Counted from the stretch's first letter, positions 1 through 53,440 are shown. The stretch is DNA of 53,440 nucleotides from an uncultured Bacilli bacterium (GCA_947588935.1 CANQAU010000001.1:1-53440); one strand, 5' to 3'. Translations and numbers: made by a program. Notes: a model not told the origin generated them from the letters alone.

Positions 1-226
1 TGCAAAAGAACTTGCCAATCTTTTGCACGGAATGAATGTATATGTGAATTTAATTCCGTATAACGAAACCAATCATTTAGAATTTAAAAAAAGTAGCAAA
101 ATGCAGATTTCTGCGTTTTATGATACCCTAAAAAAGAATAAAATAAATGTAACCATTCGAAAAGAATTTGGCAGTAAAATCTCGGCTGCCTGTGGGCAAT
201 TAAGAAGCAAAGAGGTGGAAAAGTGA
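1..226 (+). CDS. rlmN: RlmN (radical-SAM 23S rRNA/tRNA adenine-C2 methyltransferase), C-terminal fragment. The 5' end lies outside the window.
   Basis: The open frame runs from the window edge. The tail ...VNLIPYNE...VTIRKEFGSKISAACGQLRSKE matches the conserved RlmN C-terminus (NLIPxN, AACGQLR). It sits in the conserved position upstream of stp-prkC. Confidence 0.6.
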   Translation, partial: AKELANLLHGMNVYVNLIPYNETNHLEFKKSSKMQISAFYDTLKKNKINVTIRKEFGSKISAACGQLRSKEVEK

Positions 227-969
227 AATCATTTTATTTGACCGATGCCGGAAAAGTAAGAAGTCATAATGAAGATAGTGTCACCATATTAAAAAATGGA
301 AACAATGAATATTTGTTAATGGTCGCAGATGGAATGGGAGGACATCGAGCTGGAGAAGTCGCATCAAGTCTTGCCGTCACTCATTTTGGAAAACGATTTA
401 CATCGATGAGCAGTATTGGTTCCAAATTAGATGCCGTCAACTGGATGACGGATAATACGAATGAAGTAAATAAACAAATCCTGGATTATGCCGAAGAAAA
501 TCCAAATTCCAAAGGACTAGGGACAACGCTTGTCTTAGCTTTACTCACGAAAGATTATTTAATTTTTGGAAATATCGGCGATTCCTCTGGATATGTCGTA
601 AAAAACAAGAAATTGCATAAAATAACAAAAGATCATACGCTCGTCAATCTATTAGTGCAAGCAGGAGATTTAACCGAAGAAGAAGCCAAATTTCATCCAA
701 AGAAAAATGTGTTGATGAAAGCGTTAGGTGCCAGTGAAAAAGCAGAGCTCGACATCTTTGATGTAGAACGAGACGTAGAAGGAATTTTGTTATGTAGCGA
801 TGGACTTACGAGTATGCTATTAAATGAGCAAATTGAAAAAGTATTAAATGATGAGGAATTAGATATTGAAGAAAAAGTAATCAAACTCATTCGGAAAAGC
901 AACGCCAGAGGGGGAACCGATAATATATCAATCGCTTATTTAATGTTAGAGAGTGGTGAAAAATTATGA
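223..969 (+). CDS. stp: PP2C-family Ser/Thr protein phosphatase (Stp/PrpC)
   Basis: PP2C motifs are present: RSHNEDS, ADGMGGH, DGLTS, GGTDNIS. The start overlaps the rlmN stop and the stop overlaps the prkC start, which is the conserved stp-prkC operon layout. Confidence 0.9.
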   Translation: MKSFYLTDAGKVRSHNEDSVTILKNGNNEYLLMVADGMGGHRAGEVASSLAVTHFGKRFTSMSSIGSKLDAVNWMTDNTNEVNKQILDYAEENPNSKGLGTTLVLALLTKDYLIFGNIGDSSGYVVKNKKLHKITKDHTLVNLLVQAGDLTEEEAKFHPKKNVLMKALGASEKAELDIFDVERDVEGILLCSDGLTSMLLNEQIEKVLNDEELDIEEKVIKLIRKSNARGGTDNISIAYLMLESGEKL

Positions 970-2732
970 TTATGAAGGGGCAAAAGATTAGTGATCGTTA
1001 CCAAATTATCAAATCGATTGGAGAAGGTGGAATGGCAAATGTCTACCTTGCTTACGATACCATTCTTGATCGAAATGTTGCGGTTAAAGTATTACGAGGC
1101 GATTTATCGACAGATGAAAAATTTGTCAGAAGATTTCAAAGAGAAGCACTTGCAGCAAGTAGTTTGAGCCATCCCAATATTGTGGAAGTGTACGATGTTG
1201 GTGAAGATAATGGTCAATACTATATCGTCATGGAATACATTGAAGGAAAACACTTAAAAGAATTATTAAAAAAACGTGGAAAACTGACAATTCCAGAAGT
1301 TATTGATATCATGCTCCAAATCACCGATGGATTAAGTGTTGCCCATGATTCTTATATCATTCACCGTGACATTAAACCCCAAAACATCATGATTGAAGAA
1401 AATGGATTAGTAAAAATTACCGATTTTGGAATTGCTATGGCCATGAATGCCACCCAATTAACCCAAACCAATTCGGTCATGGGAAGTGTTCACTACCTTC
1501 CACCGGAACAAGCAAGTGGTAAAGGTTCAACCTTACAAAGTGATATTTACTCTATGGGAATTTTAATGTACGAATTACTCACAGGAAAATTGCCTTATAA
1601 AGGAGATAATGCCGTAGAAATTGCATTAAAGCATTTAAAAGAAACATTACCGAGTATTAAAAATGAACTTCCTGATTTGCCACAAAGTATCGAAAATATC
1701 ATCATTCGGGCCACCGCAAAAAATCCCAAAAATCGATACACGGATGCCAGAGAAATGCACGAAGATTTGCTTACATGTATGGAAGAAGCAAGACTGCATG
1801 AACCAAAGATTATCTTAGAATACCCAGAAGATACAGATAATGTGAAAGTATCCAAAAAGTTAACAGAAGCTCAAAAAGAAGAAAAGAAAACAGAAAATAA
1901 AAAGGAAGAGGAAGAACCCTTGGCAAAACAAATTACCAAAAATGATTTAAAAAAGCAAAATCGATTATTGATTGTCCTTGCCTCCATTTTCACGGGATTA
2001 ATTGTTATTGTCACCTCTGTTGTCGTACTAATACCAGCCTTAACAAGACAAAAAGAAATCACTGTTCCAAATGTGGTAGGAAAAAGTGAAGAAGAAGCCA
2101 TTCAAATATTGCAAGAAGCAGGTTTTTTGGTATCGGATGAAGTAGAAACCATTGCATCTGATGAAGTCAAAGAAGGAAGTGTCGTAAAAACCAATCCAGC
2201 AACTGGTAGTAAAAGAACGACCGGAACGACTGTAACGCTTTATTTAAGCGAAGGAGATGCCAAAATTACAGTCGAAAACTATGTTGGACAAGATTACACG
2301 TACGTTCAAGGATTGCTAGAAGGAAAATTACAAGTATTCATTGAGAAAAAAGATGTTACAGATCCAGAAGTGGAACAAAATAAAGTTATCGAACAATCTG
2401 TCCCAGAAGGAACAAAATTATCAAAAGGAGACATGATTACACTCTATATTCCAAATATTGAAATATATCCTGATTTTACAAATGGAGAATATGACATCGA
2501 GGAAGTAAAAGCCTTCTTAAGTGATTATGGTGTCACGGTAACAGTAGTTGAACAAGCCGACACCACCCATACTCCAGGAACCGTCATTAAACAATCCAGA
2601 AAAGCCGGAGATCCAATTGTCAGAGGAGTTTCCATAACGATTACCGTTGCCAAAGCACCAGAACAAGAGGGAAATAAACCGAATTTACCGAACAGCGATC
2701 CAGCATGTGAAGCAGGATCAGGATTGTGCTAA
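966..2732 (+). CDS. prkC: Ser/Thr protein kinase PrkC with a TM segment and three extracellular PASTA repeats
   Basis: Hanks kinase motifs are present: GEGGMANVY, VAVK, HRDIKPQN, DFGIA. A hydrophobic TM segment (LLIVLASIFTGLIVIVTSVVVLI) is followed by three PASTA-like repeats (ITVPNVVGK..., ITVENYVGQ..., IYPDFTNGEY...). Confidence 0.9.
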   Translation: MIMKGQKISDRYQIIKSIGEGGMANVYLAYDTILDRNVAVKVLRGDLSTDEKFVRRFQREALAASSLSHPNIVEVYDVGEDNGQYYIVMEYIEGKHLKELLKKRGKLTIPEVIDIMLQITDGLSVAHDSYIIHRDIKPQNIMIEENGLVKITDFGIAMAMNATQLTQTNSVMGSVHYLPPEQASGKGSTLQSDIYSMGILMYELLTGKLPYKGDNAVEIALKHLKETLPSIKNELPDLPQSIENIIIRATAKNPKNRYTDAREMHEDLLTCMEEARLHEPKIILEYPEDTDNVKVSKKLTEAQKEEKKTENKKEEEEPLAKQITKNDLKKQNRLLIVLASIFTGLIVIVTSVVVLIPALTRQKEITVPNVVGKSEEEAIQILQEAGFLVSDEVETIASDEVKEGSVVKTNPATGSKRTTGTTVTLYLSEGDAKITVENYVGQDYTYVQGLLEGKLQVFIEKKDVTDPEVEQNKVIEQSVPEGTKLSKGDMITLYIPNIEIYPDFTNGEYDIEEVKAFLSDYGVTVTVVEQADTTHTPGTVIKQSRKAGDPIVRGVSITITVAKAPEQEGNKPNLPNSDPACEAGSGLC

Positions 2733-3562
2733 TGATAGAAGGACGCATTACCAAAATCATTAGTAATCTGTATACAGTGACAATCAATACCAAACAAATC
2801 GATTGTCAAGCAAGAGGAAAATTTCGAAAAGAAAAAATGACCCCTCTCGTAGGGGATTACTGTAAAATAGATGAAAAACAAAAATGGATTGTCGAAATCT
2901 TGCCAAGAAAAAATAGTTTAGAGCGGCCATCCATTGCCAACGTCGATTCAGCCCTGATTGTAACCGCTGTCAAAAATCCAGATTTTAGTAGTCTTTTATT
3001 AGATAAATTGCTCGTATTAACCACACTACACCATATTCATCCCATCATTTGCTTTACCAAAGTCGATTTATTAACAAAAACGGAGAGTGAAACTTATCAC
3101 AAATGGAAAGAAACGTATCAAAGAGTAGGATATGATGTAGTTGAAAATACCGAAATTTCTCGAATAAACCAATTATTGAGTCGGCAAGTCATTGTCATTA
3201 CCGGTCAAACAGGCGCTGGAAAATCGACACTAATAAATGAATTATGTCCCTCTCTCAAATTAAAAACATCCCCGATTAGTAAATCTTTAAATCGAGGAGT
3301 TCATACCACAAGACATACCGAATTATTTCCCATCAATGACTATTACATTGCCGATACACCAGGATTTTCTTCATTAGAATTAAAAGGTTACTCTCCAGAA
3401 GAAATAAAATCGGCATTCCCTGAATTTGCCAAATATTCATGCCGATATAAAGATTGCAATCACGACAAAGAAACTGATTGCAAGGTCAAAAAAGCCGTAG
3501 AAGAAGGAGAAATTTCCCTCTCTCGTTACGAATCGTATCAAAGAATAAAAAAAGAGGTGTAA
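2726..3562 (+). CDS. rsgA: Ribosome small-subunit-dependent GTPase RsgA
   Basis: It has the circularly permuted GTPase order (TKVDL ... GQTGAGKSTLIN ... DTPGF) and a C-terminal Cys/His zinc motif (CRYKDCNHDKETDC). The context after prkC is conserved. Confidence 0.9.
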   Translation: MLMIEGRITKIISNLYTVTINTKQIDCQARGKFRKEKMTPLVGDYCKIDEKQKWIVEILPRKNSLERPSIANVDSALIVTAVKNPDFSSLLLDKLLVLTTLHHIHPIICFTKVDLLTKTESETYHKWKETYQRVGYDVVENTEISRINQLLSRQVIVITGQTGAGKSTLINELCPSLKLKTSPISKSLNRGVHTTRHTELFPINDYYIADTPGFSSLELKGYSPEEIKSAFPEFAKYSCRYKDCNHDKETDCKVKKAVEEGEISLSRYESYQRIKKEV

Positions 3563-3563
3563 G

Positions 3564-4208
3564 ATGAAAGTTTCTGTTTCCATGTTAAAAACAAACAAAT
3601 CAAAAGAAGAAACCTTAAAAGAATTAGAAAATTCTTCCGCAGATTATATTCATGTCGATTTAATAGATGGATGGTATGTGGGAGAAAAAAATTTTACTTG
3701 GGAGCAAACCATCGAATTCTATCAAAATTGTCAAAAAGAATTAGATATCCATTTAATGACAATTGATGTAGAACAAAATATTGAATCGGCTTTACAACTA
3801 CATCCAGCCTTTCTTTCTTTTCATTATGAAGTAACCGAAAATATTCCCAAAATGATTGAAAAAATTAAAAAAAATGGCTGTAAAGCTGGAATAGCAATCA
3901 ATCCAAAAACCAAAGTAGAGGAGATTATTCCATTTTTAGATGCCATCGATTTAGTATTAGTATTAAGCGTCGAACCAGGGTATGGAGGACAAGATTTCAT
4001 TCCCCAAACCATTACCAAACTTCAACATTTAAAATCATTACAAAGTGAAAAAAATTTCTTAATCAGTGTGGATGGAGGAATTGATCAAACGATTGCCAAA
4101 ATGGTATCGCCATACATAGATATTTTAGTAAGTGGTTCCTATGTTTGTCTAGCAGACAATTTTGAACAAAAAATAAAAGACTTAAAACAAGCAAAGAAAA
4201 ACGAGTAA
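3564..4208 (+). CDS. rpe: Ribulose-phosphate 3-epimerase
   Basis: Rpe-like motifs (HVDLIDG, PGYGGQDF, VDGGI) and the conserved position after rsgA. Confidence 0.8.
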   Translation: MKVSVSMLKTNKSKEETLKELENSSADYIHVDLIDGWYVGEKNFTWEQTIEFYQNCQKELDIHLMTIDVEQNIESALQLHPAFLSFHYEVTENIPKMIEKIKKNGCKAGIAINPKTKVEEIIPFLDAIDLVLVLSVEPGYGGQDFIPQTITKLQHLKSLQSEKNFLISVDGGIDQTIAKMVSPYIDILVSGSYVCLADNFEQKIKDLKQAKKNE

Positions 4209-4227
4209 TCAATCAAATACTCGTTTT
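4197..4227. terminator. Bidirectional intrinsic terminator between rpe and rpmB
   Basis: A hairpin (AAAACGAGTA...TACTCGTTTT) is flanked by A-run/T-run sequence and overlaps both stop codons. Confidence 0.5.
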
Positions 4228-4384
4228 AGTTTGCTTTTTTAGCTTCTCTAGCACTAATAATTACTTTTTCTCCACGAATGGTTTTCTTTTGCAAATTTGG
4301 TTTTTGACGACTCTTCGTTGCATTACAAGCTTTACTACGAAGATTTACAGATAAAGGTTTTTTCTTTGATACGTTTTTAGCCAT
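4226..4384 (-). CDS. rpmB: 50S ribosomal protein L28
   Basis: An internal Met of the 72-aa ORF gives MAKNVSKKKPLSVNLRSKACNATKSRQKPNLQKK..., which carries the L28 signature (N-x-TKR/S-x-x-PNLQ). A GAGGTG SD lies just upstream of the ATG at 4384. It is convergent with rpe and shares a bidirectional hairpin with it. Confidence 0.8.
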   Translation of the reverse strand: MAKNVSKKKPLSVNLRSKACNATKSRQKPNLQKKTIRGEKVIISAREAKKAN

Positions 4385-4598
4385 GATATTCACCTCACAA
4401 TTTCTTTCATAAACGATTTTAACATGATTAATAGCGCAAGTCAAACGTTTACATCACGAAAAAAAAGACAAAAAAAGAAAAAATTTTTTTGAAAAAAAAG
4501 GAAATGTCAAAAAAGCAAGTAATAAGATAAATGAAGGGGAATTTTATTTCAGAAAAGATTGGTTAGTGATATAATAAACATGACGGTGGGGTGATAAA

Positions 4599-7532
4599 AT
4601 GTATGTACCTTTAAAAGTAACTTCAGATTATTCCTTATTAAAAAGTTGCATCAAAATAGAAGAATTCATAAATCTTTTAAAAGAACATAATATCACCCAA
4701 GCAGCCTTAGTAGATGAAAATCTATATGGAGTCATGGACTTCTATGATAATTGTATAAAAAATGAAATCAAACCAATCATTGGTTTAGAAATGAAATGGA
4801 ATGATCTCATCATCTATGTATATGCGAAAGATTATCAGGGATATCAAAATTTATTAAAATTACATACCATCAAAGAACAAAGAAACGTCGAAGTAACCGA
4901 TTACGAATTATATCACCATCATTTGAAAGTAATTGTTCCTTTTCAAAATAGTAATATCTGGCAAAATGTTACCGAAGTTTTTGACGATGTTTGGATAGGT
5001 TACAAGACTTATTACGAAAAAAACAACGCTTTGATTAAAACCGAGAAGATTGTTTATGTCCAAGACTTACGAGCCTTAAAAGAAGAAGATACTCGTTATT
5101 TAGATTATTTAAAAATGATTGATAAAGGAATCACTTTGCAAGAATTAGAACCAGGAAATTATGAAAATAATTATTTGACATTTCATTTAGAAGAAGAGGA
5201 TATCCAAAGTACGGAACAATTTGCCAAGGATTTAATCATCGAAATACCCAAGAATAATCGCTACATTCCGCATTTCAGTGAATCAATCGAAAATTCTTAT
5301 GAATATTTAGTTGCCCTAGCCAAGAAAGGACTACAAAAACGTTGTCAAAATCAAATACCTGAAAATTATAAAAAACGTTTAATCTATGAACTAGAAGTAA
5401 TCCAAAAAATGAATTTTGTCGATTATTTTTTAATTGTATACGATTATGTCTTGTTTGCCAAAAAAAATAAAATCTTAGTAGGACCTGGAAGAGGAAGCGC
5501 TGCTGGTTCTTTAGTGAGTTACTCTCTAGGAATTACCGATGTAGACCCCCTAAAATACAATTTGTTTTTCGAACGTTTCTTAAATCCTGAACGTATCACC
5601 ATGCCAGATATTGATATTGATTTTGAATTTACCAAACGTGGGAAAGTCATTGAGTATGTCAAAGAAAAATATCAAAAAGATTGTGTTGCGGGAATTATGA
5701 CTTTTGGAACACTAGGAAGTAAATTAGTGCTTCGAGATGTAGGAAAGACACTAAAACTCGATGCAGAGGTCATTAATAAATTTGTAACGTACATTGATCC
5801 GAAAAAAAATTTATTAGAAAATGCCGAAAATCCGCGCATCAAATGGTATTTAGAAAATAATGAAGAAGTGAAAAACTGGTATGAAATAGCCAAACATTTA
5901 GAAGGACTAAAACGGCATATCTCTACCCATGCAGCGGGTGTGGTCATTTCATCCGTTTCTCTAGATACAGTCATCCCGATTTGTTATAGTGGTGGAGAAA
6001 TGCTTACTGGCGTCACCATGTCTTATCTAGAAGAATTAGGATTATTAAAAATGGATTTTCTAGCCCTTCGAAATCTCACCATTATTGAAAATATTCTAAC
6101 CTTAATCAAAGAAGATACCAATGAAGAAATTGATTTAAATAAAATTCCTCTGGATGACCCCAAAGTTATCAAAATGTTTCATGACGCGGATACGTTGGGA
6201 ATTTTTCAATTTGAAAGTACGGGCATGACTCACTTTTTAGAAAAGTTAAAGGTCAATTCCTTTGACGATTTAGTAGCAGCCTTAGCACTTTTTCGACCTG
6301 GACCCATGGAAAATATCGATTCCTTTATTCGAAGAAAAGAAGGAAAAGAAAAAATCGACTATCTTCATCCTGATTTAAAAGAAATTTTGGAAAGTACATA
6401 TGGAATAATGGTTTATCAAGAACAAATCATGCAAATCTTATCCAAAATGGGTGGATTTCGTTTTTCAGAAAGTGACATCATCAGAAGAGCAATGAGTAAA
6501 AAGAAAAAGGAAGTCATTATCGAATACAAAGAAAAATTTATAAAAGGAGCAACCGAAAGAGGTTATGACGTAACCCTTGCCGAAAAAGTATACGATTTAA
6601 TCAGTAAATTCGCCAATTATGGATTTAATAAAGCACATTCAGTGTGTTATGCACTAATCGGCTATCAAATGGCTTATTTGAAAGTGAATTATCCCATTTA
6701 TTCCATTGCCAATTTGTTAAACATGAGTATCAATGCGGTAGATAAAACCAAAGAATACATGATAGAAGCCAAAAAGCGAAATTATCAAATTCTTCATCCG
6801 GACATTAATCGGAGTTTAAAAACATATCGCATTGAAAAAAATGCATTGATTTTACCATTTTCCGTCATTAAAAATCTAGGAATCGAATCGGCTGGAGTAA
6901 TAATAAGTGAACGAGAAAAAAATGGATTATACCAAGATTTTTTTGATTTTGTAGCAAGAACATATAAAAAAAATATCAATAAAAAAACCATCGAAAGTTT
7001 AATTGATGCTGGAGCATTTGATTCATTAGAAAAAAGCCATAGTACACTAAAAGAAAATATAGATGCAGCAATAAACTATGCTACACTAGTAAGTGATTTA
7101 GAAGAATCACTCATGCAAGATATGGATGAATACCTAGTCATGAAACCAACCTTAAAAAGAGTGGAAGAACAACCCATAGACATCCGAAGTAAAGAATTAG
7201 AAACCTTTGGATTTTATATCAGCAACCATCCATCAAGCAAATATAATGATCCAAAAATAACCAAATTAGATCAAATGGAAAAATATTTTGATAAATATGT
7301 CACATGCATTGTCGTAATTGAAAATATTCGTCGAATCGAAACCAAACAAAAAGAACCGATGGCCTTTGTGCGTGCCAGTGATGAAACGATGTCCAAAGAT
7401 TTTGTCGTATTTAAAAATGTGTACCCATTATTAAATCAGTTAGAAAAAAATGACTTGGTCCAAATAGAAGGAAAAGTAACCAAACGATTTGATAAATATC
7501 AAATTAATGTAACCAATATAATCAAACAGTAA
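4599..7532 (+). CDS. dnaE: DNA polymerase III alpha subunit, DnaE type
   Basis: DnaE palm/fingers motifs are present: GPGRGSAAGSLVSYSLGITDVDP, ERFLNPERITMPDIDIDF, FNKAHS. The N-terminal PHP region lacks the usual HxH (PLKVTSDYS). Confidence 0.9.
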   Translation: MYVPLKVTSDYSLLKSCIKIEEFINLLKEHNITQAALVDENLYGVMDFYDNCIKNEIKPIIGLEMKWNDLIIYVYAKDYQGYQNLLKLHTIKEQRNVEVTDYELYHHHLKVIVPFQNSNIWQNVTEVFDDVWIGYKTYYEKNNALIKTEKIVYVQDLRALKEEDTRYLDYLKMIDKGITLQELEPGNYENNYLTFHLEEEDIQSTEQFAKDLIIEIPKNNRYIPHFSESIENSYEYLVALAKKGLQKRCQNQIPENYKKRLIYELEVIQKMNFVDYFLIVYDYVLFAKKNKILVGPGRGSAAGSLVSYSLGITDVDPLKYNLFFERFLNPERITMPDIDIDFEFTKRGKVIEYVKEKYQKDCVAGIMTFGTLGSKLVLRDVGKTLKLDAEVINKFVTYIDPKKNLLENAENPRIKWYLENNEEVKNWYEIAKHLEGLKRHISTHAAGVVISSVSLDTVIPICYSGGEMLTGVTMSYLEELGLLKMDFLALRNLTIIENILTLIKEDTNEEIDLNKIPLDDPKVIKMFHDADTLGIFQFESTGMTHFLEKLKVNSFDDLVAALALFRPGPMENIDSFIRRKEGKEKIDYLHPDLKEILESTYGIMVYQEQIMQILSKMGGFRFSESDIIRRAMSKKKKEVIIEYKEKFIKGATERGYDVTLAEKVYDLISKFANYGFNKAHSVCYALIGYQMAYLKVNYPIYSIANLLNMSINAVDKTKEYMIEAKKRNYQILHPDINRSLKTYRIEKNALILPFSVIKNLGIESAGVIISEREKNGLYQDFFDFVARTYKKNINKKTIESLIDAGAFDSLEKSHSTLKENIDAAINYATLVSDLEESLMQDMDEYLVMKPTLKRVEEQPIDIRSKELETFGFYISNHPSSKYNDPKITKLDQMEKYFDKYVTCIVVIENIRRIETKQKEPMAFVRASDETMSKDFVVFKNVYPLLNQLEKNDLVQIEGKVTKRFDKYQINVTNIIKQ

Positions 7533-7544
7533 GGAAGTAGTTAT

Positions 7545-10220
7545 ATGAAGGAAGTAAAACGTTTTTTTGATAGCATTAGCTTTCAAGAAGAAGAATTTTT
7601 AAAGGATACGACGATTGAAAAAGTCCTATTAAAAAAACAAAGTCAAGAATTTGAAGTTTATTTGCATCGCCCTTTTGCTATGCCTTATAACAGTTATAAA
7701 AATCTTTTAAATTGTGCAGAAAAGGGGATTTATCAAACATCAAAAGTAAAAATCAAAATGCACTATGACGAAATCAGAAAAGATGACATCATCGATTACA
7801 TTACCAATATCAAAAAAGAATTAATTGAAGAAAAACCATCCCTCATGGGAATGAAAGATACCAATATTTTATATGATGAAGATATCATCACTTTTGAAGT
7901 AACAAGTATTTACGAAGAATCTGAAATCAAAAAAGAAGCAAAAAAAATCAAAGAAAAATTAATGATGGCTGGACTGGGGGATATCGAAATTTCCACTTTT
8001 TTAAATTTAGATTTAAAAGAGGAAGTCAAAAAAGAAATTGAAAACAGTAAAATAAACGAACCCAAAAAAGAAGACATTTTAGAAAGAAAAGAAGGAGAAC
8101 CCATCGTTGGAAAAAAGATTGAAGGGGAACCCATTGTTATTAATAATATTATGGGAGATATGAAAAATGTCATCTTAGAAGTTTTTGTTTTTGACAAAGA
8201 AACAATGGAAAGAGAAACCATTAATATCTTAACGTTGAAAATCTCAGATAAAACCAATAGCATTTTAGCTAAAATTTTTAAAAAGAAAAAAGATGAATTT
8301 AAAACAGTGGAGAAAGCCATTAAAATTGGCAAATGGTATCGAGTACAAGGAAATGTCGAATTTGATAACTTTGCCAAAGATTTAGTTTTAGCCATTCGAA
8401 ATATGGAAGAGATTCCTTCAAAAGATGAAGTCATTCAAGATGAAGAACCAGAAAAAAGAGTAGAATTACACGCCCATACCATGATGAGTGCAATGGATGG
8501 TGTCATTGAAGGAAAAGATTTGGTAAATTATGCAATGAAATTAGGACACAAAGCCGTTGCCGTAACCGATCATAACTGTGTTCAATCTTTTCCAGAAATG
8601 TATCACGCCGTTCGCGATTACAACAAAGGAAAAGAAGGTAGCGATCGCTTTAAAGTGCTGTATGGTGCAGAGCTAAACGTTGTCAACGATGACATTGATG
8701 TCGTATATAATCCAAAAGAATATAACTTTTTAAATGAAACATTTGTTGTATTTGATACTGAAACGACCGGATTTTATGCCGGCCATGATCAGATGATTGA
8801 AATTGGTGCCGTCAAAATCAAAAACGGAGAAATTATCGACCGTTTTGATGAACTCATCGATCCTCATCGTCCGATTCCTACCAAAATTACCGAATTAACC
8901 TTTATCACCGATGAAATGGTCCAAGGAAAAGACAACGAAGAACAAGTCACCAAACGCTTTTTAAAATGGGCTCAAGATTTCCCAATGGTTGCGCATAACG
9001 CCAAGTTTGATATTTCCTTTATGTCTTCAGCGATGAATAAATATGGTTTAGGATCATTTACTAACACCGTCGTCGATACCATGAGTTTAGCCAGAATTTT
9101 AAACCCAGATTGGGCAAATCATAAACTCCAAACATTGACAAGAAAATACAACATCGAATGGGACGAAGAAAAGCACCATCGTGCTGATTATGATGCAGAA
9201 GGAACTGCCTTAGCATTCTATAAGATGTGTAAAGTTTTATATGATCGAAATATTGAAACAACCATGGACCTATATAAATCGATTGACATTGATTCACTGA
9301 TTCGTTTCTCTTATCCTTTTCACGCCACCATACTATCTCAAAACCGCGAAGGATTAAAAAATTTATTTAAAATTATCTCCATCGCTAACACAAAATATTT
9401 ATATAAAAACGAACAGCCAAAAATTCCACGCCAAGAAATCCAAAATCTGAGAAAAGGATTATTAATTGGCAGTGGTTGTATTAACGGTGAAATTTTCAAT
9501 GCAGCGATGACGAAAGATGATGAAGAATTAGTCAATATGATGAGTTTTTATGATTACATTGAGGTCCAACCAATCAGTGCCTGCTTGCATTTAGTCGGAG
9601 AAAATAGAACCTTCCAAACGACATTAGAACTACAACAAAATATTGAAAAGATCATTCGTGTCGCCAAATCCGCCGGAAAGCCAGTGGTTGCCACCAGCGA
9701 TGCCCATCATCTGACCAAAGAAGATAAAATATATCGAGAAATTATTATTAATCAGAAATTCAATGGTCGCTTGCATCCATTAAATCGAAAAGGAATGACC
9801 GTACCGGATATGCATTTATTAACCACGAGAGAAATGTTGGATGAATTTTCCTTTTTAGACGAAGAAACAGCCAAAGAAATTGTCATTACCAATCCAAATA
9901 AAATTGCCGATAGCATTGAAGAAATTGAAGTCATCATTGAAACCGGAGGAATTCCCTTTGCACCAATCATTGAAAATTCACAGATGACTGTTACCAATAT
10001 GGTTTATGAAAAAGCCAAAGAGTGGTATGGAGATCCGCTCCCTTATCACATTGAAGAGCGAATTGCACTAGAACTTTACGGTGCATCATTTATTGATGCA
10101 ATCAAAAAGAATGCCAAAGAGGATGAAAAAGAAATTTATAAACGGATGCATGAAGTTGTCATAAAAGGACCCGATGCCGTTCAAGAAGAAATTTATGAAA
10201 GTCTTAGAATCCTCAGATGA
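7545..10220 (+). CDS. polC: PolC (Gram-positive replicative DNA polymerase III), N-terminal portion with PHP and DEDD exonuclease domains. It is terminated by a frame change.
   Basis: Motifs: VELHAHTMMSAMDG (PHP), VVFDTETTGF...HNAKFDISF...HRADYDAE (DEDDh proofreading exonuclease). The frame ends at the TGA at 10218-10220, while the rest of PolC continues in the +1 frame. Confidence 0.85.
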   Translation: MKEVKRFFDSISFQEEEFLKDTTIEKVLLKKQSQEFEVYLHRPFAMPYNSYKNLLNCAEKGIYQTSKVKIKMHYDEIRKDDIIDYITNIKKELIEEKPSLMGMKDTNILYDEDIITFEVTSIYEESEIKKEAKKIKEKLMMAGLGDIEISTFLNLDLKEEVKKEIENSKINEPKKEDILERKEGEPIVGKKIEGEPIVINNIMGDMKNVILEVFVFDKETMERETINILTLKISDKTNSILAKIFKKKKDEFKTVEKAIKIGKWYRVQGNVEFDNFAKDLVLAIRNMEEIPSKDEVIQDEEPEKRVELHAHTMMSAMDGVIEGKDLVNYAMKLGHKAVAVTDHNCVQSFPEMYHAVRDYNKGKEGSDRFKVLYGAELNVVNDDIDVVYNPKEYNFLNETFVVFDTETTGFYAGHDQMIEIGAVKIKNGEIIDRFDELIDPHRPIPTKITELTFITDEMVQGKDNEEQVTKRFLKWAQDFPMVAHNAKFDISFMSSAMNKYGLGSFTNTVVDTMSLARILNPDWANHKLQTLTRKYNIEWDEEKHHRADYDAEGTALAFYKMCKVLYDRNIETTMDLYKSIDIDSLIRFSYPFHATILSQNREGLKNLFKIISIANTKYLYKNEQPKIPRQEIQNLRKGLLIGSGCINGEIFNAAMTKDDEELVNMMSFYDYIEVQPISACLHLVGENRTFQTTLELQQNIEKIIRVAKSAGKPVVATSDAHHLTKEDKIYREIIINQKFNGRLHPLNRKGMTVPDMHLLTTREMLDEFSFLDEETAKEIVITNPNKIADSIEEIEVIIETGGIPFAPIIENSQMTVTNMVYEKAKEWYGDPLPYHIEERIALELYGASFIDAIKKNAKEDEKEIYKRMHEVVIKGPDAVQEEIYESLRILR

Positions 10221-12045
10221 AGAATTAAAAGAGGCTGCCAAGAAAAAAATGACTGCCATCATTGGTGCTAATTTTGACGTCATTTATTTAATCGCTCAAA
10301 AATTAGTAAAGCACTCTAATGATGAAGGGTTTCTCGTAGGAAGCCGAGGCTCCGTTGGATCATCATTTGTAGCCAATTTAATGGGAATCACCGAAGTAAA
10401 TGCCTTAGCACCGCACTATCGTTGTCCAAAATGTAAACACAGTGAATTTAATAACGAAAAAGGAGAACCACTCGGAAATGAATATAAATGTGGGTATGAC
10501 TTACCAGATAAAATGTGTCCAATTTGTAAAATCAAAATGGTTAAAGAAGGACAAGATATTCCATTTCAAACCTTCCTGGGCTTTAATGCCGATAAAGTTC
10601 CAGATATTGACTTAAATTTCTCCGATTTAAATCAAGCCTCTGCTCACGAATATACGAAAGTATTATTTGGAGTAGATAATGTATATCGTGCTGGAACCAT
10701 TGGTACCGTAGCAGAAAAAACCGCTTATGGATATGTTAAAGGATACTGTGAAGAAAAAAATATTATTATGCGCAGTGTCGAAATCGAACGACTAGCCAAA
10801 GGATGTACTGGTGTAAAACGTACAACTGGTCAACATCCAGGAGGAATCGTGGTTATCCCAGGTTACATGGAAGTATTTGACTTTACACCATTCCAATATC
10901 CAGCAGAAGATCCAACAAGTGCATGGAGAACAACGCACTTTGATTATCATGCCATCGATGAATGTGTCTTAAAACTAGATATTTTAGGTCACACCGATCC
11001 AACCCAACTAAGAATGATTCAGGATTTAACCAAAGAAGATGTCCGAAATGTGCCATTAGATGATAAAGAGACCATGTCCATCTTTACAAGTACCAAAGCC
11101 CTCGGTGTTACGCCCGAACAAATTATGTGCGATACTGGAACCCTTGGCGTACCAGAATTCGGCACCCCATTTACCATCCAATTAGTCAAAGACACAAAAC
11201 CAAAAACCTTCGCTGAATTAATCAAAATATCAGGCCTATCTCATGGAACAGACGTATGGTTAGGAAATGCGCAAGAATTAATTCAAAAAGACATTGTTCC
11301 ATTTAGTAAGGTAATCGGTTGTCGAGATGACATCATGGTAGAACTCATGTATGGAGGACTAGAACCATTCAAAGCTTTCAAAATTATGGAATTCGTTCGA
11401 AAAGGAAAGGCCAGCAAAGATCCAGAAACTTGGGCAGGATATGTAGAAATTATGGAAAAAGCCAAAATTCCAGATTGGTTTATTAAATCTTGCTTTAAAA
11501 TCAAATACATGTTCCCAAAAGCTCATGCCGCCGCTTATGTCATGAGTGCCTACCGCATTGCTTGGTATAAAGTTCATAAACCAGCCATCTATTATGCAAC
11601 CTATTTTTCAACTCGCTTTGAAGATTTTGATTTAGAAGTCATGATGAAAGGCTACGATGCCATCAAAGCAAAAATGATGGAAATTCAAAGTAAAGGCTAT
11701 GATGCAACCAATAAAGATCAATCCGTATTAGAAACCTTAAAACTATCCTTAGAAGCAACCGCCAGAGGATTTAAATTTGGAGCACTAGACATCAATAAAA
11801 GTGATGCAACAAACTTTTTAATTGATGAACAAGATGAATATACGCTCATTCCTCCATTTCGAACACTGGATGGTTTGGGAGATGCCGTTGCCAAAAAAAT
11901 CATTGAAGAGAGAAATCAAAAGCCATTCTATAGTGTAGAAGATTTTCAACTTCGTGGCAAAGTCAATGCGACAACCGTTGAAAAATTAAGAAGTTTAGGA
12001 CTATTTGAAGGAATGCCAGAAACAAGTCAATTAAGCTTATTCTAA
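10174..12045 (+). CDS. polC: PolC, C-terminal polymerase core portion, in the +1 frame relative to the upstream part
   Basis: Motifs: IIGANFDVIYLIAQKLV, GSRGSVGSSFVA, the zinc module CPKCKHSEF...CPICK, PDIDLNFS, KAHAAAY. This frame is open only from 10165 and overlaps the upstream frame by 47 nt. Confidence 0.85.
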   Translation: MPFKKKFMKVLESSDEELKEAAKKKMTAIIGANFDVIYLIAQKLVKHSNDEGFLVGSRGSVGSSFVANLMGITEVNALAPHYRCPKCKHSEFNNEKGEPLGNEYKCGYDLPDKMCPICKIKMVKEGQDIPFQTFLGFNADKVPDIDLNFSDLNQASAHEYTKVLFGVDNVYRAGTIGTVAEKTAYGYVKGYCEEKNIIMRSVEIERLAKGCTGVKRTTGQHPGGIVVIPGYMEVFDFTPFQYPAEDPTSAWRTTHFDYHAIDECVLKLDILGHTDPTQLRMIQDLTKEDVRNVPLDDKETMSIFTSTKALGVTPEQIMCDTGTLGVPEFGTPFTIQLVKDTKPKTFAELIKISGLSHGTDVWLGNAQELIQKDIVPFSKVIGCRDDIMVELMYGGLEPFKAFKIMEFVRKGKASKDPETWAGYVEIMEKAKIPDWFIKSCFKIKYMFPKAHAAAYVMSAYRIAWYKVHKPAIYYATYFSTRFEDFDLEVMMKGYDAIKAKMMEIQSKGYDATNKDQSVLETLKLSLEATARGFKFGALDINKSDATNFLIDEQDEYTLIPPFRTLDGLGDAVAKKIIEERNQKPFYSVEDFQLRGKVNATTVEKLRSLGLFEGMPETSQLSLF

Positions 12046-12077
12046 AGAAGATAAGCAACCATTGACTTGTTTTTTTC
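12022..12077 (+). terminator. Intrinsic terminator after polC
   Basis: A 10-bp outer stem (ACAAGTCAAT...ATTGACTTGT) encloses an inner GCTTAT/ATAAGC hairpin and is followed by T7. Confidence 0.6.
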
Positions 12078-12123
12078 ATAGACAAAAGAAAAGAACTATG
12101 GTAGGATAACAAATCAGAAGTCG

Positions 12124-13041
12124 GTGAGCAAATTGTCGCAAATAAATCTTAAAACATGCATTCAATCTTCTTTTCAAATCATTGACTGTGATTGTGATGA
12201 ATATGATGAATTACATGCTAGAATTATGAATTATCCAACCATCAATCATCAAAAATTGTATCAAGAAATGAAAGGAAGCTGGAAAAATTATTTAGGAGTA
12301 ATCGGATCGAGTTATCCGGGTTTAAATGCGATTTTTGCAGGTGCCAAAGAAGTAGTATTATTTGATAAAAACGAATTAAATATTTGCTATACTTATTTGT
12401 TAATTGCTGCAATTTTAAAACTGAATTATGAAGATTTTTGTCATTTTATCTTTTATGGAGAAGAACAAGCCTATCTAAGTTCCTTCTATTTTAAACAAAT
12501 CAAAGAAGAATTACCAAAAGATATCAAAGTGTATTGGCAAGCCATTTACGAAAAATATAAAGAAGCCGATGCATTTTGCCATAATTTATTTGAACGGGAT
12601 TATTATAAACCGTTAAAAGGATCCTACTATGAAGCTTTGATTACCAAAACCAATCTCTTTATGTCAAAAGAAAAATATGAAATATTAAAACAACGTTTAA
12701 AACAAGTCAAAATAACTTGTCTAAATTGCCGATTTGAAGAAGTTTTACAATTTGTCCAACCAAATACATTTCACAAAATATATTGTTCTTGTCTAAACAA
12801 TTATTATATAGAAGAACTAGAACAATACTTTCACATTTTAAAAGAATATTTTCATTTATTAAAAAAAGGGGGAATGATTGAAGGCGCCTATCTTTATGAT
12901 ACGCAAATCGAAGATGCAGAAACGATGTTTTTCATCGATCAAAGAGCAAGTGAATTACAAATGTATAAAAAATTAATTCCAGATTCATTAGAACCAACTT
13001 ATTTTCATGATGTAGCTTATTTTTATAAAAAAGAAAAATAG
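12124..13041 (+). CDS. Hypothetical protein, possibly a DUF3419/BtaA-like Rossmann (SAM-binding-like) fold
   Basis: 305-aa ORF with a GTG start. The segment VIGSSYPGLNAIFAGAKEVVLFDKN resembles the nucleotide-binding loop of DUF3419-type proteins. This is recalled similarity only and could not be computed. Confidence 0.35.
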   Translation: MSKLSQINLKTCIQSSFQIIDCDCDEYDELHARIMNYPTINHQKLYQEMKGSWKNYLGVIGSSYPGLNAIFAGAKEVVLFDKNELNICYTYLLIAAILKLNYEDFCHFIFYGEEQAYLSSFYFKQIKEELPKDIKVYWQAIYEKYKEADAFCHNLFERDYYKPLKGSYYEALITKTNLFMSKEKYEILKQRLKQVKITCLNCRFEEVLQFVQPNTFHKIYCSCLNNYYIEELEQYFHILKEYFHLLKKGGMIEGAYLYDTQIEDAETMFFIDQRASELQMYKKLIPDSLEPTYFHDVAYFYKKEK

Positions 13042-13074
13042 AGGAAGGTATGATATAATAAAGTTGGTGATATC

Positions 13075-15648
13075 ATGAAAAAAATCATATTAGTTGATGG
13101 AAACAACTTGTTATTTCGCAGTTACTATGCAACCGCTTACTCCGGATCGTTAATAAAAAATTCCAAAGGATTTCCAACCAATGCCCTTTACGGCTTTACC
13201 AGCATGATTCATAAGATTATCGAAGAGGAAAATCCACAATACATGGCGGTAGCATTTGATATTGGTAAAAATTTTCGAAGAGAAAAATATGACTTCTATA
13301 AAGAGGGTAGAAAAGAAACGCCAGAAGATCTAGTACGTCAAATGCCATATGCGCGGAAAATTTTAAAGGGAATGGGCGTTCCTTATTTTGAATTAGCACC
13401 TTATGAAGCAGACGACATTATAGGTACTCTTGCCAAAATGGTCGAAGAAGATCCAGATTTCAACGGAACGATTATCTCAAGTGATCGAGATTTATTACAG
13501 CTCGTATCAAACCAATTAGATATGAAATTATTAAAACAAAAAGGTTTTGTCAGATACAATCCCACAACATTTTATGAAGAATACAAATTAGATCCCATTA
13601 AAATCATTGATATAAAAGCGCTTGCTGGAGATAGTTCGGATAATATTCCAGGCGTCAAAGGAATCGGAGAAAAAACTGCTCTTTCCCTTTTGCAAGAATT
13701 TGGAAGTGTCGAAGAAATATACCAAAACATTGACAAAATCACCGGAAGAAAAAAAGAATTGTTATTGCAAGACAAAGAAATGGCTTTCACAAGCAAAGAA
13801 ATTGCCACCATTTATAAAGAAGTTCCTCTCGAAGTAACGGATCTTGAAAATATTCGCTATACACCTCAAGAGGGAAGTGAACTCCAACAAATATATGAAG
13901 AATTGGAATTTTATTCGCTATTAAAAAACTTTGAAAAACCAACTCCACCAAAAAAGATTGAATATACCATTGTAAAAGAAGAAAAAGATTTTATTGAAAG
14001 TGAAAAAAATGCTTTTTACATAGAACTAGATCAAGCAAACTATCATACAGCCAATATCGTTGGTTCGGCCATTACCAATGAACATGGAACATTTTATATT
14101 CCAAATTCCATGATAAAATCCATTTTTCCAAAGATTGCAAAGACAATTTTATATACTTTCGATTTGAAAAAAAGCATTGTATCGCTTGCCAAACTCGGAA
14201 TCAATTTAAAAGAAGCAAACTACGATTTAATGATTCTAGCATATTTATTAAATTATACAATCAAAGATGATATAGCATATTTAATGAATCCAAAAGGGTA
14301 TCAAGTAACATTATACGATGAATTAAAAAAAGCAGATTTTGAAAAGAATTTTCGGATTGCAGACATTGCTTTAAAAAGCAAATTTTTATATGATACGCGA
14401 GATGATTATGTTTTAGAAATTAAAAGAGAAAACATGTATGAATTATATCAAAATATCGAAATGCCTTTAATCTCTGTTCTTGCTGATATGGAAATGACGG
14501 GTGTGAAAGTAGACAAAGACGTTTTAGAAGAAATGAAAATGGATACCAAAGCCAAAATAGAACTATTAGAAAAGGATATTTACAATATGGCAGGAGAAAA
14601 ATTTAATATTGCCAGTCCAAAGCAACTTGGAGAAATTTTATTTGAAAAATTGGGATTGCCAGGTGGTAAAAAGAACCAAACTGGATATAAAACCGATGTC
14701 AAAGTTCTCCATAAGTTATTAGGAATTCATCCCATCATCGAAAAAATACTGGAATATCGAAATTTAAGTAAACTAAATTCTACCTATTTAGAAGGACTAG
14801 TCCCATTCATTCATGAAGATGGTAAAATTCATACGATTTATAAACAGAATCTAACTAGAACCGGACGCTTATCATCCATTGAACCAAATCTTCAAAACAT
14901 TCCTGCCCGTGATGAAGAAGGAAGAAAAGTGAGAAAAGCCTTCTTTCCAACCTTTGATGAGTTTTTAAGTGCTGATTATTCCCAAATTGAACTTCGAATT
15001 CTAGCACATATTTCGGATTCCAAAGAATTAATTGATGCTTTTGTTCATGATGAAGATATTCACACCAAAGTAGCAAGTGATATTTATGGAATTCCAACCT
15101 CTGCAGTAACAAAAAAAATGCGTTCTACTGCGAAAGCCGTTATTTTTGGAATCGTTTATGGAATCAGTGGGTTTGGTTTAGGAGAAAACTTAGAAATCAG
15201 TAGAACCGAAGCCAACAAATTTATTAACAAATATTACGAATTATATCCTGGAGTAAAAAGATATATGGAAGAAATCGTCGCAGAAGCATATAAAGAAGGA
15301 GCTGTTCGAACGCTCTTTAAACGAAAAAGAATAATTGATGAATTAAATAGTGGAAACTATATGGTGCGTCAAACTGGAGAAAGAATCGCTTTAAATACGC
15401 CGATTCAAGGTACGAGTGCCGATATTATCAAAAAAGCCATGGTGGAAATTGCCCAAAAATTTGCAAGCGAACATATGGAATCAAAAATGATCTTGCAAGT
15501 ACATGATGAATTAATTTTTGATGTCAAAAAAGAAGAAAAAGAAAAAGTCAAAGAAATTGTTACCGATATCATGACACATACCATTCAATTAAAAGTTCCT
15601 CTAAAAGTTAGTGCAGACTTTGGAAGTGATTGGTATGATACAAAGTGA
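13075..15648 (+). CDS. polA: DNA polymerase I (5'-3' exonuclease plus Klenow-like polymerase)
   Basis: The N-terminal FEN domain has LVDGNNLLFRSYYA and GDSSDNIPGVKGIGEKTA. Pol A motifs are present: DYSQIELRILAH, RSTAKAVIFGIVYG, QVHDELIF. Confidence 0.92.
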   Translation: MKKIILVDGNNLLFRSYYATAYSGSLIKNSKGFPTNALYGFTSMIHKIIEEENPQYMAVAFDIGKNFRREKYDFYKEGRKETPEDLVRQMPYARKILKGMGVPYFELAPYEADDIIGTLAKMVEEDPDFNGTIISSDRDLLQLVSNQLDMKLLKQKGFVRYNPTTFYEEYKLDPIKIIDIKALAGDSSDNIPGVKGIGEKTALSLLQEFGSVEEIYQNIDKITGRKKELLLQDKEMAFTSKEIATIYKEVPLEVTDLENIRYTPQEGSELQQIYEELEFYSLLKNFEKPTPPKKIEYTIVKEEKDFIESEKNAFYIELDQANYHTANIVGSAITNEHGTFYIPNSMIKSIFPKIAKTILYTFDLKKSIVSLAKLGINLKEANYDLMILAYLLNYTIKDDIAYLMNPKGYQVTLYDELKKADFEKNFRIADIALKSKFLYDTRDDYVLEIKRENMYELYQNIEMPLISVLADMEMTGVKVDKDVLEEMKMDTKAKIELLEKDIYNMAGEKFNIASPKQLGEILFEKLGLPGGKKNQTGYKTDVKVLHKLLGIHPIIEKILEYRNLSKLNSTYLEGLVPFIHEDGKIHTIYKQNLTRTGRLSSIEPNLQNIPARDEEGRKVRKAFFPTFDEFLSADYSQIELRILAHISDSKELIDAFVHDEDIHTKVASDIYGIPTSAVTKKMRSTAKAVIFGIVYGISGFGLGENLEISRTEANKFINKYYELYPGVKRYMEEIVAEAYKEGAVRTLFKRKRIIDELNSGNYMVRQTGERIALNTPIQGTSADIIKKAMVEIAQKFASEHMESKMILQVHDELIFDVKKEEKEKVKEIVTDIMTHTIQLKVPLKVSADFGSDWYDTK

Positions 15649-15657
15649 GAGATTGTT

Positions 15658-16476
15658 ATGCCAGAAATTGCTGAAGTAGAAACCGTAAGAAACACCTTAA
15701 AAGAAAAAATATTAGGGAAAAAAATCCAAAAAGTAACCATTCGTTATCCGAAAATCATTGAAACGGATATCGAAGAATTTCAAAAGTTGCTGCCAAATCA
15801 GACTTTTGTAGACATCAAAAGAATCGGAAAGTGGTTGATTTTTGAATTAGATGATTATGCTTTATTAAGTCACTTGCGAATGGAAGGAAAATATTTTCTA
15901 AAAAAAGAAACAGACCCTTATGAAAAACATGAACATATTATTTTTACTTTTACAGATCATACCGATTTAAGATATCATGATACCAGAAAATTTGGAAGAA
16001 TGGCTTTAATGAGTATCGAAGATGTAAAAAAATACAAAGCGATTCAAAAGCAGGGAAGGGAACCTTTAAGTACATCATTAACGCCAGATTATTTATATGC
16101 AAAATTAAAACCCAGACAAATTCCCATGAAAACACTATTGTTAGATCAAACCATCATCAGTGGATTGGGAAATATCTATGCCGATGAAGTACTCTTTGAA
16201 GCCAAAATTTCCCCTTGGAAAAAAGGAAATGAAATAACCAAAAAAGATTGTGAGAATCTTATTCTTGCAAGTAAAAAAATCATTGCGAAAGCCATTGAAG
16301 AGGGTGGAACGACCATTCGTAGTTATACATCGAGTTTAGGAGTAACGGGAAAGTTTCAACAACATCTAAAGGTTCATAAAAGAGAAAACGAAGAATGCCA
16401 CAACTGTCATAGTAAAATTCGCCGAGATAAAATCGGCGGAAGAAGCAGTTATTACTGCCCAAAATGTCAAAAATAA
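15658..16476 (+). CDS. mutM: Formamidopyrimidine-DNA glycosylase
   Basis: N-terminal MPEIAEVE (catalytic Pro2/Glu3), an H2TH region and a C-terminal zinc finger CHNC...CPKCQ. Confidence 0.9.
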   Translation: MPEIAEVETVRNTLKEKILGKKIQKVTIRYPKIIETDIEEFQKLLPNQTFVDIKRIGKWLIFELDDYALLSHLRMEGKYFLKKETDPYEKHEHIIFTFTDHTDLRYHDTRKFGRMALMSIEDVKKYKAIQKQGREPLSTSLTPDYLYAKLKPRQIPMKTLLLDQTIISGLGNIYADEVLFEAKISPWKKGNEITKKDCENLILASKKIIAKAIEEGGTTIRSYTSSLGVTGKFQQHLKVHKRENEECHNCHSKIRRDKIGGRSSYYCPKCQK

Positions 16477-16482
16477 AAAGAA

Positions 16483-17010
16483 CTACATTACGTTGGAAGT
16501 AGCTCTTTTTTTACATTCTTGATAAATATAATGGGTTGTTTTACAATCCTCAATACTTCGATGGGAACCAAAATCGAGTTTAAAATATTTTTTGAGGGTT
16601 TCTAACTTATAATTGTAAGCTCGGGGAATATAAATTCTTGCAAGTTCAACCGTGTCAACCGCTTCATTTTTCATTTCCGGCATTCCTAATTTTTTAAGAT
16701 TTTGATTGATAAATCCAAGATCAAAAGGAGCATTATGACATACAACCGGAAAGTCTTCAAGAAATGCCATAAATTCTGGTAAAACATCAGAAATCGTCTT
16801 GGCACTGTGAACCATTTCATCTGTAATTCCTGTAATATTGGTAATAATCTCCGGAATTTTACATTCTGGATTAATCAAAACATCAAACTCATCGACAATT
16901 TCATTATTCACAATCTTTAAAGCACCAATTTCAATAATATGATCGGAAGTATCATATAAACCAGTCGTTTCCGTATCAAATACGACATAATGATCAAAAA
17001 ACTTTTTCAA
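16483..17010 (-). CDS. DEDDh 3'-5' exonuclease (DnaQ/PolC-exonuclease-like)
   Basis: Motifs VVFDTETTGL, CHNAPFDLGF and HRSIEDC correspond to ExoI-III with His. Confidence 0.8.
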   Translation of the reverse strand: MKKFFDHYVVFDTETTGLYDTSDHIIEIGALKIVNNEIVDEFDVLINPECKIPEIITNITGITDEMVHSAKTISDVLPEFMAFLEDFPVVCHNAPFDLGFINQNLKKLGMPEMKNEAVDTVELARIYIPRAYNYKLETLKKYFKLDFGSHRSIEDCKTTHYIYQECKKRATSNVM

Positions 17011-17051
17011 ATGAAGAACCTTCTTTCAACTTAATTATAAAAAAAGCAATT

Positions 17052-18167
17052 TTATTTGTCAAAATATTGTATGGGTTTATGACATAGTACAAAAGGATAT
17101 GCAGGATGATTGGTGAGTAACTCATAGACAAATGCTGCTCGCAGTTCGATTTGATACAAAACAGAAGAAGGATCTACGCGATAGGGCAAAGAACATTTGT
17201 GTTCATGTAAATATTTTTTTCCAGTTTCACGAAATCCCACAATGGGAATATAAGAAAGAGAAGCCTTCTCATTTTCTTCTTTTGTAATACCAAGCAGAAT
17301 GTGGATCATCATCCTCTGTAATTTATTATAAGTATAGCGTTTTGTCTTAACAAGCCTCATAAACTCTTCAATAGATGAAGCCTTTGGTGCCATTTTTTGA
17401 AGCCGATTTTCAATTCCTTCATCCACTGTAAGATATAAAGCTAAATTGGCATCGGTCAAGATTTTATATTGTAGCATCTTCCATAATGTTAAAGAAGAAA
17501 AAGAATGAATCAAAGGATACACATCTTTGGGAAGAAAAGATTGAACATCTTCTTGATTTTCTAGTTTATGTCGAATATTACTGGCACTAACTACTCCCGT
17601 ATTACTGGAAAGATCATGATAAGAATTCGTTCGTAAAATCGTATGTAAAGTAATCTCATAGTGATTTTTGAAAACCGTTTTTGCATAAGAAATCCCTAAT
17701 AGATCATTGGGTTTACAAAATTTTTTCGTTAAACCAACACTTTTTGAAAGCGCCGTAGGATAATTAAGACCAATTCTTAAATACCCCTCCATCTGTTCAT
17801 GAAGATCTTGTTTTAATTGCTTCTTTGCATAAAGAGAAATCTGTTTAATAGAATTGGTTTCACTTCCAAAAACAATGTCAGTGACCCCAAGTTCATGAAG
17901 AAGAGAAATGGCACAATCCGCAAAAATATCTGCTGATTGGGTTCCATATAAAGTAGGAATTTGAACGACGATATCTACGCCATACTGTAAAGAAATGCGC
18001 ACTTTATCTTCAACACTTAAAATCGAAACATCTCCACGTTGTGAAAAACATCCATTTAATGCTAAAATAAGAATGCTATCTGGAAATTTTTCCTTGGTTT
18101 TTTGAATATGATATAAATGTCCAAAATGAAATGGGTTATATTCCCCAATAATACCGACAACGCGCAC
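17052..18167 (-). CDS. tmcAL: tRNA(Met) cytidine acetate ligase (YlbM/TmcAL family nucleotidyltransferase)
   Basis: The N-terminal GIIGEYNPFHFGHLYHI HIGH-type motif and ~370 aa length fit the family. It lies next to yceD-rpmF, as ylbM does next to ylbN in Bacillus. Confidence 0.7.
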   Translation of the reverse strand: MRVVGIIGEYNPFHFGHLYHIQKTKEKFPDSILILALNGCFSQRGDVSILSVEDKVRISLQYGVDIVVQIPTLYGTQSADIFADCAISLLHELGVTDIVFGSETNSIKQISLYAKKQLKQDLHEQMEGYLRIGLNYPTALSKSVGLTKKFCKPNDLLGISYAKTVFKNHYEITLHTILRTNSYHDLSSNTGVVSASNIRHKLENQEDVQSFLPKDVYPLIHSFSSLTLWKMLQYKILTDANLALYLTVDEGIENRLQKMAPKASSIEEFMRLVKTKRYTYNKLQRMMIHILLGITKEENEKASLSYIPIVGFRETGKKYLHEHKCSLPYRVDPSSVLYQIELRAAFVYELLTNHPAYPFVLCHKPIQYFDK

Positions 18168-18263
18168 CCAATCACCTTCTTTTTAAGTGTATTTTAGCAT
18201 AGATTTACAATTTGCGGAAAAAGAAGTTATATATTATAATAAAACAAAAAAAGGAGAGATACG

Positions 18264-18737
18264 GTGGACTTCCAAAATTTTTTAATTAAAGAAACCAAAT
18301 TTGACGAAAAGATTGATATTCCAAAAGAAAAGTACCAAAACACGGATATTCGTGATTTAAAAGATCTCCGAGTGCAAGGATCAATGAAAAAAAATAATGA
18401 TCAAGAATATGTATTGCAAATAACTTTAACTGGAGAAATGATCTTACCAGATGCCAGAACCCTAGAAAATGTCACCATGCCATTACATATCCAGATGGAA
18501 GAAAAAGTAACTTCTTCCAATGAAGAGATAGAACAATATTTAGGAAAAAATCAAAATACACTTGATATTATGGGAATTTTATGGGAAAATATTGTACTGG
18601 AAGTTCCCATTGCGATATCAAACAGCCAAGAAGAAACAAAGAAGGGGATAGGTTGGGAATTCGTCAGTGAAAAAAAAGAAAGTATTGATCCAAGATTAGC
18701 TCCGCTACGGAAGCTACTTGATGAAGAAAAGGAGTGA
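18264..18737 (+). CDS. YceD/YlbN (DUF177) family protein
   Basis: An acidic ~157-aa protein immediately upstream of and overlapping the rpmF leader, which is the conserved yceD-rpmF pairing. Confidence 0.65.
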
Positions 18738-18741
18738 TAAT

Positions 18742-18954
18742 ATGTTAAAATTAGATCTTCAAGCATTTGCAGTTCCTTTTAGAAGAACAAGTAAGACAAA
18801 AAAAAGAATGCGTCGTACACATTTGAAAAAAGAAGTAAGTGCAATGACAACATGCCCAAAATGTGGAGCAAATTTAAAGCCTCATCGTGCATGTCCAAAA
18901 TGCGGCAATTATAAAGGCGAAGAAAAATTAAATATCAAAAAAGAAGAAGAATAG
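18742..18954 (+). CDS. rpmF: 50S ribosomal protein L32 with a 9-residue N-terminal extension (MLKLDLQAF)
   Basis: The AAGGAG SD at 18729-18734 lies 7 nt before the ATG at 18742. The product is [27 protein letters not shown]...CPKCG...CPKCG, i.e. the L32 signature (AVPxRRTSK plus a zinc ribbon) preceded by an extension. Confidence 0.85.
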
Positions 18955-18977
18955 CATACCACTAGGTATGTTTTTTT
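18955..18977 (+). terminator. Intrinsic terminator after rpmF
   Basis: CATACC-acta-GGTATG hairpin followed by T7. Confidence 0.7.
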
Positions 18978-19038
18978 GTGATATTCATAAAAGGGAAAAA
19001 GAAAAATATGCTATAATTAGAAAAGAAGGTGTAATTTT

Positions 19039-20346
19039 ATGTATCAAAATCAAAAGATATTCATTTTTGGAATGGCCAAAAGTGGTTACGAATGTGCCAA
19101 ATTCTTAAGTAAGAACAATGAAATTCTCATCACAGATGCCAAAGAGCAAGAGGAAGAACATTTAAAACTACTAAAACAACTAGGAGTAACGTTCATTCAA
19201 ACCGATACACCCGAAGAGTTATTAGATGAAACATTTGATGTAGTAGTAAAAAATCCAGGAATCATCATGACGCATCCACTTGTGAAAAAAGCCCAAGAAT
19301 TGCAGATTCCCATTATCAATGAAATGGAAGTAGCTTACCACTATCTACCAGAGAATGTTACCATTATTGGCGTGACAGGATCCAATGGTAAAACTACCAC
19401 GACCACTCTGATTTACGAAATGCTAAAAAAGATGAACGTTCCAGTTCACTTAGGTGGAAATATTGGTTTTCCTTTATGCAGTATTCTTCCATCAATCAAA
19501 CCAAATGACGTTCTTTTACTAGAAATCTCTGATCATCAACTATTAAATATGAAAGATTTTAAAACCAATATCAGTGTTCTAACCAATTTATGTCCAACAC
19601 ACTTAGACTTTCATGGCTCCTATGAAAATTATAAAAAAGTAAAACAAAAAATCTTTCAGCACCATACCCAAAAAGATATCGCAATCATTAACGCGACCAA
19701 TGAAGATTCCCTAAAAGAAACCGAAAAAATCCCATCCCAAAAGAAATATTTTACCAAACAAGATTGTTATATAAACGAAAATACGATTTATTTAAATGAT
19801 GAACCAATCATTCATCTTGAGGATATCAAATTAAAAGGAATGCATAATTATGAAAATATTATGGCCGCTCTTTTAGTAGTAAATGAATTTCACATGCAAA
19901 AAGAAAAAGTGTGTGAAGTGTTAAAAAACTTTGGTGGAGTAGAACATCGTTTAGAATTTGTAAAAAGAGTAAATGACATTGATTATTATAACGATTCCAA
20001 GTCCACCAATCCAACTTCTACCATTACCGCCTTAAAAAGTTTTCAAACGCCAGTTTTATTAATTTTAGGAGGCTTTGAACGCCAGCAAGATTTTTTTGAA
20101 TTAAAAGAACATATGCAATATGTAAAAAAGATTTACGCAATGGGAGAAACTAAAGATAGAGTAGAAGAATTCGCCAAAAAGATGAGCATCCCATGTACCA
20201 AAAAAGAAACACTTCAAGAAGTAATGAAAGAAATTAAAAAAGATGCCATCAAAAATGACACCGTTTTATTATCTCCTGCCTGTGCTTCTTGGGATCAATA
20301 CGATAAATTTGAAGATCGAGGAGCAGAATTTAAAAGCCTCATCTAA
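19039..20346 (+). CDS. murD: UDP-N-acetylmuramoyl-L-alanine--D-glutamate ligase
   Basis: Mur ligase P-loop GVTGSNGKTTTT, an N-terminal Rossmann region (IFGMAKSG), and NDSKSTN plus a C-terminal domain typical of MurD. Confidence 0.9.
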   Translation: MYQNQKIFIFGMAKSGYECAKFLSKNNEILITDAKEQEEEHLKLLKQLGVTFIQTDTPEELLDETFDVVVKNPGIIMTHPLVKKAQELQIPIINEMEVAYHYLPENVTIIGVTGSNGKTTTTTLIYEMLKKMNVPVHLGGNIGFPLCSILPSIKPNDVLLLEISDHQLLNMKDFKTNISVLTNLCPTHLDFHGSYENYKKVKQKIFQHHTQKDIAIINATNEDSLKETEKIPSQKKYFTKQDCYINENTIYLNDEPIIHLEDIKLKGMHNYENIMAALLVVNEFHMQKEKVCEVLKNFGGVEHRLEFVKRVNDIDYYNDSKSTNPTSTITALKSFQTPVLLILGGFERQQDFFELKEHMQYVKKIYAMGETKDRVEEFAKKMSIPCTKKETLQEVMKEIKKDAIKNDTVLLSPACASWDQYDKFEDRGAEFKSLI

Positions 20347-21869
20347 TTTTCTTTCTTTTTGATTAAACGATAAGGAGGTTTCATTTGCATCGTGGCCTCA
20401 TCAATATAAACGGAATCACAACTTCCATCACTCATACAAAGTTCATGAAAAGCAGGGTCTATGACATTGGCAAGAGCCACTTTAAGTCCACTGGCACCTT
20501 GCTTTTCTTGTGCAGCTCGACGAACAAATTCCCAAAGGGCAGATTGATCAATTTGTAAATGAAATCCCCATTTTTCAAAAGATTGTTGATATTCATATAA
20601 ACAAGAGTCTTCTGGCATCACCAAAATGTCATATAAATTTTGCATAGATAATGGATGAATTTGACAAAGGCGAATGCGACGTAAATACTCAAGTGGAAGA
20701 CCATAACGATTTAAATCTTCTAAAGTAATTTCCGTTTGAACAACATTTGGATGCGCTTGAAATCCTAAAGAAGAAGATTTTCGTTGTAATTCTTGGGATA
20801 ATTCAGCAAATGCTCCAATCGTAATAAATAAAACTTGATTGGTACAAAATTGAATGTAACGTGGATATACTTCGGAACCAATATTAATATGAAAAGTTCC
20901 ACCTTCAATCATCGTTAGCAAACTATTTAATACGCGAATACCAGAAACGTCATTCTGATCACGGGTTACTTTTTTATCAATTTCATCAATCACCACAATT
21001 CCGTGTTCCGCTTTTTCTAGATTATCCTCAGCTTGATGATAAAGTTGAACTAAAATATCCGAAAGAGAATTTCCTTCATATCCGGCAACCGAGTAAAAAG
21101 AACTATCAACCGTAACCATTGGAACTTCAATTTTTTCTTGGATTCTTCTCAAGATTTCCGTTTTTCCACAACCGGAAGGTCCTATAATCATCATATTGGT
21201 TTTATTTCGATAATTTTGAAGTTGAAAATGGCGATATAAAGTAGCAAGTACAGTTTGAATCGCTTCATCTTGACCTTTAATATAATGAGTTAAATAGCGA
21301 TAAAAATCAGCATAAGTTGGAAGAGACGAAAGGCTAGTAGTTGAAGAAAGATTTTGCGAATTTTCACTCGTTTCTTCTTTATCAGAATAAACAAGAACAC
21401 TCTCATCAGACGGATTACAAAAATTTTGGAAATCCAAATCGGATTCTTCGTTCATATAATGAACATCTCCCATATCATTGGAAACCGCAATAACCGACAT
21501 TTTATATTCATCCAAACATAAAGCATAGGTAGTAGCAATATTTTGATCATAATCAATTTTTTGAAAGTAAAGCTTTTGATTTAATTCATCGAGATAATAA
21601 TTAAAAGCATTCTCAAGATCCTCATCATCCGATTTTTCATTCAATTGAAACTTTTTTTGAAAATCTTCCCAAGAAATTGCAAATTCAGCCATCGGATAAG
21701 TGACATCATCGTCATTTAAAAAAGCACTCATATAACTTCCCATATTCTCAACATCAAAGAAATTGTCAATAAGATTACAACGTACGATATGCGTTGGATG
21801 TACTTGAATATAATCCGTAGAATCACAAGTTTTATAGCATAACGCCGCAAGATAACGAAATTTTTTCAT
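20343..21869 (-). CDS. ClpX-like AAA+ ATPase with a non-canonical N-terminal domain
   Basis: Walker A IIGPSGCGKTE, Walker B VVIDEIDKK, a pore-loop-like AGYEG, LGF at the position of the ClpX IGF loop, and a ClpX-like C-terminal lid (GASGLK). The first ~190 aa are unrelated to the ClpX zinc-binding domain. The ATG at 21869 is preferred over the TTG at 21881. Confidence 0.65.
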   Translation of the reverse strand: MKKFRYLAALCYKTCDSTDYIQVHPTHIVRCNLIDNFFDVENMGSYMSAFLNDDDVTYPMAEFAISWEDFQKKFQLNEKSDDEDLENAFNYYLDELNQKLYFQKIDYDQNIATTYALCLDEYKMSVIAVSNDMGDVHYMNEESDLDFQNFCNPSDESVLVYSDKEETSENSQNLSSTTSLSSLPTYADFYRYLTHYIKGQDEAIQTVLATLYRHFQLQNYRNKTNMMIIGPSGCGKTEILRRIQEKIEVPMVTVDSSFYSVAGYEGNSLSDILVQLYHQAEDNLEKAEHGIVVIDEIDKKVTRDQNDVSGIRVLNSLLTMIEGGTFHINIGSEVYPRYIQFCTNQVLFITIGAFAELSQELQRKSSSLGFQAHPNVVQTEITLEDLNRYGLPLEYLRRIRLCQIHPLSMQNLYDILVMPEDSCLYEYQQSFEKWGFHLQIDQSALWEFVRRAAQEKQGASGLKVALANVIDPAFHELCMSDGSCDSVYIDEATMQMKPPYRLIKKKEN

Positions 21870-21924
21870 TAATAACACCAACTTTTAAAAATATAGTATA
21901 CATGCAAAATGAAGAGGAAGCAAT

Positions 21925-21955
21925 AAAAAAACCCTTCGAAAAGGGAATTTTTTTT
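21925..21955. terminator. Hairpin terminator downstream of tRNA-Arg
   Basis: CCCTT-cgaa-AAGGG stem flanked by an A-run and a T-run, so it could act bidirectionally. Confidence 0.55.
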
Positions 21956-21957
21956 AA

Positions 21958-22034
21958 TGGTGTTCGCGGGGAGATTCGAACTCTCGACCGATCGCTTAGA
22001 AGGCGATTGCTCTATCCAACTGAGCTACGCGAAC
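21958..22034 (-). tRNA. tRNA-Arg (anticodon UCU)
   Basis: The reverse complement folds by hand as a cloverleaf: acceptor GTTCGCG/CGCGAAC, D-arm GCTC-AGTTGGATA-GAGC, anticodon arm ATCGC-CTTCTAA-GCGAT, T-loop TTCGAAT, with an encoded CCA. There is one A-C mismatch in the T-stem. Confidence 0.85.
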
Positions 22035-22053
22035 AAATTTCATAAACAAAATG

Positions 22054-22082
22054 ATTATAATATAACCAGAAAGATATTGCAA
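22054..22082 (-). promoter_or_regulatory. Sigma-A-type promoter for tRNA-Arg
   Basis: On the minus strand: TTGCAA, 17 nt, TATAAT, about 20 nt upstream of the tRNA 5' end. Confidence 0.6.
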
Positions 22083-22114
22083 GTCCTTTTATAGGATGCC
22101 AAAAAAAAGAAAAC

Positions 22115-23050
22115 TTATACTTCTGTTTCCTTTAATAGTTCACCATCGATAAGAAAGCTAACTTTTGATATATCTATTGTATCTCGAAGAGAAAGACCGA
22201 TTGAATATTCTACTTCTTCCAAGATATGCTTGTTTTGAAAATCATCTAATAAATAATGATTAAAAGAAAGTTGAATATCATTTTCTAAAATTTCATAATC
22301 CAATAATTCAGCATTTGCACTGAGATAACTCATGAGATTGGTTTGATAAATCGGGGAACTTTTTAATCTTTCAATCACGATTTCCACTTTTTCTTTCGAA
22401 TCATTCCGAATTTCAGTTACAGGAACATAATAAAGCACATTTTGATATTTACTAACGTAATAAGCAGTTGTTTTTACCGTATTTTTCACTTCTGTCAAAT
22501 TGTAAATTTTATTAATACCATATTCGCGCGTTAAAATGGATGGAAGAGGAATTTGCGAATTTGGCAAACGAGTTAATAATTCCCCTTGAATATATAAAAG
22601 AATACCTTGAATATCGTCGAGTTCAGTTAATGAAAAAATTAAACTTTCAAGAACCCTTTCTTCTTGTTGAGCTGGAATTTTAGAAAAGTTATCATTAAAA
22701 TCCAGTTTTAAAATATGATTTTGAATATCTAAATGAAGAAGCGTGGTACCTTTGGGAAGAACAGCATGAAATCCATTCGGAAGATAAGTACTTTTATTTC
22801 CATCAATAACCAAACTTTCTACAATTTCTCTGGCTTGATTTATGACATCTTGGTTTTTCATTGCCATTTCGACACGTCCAACATAACCATAAGGATCAAT
22901 TAAATAAATAGAAGAAGAATGAGTTGAAAAAATGCTGACCTCATTGGGTAATGATTCTTGGATTTCATTCGGAAAAATAGATAAAATTCCAAAAATGAAG
23001 AGTGCAATAGTACCAACCGCAATTCTTCGCATCGCACTTTTTTTTAACAT
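22115..23050 (-). CDS. GerM-like membrane-anchored or lipoprotein with two GerMN-type repeats
   Basis: An N-terminal hydrophobic anchor is followed by two repeats with the GerMN-like pattern (LPKGTTLLHLDIQNHILKLDFNDNF...LESLIFSLTEL...ILLYIQGE). This is recalled similarity only. Confidence 0.5.
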   Translation of the reverse strand: MLKKSAMRRIAVGTIALFIFGILSIFPNEIQESLPNEVSIFSTHSSSIYLIDPYGYVGRVEMAMKNQDVINQAREIVESLVIDGNKSTYLPNGFHAVLPKGTTLLHLDIQNHILKLDFNDNFSKIPAQQEERVLESLIFSLTELDDIQGILLYIQGELLTRLPNSQIPLPSILTREYGINKIYNLTEVKNTVKTTAYYVSKYQNVLYYVPVTEIRNDSKEKVEIVIERLKSSPIYQTNLMSYLSANAELLDYEILENDIQLSFNHYLLDDFQNKHILEEVEYSIGLSLRDTIDISKVSFLIDGELLKETEV

Positions 23051-23115
23051 GATACCACCTAATAAAGTGTATGAAGAAGACCTTTAGATAGAACAAAAAA
23101 GTCTATAAAAGACTT

Positions 23116-23325
23116 TTATGACAGTGTAATTTCCCCTAATTTTAACAACTCTACAACTGCTTGAGCTCTGCCTTTTACTCCTAACTTTTGCATGACATTT
23201 GAAATATGGTTTCGTACCGTTTTTTCACTAATTTGTAAGTAATCAGCAATTTCTGGTGTTGATTTATTTAAAACCAAAAGGTTAAAAACCTCCTGTTCTC
23301 GAATCGTTAATATTTTTTTCTTCAT
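23116..23325 (-). CDS. gerE: GerE (LuxR-type HTH late sporulation regulator)
   Basis: The sequence LTIREQEVFNLLVLNKSTPEIADYLQISEKTVRNHISNVMQKLGVKGRAQAVVELLKLGE is nearly collinear with B. subtilis GerE, and the size (~70 aa) fits. Confidence 0.8.
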   Translation of the reverse strand: MKKKILTIREQEVFNLLVLNKSTPEIADYLQISEKTVRNHISNVMQKLGVKGRAQAVVELLKLGEITLS

Positions 23326-23411
23326 AGCAACCCTCACTTTCTCCTTCTACTAATCTACTCATAATATTTTATGTATTGAAATTTTAGTTGGTGAGAGTAT
23401 ATGCCTAAGAA

Positions 23412-23918
23412 TTATTTTTGAAACTTGACCGTAATATACATCTTTTTATCATACAAAGATTGGATACTACGAATGATTTTATTTGCAGTTTCTACGTTAT
23501 GATCATTGGATTCAATAACAATCCGAATTTGGTCATTTTGAATTTTGACAAAACTATTATAAGAAAACTCTTTTTTGATTTTCTTTTCAAGTTCCTCTTC
23601 TTTTCCTTGATTCGCATTTAAATTCATCAAAGCATCATATGCATCATTTTTTTCTTCCAAAGTAGCAGATTCATCTAATAAGATGGTTTGCAAATCATTC
23701 ATTTCTTTAAGCATTTCTTCTTCATCATTTACCCGTAAAGCAACAAAGGCACTTGCTTCATCGACATCGACATTAACAGCCTCTGCATTCTGTTCAGGCG
23801 AAGTACTATCAAGAATTTTTGATAAAGTATCATCGCTCATCGTAACATAATAAATGCCTAAAACCAGTATTAAACTAAAAAGAGTTACAAACCATAAACC
23901 CTGCTTATTAATCATCAT
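23412..23918 (-). CDS. SpoIIIAH-like protein
   Basis: The N-terminal anchor KQGLWFVTLFSLILVLGIYYV resembles SpoIIIAH (KKQTVWLLTMLSLVVVLSVYYI). It has an acidic linker and a C-terminal YscJ/FliF-like fold region. No other spoIIIA genes are adjacent. Confidence 0.55.
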   Translation of the reverse strand: MMINKQGLWFVTLFSLILVLGIYYVTMSDDTLSKILDSTSPEQNAEAVNVDVDEASAFVALRVNDEEEMLKEMNDLQTILLDESATLEEKNDAYDALMNLNANQGKEEELEKKIKKEFSYNSFVKIQNDQIRIVIESNDHNVETANKIIRSIQSLYDKKMYITVKFQK

Positions 23919-24022
23919 TCCCAGTCCTTTTCTATTACAACATATGAAAATTTTGGTAAAATATTACATGAAAAAAGAATCTTTATGCTATAATAAAAAA
24001 TAGAAAAGTTGGTGCCATATCT

Positions 24023-24766
24023 ATGTATCAAATTGCATTCGTATTTTTAAAATTCCTTTTGTTCAGCCTTTTTGGATACATAGCAGAAATGTCAATGTGT
24101 ATTATAGTAGATCACAAAATAACCAATCGAGGATTTTTATGTGGACCAGTAATTCCAATTTACGGCGTAGGAAGCATCTTTTTAGTAATTTTGTTAGATT
24201 CTCTAAAAAGCAATCCTTGTTTGATATTTATATTCGGAATGCTCATTACCACAGCCATTGAATATATCACAAGCTATATATTAGAAAAAATCTTTCATAA
24301 TCGATGGTGGGATTATTCGGAGAACAAATGGAATGTGAATGGCAGAATTTGTTTATTAAATTCCACACTCTTTGGCATAGGGTCATTAGCAATTATTTAC
24401 ATTGCCAATCCAATTTTTAATCAATTTCTGTCCCAAATGAATCATACCGCATTAATCATTTGTGCCATTCTTTTCTTTTTTGTATTCATCATTGATGTCA
24501 TTTATTCCTGTGTAGTTGCCTATCAACTTCGCAATCAAATTATTGTATTCAGTGAATTAAAAAACCAGAAATTAGCAAAAATTCCATGGATGTTCGAACG
24601 ATTATTAAAACAACGGATGAAACAATTAAAACATTATCCAAAACGATTATTAAACGCTTTCCCATACTTAAAAAAGAGTAATGAAAGAGAATTTGAATTA
24701 GTAAAAAAATGGCAAGATATGGCGAAAAAGAAAAGAAAGAAAAAAAAGAAGAAACGAAAAAAATAA
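24023..24766 (+). CDS. Polytopic membrane protein, CmpB/DUF1113-like ('putative ABC transporter type IV'), with a poly-Lys tail
   Basis: It has several TM segments, and the motif LLFSLFGYIAEM...RGFLCGPVIPIYG is typical of that family. The C-terminus is KKKRKKKKKKRKK. Confidence 0.5.
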   Translation: MYQIAFVFLKFLLFSLFGYIAEMSMCIIVDHKITNRGFLCGPVIPIYGVGSIFLVILLDSLKSNPCLIFIFGMLITTAIEYITSYILEKIFHNRWWDYSENKWNVNGRICLLNSTLFGIGSLAIIYIANPIFNQFLSQMNHTALIICAILFFFVFIIDVIYSCVVAYQLRNQIIVFSELKNQKLAKIPWMFERLLKQRMKQLKHYPKRLLNAFPYLKKSNEREFELVKKWQDMAKKKRKKKKKKRKK

Positions 24767-24842
24767 CAGAAATGTTATTTTTTTTTGAAATAAAAAAGGA
24801 AATGCAAATCCCATCTTGAATATGAATAATGAGGGAGATAAA

Positions 24843-26912
24843 GTGCAAAAAAAATTAATCGTCAAACAACAAGATCAAAAAGACTGTGGAGTATGTTGTC
24901 TTTTATCCATACTAAAATACTTTAAAGGTTACGTTCCGTTAGAACAAATTCGTTTAGATACAAAAACATCAAATCTAGGAACCAGTGCCTTTCATATGGT
25001 TGAAACACTCAAGAAATATGGTTTTGATGCATATGGATGTAAAATCAAAAAAGAAGAATTTTGGAATACGGAGTTTCCTCTTCCAGCCATCGTTCATGTA
25101 GTATTAGATAGTGGACAAAATCATTACATGGTTTTATATGAAAAAAGAAAAGAAAAAGTGGTTTTAATGGATCCTAGTTTTGGAAAGCGAGTGATGACGG
25201 AAAGTGATTTTTTCTGGATATGGTCAGAAGTATTATTAATAGCATATCCAAAAGAAGAAATAATAAAACGGGAACAAACAGATCATAAAATGCAAGTTTT
25301 TTTGACTTATTTAGGAAAAAAGAAAAGTCTTTTTCTCAAATTAATTGGTAGTGAAATGATTTTATTGGTAATAAGTATTGGAAGTTCCTTTTACCTAAAA
25401 GTTGCAAATGCCTTTTTAGAAAGAAAAAACGAAATTCTTTTCATAACTGTCTTTTTTGCTTGGTTATTAATTTTAAAGATTATCATGATGAAAGAAATTT
25501 TGAAAAAGAATCACTCTTTAAATAAACACTTAGAACTTTTACATGTTACAAATTATTTAGATCATGTAAAAAATCTTCCTCTTTCCTTGTTTAAAACAAG
25601 AACCATCGGGGACTATTTAAATCGTTTTTGGGAAAATACGGAAATCAAATACTTATATAGCGAAATAATGAAAAATAAAATTCTCTCAGTCATTACCATT
25701 TTTCTTTGTTTTGTCTTACTATATGGTTATCAAAGTTTCTTCTTTCATTTTTATCTCTTCGTCTTTTTGGTTTTTTCCATTTTTATGCTTTGCATTCATC
25801 AAGAAAACTATCAAAAAGAAAGAGAACGATTAGAAGCAAAATGCCAATATCAAGATCGATTATTAGAAAGGTTAAAGCAAAATGAAGTAATACATCATTT
25901 AGGAATTGAAAAATATACACAACCGAAAGAAGAAGCAGATTTAATTTGTTTTTTAAAACAGAATGAAGAAATCGAAAAATTTAATGAGAACATCAATTGG
26001 TTAGAAAATGCTTTAAAAGAAGGAACGGAATTTTTGTTTCTAGTACTGGGAGTATATCAAATGTCCAAAGGAAAATTAGAAATATTCAACTTTATCATGA
26101 TTGAAACCATCGGTTTTTATTTATTAAATTCCTTGGAAAATTTTGTTCAAACACTTTCGAAAGAAAAGTATTTAAACGAAATCATTCACAAAAATCAAGA
26201 ATTTCTTTCGCTTCCCATCGAAGAAGAAAGAAAAACCGATTCCTTTGAGCAAGGAGATATTTTCTTTAAAAATGTTTCCTTTTCTTATGATAATTATCGC
26301 TATGTATTAAAGGATTTAACCCTATGTATTACAAAAGGAACACATGTACTCTTAATGGGTGAAAGTGGAAGTGGAAAAAGTACAATTTGCAAATTGCTTC
26401 TAAAAGATGAAAAAACAATCAATGGAACAATAGAAATTGGGGACCATAACATTTTGGATATTCAAAAACAAGCATTGCATGAAAAAATAGTCTATTTAAA
26501 TCAAAAAAGTAACTTAATGACTGGAACCATCAAAGAAAATATTGTGATGTATAGACCCTTTCACACTTCGCGATTTGATCAAGTGTGTAAAATTTGTAAA
26601 ATTGAAGAAATTGTTCAAAAAAGACCTCTTCGTTATGAAACAACTATCAATAGTCAAGAAAATAATTTTTCTGGAGGAGAAAAAGCAAGAATTATGTTAG
26701 CAAGAACCCTGTATAAAGATGCCGAAGTCTATCTTTTAGATGAAGCGCTAAGTGAAATAGATGAACAAATGGAAAAAGAAATTATTAAAGACATGCGCGT
26801 TTTTCTGAAAGAAAAAACCGTTTTATATATTAGTCACCGAAAACTAAAAAGTCTATTCGACGAAACAAAGAAATGCGAGGAATGCCATGAAAGAATACTC
26901 ATATCTGAATAA
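24843..26912 (+). CDS. Peptidase-C39-containing ABC transporter (PCAT; exporter and processor of double-glycine-leader peptides)
   Basis: The N-terminal C39 domain has QQDQKDCGVCCL (catalytic Cys) and a downstream His (QNHYMVLY). It has a six-TM region, Walker A GESGSGKST, signature FSGGEKAR, Walker B YLLDEALSEID and an H-loop SHR. The GTG at 24843 is preceded by GAGGGAG; the ORF track starts it at the TTG at 24816. Confidence 0.9.
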   Translation: MQKKLIVKQQDQKDCGVCCLLSILKYFKGYVPLEQIRLDTKTSNLGTSAFHMVETLKKYGFDAYGCKIKKEEFWNTEFPLPAIVHVVLDSGQNHYMVLYEKRKEKVVLMDPSFGKRVMTESDFFWIWSEVLLIAYPKEEIIKREQTDHKMQVFLTYLGKKKSLFLKLIGSEMILLVISIGSSFYLKVANAFLERKNEILFITVFFAWLLILKIIMMKEILKKNHSLNKHLELLHVTNYLDHVKNLPLSLFKTRTIGDYLNRFWENTEIKYLYSEIMKNKILSVITIFLCFVLLYGYQSFFFHFYLFVFLVFSIFMLCIHQENYQKERERLEAKCQYQDRLLERLKQNEVIHHLGIEKYTQPKEEADLICFLKQNEEIEKFNENINWLENALKEGTEFLFLVLGVYQMSKGKLEIFNFIMIETIGFYLLNSLENFVQTLSKEKYLNEIIHKNQEFLSLPIEEERKTDSFEQGDIFFKNVSFSYDNYRYVLKDLTLCITKGTHVLLMGESGSGKSTICKLLLKDEKTINGTIEIGDHNILDIQKQALHEKIVYLNQKSNLMTGTIKENIVMYRPFHTSRFDQVCKICKIEEIVQKRPLRYETTINSQENNFSGGEKARIMLARTLYKDAEVYLLDEALSEIDEQMEKEIIKDMRVFLKEKTVLYISHRKLKSLFDETKKCEECHERILISE

Positions 26913-27318
26913 AATAAGTTATGAAATGGAAGAAGAAAAAAACTCCTTTTCGATTTGGATTGCCTTCTTTATCACTACCATGTTTATTCTTTCATGCACG
27001 TTGGAAATTTCAATTCAAACGCCCGTCAAAGCCATCTACCAACAAGAAACAAAATCGTTAATAATATCATGGCCTTATTATGATTTAGATAAAATTTATA
27101 AATTTGAAAATATGAAAATAGGAAAAGAAATCTATCCGTTTAAAATTCAAAAGATGAGCGATCTTTTATTAACAGACACACAACCAGAAAATTATCAGTT
27201 AATAGAATTACAGATTCCAACATCGTATTTAAACAATCAAGTGATAGAAATCAAATTGTTAGATAAAAAAGAACAGATTATCAAGAAAATATGGAAAATA
27301 GTAAGTGAAGGAGGATAA
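26887..27318 (+). CDS. Small single-pass membrane protein, a putative exporter accessory factor
   Basis: 143 aa with one TM (FSIWIAFFITTMFILSCTL). The start overlaps the PCAT stop (GAGGAA SD), and the stop lies 2 nt before peptide gene A. It is far shorter than HlyD/LcnD-type accessory proteins. Confidence 0.4.
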   Translation: MKEYSYLNKISYEMEEEKNSFSIWIAFFITTMFILSCTLEISIQTPVKAIYQQETKSLIISWPYYDLDKIYKFENMKIGKEIYPFKIQKMSDLLLTDTQPENYQLIELQIPTSYLNNQVIEIKLLDKKEQIIKKIWKIVSEGG

Positions 27319-27320
27319 GA

Positions 27321-27464
27321 ATGAAATTAACAAAAGAAGAATTACAAAAAATTAATGGAGGAGGGGTGTCAATAGGAATCATCGCTTTGGCAATCGGAGC
27401 ATTTGTAACGTTTGTCGCAGGATTTTTAGATGGTTTTGTCCGCCCACAATCTTGCAATGAATAA
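27321..27464 (+). CDS. Double-glycine-leader peptide A (47 aa; not in the ORF track)
   Basis: A GGAGGA SD lies 5 nt upstream of the ATG at 27321. The product is MKLTKEELQKINGG|GVSIGIIALAIGAFVTFVAGFLDGFVRPQSCNE: a typical GG leader followed by a hydrophobic 33-aa core with GxxxG motifs. Confidence 0.75.
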   Translation: MKLTKEELQKINGGGVSIGIIALAIGAFVTFVAGFLDGFVRPQSCNE

Positions 27465-27624
27465 ACTAAAAGAAGAACAACTAATCCAAATTATAGGAGG
27501 AAGCGATCTATTATCGGGAGCATTCCTTTCAGCTTTAGCGAAATGCATCGAATCAATAGCCGATGTCGGAAGAAAAATTGGCTCTGCCATTCGAAGAATA
27601 AAAAATGGAAATCTTTGTCCTTGA
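27457..27624 (+). CDS. Double-glycine-leader peptide B (55 aa; an internal start of the 64-aa track ORF)
   Basis: The ATG at 27457 overlaps the last codons and stop of peptide A (AATGAATAA). The product is MNKLKEEQLIQIIGG|SDLLSGAFLSALAKCIESIADVGRKIGSAIRRIKNGNLCP: a GG leader followed by a cationic amphipathic 40-aa core with two Cys and a GxxxG motif. Confidence 0.75.
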   Translation: MNKLKEEQLIQIIGGSDLLSGAFLSALAKCIESIADVGRKIGSAIRRIKNGNLCP

Positions 27625-27672
27625 AGAAGAAATCGAATAATTATATAATAAAGACAAGAATGGAGGGAGTAT

Positions 27673-28512
27673 ATGAAAAAGAAAAACGGATTTATTGCAG
27701 TATCAGTCATCTACTCCTTCTTTTTAGTCTTTCTAATGATTATGCTATCGGTAACCGTAAACAATGCACAAAATCGAACATTATTATCGGCCATCAAAGA
27801 AGACATTAAATTAAGTTTGAATCAAGATGAAGAATTTATTGTCAACACATTGCCAAATCGTGATAAAACGGATTTATACCAAATAGGAGATGAAGTGAAT
27901 TTTGTAGGAGAATCATGGTTAGTAGTAAATAATAAAGCAGACTCCGTCGTTTTGGTTTTAAAAAGAGCTTTAAATCAAAGGGAAGTGTTAGAATCCTTAA
28001 ACGTAGAAGCCTCTGATGCATACTATTTTAATAATGAATGTACAGAAGCAAGATGTAAAACCAGAATGTGTGCAACATCCTACAGTAGCAATTTCTGCTT
28101 TTATGAATCCGCAGCAAATTATTATTACTATGAATGGGATGAAAGCATTGCCAAAAAAGTCGTAGACAATTGGTTTATTAATAACGATAATTTGCAAAAA
28201 GCTTGTCGCTTACAATATGACATTGCTGCCGATAAGCGAATTTGTACGAAAAATACATTAATAAATATGACCTTTACAGATGGCTTGCAAGAATACGAAG
28301 GATACATTCGCATCCCTACAAGTGAAGAAGCAAATCAAGGGATGACGACTTGGGTTGGAAATAATGGTGGATATTATGCACCGGAAGCGTGGACACTTAC
28401 AAACGCCAATCAAACATTAGGTCAAAGTTATGGATATGATATCAGTGGAAACATACAAGAACACACCCAAACGATGACAATCCGACCTGTCATTGAAGTA
28501 AGAAAAAACTAG
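27673..28512 (+). CDS. Cys-rich exported or anchored protein with a prepilin-like N-terminus
   Basis: GGAGGGAG SD. The N-terminus MKKKNG|FIAVSVIYSFFLVFLMIMLSV resembles class-III (pseudopilin, ComGG-like) signals that lack Glu+5. It has six Cys in the central region, and the C-terminal pattern RIPTSEEA...EAWTLTNAN...IRPVIEV resembles DUF6273-type surface domains (recalled similarity). Confidence 0.4.
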   Translation: MKKKNGFIAVSVIYSFFLVFLMIMLSVTVNNAQNRTLLSAIKEDIKLSLNQDEEFIVNTLPNRDKTDLYQIGDEVNFVGESWLVVNNKADSVVLVLKRALNQREVLESLNVEASDAYYFNNECTEARCKTRMCATSYSSNFCFYESAANYYYYEWDESIAKKVVDNWFINNDNLQKACRLQYDIAADKRICTKNTLINMTFTDGLQEYEGYIRIPTSEEANQGMTTWVGNNGGYYAPEAWTLTNANQTLGQSYGYDISGNIQEHTQTMTIRPVIEVRKN

Positions 28513-28554
28513 AAGTATAAAAAAGAGTATGATAATATAATAATGTAAGGAGGA

Positions 28555-29115
28555 ATGAATATGTGGTGGGCAATCGGAATTATTGTCACAATTATAGTAT
28601 TACTAATTTTATACGTTATAAAAACATACAATACATTTGTAGTTTTAAGAAATCGGGTAAAAGATCAATGGGCACAAATTGATGTACAATTAAAACGAAG
28701 ATTTGATTTAATTCCTAATTTAGTGAATACTGTAAAAGGATATACCAAACACGAAAAAGAAACATTAGAAAGTGTCATTCAAGCAAGAAATACATTCTTA
28801 AGCGCTTCAACAAAAGAAGAAGAAATGAAAGCAAACGGTGAACTGACAAACGCCATTTCAAAACTCTTCGCATTAGCTGAAAGTTATCCAGATTTAAAAG
28901 CAAATACCAACTTTTTGGAATTACAAAAAGAGTTACAAGAAACAGAAAATAAAGTTGCGTCTGCTAGACAATTTTATAATGACACAGTTTTAAAATACAA
29001 TAATAAAATTGAAATGTTTCCAAGTAATGTAATTGCAGGAATGTTTCATTTCAAAATGGAAGCTTTCTTTGAAGCAAATGAAACAGAAAGAGAAAATATT
29101 AAAGTTGAATTTTAA
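28555..29115 (+). CDS. lemA: LemA family membrane protein
   Basis: N-terminal TM plus YNTFVVLRNRVKDQWAQIDVQLKRRFDLIPNLV and YPDLKAN, which are the LemA signature. Confidence 0.9.
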   Translation: MNMWWAIGIIVTIIVLLILYVIKTYNTFVVLRNRVKDQWAQIDVQLKRRFDLIPNLVNTVKGYTKHEKETLESVIQARNTFLSASTKEEEMKANGELTNAISKLFALAESYPDLKANTNFLELQKELQETENKVASARQFYNDTVLKYNNKIEMFPSNVIAGMFHFKMEAFFEANETERENIKVEF

Positions 29116-29142
29116 GCTTACAAGTGTAAGCTTATATTTTTT
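29114..29142 (+). terminator. Hairpin plus T-run between lemA and the DUF2207 gene (possible partial terminator)
   Basis: AAGCTTAC-aagt-GTAAGCTT, followed by ATATTTTTT. Confidence 0.4.
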
Positions 29143-29154
29143 AAGAGGGTCATA

Positions 29155-31050
29155 ATGAAAAAGTTAATAATTTTATGGGCAATGCTCTTGTTTCCGTGTT
29201 TCGTTCATGCTGCCAATGTAAATTATGATATTACAAATTTTTTGGTAGATGCCACTGTCTTAGAAGATGGTAGCATGCATGTAGAAGAACTCATTGTTTT
29301 AAAAGGAAATTTTAATGGATATATTCGAGAACTGGCATATAAAAACTCAAAATTAAAAACATACACGGAAGGAAATATTGATTTTGCCAATAGTTCTATC
29401 TATAATGCAAGTGGAATACAAAACGTCAAACTATATACCAAAAAAATCGTAGCAGAAGAAATCTCATTTGATACAATGGACGAAATTTTCACACCACTCG
29501 TTCCAATCACCATCGATCGAGATGCCAAGAACGGAAATTACTATTATGAAAGAGAAAATGATATTTTAAGTTATAAAATGTATCAAAGTGCAAATAATGA
29601 AACTGTAGCATTTCTCATAACCTATCAAATTGATGATGTCGTAGTCATGCATGAAGATGTAGCAGAACTTTATTGGACGTTCATTGGAAATGGCTTTACA
29701 GATGAAATTTTAAATTTACAAATTCAAGTTCATCTTCCAGAAAAAGATTATCAAAATTTCTATTTTTGGGCGCATGGAGATATTACTGGTGAAATTGAGC
29801 GAACAAAGAATAACACCGTATTAGCTACAATGAAAAAAGTAGATAAAAATTCTGTCATTGATTTGCGCATGATCTTTGATCTGGACACTATAAAAAGCGA
29901 TCAAACATTGCGTCATTCGAAACAACAAGCCTTTGAAGAAATTTGGAAAATAGAAGAAGAACGTGCTGAAAAAGCAAACAAACAACGTGAAACGATTCGT
30001 TTTATGTTAGATTTTACCAAAAAACTAACATTGCTCTATTTTCTTGTATTAATTATTCTCTGGATTTACATTTACATCAAATTTGATAAAGAATACAAAA
30101 GTGATTTCGATGCCAAATATTATCGAGAATTTACCGGAGACTACAATGTAGAAGTCATCGACTACTTAATGAATAAAAATATTACGCCAAATGCCATGAG
30201 TGCATCCATTATGAATTTAATTTACAAAAAAAATATCAAAGTGGAAAAAAAAGAGGACATCGGCAAGAAACAACAATATGAATTTGAATTATTAAATAAT
30301 AATCAAGTTACCGATACCGAACAAGTATTGCTAGATTTTCTTTTCGAAGAAGTAGGAAAAGAAAAGAAATTTACAAATATAGACTTAGAAAAGTATGCAA
30401 AATCTACGAAAACATGTGAAAAGTTTACACGTCGTTATACAGATTGGAAAAATTGTGTTACCAAAGATGCAGAAAGAGAACGTTTTTACGAAACCAACGG
30501 AATACCAATTGTAAGTAGCATTTTAATGCTGTTATTTGCCATTTTAATTTTTATGGTAACCATGTATTATCACGTTGAATACGTTGTATCTTATTTTGTT
30601 TTCCCAGTTGCTATCATCTTTTTGTTTTACACCATTTTCATTCGCAAGCGTACCCGAAAAGGAAATGAACACTATTTAAGATGGAAAGCCTTTAAAAATT
30701 TCTTAAATGATTTTGGAAATTTCCAAGTAAAAGAACTCCCAGAAATTACTTTATGGGAAAAATATTTAGTATATGCAACGGTGTTTGGTCTTGCTGATAA
30801 AGTCGAGAAAAGCATGAATGTAAAAATCAAAGAATATACAGAAATATATCCAGGATATACCAATTTAGATTTCGGCTGGAATTGGTATCTATATCACACG
30901 ATTAATGAATCAATCCATACGGCATATTCAAGTAGTATACAAGCTACCCAAGCCAACGCTGCCTCCAAAAATAGTTCGAACGGTTTTGGTGGAGGATTTA
31001 GTAGCGGAGCAGGCTTCGGTGGTGGCGGAGGCGGAGGGCACGGATTTTAA
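29155..31050 (+). CDS. DUF2207-family membrane protein with a Gly-rich C-terminal tail
   Basis: It has a signal peptide, a large extracytoplasmic domain, several TM segments and the tail GFGGGFSSGAGFGGGGGGGHGF. Pairing with lemA is canonical for this family. Confidence 0.75.
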   Translation: MKKLIILWAMLLFPCFVHAANVNYDITNFLVDATVLEDGSMHVEELIVLKGNFNGYIRELAYKNSKLKTYTEGNIDFANSSIYNASGIQNVKLYTKKIVAEEISFDTMDEIFTPLVPITIDRDAKNGNYYYERENDILSYKMYQSANNETVAFLITYQIDDVVVMHEDVAELYWTFIGNGFTDEILNLQIQVHLPEKDYQNFYFWAHGDITGEIERTKNNTVLATMKKVDKNSVIDLRMIFDLDTIKSDQTLRHSKQQAFEEIWKIEEERAEKANKQRETIRFMLDFTKKLTLLYFLVLIILWIYIYIKFDKEYKSDFDAKYYREFTGDYNVEVIDYLMNKNITPNAMSASIMNLIYKKNIKVEKKEDIGKKQQYEFELLNNNQVTDTEQVLLDFLFEEVGKEKKFTNIDLEKYAKSTKTCEKFTRRYTDWKNCVTKDAERERFYETNGIPIVSSILMLLFAILIFMVTMYYHVEYVVSYFVFPVAIIFLFYTIFIRKRTRKGNEHYLRWKAFKNFLNDFGNFQVKELPEITLWEKYLVYATVFGLADKVEKSMNVKIKEYTEIYPGYTNLDFGWNWYLYHTINESIHTAYSSSIQATQANAASKNSSNGFGGGFSSGAGFGGGGGGGHGF

Positions 31051-31118
31051 AAACGTCTGTGCTTTTTCTTGTGTTTCCAAACATTATTCGTTAAAATAGC
31101 ATTAGAAAGAAGGATTGT

Positions 31119-31532
31119 ATGATAAAAGAATTTAAAGAATTCATCAAACGGGGAAATGTACTCGATCTTGCCGTTGGTGTCATCATGGGTGGTGCTTTTT
31201 CAAGTATTGTCACATCACTTGTAAATAATATTTTGACGCCAATATTAGGAATAATATTAGGTGGAATCGATTTCAGTGGTCTTACATTGCAAATCAAAGA
31301 TGCAACCATTCAATACGGATTGTTTATTCAAAGTATTATTGATTTCTTAATTATTGCTTTTTGTATTTTCTTAATGATTAAAATGATAAATAGAATATTA
31401 AGTCCAAAAAAGAAGCCGGAACCAGAAATAAAAGTGGTCCCAGTTCCCCGAAATGAAATGTTATTAGAAGAAATTCGTGACTTATTAAAAGAACAAACCA
31501 AATCTCCAAAAAAGAAAAAGAAAAGTGAATAA
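31119..31532 (+). CDS. mscL: Large-conductance mechanosensitive channel
   Basis: FKEFIKRGNVLDLAVGVIMGGAF...LVNNILTPILG is the MscL signature. Confidence 0.9.
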   Translation: MIKEFKEFIKRGNVLDLAVGVIMGGAFSSIVTSLVNNILTPILGIILGGIDFSGLTLQIKDATIQYGLFIQSIIDFLIIAFCIFLMIKMINRILSPKKKPEPEIKVVPVPRNEMLLEEIRDLLKEQTKSPKKKKKSE

Positions 31533-31560
31533 GAAAAGATCTAAGATATGATATGAAAAA

Positions 31561-31598
31561 AGCTTATTTTAATATAAAAAAACAAAAATAAGCTTTTT
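31561..31598 (+). terminator. Intrinsic terminator after mscL
   Basis: AGCTTATTTT...AAAATAAGCT stem followed by a T-run. A second hairpin plus T-run lies at 31645-31684. Confidence 0.6.
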
Positions 31599-31725
31599 AA
31601 TTGAACAAAAAAATAAATTGGTGAGAACAAAAAAATTTTTTAACAGGATATCGTCAATAGAAACGCAATATCCTCTGCTTTTTTATTTAAATAAGATATG
31701 ATAAAATGTACTCAGGAGTGAAATT

Positions 31726-32358
31726 ATGACGTGCATGCTAGGAAACGACAAAATAGATATTGAGATTATCAGAAAACCAAATAAAAACTTGTACATGCGT
31801 TTTTTAAATTCTCAAACACTGCTCGTAACATGCAATCGATTTGTGCACGAAAAAGAAATTTTCCAGATTATTGCCAAAAATGAAAAATCACTTATCAAAA
31901 TGTTAGAACAAAAGAAAAAGGAAGAAATTCAAAATCAGTTCTTTTCCTATTTAGGAAAAACCTACACAGTCATTTATGATACCAAAACCATTCATCCTTA
32001 TTTTCAAGCAGATTGTATTTTTTCCAAAGATGAAAAGACATTAAAAAAATATTTTCAAGAAGAATGCCAAAGAGTATTTCAAAGTGAAATAATGAGAATT
32101 TTACCTTATTTTTCAAATATTCCAAAATTTACATTAAAAATTCGGAACATGAAAACACGATGGGGTGTGAATAATCGAGGAAATAACACCATTACCTTAA
32201 ATAGTGAATTATTAAAAAAAGATTTAGATTTAATCGATTATGTCATCATTCATGAATTGTGCCATTATTACGAGGCGAATCATAGTAGTGCCTTTTGGTA
32301 TCACGTAGAAAAATATTATCCAAAATATAAAGAAGCAAGAAAAAGATTGAGGGAATAA
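31726..32358 (+). CDS. YgjP-like (DUF45/M48-type) metal-dependent hydrolase
   Basis: The C-terminal motif VIIHELCHYYEANHSSAFW is characteristic of DUF45. Confidence 0.7.
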   Translation: MTCMLGNDKIDIEIIRKPNKNLYMRFLNSQTLLVTCNRFVHEKEIFQIIAKNEKSLIKMLEQKKKEEIQNQFFSYLGKTYTVIYDTKTIHPYFQADCIFSKDEKTLKKYFQEECQRVFQSEIMRILPYFSNIPKFTLKIRNMKTRWGVNNRGNNTITLNSELLKKDLDLIDYVIIHELCHYYEANHSSAFWYHVEKYYPKYKEARKRLRE

Positions 32359-32360
32359 AA

Positions 32361-33086
32361 ATGAAAATAGAATCCATAGAAAACACGAAAGTCAAAGCCT
32401 GGATGAAGCTAAAAGAAAAAAAATATCGAGATGAAACAGGTTTGTTTTTAATCGAAGGAGACCATTTGTTACGAGAAGCAGAGAAAAAAGGATTAGTCAA
32501 AGAAAAAATATCCCTAAAAGAAACTACCGAAGAAAATAGCTTTTGGGTAAGTATCGCAGTAATGAAAAAACTTTCTTCCCAAGTAACACCACCAGAAATA
32601 ATGGCAGTTTGTTATAAAAAAAAGGAAGAAGAATACCAAAACAATATCATCATTTTAGATCGAATCCAAGATCCAGGAAATTTAGGGACTATTATCCGAA
32701 GTGCCGTAGCTTTTTCTTATGATACCATAATCCTCAGTGAAGATAGTGTCGATTTATATAACGAAAAAGTGATTCGTTCAACCGAAGGAATGATCTTTCA
32801 TTGTAATGTACTAAGAAAAGATTTAAATCTCATTTTACCCACTTTAAAAAAGCAGGGATTTACCATCTATGGAACCAATGTACAAACGGGAGTAGAGATT
32901 CGCAAAGAAAAATTTCCTAGAAAAAAAGTAGTTATTATTGGAAGTGAAGGGCAAGGAATGAATTTGTCCTTAACGAAATTTTTAGATAAGACGCTCTATA
33001 TTCCCATGAGTTGTGAATGTGAATCGTTAAATGCTGGAATCAGTGCTAGCATTATAATGTATGAAAGTGGTAAAAATCATGAATGA
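32361..33086 (+). CDS. TrmH/SpoU-family RNA 2'-O-methyltransferase
   Basis: SpoU motifs DRIQDPGNLGTIIRSA, IGSEGQGM and SLNAGISASI. Confidence 0.8.
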   Translation: MKIESIENTKVKAWMKLKEKKYRDETGLFLIEGDHLLREAEKKGLVKEKISLKETTEENSFWVSIAVMKKLSSQVTPPEIMAVCYKKKEEEYQNNIIILDRIQDPGNLGTIIRSAVAFSYDTIILSEDSVDLYNEKVIRSTEGMIFHCNVLRKDLNLILPTLKKQGFTIYGTNVQTGVEIRKEKFPRKKVVIIGSEGQGMNLSLTKFLDKTLYIPMSCECESLNAGISASIIMYESGKNHE

Positions 33087-33570
33087 ATGGATCTATTTAG
33101 GAAAAATTGTAAGTACACATGGGATTAAAGGAGAAATCCGTATTTTATCTAATTTTGAAAGGAAAAAAGAAGTCTTAGTTCCATCTTTTTTAATATACAT
33201 AGACCATCAACCATATGAAATCACAAGTTATCGGCATCATAAAAATTATGAAATGATATGTTTAAAAGAATATGAAACCATAAATGATGTGCTACCCTTT
33301 ATCAAGAAAGATGTATATATTCATCGTGATGACCTCAAAAAAAGCGATGAAGACTATGTATTGCAAGACTTAATCGGATGTAACGTGATTGAAAACAAAA
33401 AGAGCATTGGACAAGTTCAAGAAATTGTGTATAATAAAGCGTATTATTTATTGCAAGTGAAAGAAAAAAATCATACATTTTATATTCCCAACTTGCCTGA
33501 ATACATAAAAAAAGTAGATATACAAAAAAAAGAAATTTATACAGAAAATGCACAAGGATTGATGCTATGA
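33079..33570 (+). CDS. rimM: 16S rRNA processing protein RimM
   Basis: LGKIVSTHGIKGEIRI is the RimM N-terminal motif. It lies upstream of trmD. The ATG at 33079 is preferred; the ORF track starts it at 33061. Confidence 0.85.
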   Translation: MNEWIYLGKIVSTHGIKGEIRILSNFERKKEVLVPSFLIYIDHQPYEITSYRHHKNYEMICLKEYETINDVLPFIKKDVYIHRDDLKKSDEDYVLQDLIGCNVIENKKSIGQVQEIVYNKAYYLLQVKEKNHTFYIPNLPEYIKKVDIQKKEIYTENAQGLML

Positions 33571-34247
33571 AAATAGACATTTTAACATTATTTCCATCGA
33601 TGTTTGACGGATTTATAAATAGTTCCATTATACAAAGAGCTATTAAAAAAAATGCAGTCACCATAAATCCGATTAATTTTCGTGACTATTCTCACTTAAA
33701 AAATCAACAAGTGGATGATACGCCTTATGGGGGAGGAGGAGGAATGGTTCTGCGTTGTGAACCATTAGTAGAAGCTATTGAAAGTGTGAAAACAAAAGAT
33801 TCCAAAGTAATTCTTATGTGTCCCCAAGGAGTTCCTTTCACCCAACAAAAAGCCCAGTCCCTAAAAAAAGAAAAACATCTCATTTTGGTTTGTGGTCATT
33901 ATGAAGGTTTTGATGAACGCATTCGTGATTTTGTCGATGAAGAAATATCCATTGGTGATTACATATTAACCGGTGGAGAACTACCAGCAATGGTAGTAAC
34001 CGATAGTGTTGTCAGACTGCTCGATGGTGTCATAAAAGAAAATTCATATCAAAACGAATCATTTCAAAATAACCTATTAGATTATCCAACTTATACGAAA
34101 CCACAAGATTTTCGCGGAAAAAAAGTTCCAGAAATTCTCCTAAGTGGAGATCATGAAAAAATTGCCAAATGGCGAAAAGAAATGCAAGAAAAGAAAACGA
34201 TGGAACGTCGAAGTGATCTAACGAAAGGAGAAAAATATGAAAAATAA
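33567..34247 (+). CDS. trmD: tRNA (guanine37-N1)-methyltransferase
   Basis: MKIDILTLFPSMF, DDTPYGGGGGMV, CGHYEGFDER and GDYILTGGELPA. Confidence 0.92.
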   Translation: MKIDILTLFPSMFDGFINSSIIQRAIKKNAVTINPINFRDYSHLKNQQVDDTPYGGGGGMVLRCEPLVEAIESVKTKDSKVILMCPQGVPFTQQKAQSLKKEKHLILVCGHYEGFDERIRDFVDEEISIGDYILTGGELPAMVVTDSVVRLLDGVIKENSYQNESFQNNLLDYPTYTKPQDFRGKKVPEILLSGDHEKIAKWRKEMQEKKTMERRSDLTKGEKYEK

Positions 34248-34704
34248 AGTATTAAAAAAAGAACCAAAGAAGAAGAAAATAGAAAATATCTCCTTGCCAA
34301 TTGAAGGATTACACATGAAGCCAAAGCTTCAAAATCACCAAAATTTAGTCACCGTACATGAAATCATCCTAGTAAGTGATGAACTAAAAAAAAATATGAT
34401 AGGAAAACAATGCGACCGTTCTTTTCGAAAATTAGTTGCATTAATATTAGATATTGAAGAAAGTGATAATGCCATGCCATCCGATTGCGCCATTGCACTA
34501 AATGAAATCAGTAAAGTAGAAAGTATGATGGCCAAAAAATTTCAAAAAGAATTAAATCAAAAAGAATATGAAAAATGGCAAAAGAAACTTTTCATTTTAA
34601 AAAAGAAATTAAAAGAAAAATTATTAGAGATGAGAAACCAAGAATTATTAAAAAAGATGTTGTTAGAACAAGAAAGAACAGAAGAAAAAGGAAAAAGCAG
34701 ATAA
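34237..34704 (+). CDS. Hypothetical Lys/Glu-rich protein
   Basis: 155-aa ORF overlapping the trmD stop. It is charged and coiled-coil-like, and I recognise no family. Confidence 0.4.
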   Translation: MKNKVLKKEPKKKKIENISLPIEGLHMKPKLQNHQNLVTVHEIILVSDELKKNMIGKQCDRSFRKLVALILDIEESDNAMPSDCAIALNEISKVESMMAKKFQKELNQKEYEKWQKKLFILKKKLKEKLLEMRNQELLKKMLLEQERTEEKGKSR

Positions 34705-34826
34705 TCAACCACATATATAGAAATGAGGCTTGAAAAAAGTGTAGTTTCTATGCTATACTATAAAAGCTTTGAAAGAAATCAATCCGCTAAAACATTTTAT
34801 GATTGATGGATAAAGTTAGAAAGGAA

Positions 34827-35177
34827 ATGATTAAATTGACAAATCTCGTAGACAAAATAAATCAAAAGCATTTAAAAAAAGATATTCCTGAATTTCGTGT
34901 AGGGGATACCGTACGCGTAGACGTATGGGTAAAAGAAGGAAAAAAGGAACGTATTCAAGCATTTGAAGGCCTTGTTATTGCTAAAAAGGGCGGAAGTGTT
35001 TCTGAAACTTTTACTGTACGTAAAAAAAGCGGTGGAGTTGGGGTCATTCGTGTGTTCCCAGTTAATGCACCTACAATTGACAAAATTACGGTCGTAAAAA
35101 AAGGATTAGTACGCCGTGCCAAATTAAATTTCATCAAAGACATGAGAAAAGAATACAAAGTCAAAGAAAGAAATTAG
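34827..35177 (+). CDS. rplS: 50S ribosomal protein L19
   Basis: LKKDIPEFRVGDTVRVDVWVKEGKKERIQAFEGLVIAKKG is the L19 signature. The start is ambiguous (ATG at 34827, versus TTG/ATG at 34803/34806). A candidate promoter (TTGAAA-18-TATACT) lies upstream. Confidence 0.88.
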   Translation: MIKLTNLVDKINQKHLKKDIPEFRVGDTVRVDVWVKEGKKERIQAFEGLVIAKKGGSVSETFTVRKKSGGVGVIRVFPVNAPTIDKITVVKKGLVRRAKLNFIKDMRKEYKVKERN

Positions 35178-35197
35178 GATGTTGCCTAATTTTTTTT
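35173..35197 (+). terminator. Intrinsic terminator after rplS
   Basis: ATTAGG-atgttg-CCTAAT followed by T7. Confidence 0.7.
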
Positions 35198-35255
35198 ATA
35201 CGTTTTTGTCAAAAGAAAAAAAATAAGTTATAATGTTACAGAAAAGAGAATAATT

Positions 35256-35738
35256 ATGAAAATTGTAAAAGAAATTTACCCATATGTCATTATTTTAATA
35301 GTAGTATTACTCGTTCGAACATTTATCGTCACGCCAATCAAAGTAAATGGATCAAGCATGTATAATACCCTCGAAGGAAATGAAATTATGCTACTTTGGA
35401 AATTGGGAAAAATAGAAAGATTTGACATTGTTGTTGCCAAAACGCCAGATGAAACATTAATCAAAAGAATTTATGCTTTTCCAGGAGAAACCATCGAATG
35501 TAAAGATGGAGATATTTTCATTAATAACGAAAAAATTGATGACAAATATGCATTTGGAAAAACCGATGATTTTGCCAAAGTTACATTAAAGGAAGATGAA
35601 TATTTTATCATGGGTGATAATCGTCTTGTATCACTAGATAGTAGAAAAATTGGACCCGTAAAACGAGAAACGATAGAAGGTTCAGCAAATTTTATTTTAT
35701 TTCCCTTTTCCAAATTTGGAACCGTTAAGAAATCCTGA
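35256..35738 (+). CDS. lepB: Signal peptidase I
   Basis: N-terminal TM, the catalytic box VNGSSMYNTL, the KRIYAFPGE box and GDNRLVSLDSR. Confidence 0.88.
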   Translation: MKIVKEIYPYVIILIVVLLVRTFIVTPIKVNGSSMYNTLEGNEIMLLWKLGKIERFDIVVAKTPDETLIKRIYAFPGETIECKDGDIFINNEKIDDKYAFGKTDDFAKVTLKEDEYFIMGDNRLVSLDSRKIGPVKRETIEGSANFILFPFSKFGTVKKS

Positions 35739-35767
35739 ACAAAAAAATAGATAGAAGGCAAATAGAT

Positions 35768-36133
35768 ATGAAATATAAAATGAAATTAAAATCAGAACCA
35801 TTTATAAAGATAGCAAATGGTAACAAAACAATCGAATTACGACTTAACGATGAAAAAAGACAACTACTAAAAATTGGCGATACCATTGAATTTACGAATC
35901 TTGAAAACGGCGAAACACTTTGCGTTCAAATAAAAGAATTAATCAAATATCCAAGTTTCGAAGAATTATATAAACATGTGGATAAATTATCGATAGGATA
36001 CCAAAAAGACGAACCGGCAAATCCAAACGATATGGACAAATACTACTCCAAAGAAGAACAACAAAGATATGGAGTTGTCGGAATCAAAATAAAAAGAATA
36101 GAAGACAAAACCATACTAAAAGGTAATAAATGA
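35768..36133 (+). CDS. ASCH-domain protein
   Basis: MKLKSEPFIKIANGNKTIELRLNDEKR...GDTIEF fits the ASCH beta-barrel pattern, and the size is ~120 aa. Confidence 0.55.
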   Translation: MKYKMKLKSEPFIKIANGNKTIELRLNDEKRQLLKIGDTIEFTNLENGETLCVQIKELIKYPSFEELYKHVDKLSIGYQKDEPANPNDMDKYYSKEEQQRYGVVGIKIKRIEDKTILKGNK

Positions 36134-36143
36134 TTTACATAAA

Positions 36144-36587
36144 ATGACTAAAAAAGAATTCATCGTATTAGCAAAAATAGTATTTCCAATAGAGAAGATT
36201 GGGTTATTGAAGTAAACAGGCCAATAAAAACTGGTAAAAGAAATTCAAAATCTGATAATCTAAAACGCAATTGGTTAAGAAATCGGATAATTTTAGAGTT
36301 TTTAGATACTTGAAAATCAATTTATAATCCAAATTTTAATTCCGTCGAATTCGACGGGTTAGAAAAAATGCTGGTCTTCATACTTTTACACTTAGTGTGA
36401 CTGAGTGGTGTGAAAAAACGAATGCTATTGGTATTTATTCTAAACGTGGAAAATATGGTGGAACTTACGGCACAAAGATATTGCTTTTGAATTTGCATCG
36501 GCTATCAGTCCAGTATTTAAATTATATTTAATAAAAGAATTTAAAAGATTAAAAGAAAGTAAAAATTGTGGTGATAAAAATGAATGA
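36144..36587 (+). pseudogene. Decayed KilA-N domain gene (phage or mobile-element remnant)
   Basis: Pieced together from three frames, it reads ...NWLRNRIILEFLDT*KSIYNPNFNSVEFDGLEKNAGLHTFTLSVTEWCEKTNAIGIYSKRGKYGGTY / HKDIAFEFASAISPVFKLYLIKEFKRLKE. That is collinear with KilA-N proteins, but it has frameshifts near 36190 and 36470 and a TGA at 36311-36313 where Trp is expected. Confidence 0.7.
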
Positions 36588-36808
36588 AAATAAAACAAAC
36601 ATCAACTGGTTGATTACGATTTAATTAAGAACACTTGTAACCTCCTATGAATAAAGGAAATTATCTGATTTTGATCTTTCATCTTTTTATTAAATAATGG
36701 TCAAAATATTAAAAAATTATTAAGACTATAGTATTTTTAATATAATTTATATTAGGAATTAGAAAGGTGATTACGACATTTAATAACATATGAAAAGGAG
36801 ATGAGGCA

Positions 36809-37795
36809 ATGAACAAAATAAAACAACAAAATAATTTATTGGAATGGGAAAATAAAGATGCTAATATGCTAGAAAAAATAAAAGCATCATGTAATTATGT
36901 TTCTACAAATAGTAGCTATGTATCAATTGATTATGAAAAATTGGATGAATATATTAAGACAATTGATTTTCAAAAAGTTAAATTTTGGTTAAGTAGTAAT
37001 CCATATAATTTATTTGATATGGAATTTGATAAAATAATTAATTTCTTGTTGATATTTGATTCAATAGATTATTGCTTTTGGGGTACACCTAAATGGACTA
37101 TAAATACTATAGAAGGAGAAAAAGATGGTTCAGATGCCTTATTATATGCTTTATTAAAATATGTAAAAGAATTAGATAAAATTGATTTTACGAATGTCTC
37201 TTTTGAAGAATTTTCGAATATATTAAAAGGCAATGTTGAAATTCCATTTTTACAAGAAAGATATAATACTGTTGTTGCTATATGTAATGTAGTTAATAAA
37301 AAAATGAATGGTAACTTTTATAATTATATTAAAGATATTAATAAAGATACTGAATTATTTAACATTATTATTAGCCATTTTAATGACTTTTGTGATGAAA
37401 GGGAATATAATGGTAAAAAAATATATTTTTATAAGTTAGCACAATTATTAACTTCTGATATTTTGCATATAAAAGAATTAATTAATTGTGCAAAAGTTGA
37501 CTATAGTAATTTAGTAGGATGTGCAGATTATAAAATACCACAAACATTAAGAGCATTAGGAATACTAAAATTTAATAGTGAATTATCAAAGATTATTGAT
37601 AATAAACAACTTATATCTGAAAATTCTAAATATGAAGTCGAAATAAGAGCTAATACAATAACAGTTATTAATTATATTAGTTCAAAACTAGAAAATTGCT
37701 GTTCTATCGATATAAATGATTATTTATTTATATCTTCTAAAGCTGTTAAAACAATTGCTAAACCGTATCATTTATGCAGAAATAAAAATTATTAA
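36809..37795 (+). CDS. DUF2419/Qng1-like queuosine salvage protein (queuosine 5'-phosphate N-glycosylase-like)
   Basis: The motif order FDSIDYCFWG ... FYKLAQLLTSD ... CADYKIPQTLRALGIL ... YEVEIRANTI ... KPYHLCRNKNY matches my recollection of the family (FDSLNFCFW, FYKRAQIL, ADYRVPQ, EVEIRA, PHHRTR..Y). The gene is visibly more AT-rich than its neighbours. Confidence 0.6.
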   Translation: MNKIKQQNNLLEWENKDANMLEKIKASCNYVSTNSSYVSIDYEKLDEYIKTIDFQKVKFWLSSNPYNLFDMEFDKIINFLLIFDSIDYCFWGTPKWTINTIEGEKDGSDALLYALLKYVKELDKIDFTNVSFEEFSNILKGNVEIPFLQERYNTVVAICNVVNKKMNGNFYNYIKDINKDTELFNIIISHFNDFCDEREYNGKKIYFYKLAQLLTSDILHIKELINCAKVDYSNLVGCADYKIPQTLRALGILKFNSELSKIIDNKQLISENSKYEVEIRANTITVINYISSKLENCCSIDINDYLFISSKAVKTIAKPYHLCRNKNY

Positions 37796-37835
37796 AAAAT
37801 ATTCGGTATAATAATTTATAAAGGAAGTGATTTAA

Positions 37836-38690
37836 ATGGACAATCAACAAAATTTGACAAATATTAACTGGTTTCCGGGACATATGGCAAAAACAAGAAG
37901 ACTAATCGCTGAAAAGTATGATTTGATTGATATCGTCTATGAATTAGTTGATGCCAGAATTCCGTTTTCATCGAAAATTAAGGATATTTATAACATCATA
38001 GGCAACAAACCCAAAATTTTAATTATGACCAAAAAAGATTTATGTGACGAGAAAGTAACCGAGTCTTGGATAAAATATTATGAAAATTTGGGAAGCTCAG
38101 TCTTATTAGTTGACTTAAATAACCCAAAAGATTATCAAAAAATTATTGATAAGACACACGAATTAATGGCTGAAAAGCAACAAAAAAGAGCGGAAAAAGG
38201 ATTAAAGAAAAAAGAAATCAAAGTATTAGTCATAGGGATTCCCAATGTCGGAAAAAGTACATTGATTAATCGTTTGTGTGGAAAAAAAGTAACCAATGTC
38301 GGAAACAATCCCGGCGTCACTCAACATTTATCTTGGCAAAAAACCGATAGTGACATTTTACTGTTAGATAGCCCAGGAATTTTATGGCCAAAACTAGATC
38401 AAGGAGAAACCGCTTTAAATTTAGCAACCTTTACAGCAATTAAACAAGAAATATTACCAACAGATGAAGTTGCGGTTCATATTATCAAAAAATTGCATGA
38501 CTTATATCCCAAAATTCTCAAAGAACGATATGGGGTGACAGAAATAAAAGATTTTGAAGAAGTTTATGACAGAATCGGTAAGAAAATAGGTGCCATAAAA
38601 AATGGTGAACCAGATTATGAAAGGATCAGCATGAGAATCATCAATGATATCAAATTAGAAAATATAAAAGGAGTAACATTCGACCGTTGA
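37836..38690 (+). CDS. rbgA: Ribosome biogenesis GTPase A (YlqF)
   Basis: INWFPGHMAKT, a circularly permuted GTPase (TKKDL ... GIPNVGKSTLIN ... DSPGILWPK). Confidence 0.9.
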   Translation: MDNQQNLTNINWFPGHMAKTRRLIAEKYDLIDIVYELVDARIPFSSKIKDIYNIIGNKPKILIMTKKDLCDEKVTESWIKYYENLGSSVLLVDLNNPKDYQKIIDKTHELMAEKQQKRAEKGLKKKEIKVLVIGIPNVGKSTLINRLCGKKVTNVGNNPGVTQHLSWQKTDSDILLLDSPGILWPKLDQGETALNLATFTAIKQEILPTDEVAVHIIKKLHDLYPKILKERYGVTEIKDFEEVYDRIGKKIGAIKNGEPDYERISMRIINDIKLENIKGVTFDR

Positions 38691-39343
38691 AAACAAAAGA
38701 AAAAGTAGATTTAAGAAAAAGAGAAAAAGAACTATGGAAAGAAGGATACGAATTCATCTGTGGAACAGACGAAGCAGGAAGAGGACCCCTAGTGGGACCG
38801 GTTGTAGCAGGAGCAGTTATTCTTCCCAAAAACTATAATTTAGAAGGATTAACGGATTCCAAAAAATTAAGTGAAAAAAAACGAGAACAGTTTTTTGAAA
38901 TTTTAAAGAAAGAAGCCGTTGCCATCGGAGTGGGAGTGGTCAGTGCCAAAACCATTGATGAGATCAATATTTATGAAGCAAGCCGTTTAGCAATGATGAA
39001 AGCAATTGAAAAACTAAAAGTAAAGCCGGATTATATTTTGACCGATGCCATGCCCCTACACATAGATATTCCCCATGAAGCAATAGTTCATGGAGATGCT
39101 CTATCAATCAGTATTGCAGCTGGCAGTGTCATTGCCAAAGTAACGAGAGACAATTTACTAAAAGAATTAGATCAACAACATCCGGAATACGAATTTGCCA
39201 AACACAAAGGTTATCCAACCAAAAGACATTTAGAATTATTAAAAAAATATGGACCATTGGACAATTATAGATTTACATATAAGCCAGTTCGTGATTTAAT
39301 GGAAAATGAATTGAATCAAAAAAGAAAGGAACGATCTCTTTGA
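38687..39343 (+). CDS. rnhB: Ribonuclease HII
   Basis: GTDEAGRGPLVGPVVAGAV and KDSKKLS-like DSKKLSEKKR, in the conserved rbgA-rnhB order. TTG start. Confidence 0.9.
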   Translation: MKTKEKVDLRKREKELWKEGYEFICGTDEAGRGPLVGPVVAGAVILPKNYNLEGLTDSKKLSEKKREQFFEILKKEAVAIGVGVVSAKTIDEINIYEASRLAMMKAIEKLKVKPDYILTDAMPLHIDIPHEAIVHGDALSISIAAGSVIAKVTRDNLLKELDQQHPEYEFAKHKGYPTKRHLELLKKYGPLDNYRFTYKPVRDLMENELNQKRKERSL

Positions 39344-41373
39344 AAAAATTAGTAATTGTAGAATCTCCTCATAAATGCAAACCAATTGGAACCTATTTAG
39401 GAAAAGACTATAAAGTGGTTTCCTCAAAAGGACATATTCGAGATTTAGCAACGACCGGAAAATTCGGACTAGGTGTAGATGTAGATAATAATTTTGAACC
39501 AAATTACATTCCAATTAAAGGAAAGAAAAAAGTAATTACAGAACTAAAAAAAGAAGTGAAAAATTCTGATTTTGTCTATTTGGCAACTGACCCAGACCGT
39601 GAAGGAGAAGCAATCAGTTGGCATTTAAAAGAAGCCTTAGAAATTCCAGAAAAAAATTATGAAAGAGTTACTTTTAATGAAATCACGAAAAACGTTGTCG
39701 AAGATGCTTTTAAAACTCCAAGAAAAATTGATGAAAACTTAGTAAGAAGTCAAGAAACCAGAAGAATACTAGATCGAATTATCGGTTTTCGTTTAAGTAA
39801 ATTAATGCAAGCCAAAACCGGCGGAAAGAGTGCAGGTCGAGTTCAAAGTGTGGCATTAAAACTAATCGTGGATCGAGAAAGAGAAATTAATGCCTTTGTC
39901 CCAGAAGAATACTGGTCAATTGAAGCCGATTTTTCTGATTTTACCGCTCAACTAGAAAAATATCACGGAAAGAAAATAGAAATTCATAGTGAAGTAGAAG
40001 CAGAAGAAATTCTATCAAAGCTAACCAAAACATTTAAATTAGAAAGTGTAGAAAGTAAAGATACCAAAAAGACAAGCCGTCCAGCCTTTATTACTTCAAC
40101 GATGCAAAGAAGTGCTGCAACAAACTTAAACTACGCTCCATCAAAGACCATGCGCATTGCACAGAAACTATATGAAGGAGTCGAATTAGAGAGTGAAACC
40201 GTTGGTCTTATTACTTACATGCGTACAGATTCAGAACGATTGTCACCGGTTTTTGTAAAAGAAACCTATGAATGGATCGAAAAAAAATATGGACGTGATT
40301 ACATTGGAGAAGTCAAAGTTCCTAAAAAAAAGCAAAATATGCAAGACGCTCATGAAGCAATTCGACCAACCAGTATAGAAAGAACGCCCGAATCGATTAA
40401 AGCATATTTAACAAATGAAGAATATCATCTATATAAACTTATTTATGATCGCGCTTTAGCCAGTTTAATGTCTAGTGCGGTATCTCTTTCTACAACCGTT
40501 ATATTAGAAAATAATGGATATACCTTTAAAACAACTGGAAATATTTTAAAATTTGATGGTTATTTAAAAATATATAGTCCATATGAAGAAACCAAAGACA
40601 TCATTTTACCGGATTTTGCCAATTATAAAAGCGAAGTAATTATCGCCAACGAAATTTTAAAACATCAGCATTTTACAAAGCCATTACCAAGATATACTGA
40701 AAGCTCACTAATTAAAGAATTGGAAAATTTAGGAATTGGTCGACCAAGTACTTATGCAACTATTGTCGGAACAATTAAAGAACGAGGATATGTCACCTTA
40801 GAAGATAAAAAATTCGTACCAACCGAAATTGGAATCGAAACAACGGATAAATTACAAGAATTTTTCAGTGGAATTGTTAACGTAGAATACACCGCAAATA
40901 TGGAATCAGAACTAGATGCCATTGCTGAAAACAAAGTTGATAATAATCAAATTCTTCACGAGTTCTATGACGATTTTGAACCATTAGTGGAAAAAGCCTT
41001 CCATGAAATGGAGAAAAAAGAAGCAGAAAAAACCGGAGAATCTTGTCCAAACTGCGGAAGTGATTTAGTCATTCGTAAAGGAAAATATGGAACCTTTACT
41101 GCTTGCAGTAATTATCCAACTTGTAAATACATCAAAAAATCCGAAACGCAAAACGAAAAAATTATCGATTGTCCAAAGTGTGGAAAAGAAATCATTCAAA
41201 AACGGACAAAAAGAGGTAAAATTTTCTATGGCTGTACAGGATATCCAAAATGTGATTTTGCATCATGGTATAAACCCGTTGAAAAAAAATGCCCTGAATG
41301 CGGTGGCGTATTAGTGGAAAAAAAAGATGATTTAGAATGTATGGAATGTAAAAAAAATTGGAAGAATGAATGA
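39340..41373 (+). CDS. topA: DNA topoisomerase I
   Basis: TOPRIM (LVIVESPHK, ATDPDREGE), the active-site region YMRTDS, and three C-terminal C4 zinc ribbons. Confidence 0.92.
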   Translation: MKKLVIVESPHKCKPIGTYLGKDYKVVSSKGHIRDLATTGKFGLGVDVDNNFEPNYIPIKGKKKVITELKKEVKNSDFVYLATDPDREGEAISWHLKEALEIPEKNYERVTFNEITKNVVEDAFKTPRKIDENLVRSQETRRILDRIIGFRLSKLMQAKTGGKSAGRVQSVALKLIVDREREINAFVPEEYWSIEADFSDFTAQLEKYHGKKIEIHSEVEAEEILSKLTKTFKLESVESKDTKKTSRPAFITSTMQRSAATNLNYAPSKTMRIAQKLYEGVELESETVGLITYMRTDSERLSPVFVKETYEWIEKKYGRDYIGEVKVPKKKQNMQDAHEAIRPTSIERTPESIKAYLTNEEYHLYKLIYDRALASLMSSAVSLSTTVILENNGYTFKTTGNILKFDGYLKIYSPYEETKDIILPDFANYKSEVIIANEILKHQHFTKPLPRYTESSLIKELENLGIGRPSTYATIVGTIKERGYVTLEDKKFVPTEIGIETTDKLQEFFSGIVNVEYTANMESELDAIAENKVDNNQILHEFYDDFEPLVEKAFHEMEKKEAEKTGESCPNCGSDLVIRKGKYGTFTACSNYPTCKYIKKSETQNEKIIDCPKCGKEIIQKRTKRGKIFYGCTGYPKCDFASWYKPVEKKCPECGGVLVEKKDDLECMECKKNWKNE

Positions 41374-41436
41374 GATTGACTTCCGAATTTTTTTATGCTA
41401 TATTTATCTCCTGCCTGAAGAAAGAAGAGTGAATAG

Positions 41437-42063
41437 ATGGAAGATGCACCGCAATATTATTTATGTTTAGAATATCACACCGACGATAAAAAATATGGAA
41501 GAAGTTATATTTCTTTTGGACCAGATGGACTCATCTATGACACAATATATAAATATACACTCGAACAAATTGACTTTTTTCTAGAAATTCATCAGAAAGA
41601 TGAAATTTTAAAACAAGCCAAAAAAGACAATGTATTATATTTTTTAAAAGAGGAAGAAGACTTACAACACACGACAATTACCATTCGCCATTATGATATC
41701 AAGAATGGAAAAGAAAGAATTTCTGCCGAACCTCTACCCAAAGGATGCTACTTTTTTAATATGGAAAAATATTTGAAAGAATACTTAACGATGGAAGAAC
41801 GAAAAAACTTACACAACAAATTAGGTGGTTATGTCACAAATCCACATACCGAAGAAAAAATGAAAACGTTTATCCGCAATTTACCTTCCATGGATGCTCA
41901 AGGTCTATATCAATTGTATCAAGGCCTATCTTATATAGAAAGACGAACAATCAAAACAATTATATATACTTATATAACAGAAGATAAACGAAATTTATTA
42001 ATTGAAAACAGTCCACATTCGATTGAACAGACTGCATCTAAACTACTAAGAAAAGCAGCGTAA
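41437..42063 (+). CDS. Hypothetical protein
   Basis: 208-aa ORF with host-like codon usage. I recognise no family. Confidence 0.5.
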   Translation: MEDAPQYYLCLEYHTDDKKYGRSYISFGPDGLIYDTIYKYTLEQIDFFLEIHQKDEILKQAKKDNVLYFLKEEEDLQHTTITIRHYDIKNGKERISAEPLPKGCYFFNMEKYLKEYLTMEERKNLHNKLGGYVTNPHTEEKMKTFIRNLPSMDAQGLYQLYQGLSYIERRTIKTIIYTYITEDKRNLLIENSPHSIEQTASKLLRKAA

Positions 42064-42195
42064 GAACGATTTTGTCAACAAAAAAGTTTATTATTCATAA
42101 ATTGCATTTAAGTGTTTAAGTAATACTTTTAGTTTAAGAACTTTACAAAAAGTCCAAAAAAAGCTATAATAGGGACCTAAAAAAGAGGGGATATT

Positions 42196-42846
42196 ATGGC
42201 AAAGCAAAGTGATAAAGCAAAAAATATTGAAAAATATGGACAATTAATAGAGGAATATAATGAACTAGCAAAGCGTTATGCTTATTTAAATCCAGAATCA
42301 ATTTTTCAAGAAAGAACTTATAATATCGAAAGACTGAAAAGTTTAGATTACCGAAAGGTGATTTATGAATTGCACAGATTAGGTGATTGGTTTCAATTAC
42401 TAGAGCAAAGATACATTATGCACTATACTTCATCACAAGCATTATGGCCGGATACAAAAGGATCTGTCCATCAAAAAAGACTGAAGTTAGAGAAATTTAT
42501 AGAAATGAATAGTATATACCGAAGCGTTACCGGAAAAGCAAAATATGAAATCCCATTTCCACAAGATTATGAAACATTGCTTCCAACATTTACATCATTG
42601 ACAATTCAAAAAATGACACCATTAATCAAGCAAGTCTTTCCAAATTTCGTTGGGGTAGAAATAATAAGTGCTGAAGAACTATATGAATTATATAAAATCG
42701 CCTATCAAAGTCAAAATCAAAGGTATCATCGAGATGATTTTAATTGCGAAAGCGAAGAATTTTTAACAAAAGAGGAATGGTTATCGAGTTACGAAACCGA
42801 AATACCACAGACTCCATATTATAAACGCCAGAGAGAAAGTGAGTAA
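42196..42846 (+). CDS. Hypothetical protein
   Basis: 216-aa ORF with a GAGGGG SD and an upstream TATAAT. I recognise no family. Confidence 0.5.
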   Translation: MAKQSDKAKNIEKYGQLIEEYNELAKRYAYLNPESIFQERTYNIERLKSLDYRKVIYELHRLGDWFQLLEQRYIMHYTSSQALWPDTKGSVHQKRLKLEKFIEMNSIYRSVTGKAKYEIPFPQDYETLLPTFTSLTIQKMTPLIKQVFPNFVGVEIISAEELYELYKIAYQSQNQRYHRDDFNCESEEFLTKEEWLSSYETEIPQTPYYKRQRESE

Positions 42847-42894
42847 AACTTTCTTTTTTTTGAAAAAAATTTTATAATAAAAAAGAGTGATAAT

Positions 42895-43815
42895 ATGGGA
42901 GAAGAAAAACAATTAATTCAATTTATAGAAAAATGTACAAATATCAAACCATATTTAAAATATATCGAAAAAGAAAGACATTACAGTGAGAATACACGGC
43001 TGGCTTATGAAAACGAACTAAAGAAATATGCAAATTTTTTAAATCAACAGCATCTCAATGAGACAAGTATAGATAAGGAACACGCCCGTCTTTTTTTAAA
43101 GGTATTAACAGAACAAAATCAAAAAAACACAACGATTTCTCATGCCATTAGTACAATTAGGTCATACTATGATTATCTCTTGAAAGAAGAGAAAATAACA
43201 CAAAATGTTTGGTCATCAATCAAAAACCCAAAAATTCCGAAACGAATTCCCAATTTTTTGACAACGATGGAATTAGAAAAATTATTTGCCAATGAACAAT
43301 TAAAAACCCCTTATGAAATCCGCAATCGTCTAATTTTGGAACTGCTATTTGCAACAGGACTACGCGTTACAGAACTCATCAATATAAAATTGCAAGATAT
43401 CGATCAAAGCGAAAAAAGTATACGAACACTAGGAAAAGGCAAAAAAGAAAGAATTGTATATTATGGAGAATATGCACAGGAAATATTAGAAAGATATTTT
43501 CGCGAAGCAAGACCAATATTTTTAGAAAATCAGAAAAGCGATTATTTGTTGGTTGGCCACAATTCGTTAAAATTAACTAGAAATCGAATTAGTAGCATTC
43601 TAGAAGAAGAGGTTCGTAAGATTGGTTTACAACATCATATCTCACCACATGTTCTTCGTCATACGTTCGCAACGCAACTTTTAAATAATGGAGCAGATAT
43701 TCGAAGTGTACAAGAATTACTAGGACACGAAAATTTAAGTACTACTCAAATATATACCCACATTACAAGTGAGCAACTAAGAAAAGCATATCGTGATAAT
43801 ATGACTAGAAAATGA
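42895..43815 (+). CDS. xerC: Tyrosine recombinase XerC/CodV-type
   Basis: An N-terminal SAM-like domain plus the catalytic residues ATGLRVTEL, HVLRHTFAT, LLGHENLSTTQIYTH. Its position after topA matches codV in Bacillus. Confidence 0.85.
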   Translation: MGEEKQLIQFIEKCTNIKPYLKYIEKERHYSENTRLAYENELKKYANFLNQQHLNETSIDKEHARLFLKVLTEQNQKNTTISHAISTIRSYYDYLLKEEKITQNVWSSIKNPKIPKRIPNFLTTMELEKLFANEQLKTPYEIRNRLILELLFATGLRVTELINIKLQDIDQSEKSIRTLGKGKKERIVYYGEYAQEILERYFREARPIFLENQKSDYLLVGHNSLKLTRNRISSILEEEVRKIGLQHHISPHVLRHTFATQLLNNGADIRSVQELLGHENLSTTQIYTHITSEQLRKAYRDNMTRK

Positions 43816-43857
43816 GAAACTATGATATAATACTTTCATAGAAAGTGAAGGTATGAC

Positions 43858-46497
43858 ATGAAATACGTATATTCCTTTAAAGAAGGAAATAAAGATATGA
43901 GAAATATCCTAGGTGGAAAAGGTGCGAATTTAGCAGAAATGACAAACTTAGGATTACCAATTCCCCAAGGTTTTACCATTTCAACAGAAGCTTGTACAGA
44001 ATATTATGAAAACGGCAAGAAAATTTCTGAAGAAATCGAACGACAAATATTGGACGCTCTAAAAGAATTAGAAAAAATTCAAGGAAAAATTTTTGGAAGT
44101 ACAACAGATCCATTATTAGTATCGGTTCGTTCTGGGGCAAGAGCTTCCATGCCAGGTATGATGGATACCATCTTGAATTTAGGATTAAATGATGAAGCAG
44201 TCGAAGGATTTGCTAAAAAAACCAATAATCCTCGCTTTGCTTATGATTCTTATCGTCGGTTTATTCAAATGTATTCCGATGTAGTAATGGAAGTGCCAAA
44301 ATCATTCTTTGAAAAAATCATTGATGAAATCAAAGCAGAAAAGAAAGTAACTTACGATACAGAATTGACGACAGAGGATTTAAAAGAATTAGTTCATCGC
44401 TTTAAAAAAGTATATAAAGATGCCATGAATGGTGAAGAATTCCCACAAGATCCAAAAGAACAACTAATGGGAGCCGTAAAAGCGGTATTTCGTTCATGGG
44501 ATAATCCTCGTGCCATTGTTTATCGAAGAATGAATGATATTCCAAGTAGCTGGGGAACTGCAGTAAATGTTCAAGCCATGGTTTTTGGAAATATGGGAGA
44601 AACATCTGGTACCGGAGTAGCATTTACAAGAAATCCATCTACAGGCGAAAAAGGCATTTATGGCGAATATTTAATAAATGCTCAAGGAGAAGACGTAGTA
44701 GCTGGAGTACGTACACCACAGCCAATTTCAAAATTAGAAAGTGATTTACCAGAATGTTATAAAGAATTTATGGAAATTGCCAATCGATTAGAAGAACACT
44801 ATAAAGATATGCAAGATATGGAATTTACCATTCAAGAAGGGAAACTCTATTTCCTTCAAACTAGAAATGGAAAACGTACAGCTCAAGCTGCAATCAATAT
44901 TGCTTGTGACTTAGTTGATGAAGGAAAAATTACCAAAGAAGAAGCGGTATTGAGAATTGAAGCAAAATCCTTAGATCAACTTCTTCATCCAACCTTTAAT
45001 AAAGATGCTTTAAAAAATGGCAAAGTCATTGGTACTGCCCTTCCTGCATCTCCTGGAGCAGCAGCAGGAAAAGTTGTCTTTACTGCGGAAGAAGCCAAAG
45101 AACAAGGAATGGGTGGAAAAGGAGATCGAGTTATTTTAGTAAGACTTGAAACAACACCGGAAGATATTGAAGGAATGGTAGCATCACAAGGAATATTAAC
45201 CGTTCGTGGAGGAATGACTAGCCATGCCGCTGTCGTAGCACGCGGAATGGGAACTTGTTGTATATCCGGTTGCGGAGAAATAAAAATTAATGAAGAAAAA
45301 AAGGAATTCACCTTAGGCGGAAAGACATTTCATGAAGGAGATTATATTTCTCTAGATGGCTCAACTGGAATGATTTATGACGGAGATATCAAAACGGAAG
45401 AAGCATCTGTAACTGGAAATTTCGGAAGAATTATGAACTGGGCAGACGAATATCGAAAACTAAAAATTCGTACCAATGCGGATAATCCAAGAGATACCAA
45501 AAATGCAGTACATCTAGGAGCGGAAGGAATAGGATTATGTCGTACAGAGCATATGTTCTTTGATGAAGAAAGAATTCCAAAAATTAGAAAAATGATTTTA
45601 TCCGAAACTGTCGAAGAAAGAGAGAAAGCTTTAAATGAATTAATTCCATTCCAAAAAGGCGATTTTAAAGCCATGTATGAAGAATTAAAAGGGCTTCCTA
45701 TGACCGTTCGCTATTTGGATCCGCCACTTCATGAATTTTTACCAACTGAAGAGGAAGACATTGCTGCTCTTGCGAAAGAAATGGGCGTATCAGTAGAACA
45801 TTTAAAAAACAAATGTTCAGAACTTCATGAATTTAATCCAATGATGGGACACCGTGGTTGCAGGCTTGCTGTCACCTATCCGGAAATTGCAAGAATGCAA
45901 ACGCGAGCTTTAATGGAAGCAGCCATTGAAGTGAAGGAAGAAAAAGGATATGACATTACTCCAGAAATTATGATTCCATTAGTAGGAGAAGTAAAAGAAT
46001 TTGACTTTGTAAAAAATATTGTGGTAGAGACAGCAGAACTTGTCAAAAAAGAAAAACATAGTGATATGTCTTATCATATTGGAACCATGATTGAAATTCC
46101 TCGTGCAGCTTTAACAGCAGACAAAATTGCCGAAAGTGCCGAATTCTTCTCTTTTGGAACAAATGACTTAACGCAAATGACTTTTGGTTTCTCGAGAGAT
46201 GATGCTGGAAAGTTCTTGGGTGCATACTATGAAAATAAGATCTATGAATCAGATCCATTTGCAAAACTAGACCAAGAAGGAGTCGGACAATTGATTCAGA
46301 TGGCTGCTGAAAAAGGAAGAAAAACACGAAAAGATATTAAATTAGGTATTTGTGGAGAACATGGAGGAGAACCATCAAGCATTGAATTCTGCCATAAAAT
46401 TGGTTTAAATTACGTTTCTTGCTCTCCGTTCCGTGTACCAATTGCAAGACTTGCAGCAGCACAAGCCAGTATCAAAGAAGGGATGAATAAGGAATAA
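43858..46497 (+). CDS. ppdK: Pyruvate, phosphate dikinase
   Basis: GGKGANLAEM, the phosphohistidine region GGMTSHAAVVARGMG, and the PEP-utilising TIM barrel GLCRTEHMF ... FSFGTNDLTQM. Confidence 0.93.
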   Translation: MKYVYSFKEGNKDMRNILGGKGANLAEMTNLGLPIPQGFTISTEACTEYYENGKKISEEIERQILDALKELEKIQGKIFGSTTDPLLVSVRSGARASMPGMMDTILNLGLNDEAVEGFAKKTNNPRFAYDSYRRFIQMYSDVVMEVPKSFFEKIIDEIKAEKKVTYDTELTTEDLKELVHRFKKVYKDAMNGEEFPQDPKEQLMGAVKAVFRSWDNPRAIVYRRMNDIPSSWGTAVNVQAMVFGNMGETSGTGVAFTRNPSTGEKGIYGEYLINAQGEDVVAGVRTPQPISKLESDLPECYKEFMEIANRLEEHYKDMQDMEFTIQEGKLYFLQTRNGKRTAQAAINIACDLVDEGKITKEEAVLRIEAKSLDQLLHPTFNKDALKNGKVIGTALPASPGAAAGKVVFTAEEAKEQGMGGKGDRVILVRLETTPEDIEGMVASQGILTVRGGMTSHAAVVARGMGTCCISGCGEIKINEEKKEFTLGGKTFHEGDYISLDGSTGMIYDGDIKTEEASVTGNFGRIMNWADEYRKLKIRTNADNPRDTKNAVHLGAEGIGLCRTEHMFFDEERIPKIRKMILSETVEEREKALNELIPFQKGDFKAMYEELKGLPMTVRYLDPPLHEFLPTEEEDIAALAKEMGVSVEHLKNKCSELHEFNPMMGHRGCRLAVTYPEIARMQTRALMEAAIEVKEEKGYDITPEIMIPLVGEVKEFDFVKNIVVETAELVKKEKHSDMSYHIGTMIEIPRAALTADKIAESAEFFSFGTNDLTQMTFGFSRDDAGKFLGAYYENKIYESDPFAKLDQEGVGQLIQMAAEKGRKTRKDIKLGICGEHGGEPSSIEFCHKIGLNYVSCSPFRVPIARLAAAQASIKEGMNKE

Positions 46498-46616
46498 AAT
46501 ACAATATCTGTATTTATTCCAGTAATTATTAGGGAAAAAGTAATTTATAAAAAATACTTCTTAGATAATTACAATGTTTATCAAACCCAAAAAAGCGAAA
46601 TTTATATAAAATATTT

Positions 46617-46658
46617 AAGACTAAGATGACTTAATATCGTATATCTTAGTCTTTTTTT
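46617..46658 (+). terminator. Intrinsic terminator after ppdK (copy A of a 42-nt repeat)
   Basis: A perfect 11-bp stem (AAGACTAAGAT...ATCTTAGTCTT) followed by a T-run. Confidence 0.75.
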
Positions 46659-46692
46659 AGGCTTGTGCGACAAGATTTGGGAGGTATAAAAA

Positions 46693-46869
46693 ATGCGATT
46701 ACTATATACTAAACCAGAGTTAGAAGATTTATCTCAAGGTTCAAGAATATCATTTGCTAGACAGTTTAGACTCATGACGTAAGATGAAGTATCAGACAAA
46801 CTAGGATTGACTGGAGAATGTAAGAGAAAAACTATGACAAGATATGAAAAGGGAAAAGAAATCCTATGA
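46693..46869 (+). pseudogene. XRE-type HTH regulator remnant
   Basis: It reads MRLLYTKPELEDLSQGSRISFARQFRLMT*DEVSDKLGLTGECKRKTMTRYEKGK..., with an in-frame TAA at 46780-46782. The downstream reading frame is lost where the '...RYE.G.RNP' continuation is expected. Confidence 0.5.
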
Positions 46870-47335
46870 ATATTTAAGCTGGCTAATCAGGGATATTTTT
46901 TTGATATATCAGACAATGTAAATTCCAGTGTTTTTGCATATGATTGAGAGAAAATAGTTGATGATTGTGGAGATAAATATTGGGGTGTTTATTTTTGGAT
47001 ATATAATGGTACAGAAAAAAAGTTTATTATTAAAATAAAATACCAATACTTGTAATAAAAAGAGATAATGGATATAATTCTTTTGTAAGAGTTTTCATAT
47101 GAATAATAAAAGCAAAATAGTCTGAGATTAATAATAGTTTAGATTGTTAAAAAGTTAGCAATCTTTCTCTTTTTTAATCACTTCAAGATTTGAGTTTCAG
47201 CGAAAAAAATAGAGGATATGAAAAAAGAAAAATTATATCATTTTCCATTAATTATAGAATTTTTCAAAACAGCTCAAATATATTATTTTTTAATAGAATA
47301 TGATAGAATATATTTTGAGAAGGAGTATTGTTCTA

Positions 47336-48331
47336 ATGAAAAAGATTTTTAAAAATAAGAAAGTGCTTATATGTTTGGGAATATTGTTCGTTCTTATCAT
47401 TTTAGGAAGTGGAATTACTTGTTATTTCGTAATTAAAAATAAACAGAATGCTAATCTTAAACCTAATGATCATTCAAGTGAAGCTATAGAAAAAGAAGAG
47501 ATTGTCAAGGTGATTTTTGATGCTAATGGTGGAAGTGCTGTAGGAAGTTTAGAAATAGAAAAAGGTAGTATCATTGAGAAACCTGATAATCCAATCAGAG
47601 AAGGATACCAATTTGTTTCATGGCTTTACAATGAAGAAGAATTTGATTTTACGACTCCTATTCAGGAAAATATAATACTAAAGGCAAAGTGGGAAAAGAA
47701 AGAAGAAGAGACAAATCCTTCAAGTAGTGGTTCAAATAAGCAAAGTAATCTATCTGGCACAAGTTCTAGCACAAGTTCGGCTTCTTCAAATATTGATAAA
47801 TTTAATTTAAATGATAATATTTCTGTTACATTCAATTTTGTTAATTGGAGCCAGCCAGGAGGCTATTATTTTATAACCAATATGGATACTGTTTTACCGC
47901 AACTAACAGGGAAAAAAAGTATTACAGTTGGTTGGGATGAAGATAAAGTGGGAAATGGTATTGATGTCCTTCTTACCGATTGGGAAGATGCACTACAAAA
48001 ATTTACATTTGATACGTCGAAAGAAGAAAATGCCAAAGCGGTTTTCCAAAAAATTGAAAGTGCTAATCAAAAGGGCATCCAATTTACTCCAAATATAAGT
48101 GATCACCAATTTAGTTATAAATATACTTATCTAACGGTTAGTCATACTTCTTATCATTCTTTAAATTCTGCCTTTAAGGCAAACAAAAATGACTTACAAA
48201 ATGAAATTGATAGTACTTTTTCAAATGCAATTTATGTAACTTTACCAGGATATGGTGTTTATCCAAGTTATGATGAATTACTAACAGAAGAGATATGTAA
48301 TGAATATCATTTAGTATGTAGTAAGTGGTGA
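47336..48331 (+). CDS. Membrane-anchored surface protein with a Listeria-Bacteroides (Flg_new) repeat
   Basis: N-terminal anchor VLICLGILFVLIILGSG. The repeat VKVIFDANGGSAVGSLEIEKGSIIEKPDNPIREGYQFVSWLYNEEEFDFTTPIQENIILKAKW is the classic repeat. It has a Ser-rich linker and an unrecognised C-terminal domain. AGGAG SD; the ORF track starts it at 47300. Confidence 0.6.
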   Translation: MKKIFKNKKVLICLGILFVLIILGSGITCYFVIKNKQNANLKPNDHSSEAIEKEEIVKVIFDANGGSAVGSLEIEKGSIIEKPDNPIREGYQFVSWLYNEEEFDFTTPIQENIILKAKWEKKEEETNPSSSGSNKQSNLSGTSSSTSSASSNIDKFNLNDNISVTFNFVNWSQPGGYYFITNMDTVLPQLTGKKSITVGWDEDKVGNGIDVLLTDWEDALQKFTFDTSKEENAKAVFQKIESANQKGIQFTPNISDHQFSYKYTYLTVSHTSYHSLNSAFKANKNDLQNEIDSTFSNAIYVTLPGYGVYPSYDELLTEEICNEYHLVCSKW

Positions 48332-48337
48332 TAAAAA

Positions 48338-49324
48338 TTGAAAAAAGGGTTTATAGTTTTTTTAGCGTTATTTTGTTTTGGAATTTTTCCTGTTTCAGCA
48401 GCAACAAATCCTTATCCTAACACACAAACGATTAATGGAGCAAAAAGTGTTCCTTGCGCAAGAGTGGTCTGGCAAGAAGTATATGATCGCTTAGGCATTG
48501 CTTTACCAGGTGATTGGGGAAATGCTATTGATTGGCTCGCAAGCGCAAAAAATGCTGGTTATCAAGTAGGAGAAACACCAAAGGAAAATTCGATTGCTGT
48601 TTATTCCGGATTTTATGGATATGGTCATGTTGCCTATGTTCTAGATGTTCTAGATGGCTATATGCGTATAATTGAAGGCGGCGTTGTTGGAACTGAGAAA
48701 AGAGATAGGACAGCAAGTTATGAAATTGGTTCTGGGGATGGAATCTATTTAGCTGGTTTTATCTATCTGGATGAAATTCCAAAACAACCATCGAAAAGTG
48801 CTAATTCAAATTCAGAAACCAACTACAATAATTCCAATTCTAGCAGTAATACAATAACGAAAAAGGATGAAAATAGTTATTTAAAATCGCTAGAAATAGA
48901 AGGTGTCCCTATTTCTTTTCAAAAAGATACTTTTACCTATACTGTTACTCTTCCTTACAAAACAGAAAATATTGTAATAAAGGCAGATGCTGAAAAAAGC
49001 ACCTCTACTATTCAAAAAGAGGAAAGCTATTCATTAAATGTTGGAGAAAACGTTATCAGTATTAAATGTATTGCTGAAGATCAATCAACGAGTGAATATA
49101 TCCTTTATATTACAAGAGAAGAACCAAAAGAAGAAACAATAGAAGAACCATCCATTAAAGAGTCAAAAGAAGAAAAAAAGATTAATTCTTTGGTTTGGAT
49201 TTTAGGTATTTCTTTTGTTAGTTTTCTTACCATAGGAATTATTATTTTCCTTTGCATAAAAAGAAAAAGGGAAAATAAAAAGAAATCTATAAAATTACGC
49301 TCTGTACTAGATTGTAAGGGGTGA
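48338..49324 (+). CDS. CHAP-domain peptidoglycan hydrolase with a cadherin-like beta-sandwich domain and a C-terminal TM anchor
   Basis: Signal peptide ...FPVSA|ATN. The CHAP pattern is C(ARVVW)...GNAIDW...GHVAYV. YLKSLEIEG...TYTVTLPY...ISIKCIAED...YILYITRE resembles cadherin-like beta-sandwich repeats. C-terminal TM plus KRKRENKKK. Confidence 0.7.
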   Translation: MKKGFIVFLALFCFGIFPVSAATNPYPNTQTINGAKSVPCARVVWQEVYDRLGIALPGDWGNAIDWLASAKNAGYQVGETPKENSIAVYSGFYGYGHVAYVLDVLDGYMRIIEGGVVGTEKRDRTASYEIGSGDGIYLAGFIYLDEIPKQPSKSANSNSETNYNNSNSSSNTITKKDENSYLKSLEIEGVPISFQKDTFTYTVTLPYKTENIVIKADAEKSTSTIQKEESYSLNVGENVISIKCIAEDQSTSEYILYITREEPKEETIEEPSIKESKEEKKINSLVWILGISFVSFLTIGIIIFLCIKRKRENKKKSIKLRSVLDCKG

Positions 49325-49457
49325 ATAATGGTAATCCGTATAAACTAGTTGAAAATCAATTCCAGAACTATTGTCAAAAATATTACTAGAATCAATATTG
49401 CACTTATTTGTCATTTACTTTTTCAAATGAAAAATCATAAAAAAGTTATAAAAATTA

Positions 49458-49487
49458 TTGACTTAATTTATATAAGCATGGTATATT
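49458..49487 (+). promoter_or_regulatory. Strong sigma-A-like promoter with an extended -10 and no obvious ORF behind it
   Basis: TTGACT (49458-49463), an 18-nt spacer ending in TGg, then TATATT (49482-49487). Confidence 0.45.
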
Positions 49488-49494
49488 ATATATC

Positions 49495-49566
49495 GAGTAG
49501 TGCCTAGAAAACTTTTGAAGCTCTAGGTCATTCAGAGCCTAGTTTTAATAACTAGGTTTTAATTTT
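49495..49566 (+). ncRNA. Candidate small RNA or attenuator-like element (two hairpins, the second terminator-like)
   Basis: Four CCTAG/CTAGG segments can pair 1:2 and 3:4, or alternatively 2:3. The 3:4 pairing is CCTAGTT-ttaat-AACTAGG followed by TTTTAATTTT. This is hand folding only. Confidence 0.25.
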
Positions 49567-49708
49567 GAACTGAAAGTGATATAATTAAATAGTATTGAAG
49601 ACATTAGTCATTAGTAAATTTATATAAATTTAATCTTATTCATCCCGAATGAGATTGTGGTACAGGCAGCTATCAAAGATAAACAAACAAAATAGTAACT
49701 ATTTTTTA

Positions 49709-49750
49709 AAGACTAGGATGACGGAATATTTCAAATCTTAATCTTTTTTT
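49709..49750 (+). repeat. Copy B of the 42-nt ppdK-terminator repeat (degenerate)
   Basis: An ungapped alignment to 46617-46658 gives 34 of 42 identical positions. The stem carries a mismatch and a wobble relative to copy A. Confidence 0.6.
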
Positions 49751-49842
49751 ATTTACAATCAATGAACTAAAGAATATAAAAAGAACAATAACTATAATAA
49801 AAAATTCCTTTTATACGATATAATAAGAAATAGGTGATATAC

Positions 49843-50853
49843 GTGGGATTAATAAAACAAGCCATTGCAGCATTCAGGTTTAAAGACACAATTTTTTATA
49901 AAGAAAGTAGTGATTTACAAAGAAAATATGATGCTTTAAAAAAATTAAAAGAAGAAAATCCAAACAATAAAGAGCTACTAAGCGAACTATTTACTGTAAA
50001 AAAAGGACTAGATGGAGAAAATGAAATTGCATATCAATTAAAAAAAGCACATATAGGAATGTATGTATTAAGAGATATTAAAGTAAAATATGAAGATTTA
50101 ACCGCTCAAATCGATTATATTATTATTACCCCAATTTACACATACTATATTGAATGTAAAAATCTCATTGGAAATATTACTGTTACTGACAAAGGAGATT
50201 TTATTAGAGAAATTACTATAAATGGTAAAAAAGTGAAAAAAGGAATGTATTCTCCATTAAGTCAAGTGGAAGCACAAAGGGAAGTAATTCGAAAAATATG
50301 GGAAAACAAAGCCACAAAATTAACAAAGTTTTTGGCTTCGAAAAATTTTAATTATTATAGAAGAGTACTAGTAGTAGCTGCTAATCAAGAAACAATATTA
50401 AACACAAATCAAGCCCCTAAAGAAATGAAATATAAAATACTTAGAGCGGACGCACTTGTAAGACAAATTGAATATGATTTAAATCATGCTGAAAACGATG
50501 AATATGTTGAATCAAAAACAGAAATGGAAGAAACAGCAAAATCATATATGAATTTATCAATTAAAGATAATATTGATTATTACAGTTATTACAAAGAAAA
50601 ATATTGCAATAATATTTTCATAAATGATAATTTAAAAGAAAGATTAATTCAACTAAGAAAAACTAGATCTAATGAAATGAACCTGCCCGCATACTACGTA
50701 TTTACAAATGACGAGTTAGATAAATTAGTAGAATTAAGGCCCAAAACGATAGAAGAATTAAAAAATTTTCATATTTTACCGCCCATAAAAATTAAAGTCC
50801 ATGGAGACTCAATAATTGAAGAAATTAATAAATTATCCCAACCCAAAATATAG
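49843..50853 (+). CDS. NERD-domain protein with a C-terminal HRDC-like domain
   Basis: GENEIAYQLKK...LRDIKV...QIDYIIITPIYTYYIECKN fits the NERD (PD-(D/E)xK-like) pattern. The C-terminal LPAYYVFTNDELDKLVELRPKTIEELKNF fits HRDC. The GTG at 49843 lies 5 nt after AGGTGA; the ORF track starts it at 49834. Confidence 0.65.
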   Translation: MGLIKQAIAAFRFKDTIFYKESSDLQRKYDALKKLKEENPNNKELLSELFTVKKGLDGENEIAYQLKKAHIGMYVLRDIKVKYEDLTAQIDYIIITPIYTYYIECKNLIGNITVTDKGDFIREITINGKKVKKGMYSPLSQVEAQREVIRKIWENKATKLTKFLASKNFNYYRRVLVVAANQETILNTNQAPKEMKYKILRADALVRQIEYDLNHAENDEYVESKTEMEETAKSYMNLSIKDNIDYYSYYKEKYCNNIFINDNLKERLIQLRKTRSNEMNLPAYYVFTNDELDKLVELRPKTIEELKNFHILPPIKIKVHGDSIIEEINKLSQPKI

Positions 50854-50957
50854 AATAACTTCATCGCAAGATGGAGTTTTCTTTTGGTTTATGCTATATT
50901 ATTGATAGAATTGATAGGAATCAAAAGAAAGCCAGACATAAAAGGAGATAAAGTAAT

Positions 50958-51353
50958 ATGAAGAAATATAAAAGTATCATTTTATACATCATTTTTGGAG
51001 TAGCCACAACCTTGGTTAATGTTATTGCTTATTATTTATGCGCACAAATAGGACATATATCCGTAGTTCCAAGTACTCTGATTGCATGGCTCATTTCAGT
51101 TATTTTTGCATATATAACAAATAAAATCTGGGTATTTGAAAGCAAAACTAAAAAATTAGATGAAATCATCAAAGAAATTGCATCCTTTTTTTCTTGCCGC
51201 ATTTTAACTGGGATTTTGGATGTTCTCATGATGTATATCTTTGTCGACCAACTTCATTTAAACGACATGTTTATGAAAATAGTATCGAATGGAATAGTCA
51301 TTGTCTTAAATTATGTAGCAAGTAAACTATTAGTATTCAAGAAAAAAGATTAA
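50958..51353 (+). CDS. GtrA-family membrane protein
   Basis: 131 aa with four TM segments, and NKIWVFE plus the C-terminal LLVFKKK are typical of GtrA-like proteins. Confidence 0.75.
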   Translation: MKKYKSIILYIIFGVATTLVNVIAYYLCAQIGHISVVPSTLIAWLISVIFAYITNKIWVFESKTKKLDEIIKEIASFFSCRILTGILDVLMMYIFVDQLHLNDMFMKIVSNGIVIVLNYVASKLLVFKKKD

Positions 51354-51466
51354 TTTTTATTAAAAAGTATAGATGTAAAAAGAATTACATAGAAAAACAA
51401 TCGCCTTTGCATTTGCCAGTAATAGTGCTATAATGAATATAGTAAAAAGATAGATAGGGTGATGAA

Positions 51467-52498
51467 ATGCAAGCATTATGTATCGGTCATGCCACGTATG
51501 ATATTAGTATACCAGTAGACAATTATCCGCAAGAAAACGGAAAATATTATTTAAAAGATAAATTGGAAAGTAGCGGTGGCGGTGCTGCCAATGCTGCCTT
51601 TTTATTAGCAAAATGGAATGTAGAAACCTATTTTTCAGGTGCAGTAGGTTATGATGATTTTGGAACATACATCAAAAAAGAAATGGAAAAATCGAATATT
51701 AAAAGTCCATTCATTGAAACAAGTTACGACAAAAAAACATCAACATCCTTCATTTTAATTAATAATACAACACATACGAGAACAATTTTTAATATTGAAC
51801 CAGAAGAGTTTCATTTAAAAAAATATGAATATGATATTGATCCCAATGTAATTTATATTGATGGCTACGAATATTCAGCTAGCACAACTGCATTAAATAA
51901 ATATCAAAAGGCGATTTCCGTCATGGATGCATCAGCCCCAACAAAAGAAATGATGGCTTTAGCTAGAGAAGTAAATTATATTTTATGTTCAATAGAATTT
52001 GCAGAAGGTGTTGCCGGTGCCAAAATAGATTTTAATAATCCGGTAACCCTATTAACCGTATATAAACGAGTAAAAGAAAGATATCCAAACAATGAAATCG
52101 TCATCACGTTAAAAGAAAAAGGAGCCCTATATTGCATAAACAATGAAATAAAACAAATGCCACCTCTAAGTGTCAAAGAAATCGATCGAACTGGTGCCGG
52201 AGATATTTTCCGCGCAGCATTTACATATGCCATAGGACAAGGATATGATTTAGAAAAAGCCATCCGAGTAGCCAATATTGCCGGCGGACTTTCCACTTCC
52301 AGATTAGGTGGAAAAGATTCAATTCCCATTCTAAGTGAAGTAATTCAAAATTATGAATCCAGATTTGGAGCAATTGCAGCCTCAAATACACAGACACAAA
52401 CCGCACAACAGCCACCGCAAACTCCAAAAATTCAAATGCCTGCGCAAAATGCCCAACCTTCAACAAAAGAAGAAACACCAACACCACCACAAGCATGA
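51467..52498 (+). CDS. PfkB-family carbohydrate/nucleoside kinase with a Gln/Pro-rich C-terminal tail
   Basis: SGGGAANAA and DRTGAGDIF (PfkB signatures). The tail is ...NTQTQTAQQPPQTPKIQMPAQNAQPSTKEETPTPPQA. Confidence 0.8.
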   Translation: MQALCIGHATYDISIPVDNYPQENGKYYLKDKLESSGGGAANAAFLLAKWNVETYFSGAVGYDDFGTYIKKEMEKSNIKSPFIETSYDKKTSTSFILINNTTHTRTIFNIEPEEFHLKKYEYDIDPNVIYIDGYEYSASTTALNKYQKAISVMDASAPTKEMMALAREVNYILCSIEFAEGVAGAKIDFNNPVTLLTVYKRVKERYPNNEIVITLKEKGALYCINNEIKQMPPLSVKEIDRTGAGDIFRAAFTYAIGQGYDLEKAIRVANIAGGLSTSRLGGKDSIPILSEVIQNYESRFGAIAASNTQTQTAQQPPQTPKIQMPAQNAQPSTKEETPTPPQA

Positions 52499-52758
52499 TT
52501 TTAAAAAGTTATCCAACACTGGATGTTCATGGAGAAACCAGAGATACCGTAATATATCCAGTAAAATCATTTATCGATGATAATATCAAACTAGGAAATC
52601 AACATATTGTGATTATTCATGGAATCGGGCAGGGAATATTAAAAAATACAATTCACGAAATGCTAAAAAAGGATAAACGCATTGTCTCTTTTGAACAAGA
52701 AGGAAGAAATTTAGGAGCAACCCTCATCACGCTAAAAGTGTCAAGATTTGACAAATAA
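52495..52758 (+). CDS. Small Smr-domain protein
   Basis: LDVHGETRD ... IIHGIGQGILKN is the Smr signature (LDLHG ... HGxG). Its ATG overlaps the kinase stop (ATGA). Confidence 0.75.
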   Translation: MILKSYPTLDVHGETRDTVIYPVKSFIDDNIKLGNQHIVIIHGIGQGILKNTIHEMLKKDKRIVSFEQEGRNLGATLITLKVSRFDK

Positions 52759-52875
52759 CCAAGAACATGGTATATTTAAAAAGCAATAGGAAAGGATAGA
52801 GTTATACACAAATTTGACATTTTAATCAAATTGTGCTATACTAAATACGTCAAAGAAATTTGAGGGGGTTAAAAA

Positions 52876-53298
52876 ATGAAAGGTTATGTCTTAGATTATA
52901 TTGACGAAAATGAATTTCGAAAATTAGAAAGAGCATTAAAAAAATACAACATGTTAGCATTTAAAAAATTGAATTTTGAATACTATCCAGCTCTAAGAAA
53001 TGGTAATTTTGTAGGAGAATTAATATCTCAAAACAAGAAAAATGGGACAGAAACCTATGAATTAAAATTACCAAGTGATAAAATGTTTGCACAAGTACAC
53101 GGTGAAGTAAAATTAGTTTATACCGTATATAAAAAAGAAGAAACCGTAATGTTAAAAGAAATTACACCAAAAGAAATTCTTTTAGAAGGACATAAATCAG
53201 AATTAGGTACTTATAAAGGAATTATGATTAGTAAAACAAATGCATCAAAAGATAAATTTAAAATTGATTTACTAAATATGTTACAAGGAAACAAGTAA
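52876..53298 (+). CDS. Hypothetical protein
   Basis: 140-aa ORF with a GAGGGGG SD and an upstream TTGACA-17-TATACT promoter. I recognise no family. Confidence 0.5.
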   Translation: MKGYVLDYIDENEFRKLERALKKYNMLAFKKLNFEYYPALRNGNFVGELISQNKKNGTETYELKLPSDKMFAQVHGEVKLVYTVYKKEETVMLKEITPKEILLEGHKSELGTYKGIMISKTNASKDKFKIDLLNMLQGNK

Positions 53299-53363
53299 CA
53301 TATCTTTTTTCATGTATTTTTACTTGAAACCAATATAACTTTATGTTATGATTAGGAAGTAGC

Positions 53364-53440
53364 GGACCTTTAGCTCAGTTGGTTAGAGCAACCGGCTCAT
53401 AACCGGTCGGTCGTAGGTTCGAGTCCTACAAGGTCCACCA
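53364..53440 (+). tRNA. tRNA with a CAU anticodon (Met, or Ile2 if lysidine-modified)
   Basis: Hand-folded cloverleaf: acceptor GGACCTT/AAGGTCC, D-arm GCTC-AGTTGGTTA-GAGC, anticodon arm ACCGG-CTCATAA-CCGGT, T-arm GTAGG-TTCGAGT-CCTAC, with an encoded CCA at the window end. The body resembles Ile tRNAs, so its identity is uncertain. Confidence 0.85.

Follow-up and report, generated by a model that had tools for sequence, protein, structure and literature searches.

The rpmF locus of the window

The stretch of DNA analysed here (the window; 53,440 nt, CANQAU010000001.1:1-53440 of assembly GCA_947588935.1, from an uncultured Bacilli bacterium) contains an rpmF gene for ribosomal protein bL32 whose product carries a short extension ahead of the canonical L32 N-terminus (Table 1). 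The gene order around rpmF, as assigned with Pfam, is a ylbM-like HIGH nucleotidyltransferase gene (HIGH_NTase1, on the minus strand), yceD, rpmF, and murD. The customary upstream operon partner of rpmF is yceD, as in the B. subtilis order ylbM-ylbN-rpmF. The yceD-rpmF order is repeated in contigs L001-L010 and L098, and the neighborhood of the near-identical L32 P0122 matches that of the window. An Rfam search across the window returned two tRNAs only, with zero RNA elements at rpmF.

Table 1. Positions of the features discussed, in the window and on contig L098
Feature	Sequence	Position	Strand	Basis or remark
yceD (DUF177, 'large ribosomal RNA subunit accumulation protein')	window	18264..18737	+	Pfam PF02620
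Shine-Dalgarno AAGGAG, 7 nt 5' of the rpmF ATG	window	18729..18734	+	direct reading
rpmF CDS, 70-codon pre-L32 and stop	window	18742..18954	+	sequence reading, Pfam PF01783, PDB bL32 matches
Predicted propeptide-coding segment, 9 codons, MLKLDLQAF (P9-P1)	window	18742..18768	+	sequence reading, alignments
Predicted Prp scissile site Phe9 / Ala10 (TTT / GCA)	window	18766..18771	+	F/A junction of L27 and phage 80alpha gp46/gp47; junction conserved in homologues
Predicted mature L32, 61 residues, CPKC...CPKC zinc ribbon	window	18769..18951	+	alignment to B. subtilis bL32 residue 1 or 2
Intrinsic-terminator-like hairpin and T-run closing the yceD-rpmF unit	window	18953..18982	+	8-pair stem 18953-18972, then TTTTTGTGAT
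yceD	L098	254-736		
rpmF, MKTNLQLF / AVPFRRTSK	L098	733-951		
Unknown gene	L098	1022-1453		
rplU	L098	1604-1906		
prp, ...SGHAKYDEYGKDIVCSAVSS...	L098	1909-2214		catalytic residues present
rpmA, MKYMLINLQLF / ASHKGVGSTKNGRDS (ASHKG start)	L098	2217-2504		

The window has a GC content of 31.7%. Its other genes include prpC/prkC/rsgA/rpe, dnaE, polC, polA, fpg, and rbgA-rnhB-topA, as well as a GerM-like gene and a SpoIIIAH-like gene; polC is broken in two by an apparent frameshift, and in the region of the split the sequences of relatives are too divergent to place the indel. The window organism belongs to the cell-walled Bacilli and has at least some genes of the sporulation type.

The rpmF start codon is the ATG at 18742-18744. 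The first codons read ATG TTA AAA TTA GAT CTT CAA GCA TTT / GCA GTT CCT TTT AGA AGA, which translate to MLKLDLQAF / AVPFRR. The first-pass annotation had placed the start at this ATG, with AAGGAG 7 nt upstream, and had stated that the extension cannot be removed by re-calling the start; our re-reading of the sequence agrees on both points. In particular, codons 2-9 contain zero table-11 starts (ATG, GTG, TTG, CTG, ATH), and the sole other in-frame start, the TTG at 18718, lies within the 3' end of yceD, has no Shine-Dalgarno sequence, and would lengthen the extension.

Alignments of the window L32 to its family begin at residue 10. The Pfam profile Ribosomal_L32p (PF01783) scores 72.1 bits, against a cut-off of 21.3, with residues 10-63 aligned to model positions 1-54. 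All 34 of the 34 L32 proteins with solved structures align query residue 10 to their own residue 1 to 5, depending on the species (best PDB match, E = 4e-18). Specifically, Ala10 corresponds to residue 2 of B. subtilis pre-L32, which is chain residue 1 in 5njt, where the built chain begins AVPFRRTSK, while the L32 proteins of T. thermophilus and D. radiodurans have 3-4 additional N-terminal residues (chain positions 4-5 in the PDB alignment). The Pfam and PDB alignments thus bear out the earlier claim that a cut after residue 9 would give the canonical mature N-terminus of L32.

Conservation and distribution of the extension

The window extension is identical to the S. aureus L27 propeptide MLKLNLQFF (PMC9405229) at seven of nine residues and is equal to it in length, as the first-pass annotation had observed for L27. 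With the amino-acid composition of the window, the probability of [ND][LI]Q.F-A at one fixed position is about 1.4e-6, and a strict propeptide regular expression run over all six frames of the window matches at rpmF only. A 42-nt degenerate DNA pattern encoding [NDEK]-x-Q-x-F-[AG]-V-P-x-x-x-T-S-K has one match in the window, 0 matches in 100 shuffles of the window, and 0 matches in viral contigs. In a specificity scan of all ORFs of at least 50 residues in 1.22 Mb of retrieved DNA, a Met followed within 12 residues by [NDE][LI]Q.F[AGS] is confined to 125 L32 genes and 19 L27 genes.

To survey homologues independently of the motif, we used the whole window L32 as the query and inspected the best 120 clusters: 56 are canonical (M-AVPFRR), 62 are extended, and 2 are mis-calls of an upstream start. 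The extensions are 8-16 residues long, most of them 8 or 9, and the six of 12-16 residues are called from an upstream start. The junction [NDE][LI]Q.F / [AG] is present in all 62 extended homologues, with P1 Phe and P3 Gln in each of them; P7 is Lys or Arg in 54; P6 is Leu in 54, Phe in 6, and Met in 2; P5 is Asn in 37, Asp in 23, and Glu in 2; P4 is Leu in 39 and Ile in 23; and P2 is Leu in 39, Arg in 11, Ala in 7, Lys in 3, Glu in 1, and Met in 1.

A scan of GTDB species representatives (one genome per species) with the 42-nt pattern returned at least 119 loci, and all 119 of the matches listed are rpmF genes with the extension, with zero false positives. Among the matches listed, the extension is 8 or 9 residues long in 115 of 116 species; positions that the pattern leaves free are constrained nonetheless, with P6 Leu in 107 of 116 and P4 solely Leu or Ile; the Leu codons of the extension vary (TTA, CTA, CTT, TTG, CTG); 114 of 117 related loci have a Shine-Dalgarno-like motif no more than 20 nt from the homologous ATG; and 50 of the 117 loci have no alternative in-frame start. 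P2, which is Ala in the window, is Leu in about 61% of species among the matches listed; the P2-Leu version of the propeptide peptide is KLNLQLFAVPFRR. An exhaustive search of cluster representatives identified a further L32 subfamily (AVPFRKVSK...) that carries the same extension, and since this subfamily lies outside the reach of the pattern, the census is an underestimate. Extended and canonical loci differ by a clean 24-nt indel (8 codons) positioned exactly between ATG and GCA (Met1 / Ala2), with the Shine-Dalgarno sequence unaltered, and the same extension is found in independent ENA, Logan, JGI, and NCBI assemblies. The predicted propeptide is kept under protein-level selection in at least 119 species. 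The comparison of rpmF orthologues across relatives, which the first-pass annotation had suggested, finds the extension both in 62 of the 120 best homologue clusters and in the species census.

The carriers among the matches listed are metagenome-assembled genomes (MAGs) labelled uncultured Bacilli, Tenericutes, Mycoplasmatota, Acholeplasmataceae, or Erysipelotrichaceae, from rabbit, mouse, chicken, ruminant, and human gut, with GC contents of 21 to 35%. One carrier is a closed 1.256-Mb genome (OZ006994.1). Named carriers are Ca. Ventrenecus stercoripullorum and Ca. Fimihabitans intestinipullorum, the latter of GTDB order RF39, family CAG-822 (PMC8035907). The predicted L32 propeptide is a trait of a large group of uncultured, small-genome, low-GC gut Bacilli.

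Some L32 entries in the databases are canonical (M-AVPF) and identical in their mature part to extended ones (P0130 versus P0122, and P0055 versus P0012). Four contigs encoding P0130 are ~99-100% identical to the extended species from GCAGTTCC on, a stretch that takes in rpmF, the spacer, and murD; ahead of GCAGTTCC they show either no relationship or strong divergence, their yceD and neighbors being other ones, and they stop a few hundred bases further on. Because the switch to unrelated sequence falls at the conserved 5' end of the mature region, we favor the view that entries of this type are assembly chimeras, formed by joins at a conserved k-mer between co-occurring relatives, with real recombination as the alternative. 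We rejected these entries as natural alleles that have lost the propeptide, given the unrelated upstream sequence and the early contig ends; were they real, the propeptide would be readily dispensable. Chimeric or not, close relatives that share the gene order have a predicted canonical L32. A neighbor-joining tree of L32 gave 11 changes in propeptide state, a number that we also rejected, because L32 is too short and some of the canonical entries are probably chimeric.

The canonical look-alikes bear on whether the extension is an artefact, that is, a wrong start, an assembly error at 18742-18770, or a non-functional gene-conversion relic of the rpmA 5' end. The window is a MAG contig with a frameshift-split polC, there are short contigs in which the gene is canonical and otherwise identical, and the junction DNA of rpmF and of rpmA on contig L098 (Table 1) is nearly identical (AATTTACAATTATTYGCA). 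An artefact is nevertheless extremely improbable, and is effectively refuted by the gene comparisons: independent ENA, Logan, JGI, and NCBI assemblies and at least 119 species share the extension, its codons vary synonymously beneath a conserved Shine-Dalgarno sequence, the window rpmF has no alternative start within the extension, and the look-alikes change sequence at the conserved mature 5' end in the manner typical of chimeric joins.

Correspondence with Prp recognition and linkage to prp

Removal of the bL27 propeptide by Prp (YsxB family; Peptidase_Prp, PF04327; MEROPS C108) occurs in Firmicutes, Fusobacteria, Synergistetes, and some Tenericutes and Thermotogae. In the structure of S. 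aureus Prp (SaPrp) with Ac-KLNLQFF (7KLD), residues P1-P7 are bound; the surroundings of F1, F2, L4, and L6 are hydrophobic, Q3 has its side chain buried with a full set of hydrogen bonds, and N5 hydrogen-bonds to the Q3 backbone (PMC9261936). Replacement of P3 by Ala or Glu abolishes cleavage by SaPrp (PMC9261936). The residues conserved in the predicted L32 propeptide, namely P1 Phe, P3 Gln, P4 Leu/Ile, P5 Asp/Asn, P6 Leu, and P1' Ala, match the positions contacted by SaPrp, with P2 as the exception. In particular, the window matches the L27 motif (D/N)-L-Q-(F/L)-F / A, together with a hydrophobic P6, everywhere save at P2, which is Ala; P2 in other L32 subgroups is Arg, Lys, Glu, or Thr, whereas P2 in L27 is Leu or Phe.

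This correspondence weighs against the extension being a permanent, lineage-specific tail that stays uncleaved, adds contacts within the 50S subunit, and is only superficially similar to the L27 propeptide. Ribosomal proteins do gain lineage-specific extensions, as in T. thermophilus and D. radiodurans L32, but here six conserved positions coincide exactly with the Prp recognition positions, and the F / A junction falls exactly before the canonical N-terminus. Moreover, an uncharged, hydrophobic 8-mer is unlike the tails that bind rRNA, the motif occurs otherwise on L27 alone in the 1.22 Mb of retrieved DNA, and the mitochondrial homologue must shed its N-terminal region before assembly (PMC5438985). 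We consider a permanent tail very improbable.

Several features of the L32 junction speak against Prp as the enzyme that removes the extension: the window P2 Ala, versus the hydrophobic P2 pocket of SaPrp (Leu/Phe in L27); the prime side A-V-P-F, with Pro at P3', versus A-S-K-K in L27; and a length of 8-9 residues, versus mostly 11 in the L27 proteins of the relatives of L098. The uncleavable S. aureus L27 mutant reportedly has FF replaced by AA. In an alignment of two phage proteins cleaved in S. aureus, P2 of phage 80alpha gp47 is His (LQHF / A; PMC9405229), and the prime side past the Ala varies between substrates (ASKK, ADQS, ASNN; PMC9405229). Because the prime side varies among L27 and phage substrates, AVPF presents no obstacle in principle.

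Contig L098 (CANRHY010000110.1; 2917 bp, from a rabbit gut MAG) carries an extended rpmF together with prp and rpmA (Table 1). Since the three genes are on one DNA molecule, binning errors are irrelevant to their association. The sequence NLQLF / A is common to the pre-L32 and the pre-L27 of this contig. L098 and the window belong to separate L32 subgroups (the window to MLKLDLQ[AET]F), and their mature L32 sequences are ~70% identical, as judged by eye. The Prp of L098 matches the S. aureus Prp structures (4PEO/7KLD) with E = 1.2e-14, and its 67 closest homologues all retain the catalytic dyad of H22 and C34, as well as D31; across these homologues, S. aureus Prp, and L098 Prp, residues G21, H22, D31, C34, and S38 (S. 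aureus numbering) are invariant in 69 of 69 sequences. The 120 L27 clusters closest to that of L098 all have a long propeptide, of 11 residues in 110 of them, and these propeptides end in [DN][LI]QLF / AS[KH]K, with one Cys at P3 and one Phe at P2 as exceptions.

The order rplU-prp-rpmA is found in every retrieved L27/Prp contig that reaches upstream of rpmA. Nine contig look-ups for L27/Prp (from CAYWED01, CAVICV01, JAIFIL01, CAZMCS01, GCA_016648615.1, and ENA/Logan samples) share no accession or sample with the 119 listed census loci, and the same contigs share no sample with the look-up for the P0122 species, so L098 is the sole direct link between L27/Prp and an extended L32. In the window itself, six-frame motif scans of the 53 kb did not find rplU, prp, or rpmA, and Pfam searches of the window ends and of most of its genes did not find the customary neighbors of the rplU-prp-rpmA operon. 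[quoted passage not shown] We infer that the genome of the window organism has a prp gene, because the gene is present in its relatives and because of this literature.

An enzyme other than Prp, by general N-terminal trimming or by a rescue activity like that of Rrp, could also remove the propeptide, with the motif serving, for example, folding or zinc loading. Consistent with this, the unrelated protease Rrp of S. pneumoniae TIGR4 can process bL27 without Prp (bioRxiv 10.64898/2026.08.10.744006), and P2 in L32 is often non-hydrophobic. Rrp, however, is described as unspecific and is located on a mobile element (bioRxiv 10.64898/2026.08.10.744006), while a sequence-specific enzyme with the pockets of Prp would impose just such strict conservation of P1, P3, P4, P5, and P6, and prp is intact both in L098, the one group member examined, and in the relatives of L098. 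We regard removal by a different protease as very improbable.

As judged from sequence comparison, the rpmF extension is probably a propeptide of the L27 kind that is removed by Prp. The first-pass annotation had proposed this reading, and of the readings considered it is the one best supported by the conservation of the extension, the match to Prp-contacted positions, and contig L098. The rpmF product would be a bL32 precursor in which the first nine residues, MLKLDLQAF, serve as a propeptide as on Firmicutes bL27. Prp (a cysteine protease of MEROPS family C108), whose gene would lie between rplU and rpmA in another part of the genome, would recognise P6-P1 (L-D-L-Q-x-F) and cut between Phe9 and Ala10. 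The cut would free AVPFRRTSK..., an N-terminus equal to that of canonical L32 after methionine removal. From the predicted cleavage of pre-L32 it follows that Prp would have two ribosomal substrates, bL27 and bL32, in this group.

In the 50S subunit, bL32 inserts its N-terminal tail, extended and basic, into rRNA, and a hydrophobic 8-mer would not fit there. Only processed L32 would fit its 50S site beside uL22, and the propeptide may delay or control the incorporation of L32. On the solvent side, bL32 has uL22 and bL17 as binding neighbors, and its N-terminal part also contacts bL20 (PMC4881015); in E. coli particles without uL22 and bL32, H61 threads through the vacant site, with domain IV misfolded and uL2 unable to bind (PMC11723945). 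It is conceivable, as a speculation, that the propeptide times the entry of L32 as an additional assembly checkpoint.

A broader reading, which we regard as possible and distinctly doubtful, is that the Prp propeptide is a portable module that was copied to a second 50S protein in one genome-reduced radiation of gut Bacilli (RF39, possibly with related lineages). [quoted passage not shown] If the module is portable in this sense, it would be an independently reached bacterial counterpart of the m-AAA maturation of mitochondrial bL32.

Relation to known Prp substrates and to mitochondrial bL32

A full-text literature search that included few subscription journals found no paper on L32 as a Prp substrate or on a bacterial L32 propeptide, in line with the earlier statement that such a propeptide is not known to have been described. 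A 2022 review of Prp gives L27 and phage gp46/gp47 as substrates and FlhB as a proposed one, with L32 appearing only as a tunnel protein (PMC9405229), and a 2026 preprint by the discoverers of Prp gives bL27 and phage proteins only (bioRxiv 10.64898/2026.08.10.744006). The enzyme and the signal are already known; the carrier protein bL32 is new. Multi-substrate Prp is not new in itself, because FlhB has already been proposed; within this literature, L32 as a predicted substrate is.

The role of the cleavable bL27 extension in Firmicutes is still called unknown (bioRxiv 10.64898/2026.08.10.744006). L32 offers an independent natural experiment, in which a second, unrelated ribosomal protein carries the same signal in more than 100 species. 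With L32 as a second carrier, the role of the propeptide cannot be specific to the peptidyl transferase center; the propeptide may hold back binding, bring Prp to the pre-50S particle, or shield a basic tail. As a predicted substrate, L32 also broadens the substrate list of Prp, which is a proposed antibiotic target, and its propeptide marks, at the sequence level, a group of gut bacteria about which little is known.

The predicted L32 system resembles bL27/Prp in several respects: a small basic 50S protein starts with 8-9 extra residues; the junction has the motif (D/N)(L/I)Q-x-F / A, with Ala as the predicted new N-terminus; that N-terminus is identical to the one of extension-less orthologues after Met removal; and, in L098, a member of the L32-propeptide group, prp is present between rplU and rpmA. 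It differs in its carrier, since bL32 sits by uL22 and bL17 on the solvent side, whereas the N-terminus of bL27 enters the peptidyl transferase center (PMC9405229). It also differs in P2, which is variable in L32 (Leu, Arg, Ala, Lys, Glu, Thr, Met) and Phe or Leu in L27; in the prime side, A-V-P-F; and in distribution, the L32 propeptide being confined to one uncultured group of gut Bacilli, while the bL27 propeptide extends over whole phyla.

Proteins other than L27 are known to carry the signal. The scaffold protein gp46 and the major capsid protein gp47 of phage 80alpha have an L27-type N-terminal signal and are cleaved in S. aureus (PMC9405229); they are phage structural proteins that borrow a host enzyme, whereas L32 would be a second core ribosomal protein of the host. 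The N-terminus of FlhB (B. subtilis MKLRVDLQFF...) has been proposed, from bioinformatics, as a second cellular Prp substrate (PMC9405229). The argument for L32 has the same form, combining an L27-like N-terminal motif with extension-less orthologues elsewhere, but FlhB is a flagellar export-gate protein and non-ribosomal.

The L32 case finally parallels the protease-dependent maturation of mitochondrial bL32. N-terminal processing of MrpL32 by the m-AAA protease is a prerequisite for its incorporation into the large subunit (PMC5438985). MrpL32 belongs to the same family as L32, and its folded zinc-binding domain stays intact during processing (PMC5438985). Unlike the predicted L32 propeptide, the MrpL32 presequence is ~71 residues long and is degraded processively, at the expense of ATP, up to the folded domain, where degradation stalls (PMC5438985); the cut is placed by structure rather than by a sequence motif, and the m-AAA protease is unrelated to Prp.

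Additional propeptide-bearing L32 proteins and canonical-start look-alikes

Homology searches reveal an additional L32 subfamily (proteins P0375-P0399) in which the propeptide is present, as MKLDIQMF followed by AVPFRKVSKTRKRMRRSHNAM... This subfamily has Val at the position where the pattern used to scan species-representative genomes demanded Thr, and the resulting census of at least 119 species with a propeptide-bearing rpmF is therefore an undercount. Among the cluster representatives listed as P0375-P0399, several are plainly frameshifted or chimeric.

Some L32 database entries, among them P0130 (encoded by contigs L153-L156), P0055, P0094 and P0176, start canonically with M-AVPF, and their mature part matches that of propeptide-bearing L32 at 100% identity. 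The contigs encoding these look-alikes are nearly identical to extended species 3′ of the conserved 5′ end, and 5′ of it they are unrelated. Chimeric metagenome assembly is the probable explanation, recombination a possible one. Entries of this kind push up any tally of propeptide losses.

Other loci in the window

In relatives, polC is one undivided gene of 1509 residues; the split in this MAG contig is a frameshift or sequencing error. The AAA+ gene is flanked by murD and a tRNA gene; contigs L001-L010, which are closely related, lack it there. The Peptidase_C39 locus looks like a bacteriocin-type export locus; the matching place in relatives holds 46- and 55-residue ORFs.

Features of the window and of census contig L098
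Feature	Position	Strand	Domains
polC, two overlapping ORFs	window 7545-12045	+	
polC, first ORF	window 7545-10220	+	PHP + exonuclease domains
polC, second ORF	window 10174-12045	+	pol III alpha, finger, HHH domains
AAA+ gene, 512 residues, AAA_2/Clp-type ATPase domain	window 20343-21881	-	
tRNA gene	window 21961-22034	-	
Peptidase_C39 ABC exporter, then ORFs without family match	window 24816-27700	+	
yceD-rpmF and rplU-prp-rpmA	L098 1-2917		

The rplU-prp-rpmA operon and the L27 propeptide

L098 carries yceD-rpmF and rplU-prp-rpmA on a single 2.9-kb contig, with one 143-residue gene in between. Elsewhere in the same L32 subgroup, loci that extend far enough downstream do not show this arrangement. 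In many relatives (L130-L149), a VbhA-like antitoxin and Fic toxin pair lies close behind rplU-prp-rpmA, 3′ of rpmA.

The L27 propeptide of L098 relatives (proteins P0246-P0365) is mostly 11 residues long (MKF-M-x-x-[DN][LI]QLF), and its fourth residue is a second Met. In some gene calls this inner Met is taken as the start, which would give an 8-residue L27 propeptide, as long as most L32 propeptides.

Follow-up and report, generated by a model that had tools for sequence, protein, structure and literature searches.

Paired double-glycine-leader peptides of uncultured low-GC bacteria: a candidate class IIb-like two-peptide bacteriocin locus with a divergent exporter

Class IIb bacteriocins are pairs of peptides, and their best antimicrobial activity needs both partners in about equal amounts. 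Their precursors carry a double-glycine (GG) leader, whose consensus has hydrophobic residues at positions -4, -7 and -12 and the two glycines at -2/-1. An accessory protein of the HlyD/LcnD type is common in class IIb systems, although not universal, and the pediocin system has a small accessory protein, PedC, which is a thiol-disulfide oxidoreductase. Regarding their evolution, competition loci typically change faster than the genes that flank them.

This work deals with a locus in a 53,440-nucleotide stretch of DNA from an uncultured Bacilli bacterium (GCA_947588935.1, CANQAU010000001.1:1-53440), which was analysed as a whole and will be called the window. A preliminary description had proposed two overlapping, unannotated GG-leader peptide genes, A and B, behind a C39-ABC exporter and a 143-aa single-pass membrane protein, here named p14x, and had taken them for a candidate two-peptide bacteriocin or, alternatively, for a new family. 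The features are collected in Table 1. In our reading of the sequence, it is fairly probable that these four genes, i.e., those of the exporter, p14x, A and B, form an operon that makes a class IIb-like two-peptide bacteriocin, with antimicrobial activity as its putative function.

Table 1. Features of the locus, numbered from the first nucleotide of the window
Feature	Coordinates	Strand	Details	Basis
PCAT exporter (C39 peptidase + transmembrane domain + ATPase)	24843..26912 (start probable)	+		Pfam domains, motifs
143-aa single-pass membrane protein, p14x	26887..27318	+		sequence, homologues, AF2 model
Peptide A precursor	27321-27464	+	leader MKLTKEELQKINGG; core GVSIGIIALAIGAFVTFVAGFLDGFVRPQSCNE	direct sequence reading
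Peptide B precursor	27457-27624	+	leader MNKLKEEQLIQIIGG; core SDLLSGAFLSALAKCIESIADVGRKIGSAIRRIKNGNLCP	direct sequence reading
279-aa protein, pilin-like N-terminus, several Cys	27673..28512	+	N-terminus KKNGFIAVSVIYSF...	sequence

A and B are real genes. They are present as claimed, overlapping and behind the exporter and p14x, and a scan of the 53-kb window found them to be its sole convincing GG-leader ORFs. Peptide A has 47 aa and one Cys, with a 14-aa GG leader and a 33-aa hydrophobic core of TM length (GRAVY 1.18) that contains a GxxxG motif (GFLDG) and ends in the conserved tail DGFVRPQSC. Peptide B (55 aa, with two Cys in the window) has a 15-aa GG leader and a core of 40 aa, which is cationic and amphipathic (net charge +3, hydrophobic moment up to 0.8) and contains its own GxxxG motif (GRKIG), a GSAIRR motif and a C-terminal Cys; modelled by AF2 with an alignment, it is predicted as a single long helix of ~30 residues (21-50), with a pLDDT of 84 (core 92-98). 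Both leaders match the GG-leader consensus, with hydrophobic residues at the three positions and GG at -2/-1.

The two reading frames overlap by 8 nt, with the ATG of B within AATGAATAA, the last codons of A, as had been read in the window, and a related species, whose orthologue is 52% identical, retains this overlap at the corresponding locus. Gene A is preceded by a strong Shine-Dalgarno (SD) sequence (AAGGAGG); B has none and is indeed masked inside a longer frame, a 64-aa ORF that starts at 27430. On the other strand, a 94-aa antisense ORF (27426-27710, minus) was judged to be a shadow of the coding strand. The term unannotated holds because neither A nor B is called in the public contig record, where B is missing both as the 55-aa and as the 64-aa form; the same record calls the exporter as 696 aa and p14x as 130 aa, and contains the flanking genes. 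The 47-aa sequence of A was found only on two Logan metagenome contigs.

Word-index homology searches with B and A returned nothing beyond the queries themselves, and the B family emerged only with a full HMMER scan of 1.84 billion representative proteins, which gave 78 full-length homologues of 47-73 aa (E <= 1e-3), corresponding to 78 clusters at 50% identity, with some members on >100 contigs. The metagenome scan used a B sub-alignment, and a metagenome search with one narrow pattern gave 116 matches. The core of B is covered by no Pfam or NCBIfam model, and the alternative of a new family is thus sustained for this peptide. In the alignment of B (A1), G14, G15, G38, G42 and C54 are conserved, and in that of A (A4), G38, P42 and C45 are invariant and D37 and R41 are kept in >=90%. 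The GG leader of A is conserved across its family, and its core is hydrophobic family-wide, with the tail G(V/I)(I/V)DG(Y/F)xRPxxC. The GxxxG motifs noticed in both cores take family-conserved forms, namely G-x-x-D-G in A and G-R-x-x-G in B.

Gene A lies directly upstream of B in ~80-90 related loci, with the exporter further upstream, in the order exporter-(p14x)-A-B, each locus having a single A and a single B. In 18 of 70 distinct pairs, the two genes overlap by 8, 4 or 1 nt, and in most of the others B follows A at +5 to +18 nt. The pN/pS values, 0.22 (A) and 0.16 (B), show purifying selection on both genes, and the within-species SNPs are four synonymous changes and one conservative change. 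Synteny with the related locus L008 is complete, and the module genes of the window are 41-54% identical to those of L008, versus 75-78% for the flanking CmpB and LemA genes, a faster evolution of the module that fits the pattern of competition loci. Judged by these homologues, A and B are a widespread, unnamed family of paired peptides of uncultured low-GC bacteria. Collectively, the adjacent and coupled GG-leader genes, the C39-ABC exporter, the GxxxG motifs and ~70 conserved pairs speak for the candidate class IIb-like system of the preliminary description.

A direct comparison with described peptides is offered by the NCBIfam model TIGR03949 (lactobin A/cerein 7B class IIb), which A matches with 31.1 bits (E 1.4e-7; curated cut-off 21.5) and B does not match. 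The match covers largely the leader and the Gly-rich hydrophobic stretch and ends at the DG of GxxDG, and the family-defining tail of A, (Y/F)xRPxxC(N/R), lies outside the model. Among 54 members of the A family, 22 match TIGR03949 at E <= 1e-4, i.e., more than half do not reach this value.

The exporter contains the Pfam domains Peptidase_C39 (E 1.4e-32) and ABC_tran (E 7e-28). Its catalytic set (Q..DCG, His, Asp) is intact, with QQDQKDCG at 18-25, NHYMV at 102 and MDP at 118, as numbered from the TTG start, and the ATPase has Walker A, FSGGE, Walker B and ISHR, the Walker motifs being intact. Wherever the DNA of a related locus extends far enough, its A/B pair is preceded by a homologous exporter, and the Q..DCG motif is found in 37 of the 39 distinct full-length exporters of these loci. 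Scored with NCBIfam TIGR01193 (peptide cleavage/export ABC transporter), the protein reaches 299.8 bits, below the cut-off of 523.85, and its score with the Mycoplasma Mbov_0121-type model is about equal (287 bits, cut-off 500). A literature search on the Mbov_0121 exporter type found nothing relevant, and a scan of the genome collection with the exporter found distant ABC domains only. By its motifs and scores, the exporter is a divergent PCAT branch. The C39-ABC identity given to the ORF at 24816 stands and the start probably does not: TTG 24816 merely opens the longest ORF, and the SD GAGGGAG ahead of GTG 24843, together with the L008 orthologue, which begins MQKKVIIKQ, indicates that translation probably starts at this GTG or at ATG 24822, which gives the 696-aa form of the public record.

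The gene of p14x shares its first 26 nt with the end of the exporter gene, stop codon included, and is separated from A by 2 nt. Its product has a short N-terminal cytoplasmic stretch, one TM helix and a beta-rich domain predicted outside the membrane; a single-sequence AF2 model (pLDDT 60) places the TM helix at 6-34 and contains eight strands, and Foldseek with this low-confidence model gave generic Ig-like sandwich matches only. A word-index homology search with the 143-aa protein found nothing beyond itself, and it has no PDB sequence match and no Pfam or NCBIfam model, so that the new-family alternative is borne out here as well. At the same position in related loci, 48 non-identical ORFs form one BLAST-connected family; the p14x HMM has a match between exporter and A in ~58 loci, and a 140-150-aa partner occurs in ~3/4 of the loci. 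The protein probably assists the exporter and is thus a candidate accessory protein, with a candidate immunity protein as the alternative. Its interpretation as a 'mini-HlyD' was dropped on the grounds that none of 32 members matches Pfam HlyD, PDB gives no match and Foldseek finds Ig-like folds only. Moreover, visual inspection of the p14x sequences revealed no CxxC motif, and the protein is therefore not a PedC-like thiol-disulfide oxidoreductase.

The module lies at conserved positions among housekeeping genes (rpsU is downstream in 37 of 69 loci), in agreement with the core chromosomal neighbourhood described for the window, and no match to A or B was found in plasmid, phage and IMG/VR collections. 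This siting, with no plasmid or phage copies found, fits a trait that is inherited stably better than a typical strain-variable bacteriocin island. The CmpB-like neighbour is present as reported, but it is lineage-specific and outside the conserved module, and so is the 279-aa gene, of which an orthologue (54% identity) occupies the equivalent place only in L008-L011. The 279-aa protein has no Pfam, NCBIfam or PADLOC match, and a protein with its N-terminal motif is encoded in L034, 2.3 kb downstream of B. The gene appears to have its own promoter-like site (TTGAAG-17-TATAAT at 27621-27649) and its own SD, and its link to the module is uncertain. The sporulation genes GerM, GerE and SpoIIIAH are in the window neighbourhood; many related loci are not beside sporulation genes.

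As had been stated, the locus has no recognisable immunity gene (the window has no small TM ORF after B), no accessory protein of HlyD/LcnD size and no quorum-sensing or three-component regulatory module. No histidine kinase or response regulator is encoded within ~7 kb on either side or in the annotated related loci, and PADLOC defence models gave generic ATPase matches only. An immunity gene could likewise not be recognised in ~78% of related loci. In 17 of 77 related loci, a third ORF, membrane-anchored and B-like, follows B; the window has no such ORF. This B-derived membrane ORF looks like an immunity factor.

The cysteines of the two peptides follow a regular pattern: in 61 of 70 distinct pairs, A and B have exactly one each, placed near the C-terminus of the mature peptide, and the single B that lacks the Cys has a partner A with two. 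This pattern suggests a disulfide-linked heterodimer, A-S-S-B, and an inter-peptide bond is favoured because only the C-terminal Cys of B is conserved in its family and A also has one conserved Cys. The preliminary description was right about the two Cys of B in the window; the internal disulfide that it allowed for is unlikely as a family feature, considering that most B peptides have one Cys and that the model of B consists of one long helix. Because B has two Cys and A one, a simple 1:1 disulfide in the window would leave a free thiol. The calculated monoisotopic masses of the mature peptides of the window are 3367.76 Da for A and 4156.26 Da for B, and a putative A-S-S-B would have about 7522.01 Da. 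Charge covariation between the Asp of GxxDG in A and the Arg of GRxxG in B showed no consistent swap. Literature searches on inter-peptide disulfides in two-peptide bacteriocins, and on the motif strings, found nothing relevant, and no covalent A-S-S-B type of two-peptide bacteriocin was found in the searchable literature.

From these properties we infer cleavage, export, heterodimer and disulfide formation, and antimicrobial activity of A and B. The two peptides would be translated in about equal amounts by translational coupling, because the start codon of B overlaps the stop of A. The C39 domain of the exporter would recognise the GG leaders and cut after GG, and the ABC part would export the cores, probably with the assistance of p14x. 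Outside the cell, the hydrophobic helix of A and the cationic amphipathic helix of B would pair via GxxDG and GRxxG, probably joined by a disulfide between their single conserved C-terminal Cys, and the pair would insert into target membranes and permeabilise them. A more tentative extension, which we regard as possible, combines a covalent A-S-S-B formed after export with immunity by peptide mimicry: where present, immunity would be due to a leaderless, membrane-anchored copy of the C-terminal half of B that intercepts the partner, and in lineages without this copy, such as that of the window, the module may serve a purpose unrelated to antagonism and be inherited stably with the chromosome.

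The same genomic setting could be taken to mean that the exported pair serves its producer as a membrane or cell-envelope, kin-directed or developmental factor, e.g., one linked to sporulation, which the lineage retains as a core trait and which therefore needs no immunity gene. The housekeeping positions, the one pair per locus, the purifying selection on both peptides, the lack of an immunity gene in most loci, the lack of plasmid or phage copies and the sporulation genes near the window all agree with it. We consider it rather unlikely, however, as the GG leaders, the GxxxG motifs, the pairing of a hydrophobic with a cationic amphipathic peptide and the TIGR03949 match are class IIb features, evolution is much faster in the module than in the flanking genes, the B-derived ORF of some loci resembles an immunity factor and many related loci are away from sporulation genes.

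Improbable, in our view, is a division of labour in which only B acts after export and A, once its leader has been removed, stays in the membrane of the producer as an anchor, chaperone or immunity element. The very hydrophobic, TM-length core of A would suit such a function, A is always alongside B, and the conserved Cys of each could tether B to A; yet the family-conserved, bona fide GG leader of A marks it as an exported substrate, A scores as a class IIb bacteriocin with TIGR03949, and known class IIb partners include peptides as hydrophobic as A. Still less credible is that A and/or B are signalling pheromones processed by the exporter, like ComC, BlpC or EntF. B reaches 24.6 bits with the EntF induction-factor model, which is sub-threshold (cut-off 35), and both peptides have weak ComC leader matches below the cut-off, but these matches span the leader only. 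Moreover, known GG pheromones do not resemble these mature peptides, with their 33 and 40 aa and, in one of them, a TM-like helix; pheromones also do not come as an obligatory conserved pair, and the regulatory partners of such signals are missing from the surroundings of the locus.

The A/B module is no lone oddity; it represents a large unnamed family of exported peptide pairs, which have an exporter branch of their own and a small membrane protein as a new partner, and to which annotation is largely blind. Should it be a bacteriocin, uncultured low-GC anaerobes would have in it a widespread competition system; its four genes would make a compact cassette for expression, on which a disulfide-linked two-peptide mechanism and immunity by peptide mimicry could be examined. 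Should it have another function, it would be an example of a peptide pair that a PCAT exports for a housekeeping-like role.

Compared with known systems, the exporter shares with PCATs (ComA, LagD, LcnC, PCAT1; TIGR01193) the order C39-transmembrane domain-ATPase, the catalytic Cys, His and Asp, the Gln oxyanion residue, and the Walker and signature motifs, and differs from those of TIGR01193 by scoring under the curated cut-off of that model. Like the genes of HlyD-type accessory proteins (LcnD, ComB) and of PedC, that of p14x is coupled translationally to the exporter gene, and like LcnD and ComB the protein is single-pass with its bulk predicted outside the cell; in contrast to these ~450-aa proteins, it has ~145 aa and no predicted coiled-coil hairpin, and it has no HlyD signature in Pfam. 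The module as a whole departs from class IIb systems in that a small immunity gene is missing beside the peptide genes in the window, the ~450-aa HlyD/LcnD protein is replaced by a single-pass protein of 140-150 aa that belongs to a new family, a three-component regulatory system is absent, A and B each have one conserved C-terminal Cys, and the genes occupy conserved places among the housekeeping genes of uncultured low-GC lineages instead of being carried by plasmids or variable islands. With class IIb systems (lactococcin G, plantaricin EF/JK, lactacin F/lactobin A type) it has in common two different, neighbouring GG-leader peptide genes within an operon, a C39-ABC exporter dedicated to them, GxxxG in both peptides, and a hydrophobic A with a cationic amphipathic helix as B, each of 30-40 residues when mature.

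The most likely product of the module, predicted with moderate confidence, is a translationally coupled two-peptide bacteriocin processed by the C39 peptidase-containing ABC exporter (PCAT), and the two peptides, A and B, may be disulfide-linked. The preliminary description of the region, i.e., the peptide genes with their coordinates, the nested start, and the leaders, is borne out by the sequence: both leaders end in GG and have hydrophobic residues at -4, -7, and -12, as in the double-glycine leader consensus, and a scan of the whole window yielded no other GG-leader ORFs. B, whose ORF is nested in a longer one of 64 aa, starts inside the last codons of A and is not preceded by a Shine-Dalgarno (SD) sequence of its own, and both peptides are indeed unannotated, neither being called in the public record of the contig. 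On their 5' side, the exporter ORF (689-698 aa) carries the Pfam domains Peptidase_C39 and ABC_tran, with the catalytic set (Q..DCG, His, and Asp) present and the ATPase motifs intact, and the ORF of the 143-aa protein with a single transmembrane (TM) helix overlaps the exporter stop codon and ends 2 nt upstream of A.

Features of the module and its surroundings in the window and in related loci (L-numbers, loci with a B-type peptide)
Feature	Location	Strand	Remarks	Identity, window vs L008
CmpB-like membrane protein (PF06541)	24716-24763 (C-terminal tail)		poly-Lys/Arg tail AKKKRKKKKKKRKK, kept in L008 orthologue (KKKKNRKKKKRKK)	75%
Exporter (PCAT)	24843-26912	+	start region 24816-24845	53%
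143-aa protein	26887-27318	+	start region 26887-26926	41%
Peptide A	27321-27464	+	47 aa, strong SD AAGGAGG	51%
Peptide B	27457-27624	+	55 aa, ATG within final codons of A (AATGAATAA)	52%
Antisense ORF	27426-27710	-	94 aa	
279-aa protein	27673-28512	+	after B	54%
LemA				78%
Third ORF	L018:1330-1479			
Third ORF	L023:5760-5909			
Third ORF	L027:1200-1379			
Third ORF	L041:6146-6322			
Third ORF	L050:6153-6323			
Third ORF	L088:749-898			
Third ORF	L099:786-962			
Module next to rpsU (S21), example	L013:6440-6634			
385-aa protein	L034:3446-4603			
SAM-methyltransferase-like gene	L058:600-1310		between A and B	
B and third ORF	L067:5700-6000		intact; A seemingly degraded	

In the public record, the exporter is 696 aa long and the 143-aa protein is shortened to 130 aa, and both starts look doubtful: an SD lies before GTG 24843 rather than the recorded ATG 24822, and the 689-aa form is backed by an orthologue; the shorter protein is called from Met14, an SD (GAGGAA) precedes ATG 26887, and members of its family, p14x, have the longer N-terminus. 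The antisense ORF, which overlaps both peptide genes and the 5' end of the 279-aa gene, was judged to be a shadow of the conserved coding strand and no gene; a comparable one occurs in orthologous loci (same BLAST cluster, five loci).

Two conspecific metagenome contigs (99.3% identity) carry the locus and show five differences in A and B, four synonymous and one Ala-to-Val. Word-index searches detected no relatives, and HMMER, run in full against 1.84 billion representative proteins, returned 78 homologues of B at E <= 1e-3, all 47-73 aa long and aligned end to end, with the consensus leader-GG, then ..SG..xNA.......D.GRSLGSAIRR...G..C(P). Some family members occur on >100 contigs, and none has a functional name in any source. 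HMM searches gave a class IIb match for A and none for B, whose core is covered by no Pfam or NCBIfam model, so that the earlier suggestion of a new family holds for B. Counted by the Nei-Gojobori method over the window pair and 11 independent close pairs, pN/pS is 0.22 (A) and 0.16 (B).

Full synteny with the window is found in L008, a metagenome-assembled genome (GCA_910587775.1), the common order being YceD, L32, MurD-like, GerM, GerE, SpoIIIAH, CmpB, exporter, 142 aa, A, B, 281 aa, LemA, DUF2207, and MscL. L008 retains the A/B overlap (AATGATTAA), and the identities in the table indicate that the module evolves much faster than the flanking CmpB and LemA. The GerM, GerE, and SpoIIIAH genes suggest a spore-forming lineage.

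Wider context came from five B relatives that were looked up and from scanning metagenomes with part of the B alignment (116 confirmed hits, 80 kept), and the picture is uniform across both sources. In nearly all loci with enough upstream DNA, B is immediately preceded by an A-type peptide in which a GG leader is followed by a hydrophobic core rich in Gly and then by the conserved tail (I/L)G(V/L)(I/V)DG(Y/F/I)xRPxxC(N/R/H), and every locus with enough DNA has a homologous exporter upstream; of the 39 distinct full-length exporters, 37 have the catalytic Cys motif. An ORF of 135-160 aa lies between exporter and A in ~58 loci and is absent from ~15-20; 48 non-identical sequences of this ORF, among them the 143-aa protein of the window, are linked by homology into a single family (p14x). 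Each locus has exactly one A and one B, which overlap by 8, 4, or 1 nt (A stop to B start) in 18 of the 70 distinct pairs and are mostly spaced by +5 to +18 nt in the others. A methyltransferase-like gene separates A from B in one locus, L058; in all others they are <= ~30 nt apart. At L067, only the A tail ...GYVRPLKCN remains in frame, and no upstream exporter was detected.

Class IIb two-peptide bacteriocins consist of two helices packing via GxxxG motifs, and the features of A and B match these hallmarks. Mature A (33 aa, GRAVY 1.18, one Cys) and mature B (40 aa, net charge +3, hydrophobic moment up to 0.8) both contain the GxxxG motifs previously pointed out, including GFLDG in A and GRKIG in B, each conserved across its family. 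The AlphaFold2 model of B (79-sequence alignment) comprises a short leader helix and a continuous helix 21-50 (pLDDT 92-98). A scores 31.1 bits (curated cut-off 21.5) against NCBIfam TIGR03949 (class IIb, lactobin A/cerein 7B), a model that ends before the conserved A tail and matches 22/54 A-family members at E <= 1e-4. The exporter scores 287 bits against the model of the Mycoplasma Mbov_0121 family peptidase domain-containing ABC transporter and 300 bits against a generic bacteriocin exporter model, both below cut-off, and these near-equal values hint at a branch shared with Mollicutes-related lineages.

In the family alignments, the A Cys is invariant and the C-terminal Cys of B is >= 90% conserved. 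One Cys per peptide is found in 61 of 70 distinct mature pairs, two in A and one in B in 5, and one in A and two in B in 4, the window among them; because the motif search demanded at least one Cys per peptide, only "exactly one" is informative here. The unbiased HMMER hit list has the same B pattern, and P0076, the sole B without this Cys, is paired with an A that has two. The simplest reading is that A and B may be joined by an inter-peptide disulfide, for which the searchable literature gave no precedent; the intramolecular alternative considered previously, a Cys15-Cys39 bond within B of the window, is unlikely because B is predicted as a single long helix. Charge covariation between the Asp of A and the Arg of B was looked for and not found.

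GC content is ~30% throughout, with no compositional island, the flanks are housekeeping genes, and searches of PLSDB plasmids, GenBank phages, and IMG/VR yielded no copy of A or B; within ~7 kb of the window locus there is no kinase or response regulator. The core chromosomal neighbourhood and the lack of a quorum-sensing module described before are thus upheld, and the module behaves like a long-resident chromosomal trait in uncultured low-GC Bacillota. In other loci, B is followed by rpsU (within 110-410 nt, same strand, 37/69 loci) and by YqeY (38 loci), and an RsmD-like methyltransferase gene precedes the exporter in 15/31. Modules at the rpsU site are frequently downstream of this gene and YlbD/YlbE; the rpsU/yqeY site is a conserved housekeeping insertion site distinct from the CmpB/LemA site of the window.

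This core-like setting, together with the missing immunity gene (no small TM ORF follows B in the window, as had been noticed), suggests the main rival explanation, a role other than antagonism. The bacteriocin interpretation is in turn supported by the paired GG-leader peptides, the PCAT, the GxxxG motifs, and the TIGR03949 score. A third ORF of 45-58 aa, absent from the window, starts over the B stop in 17/77 related loci, seven of which are listed in the table. It has no GG leader, and consists of a basic N-terminus, one TM helix, and then G(R/Q)xxGTxxR, frequently with a C-terminal Cys; hhalign identifies it as a homologue of B's C-terminal half (probability 92%, E 5e-7), and it is plausibly an immunity protein that is anchored in the membrane and mimics B. 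The 143-aa protein is more probably an exporter accessory, given that its gene is translationally coupled to that of the exporter, with an immunity role as the candidate alternative. This protein has no match in Pfam, NCBIfam, PADLOC, or PDB sequences, and its low-confidence model (pLDDT 60), in which a TM helix is accompanied by a domain resembling a beta-sandwich, matches generic Ig-like folds only; a truncated HlyD was suspected, and no result supports it. The 279-aa gene is lineage-specific, with an apparent promoter-like site of its own. Its product contains several Cys and carries a conserved pilin-like sequence at its N-terminus (MKKKNGFIAVSVIYSFFLVFLMIMLS), which lacks the usual Glu at +5; the unrelated locus L034 encodes, 2.3 kb downstream from B, a 385-aa protein with this same N-terminal motif, and no family match turned up.

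Overall, the module is best filed among class IIb systems, within which its B family and its small membrane partner (p14x) are new, its Cys pattern is distinctive, and, in the loci that have one, the candidate immunity factor derives from B.
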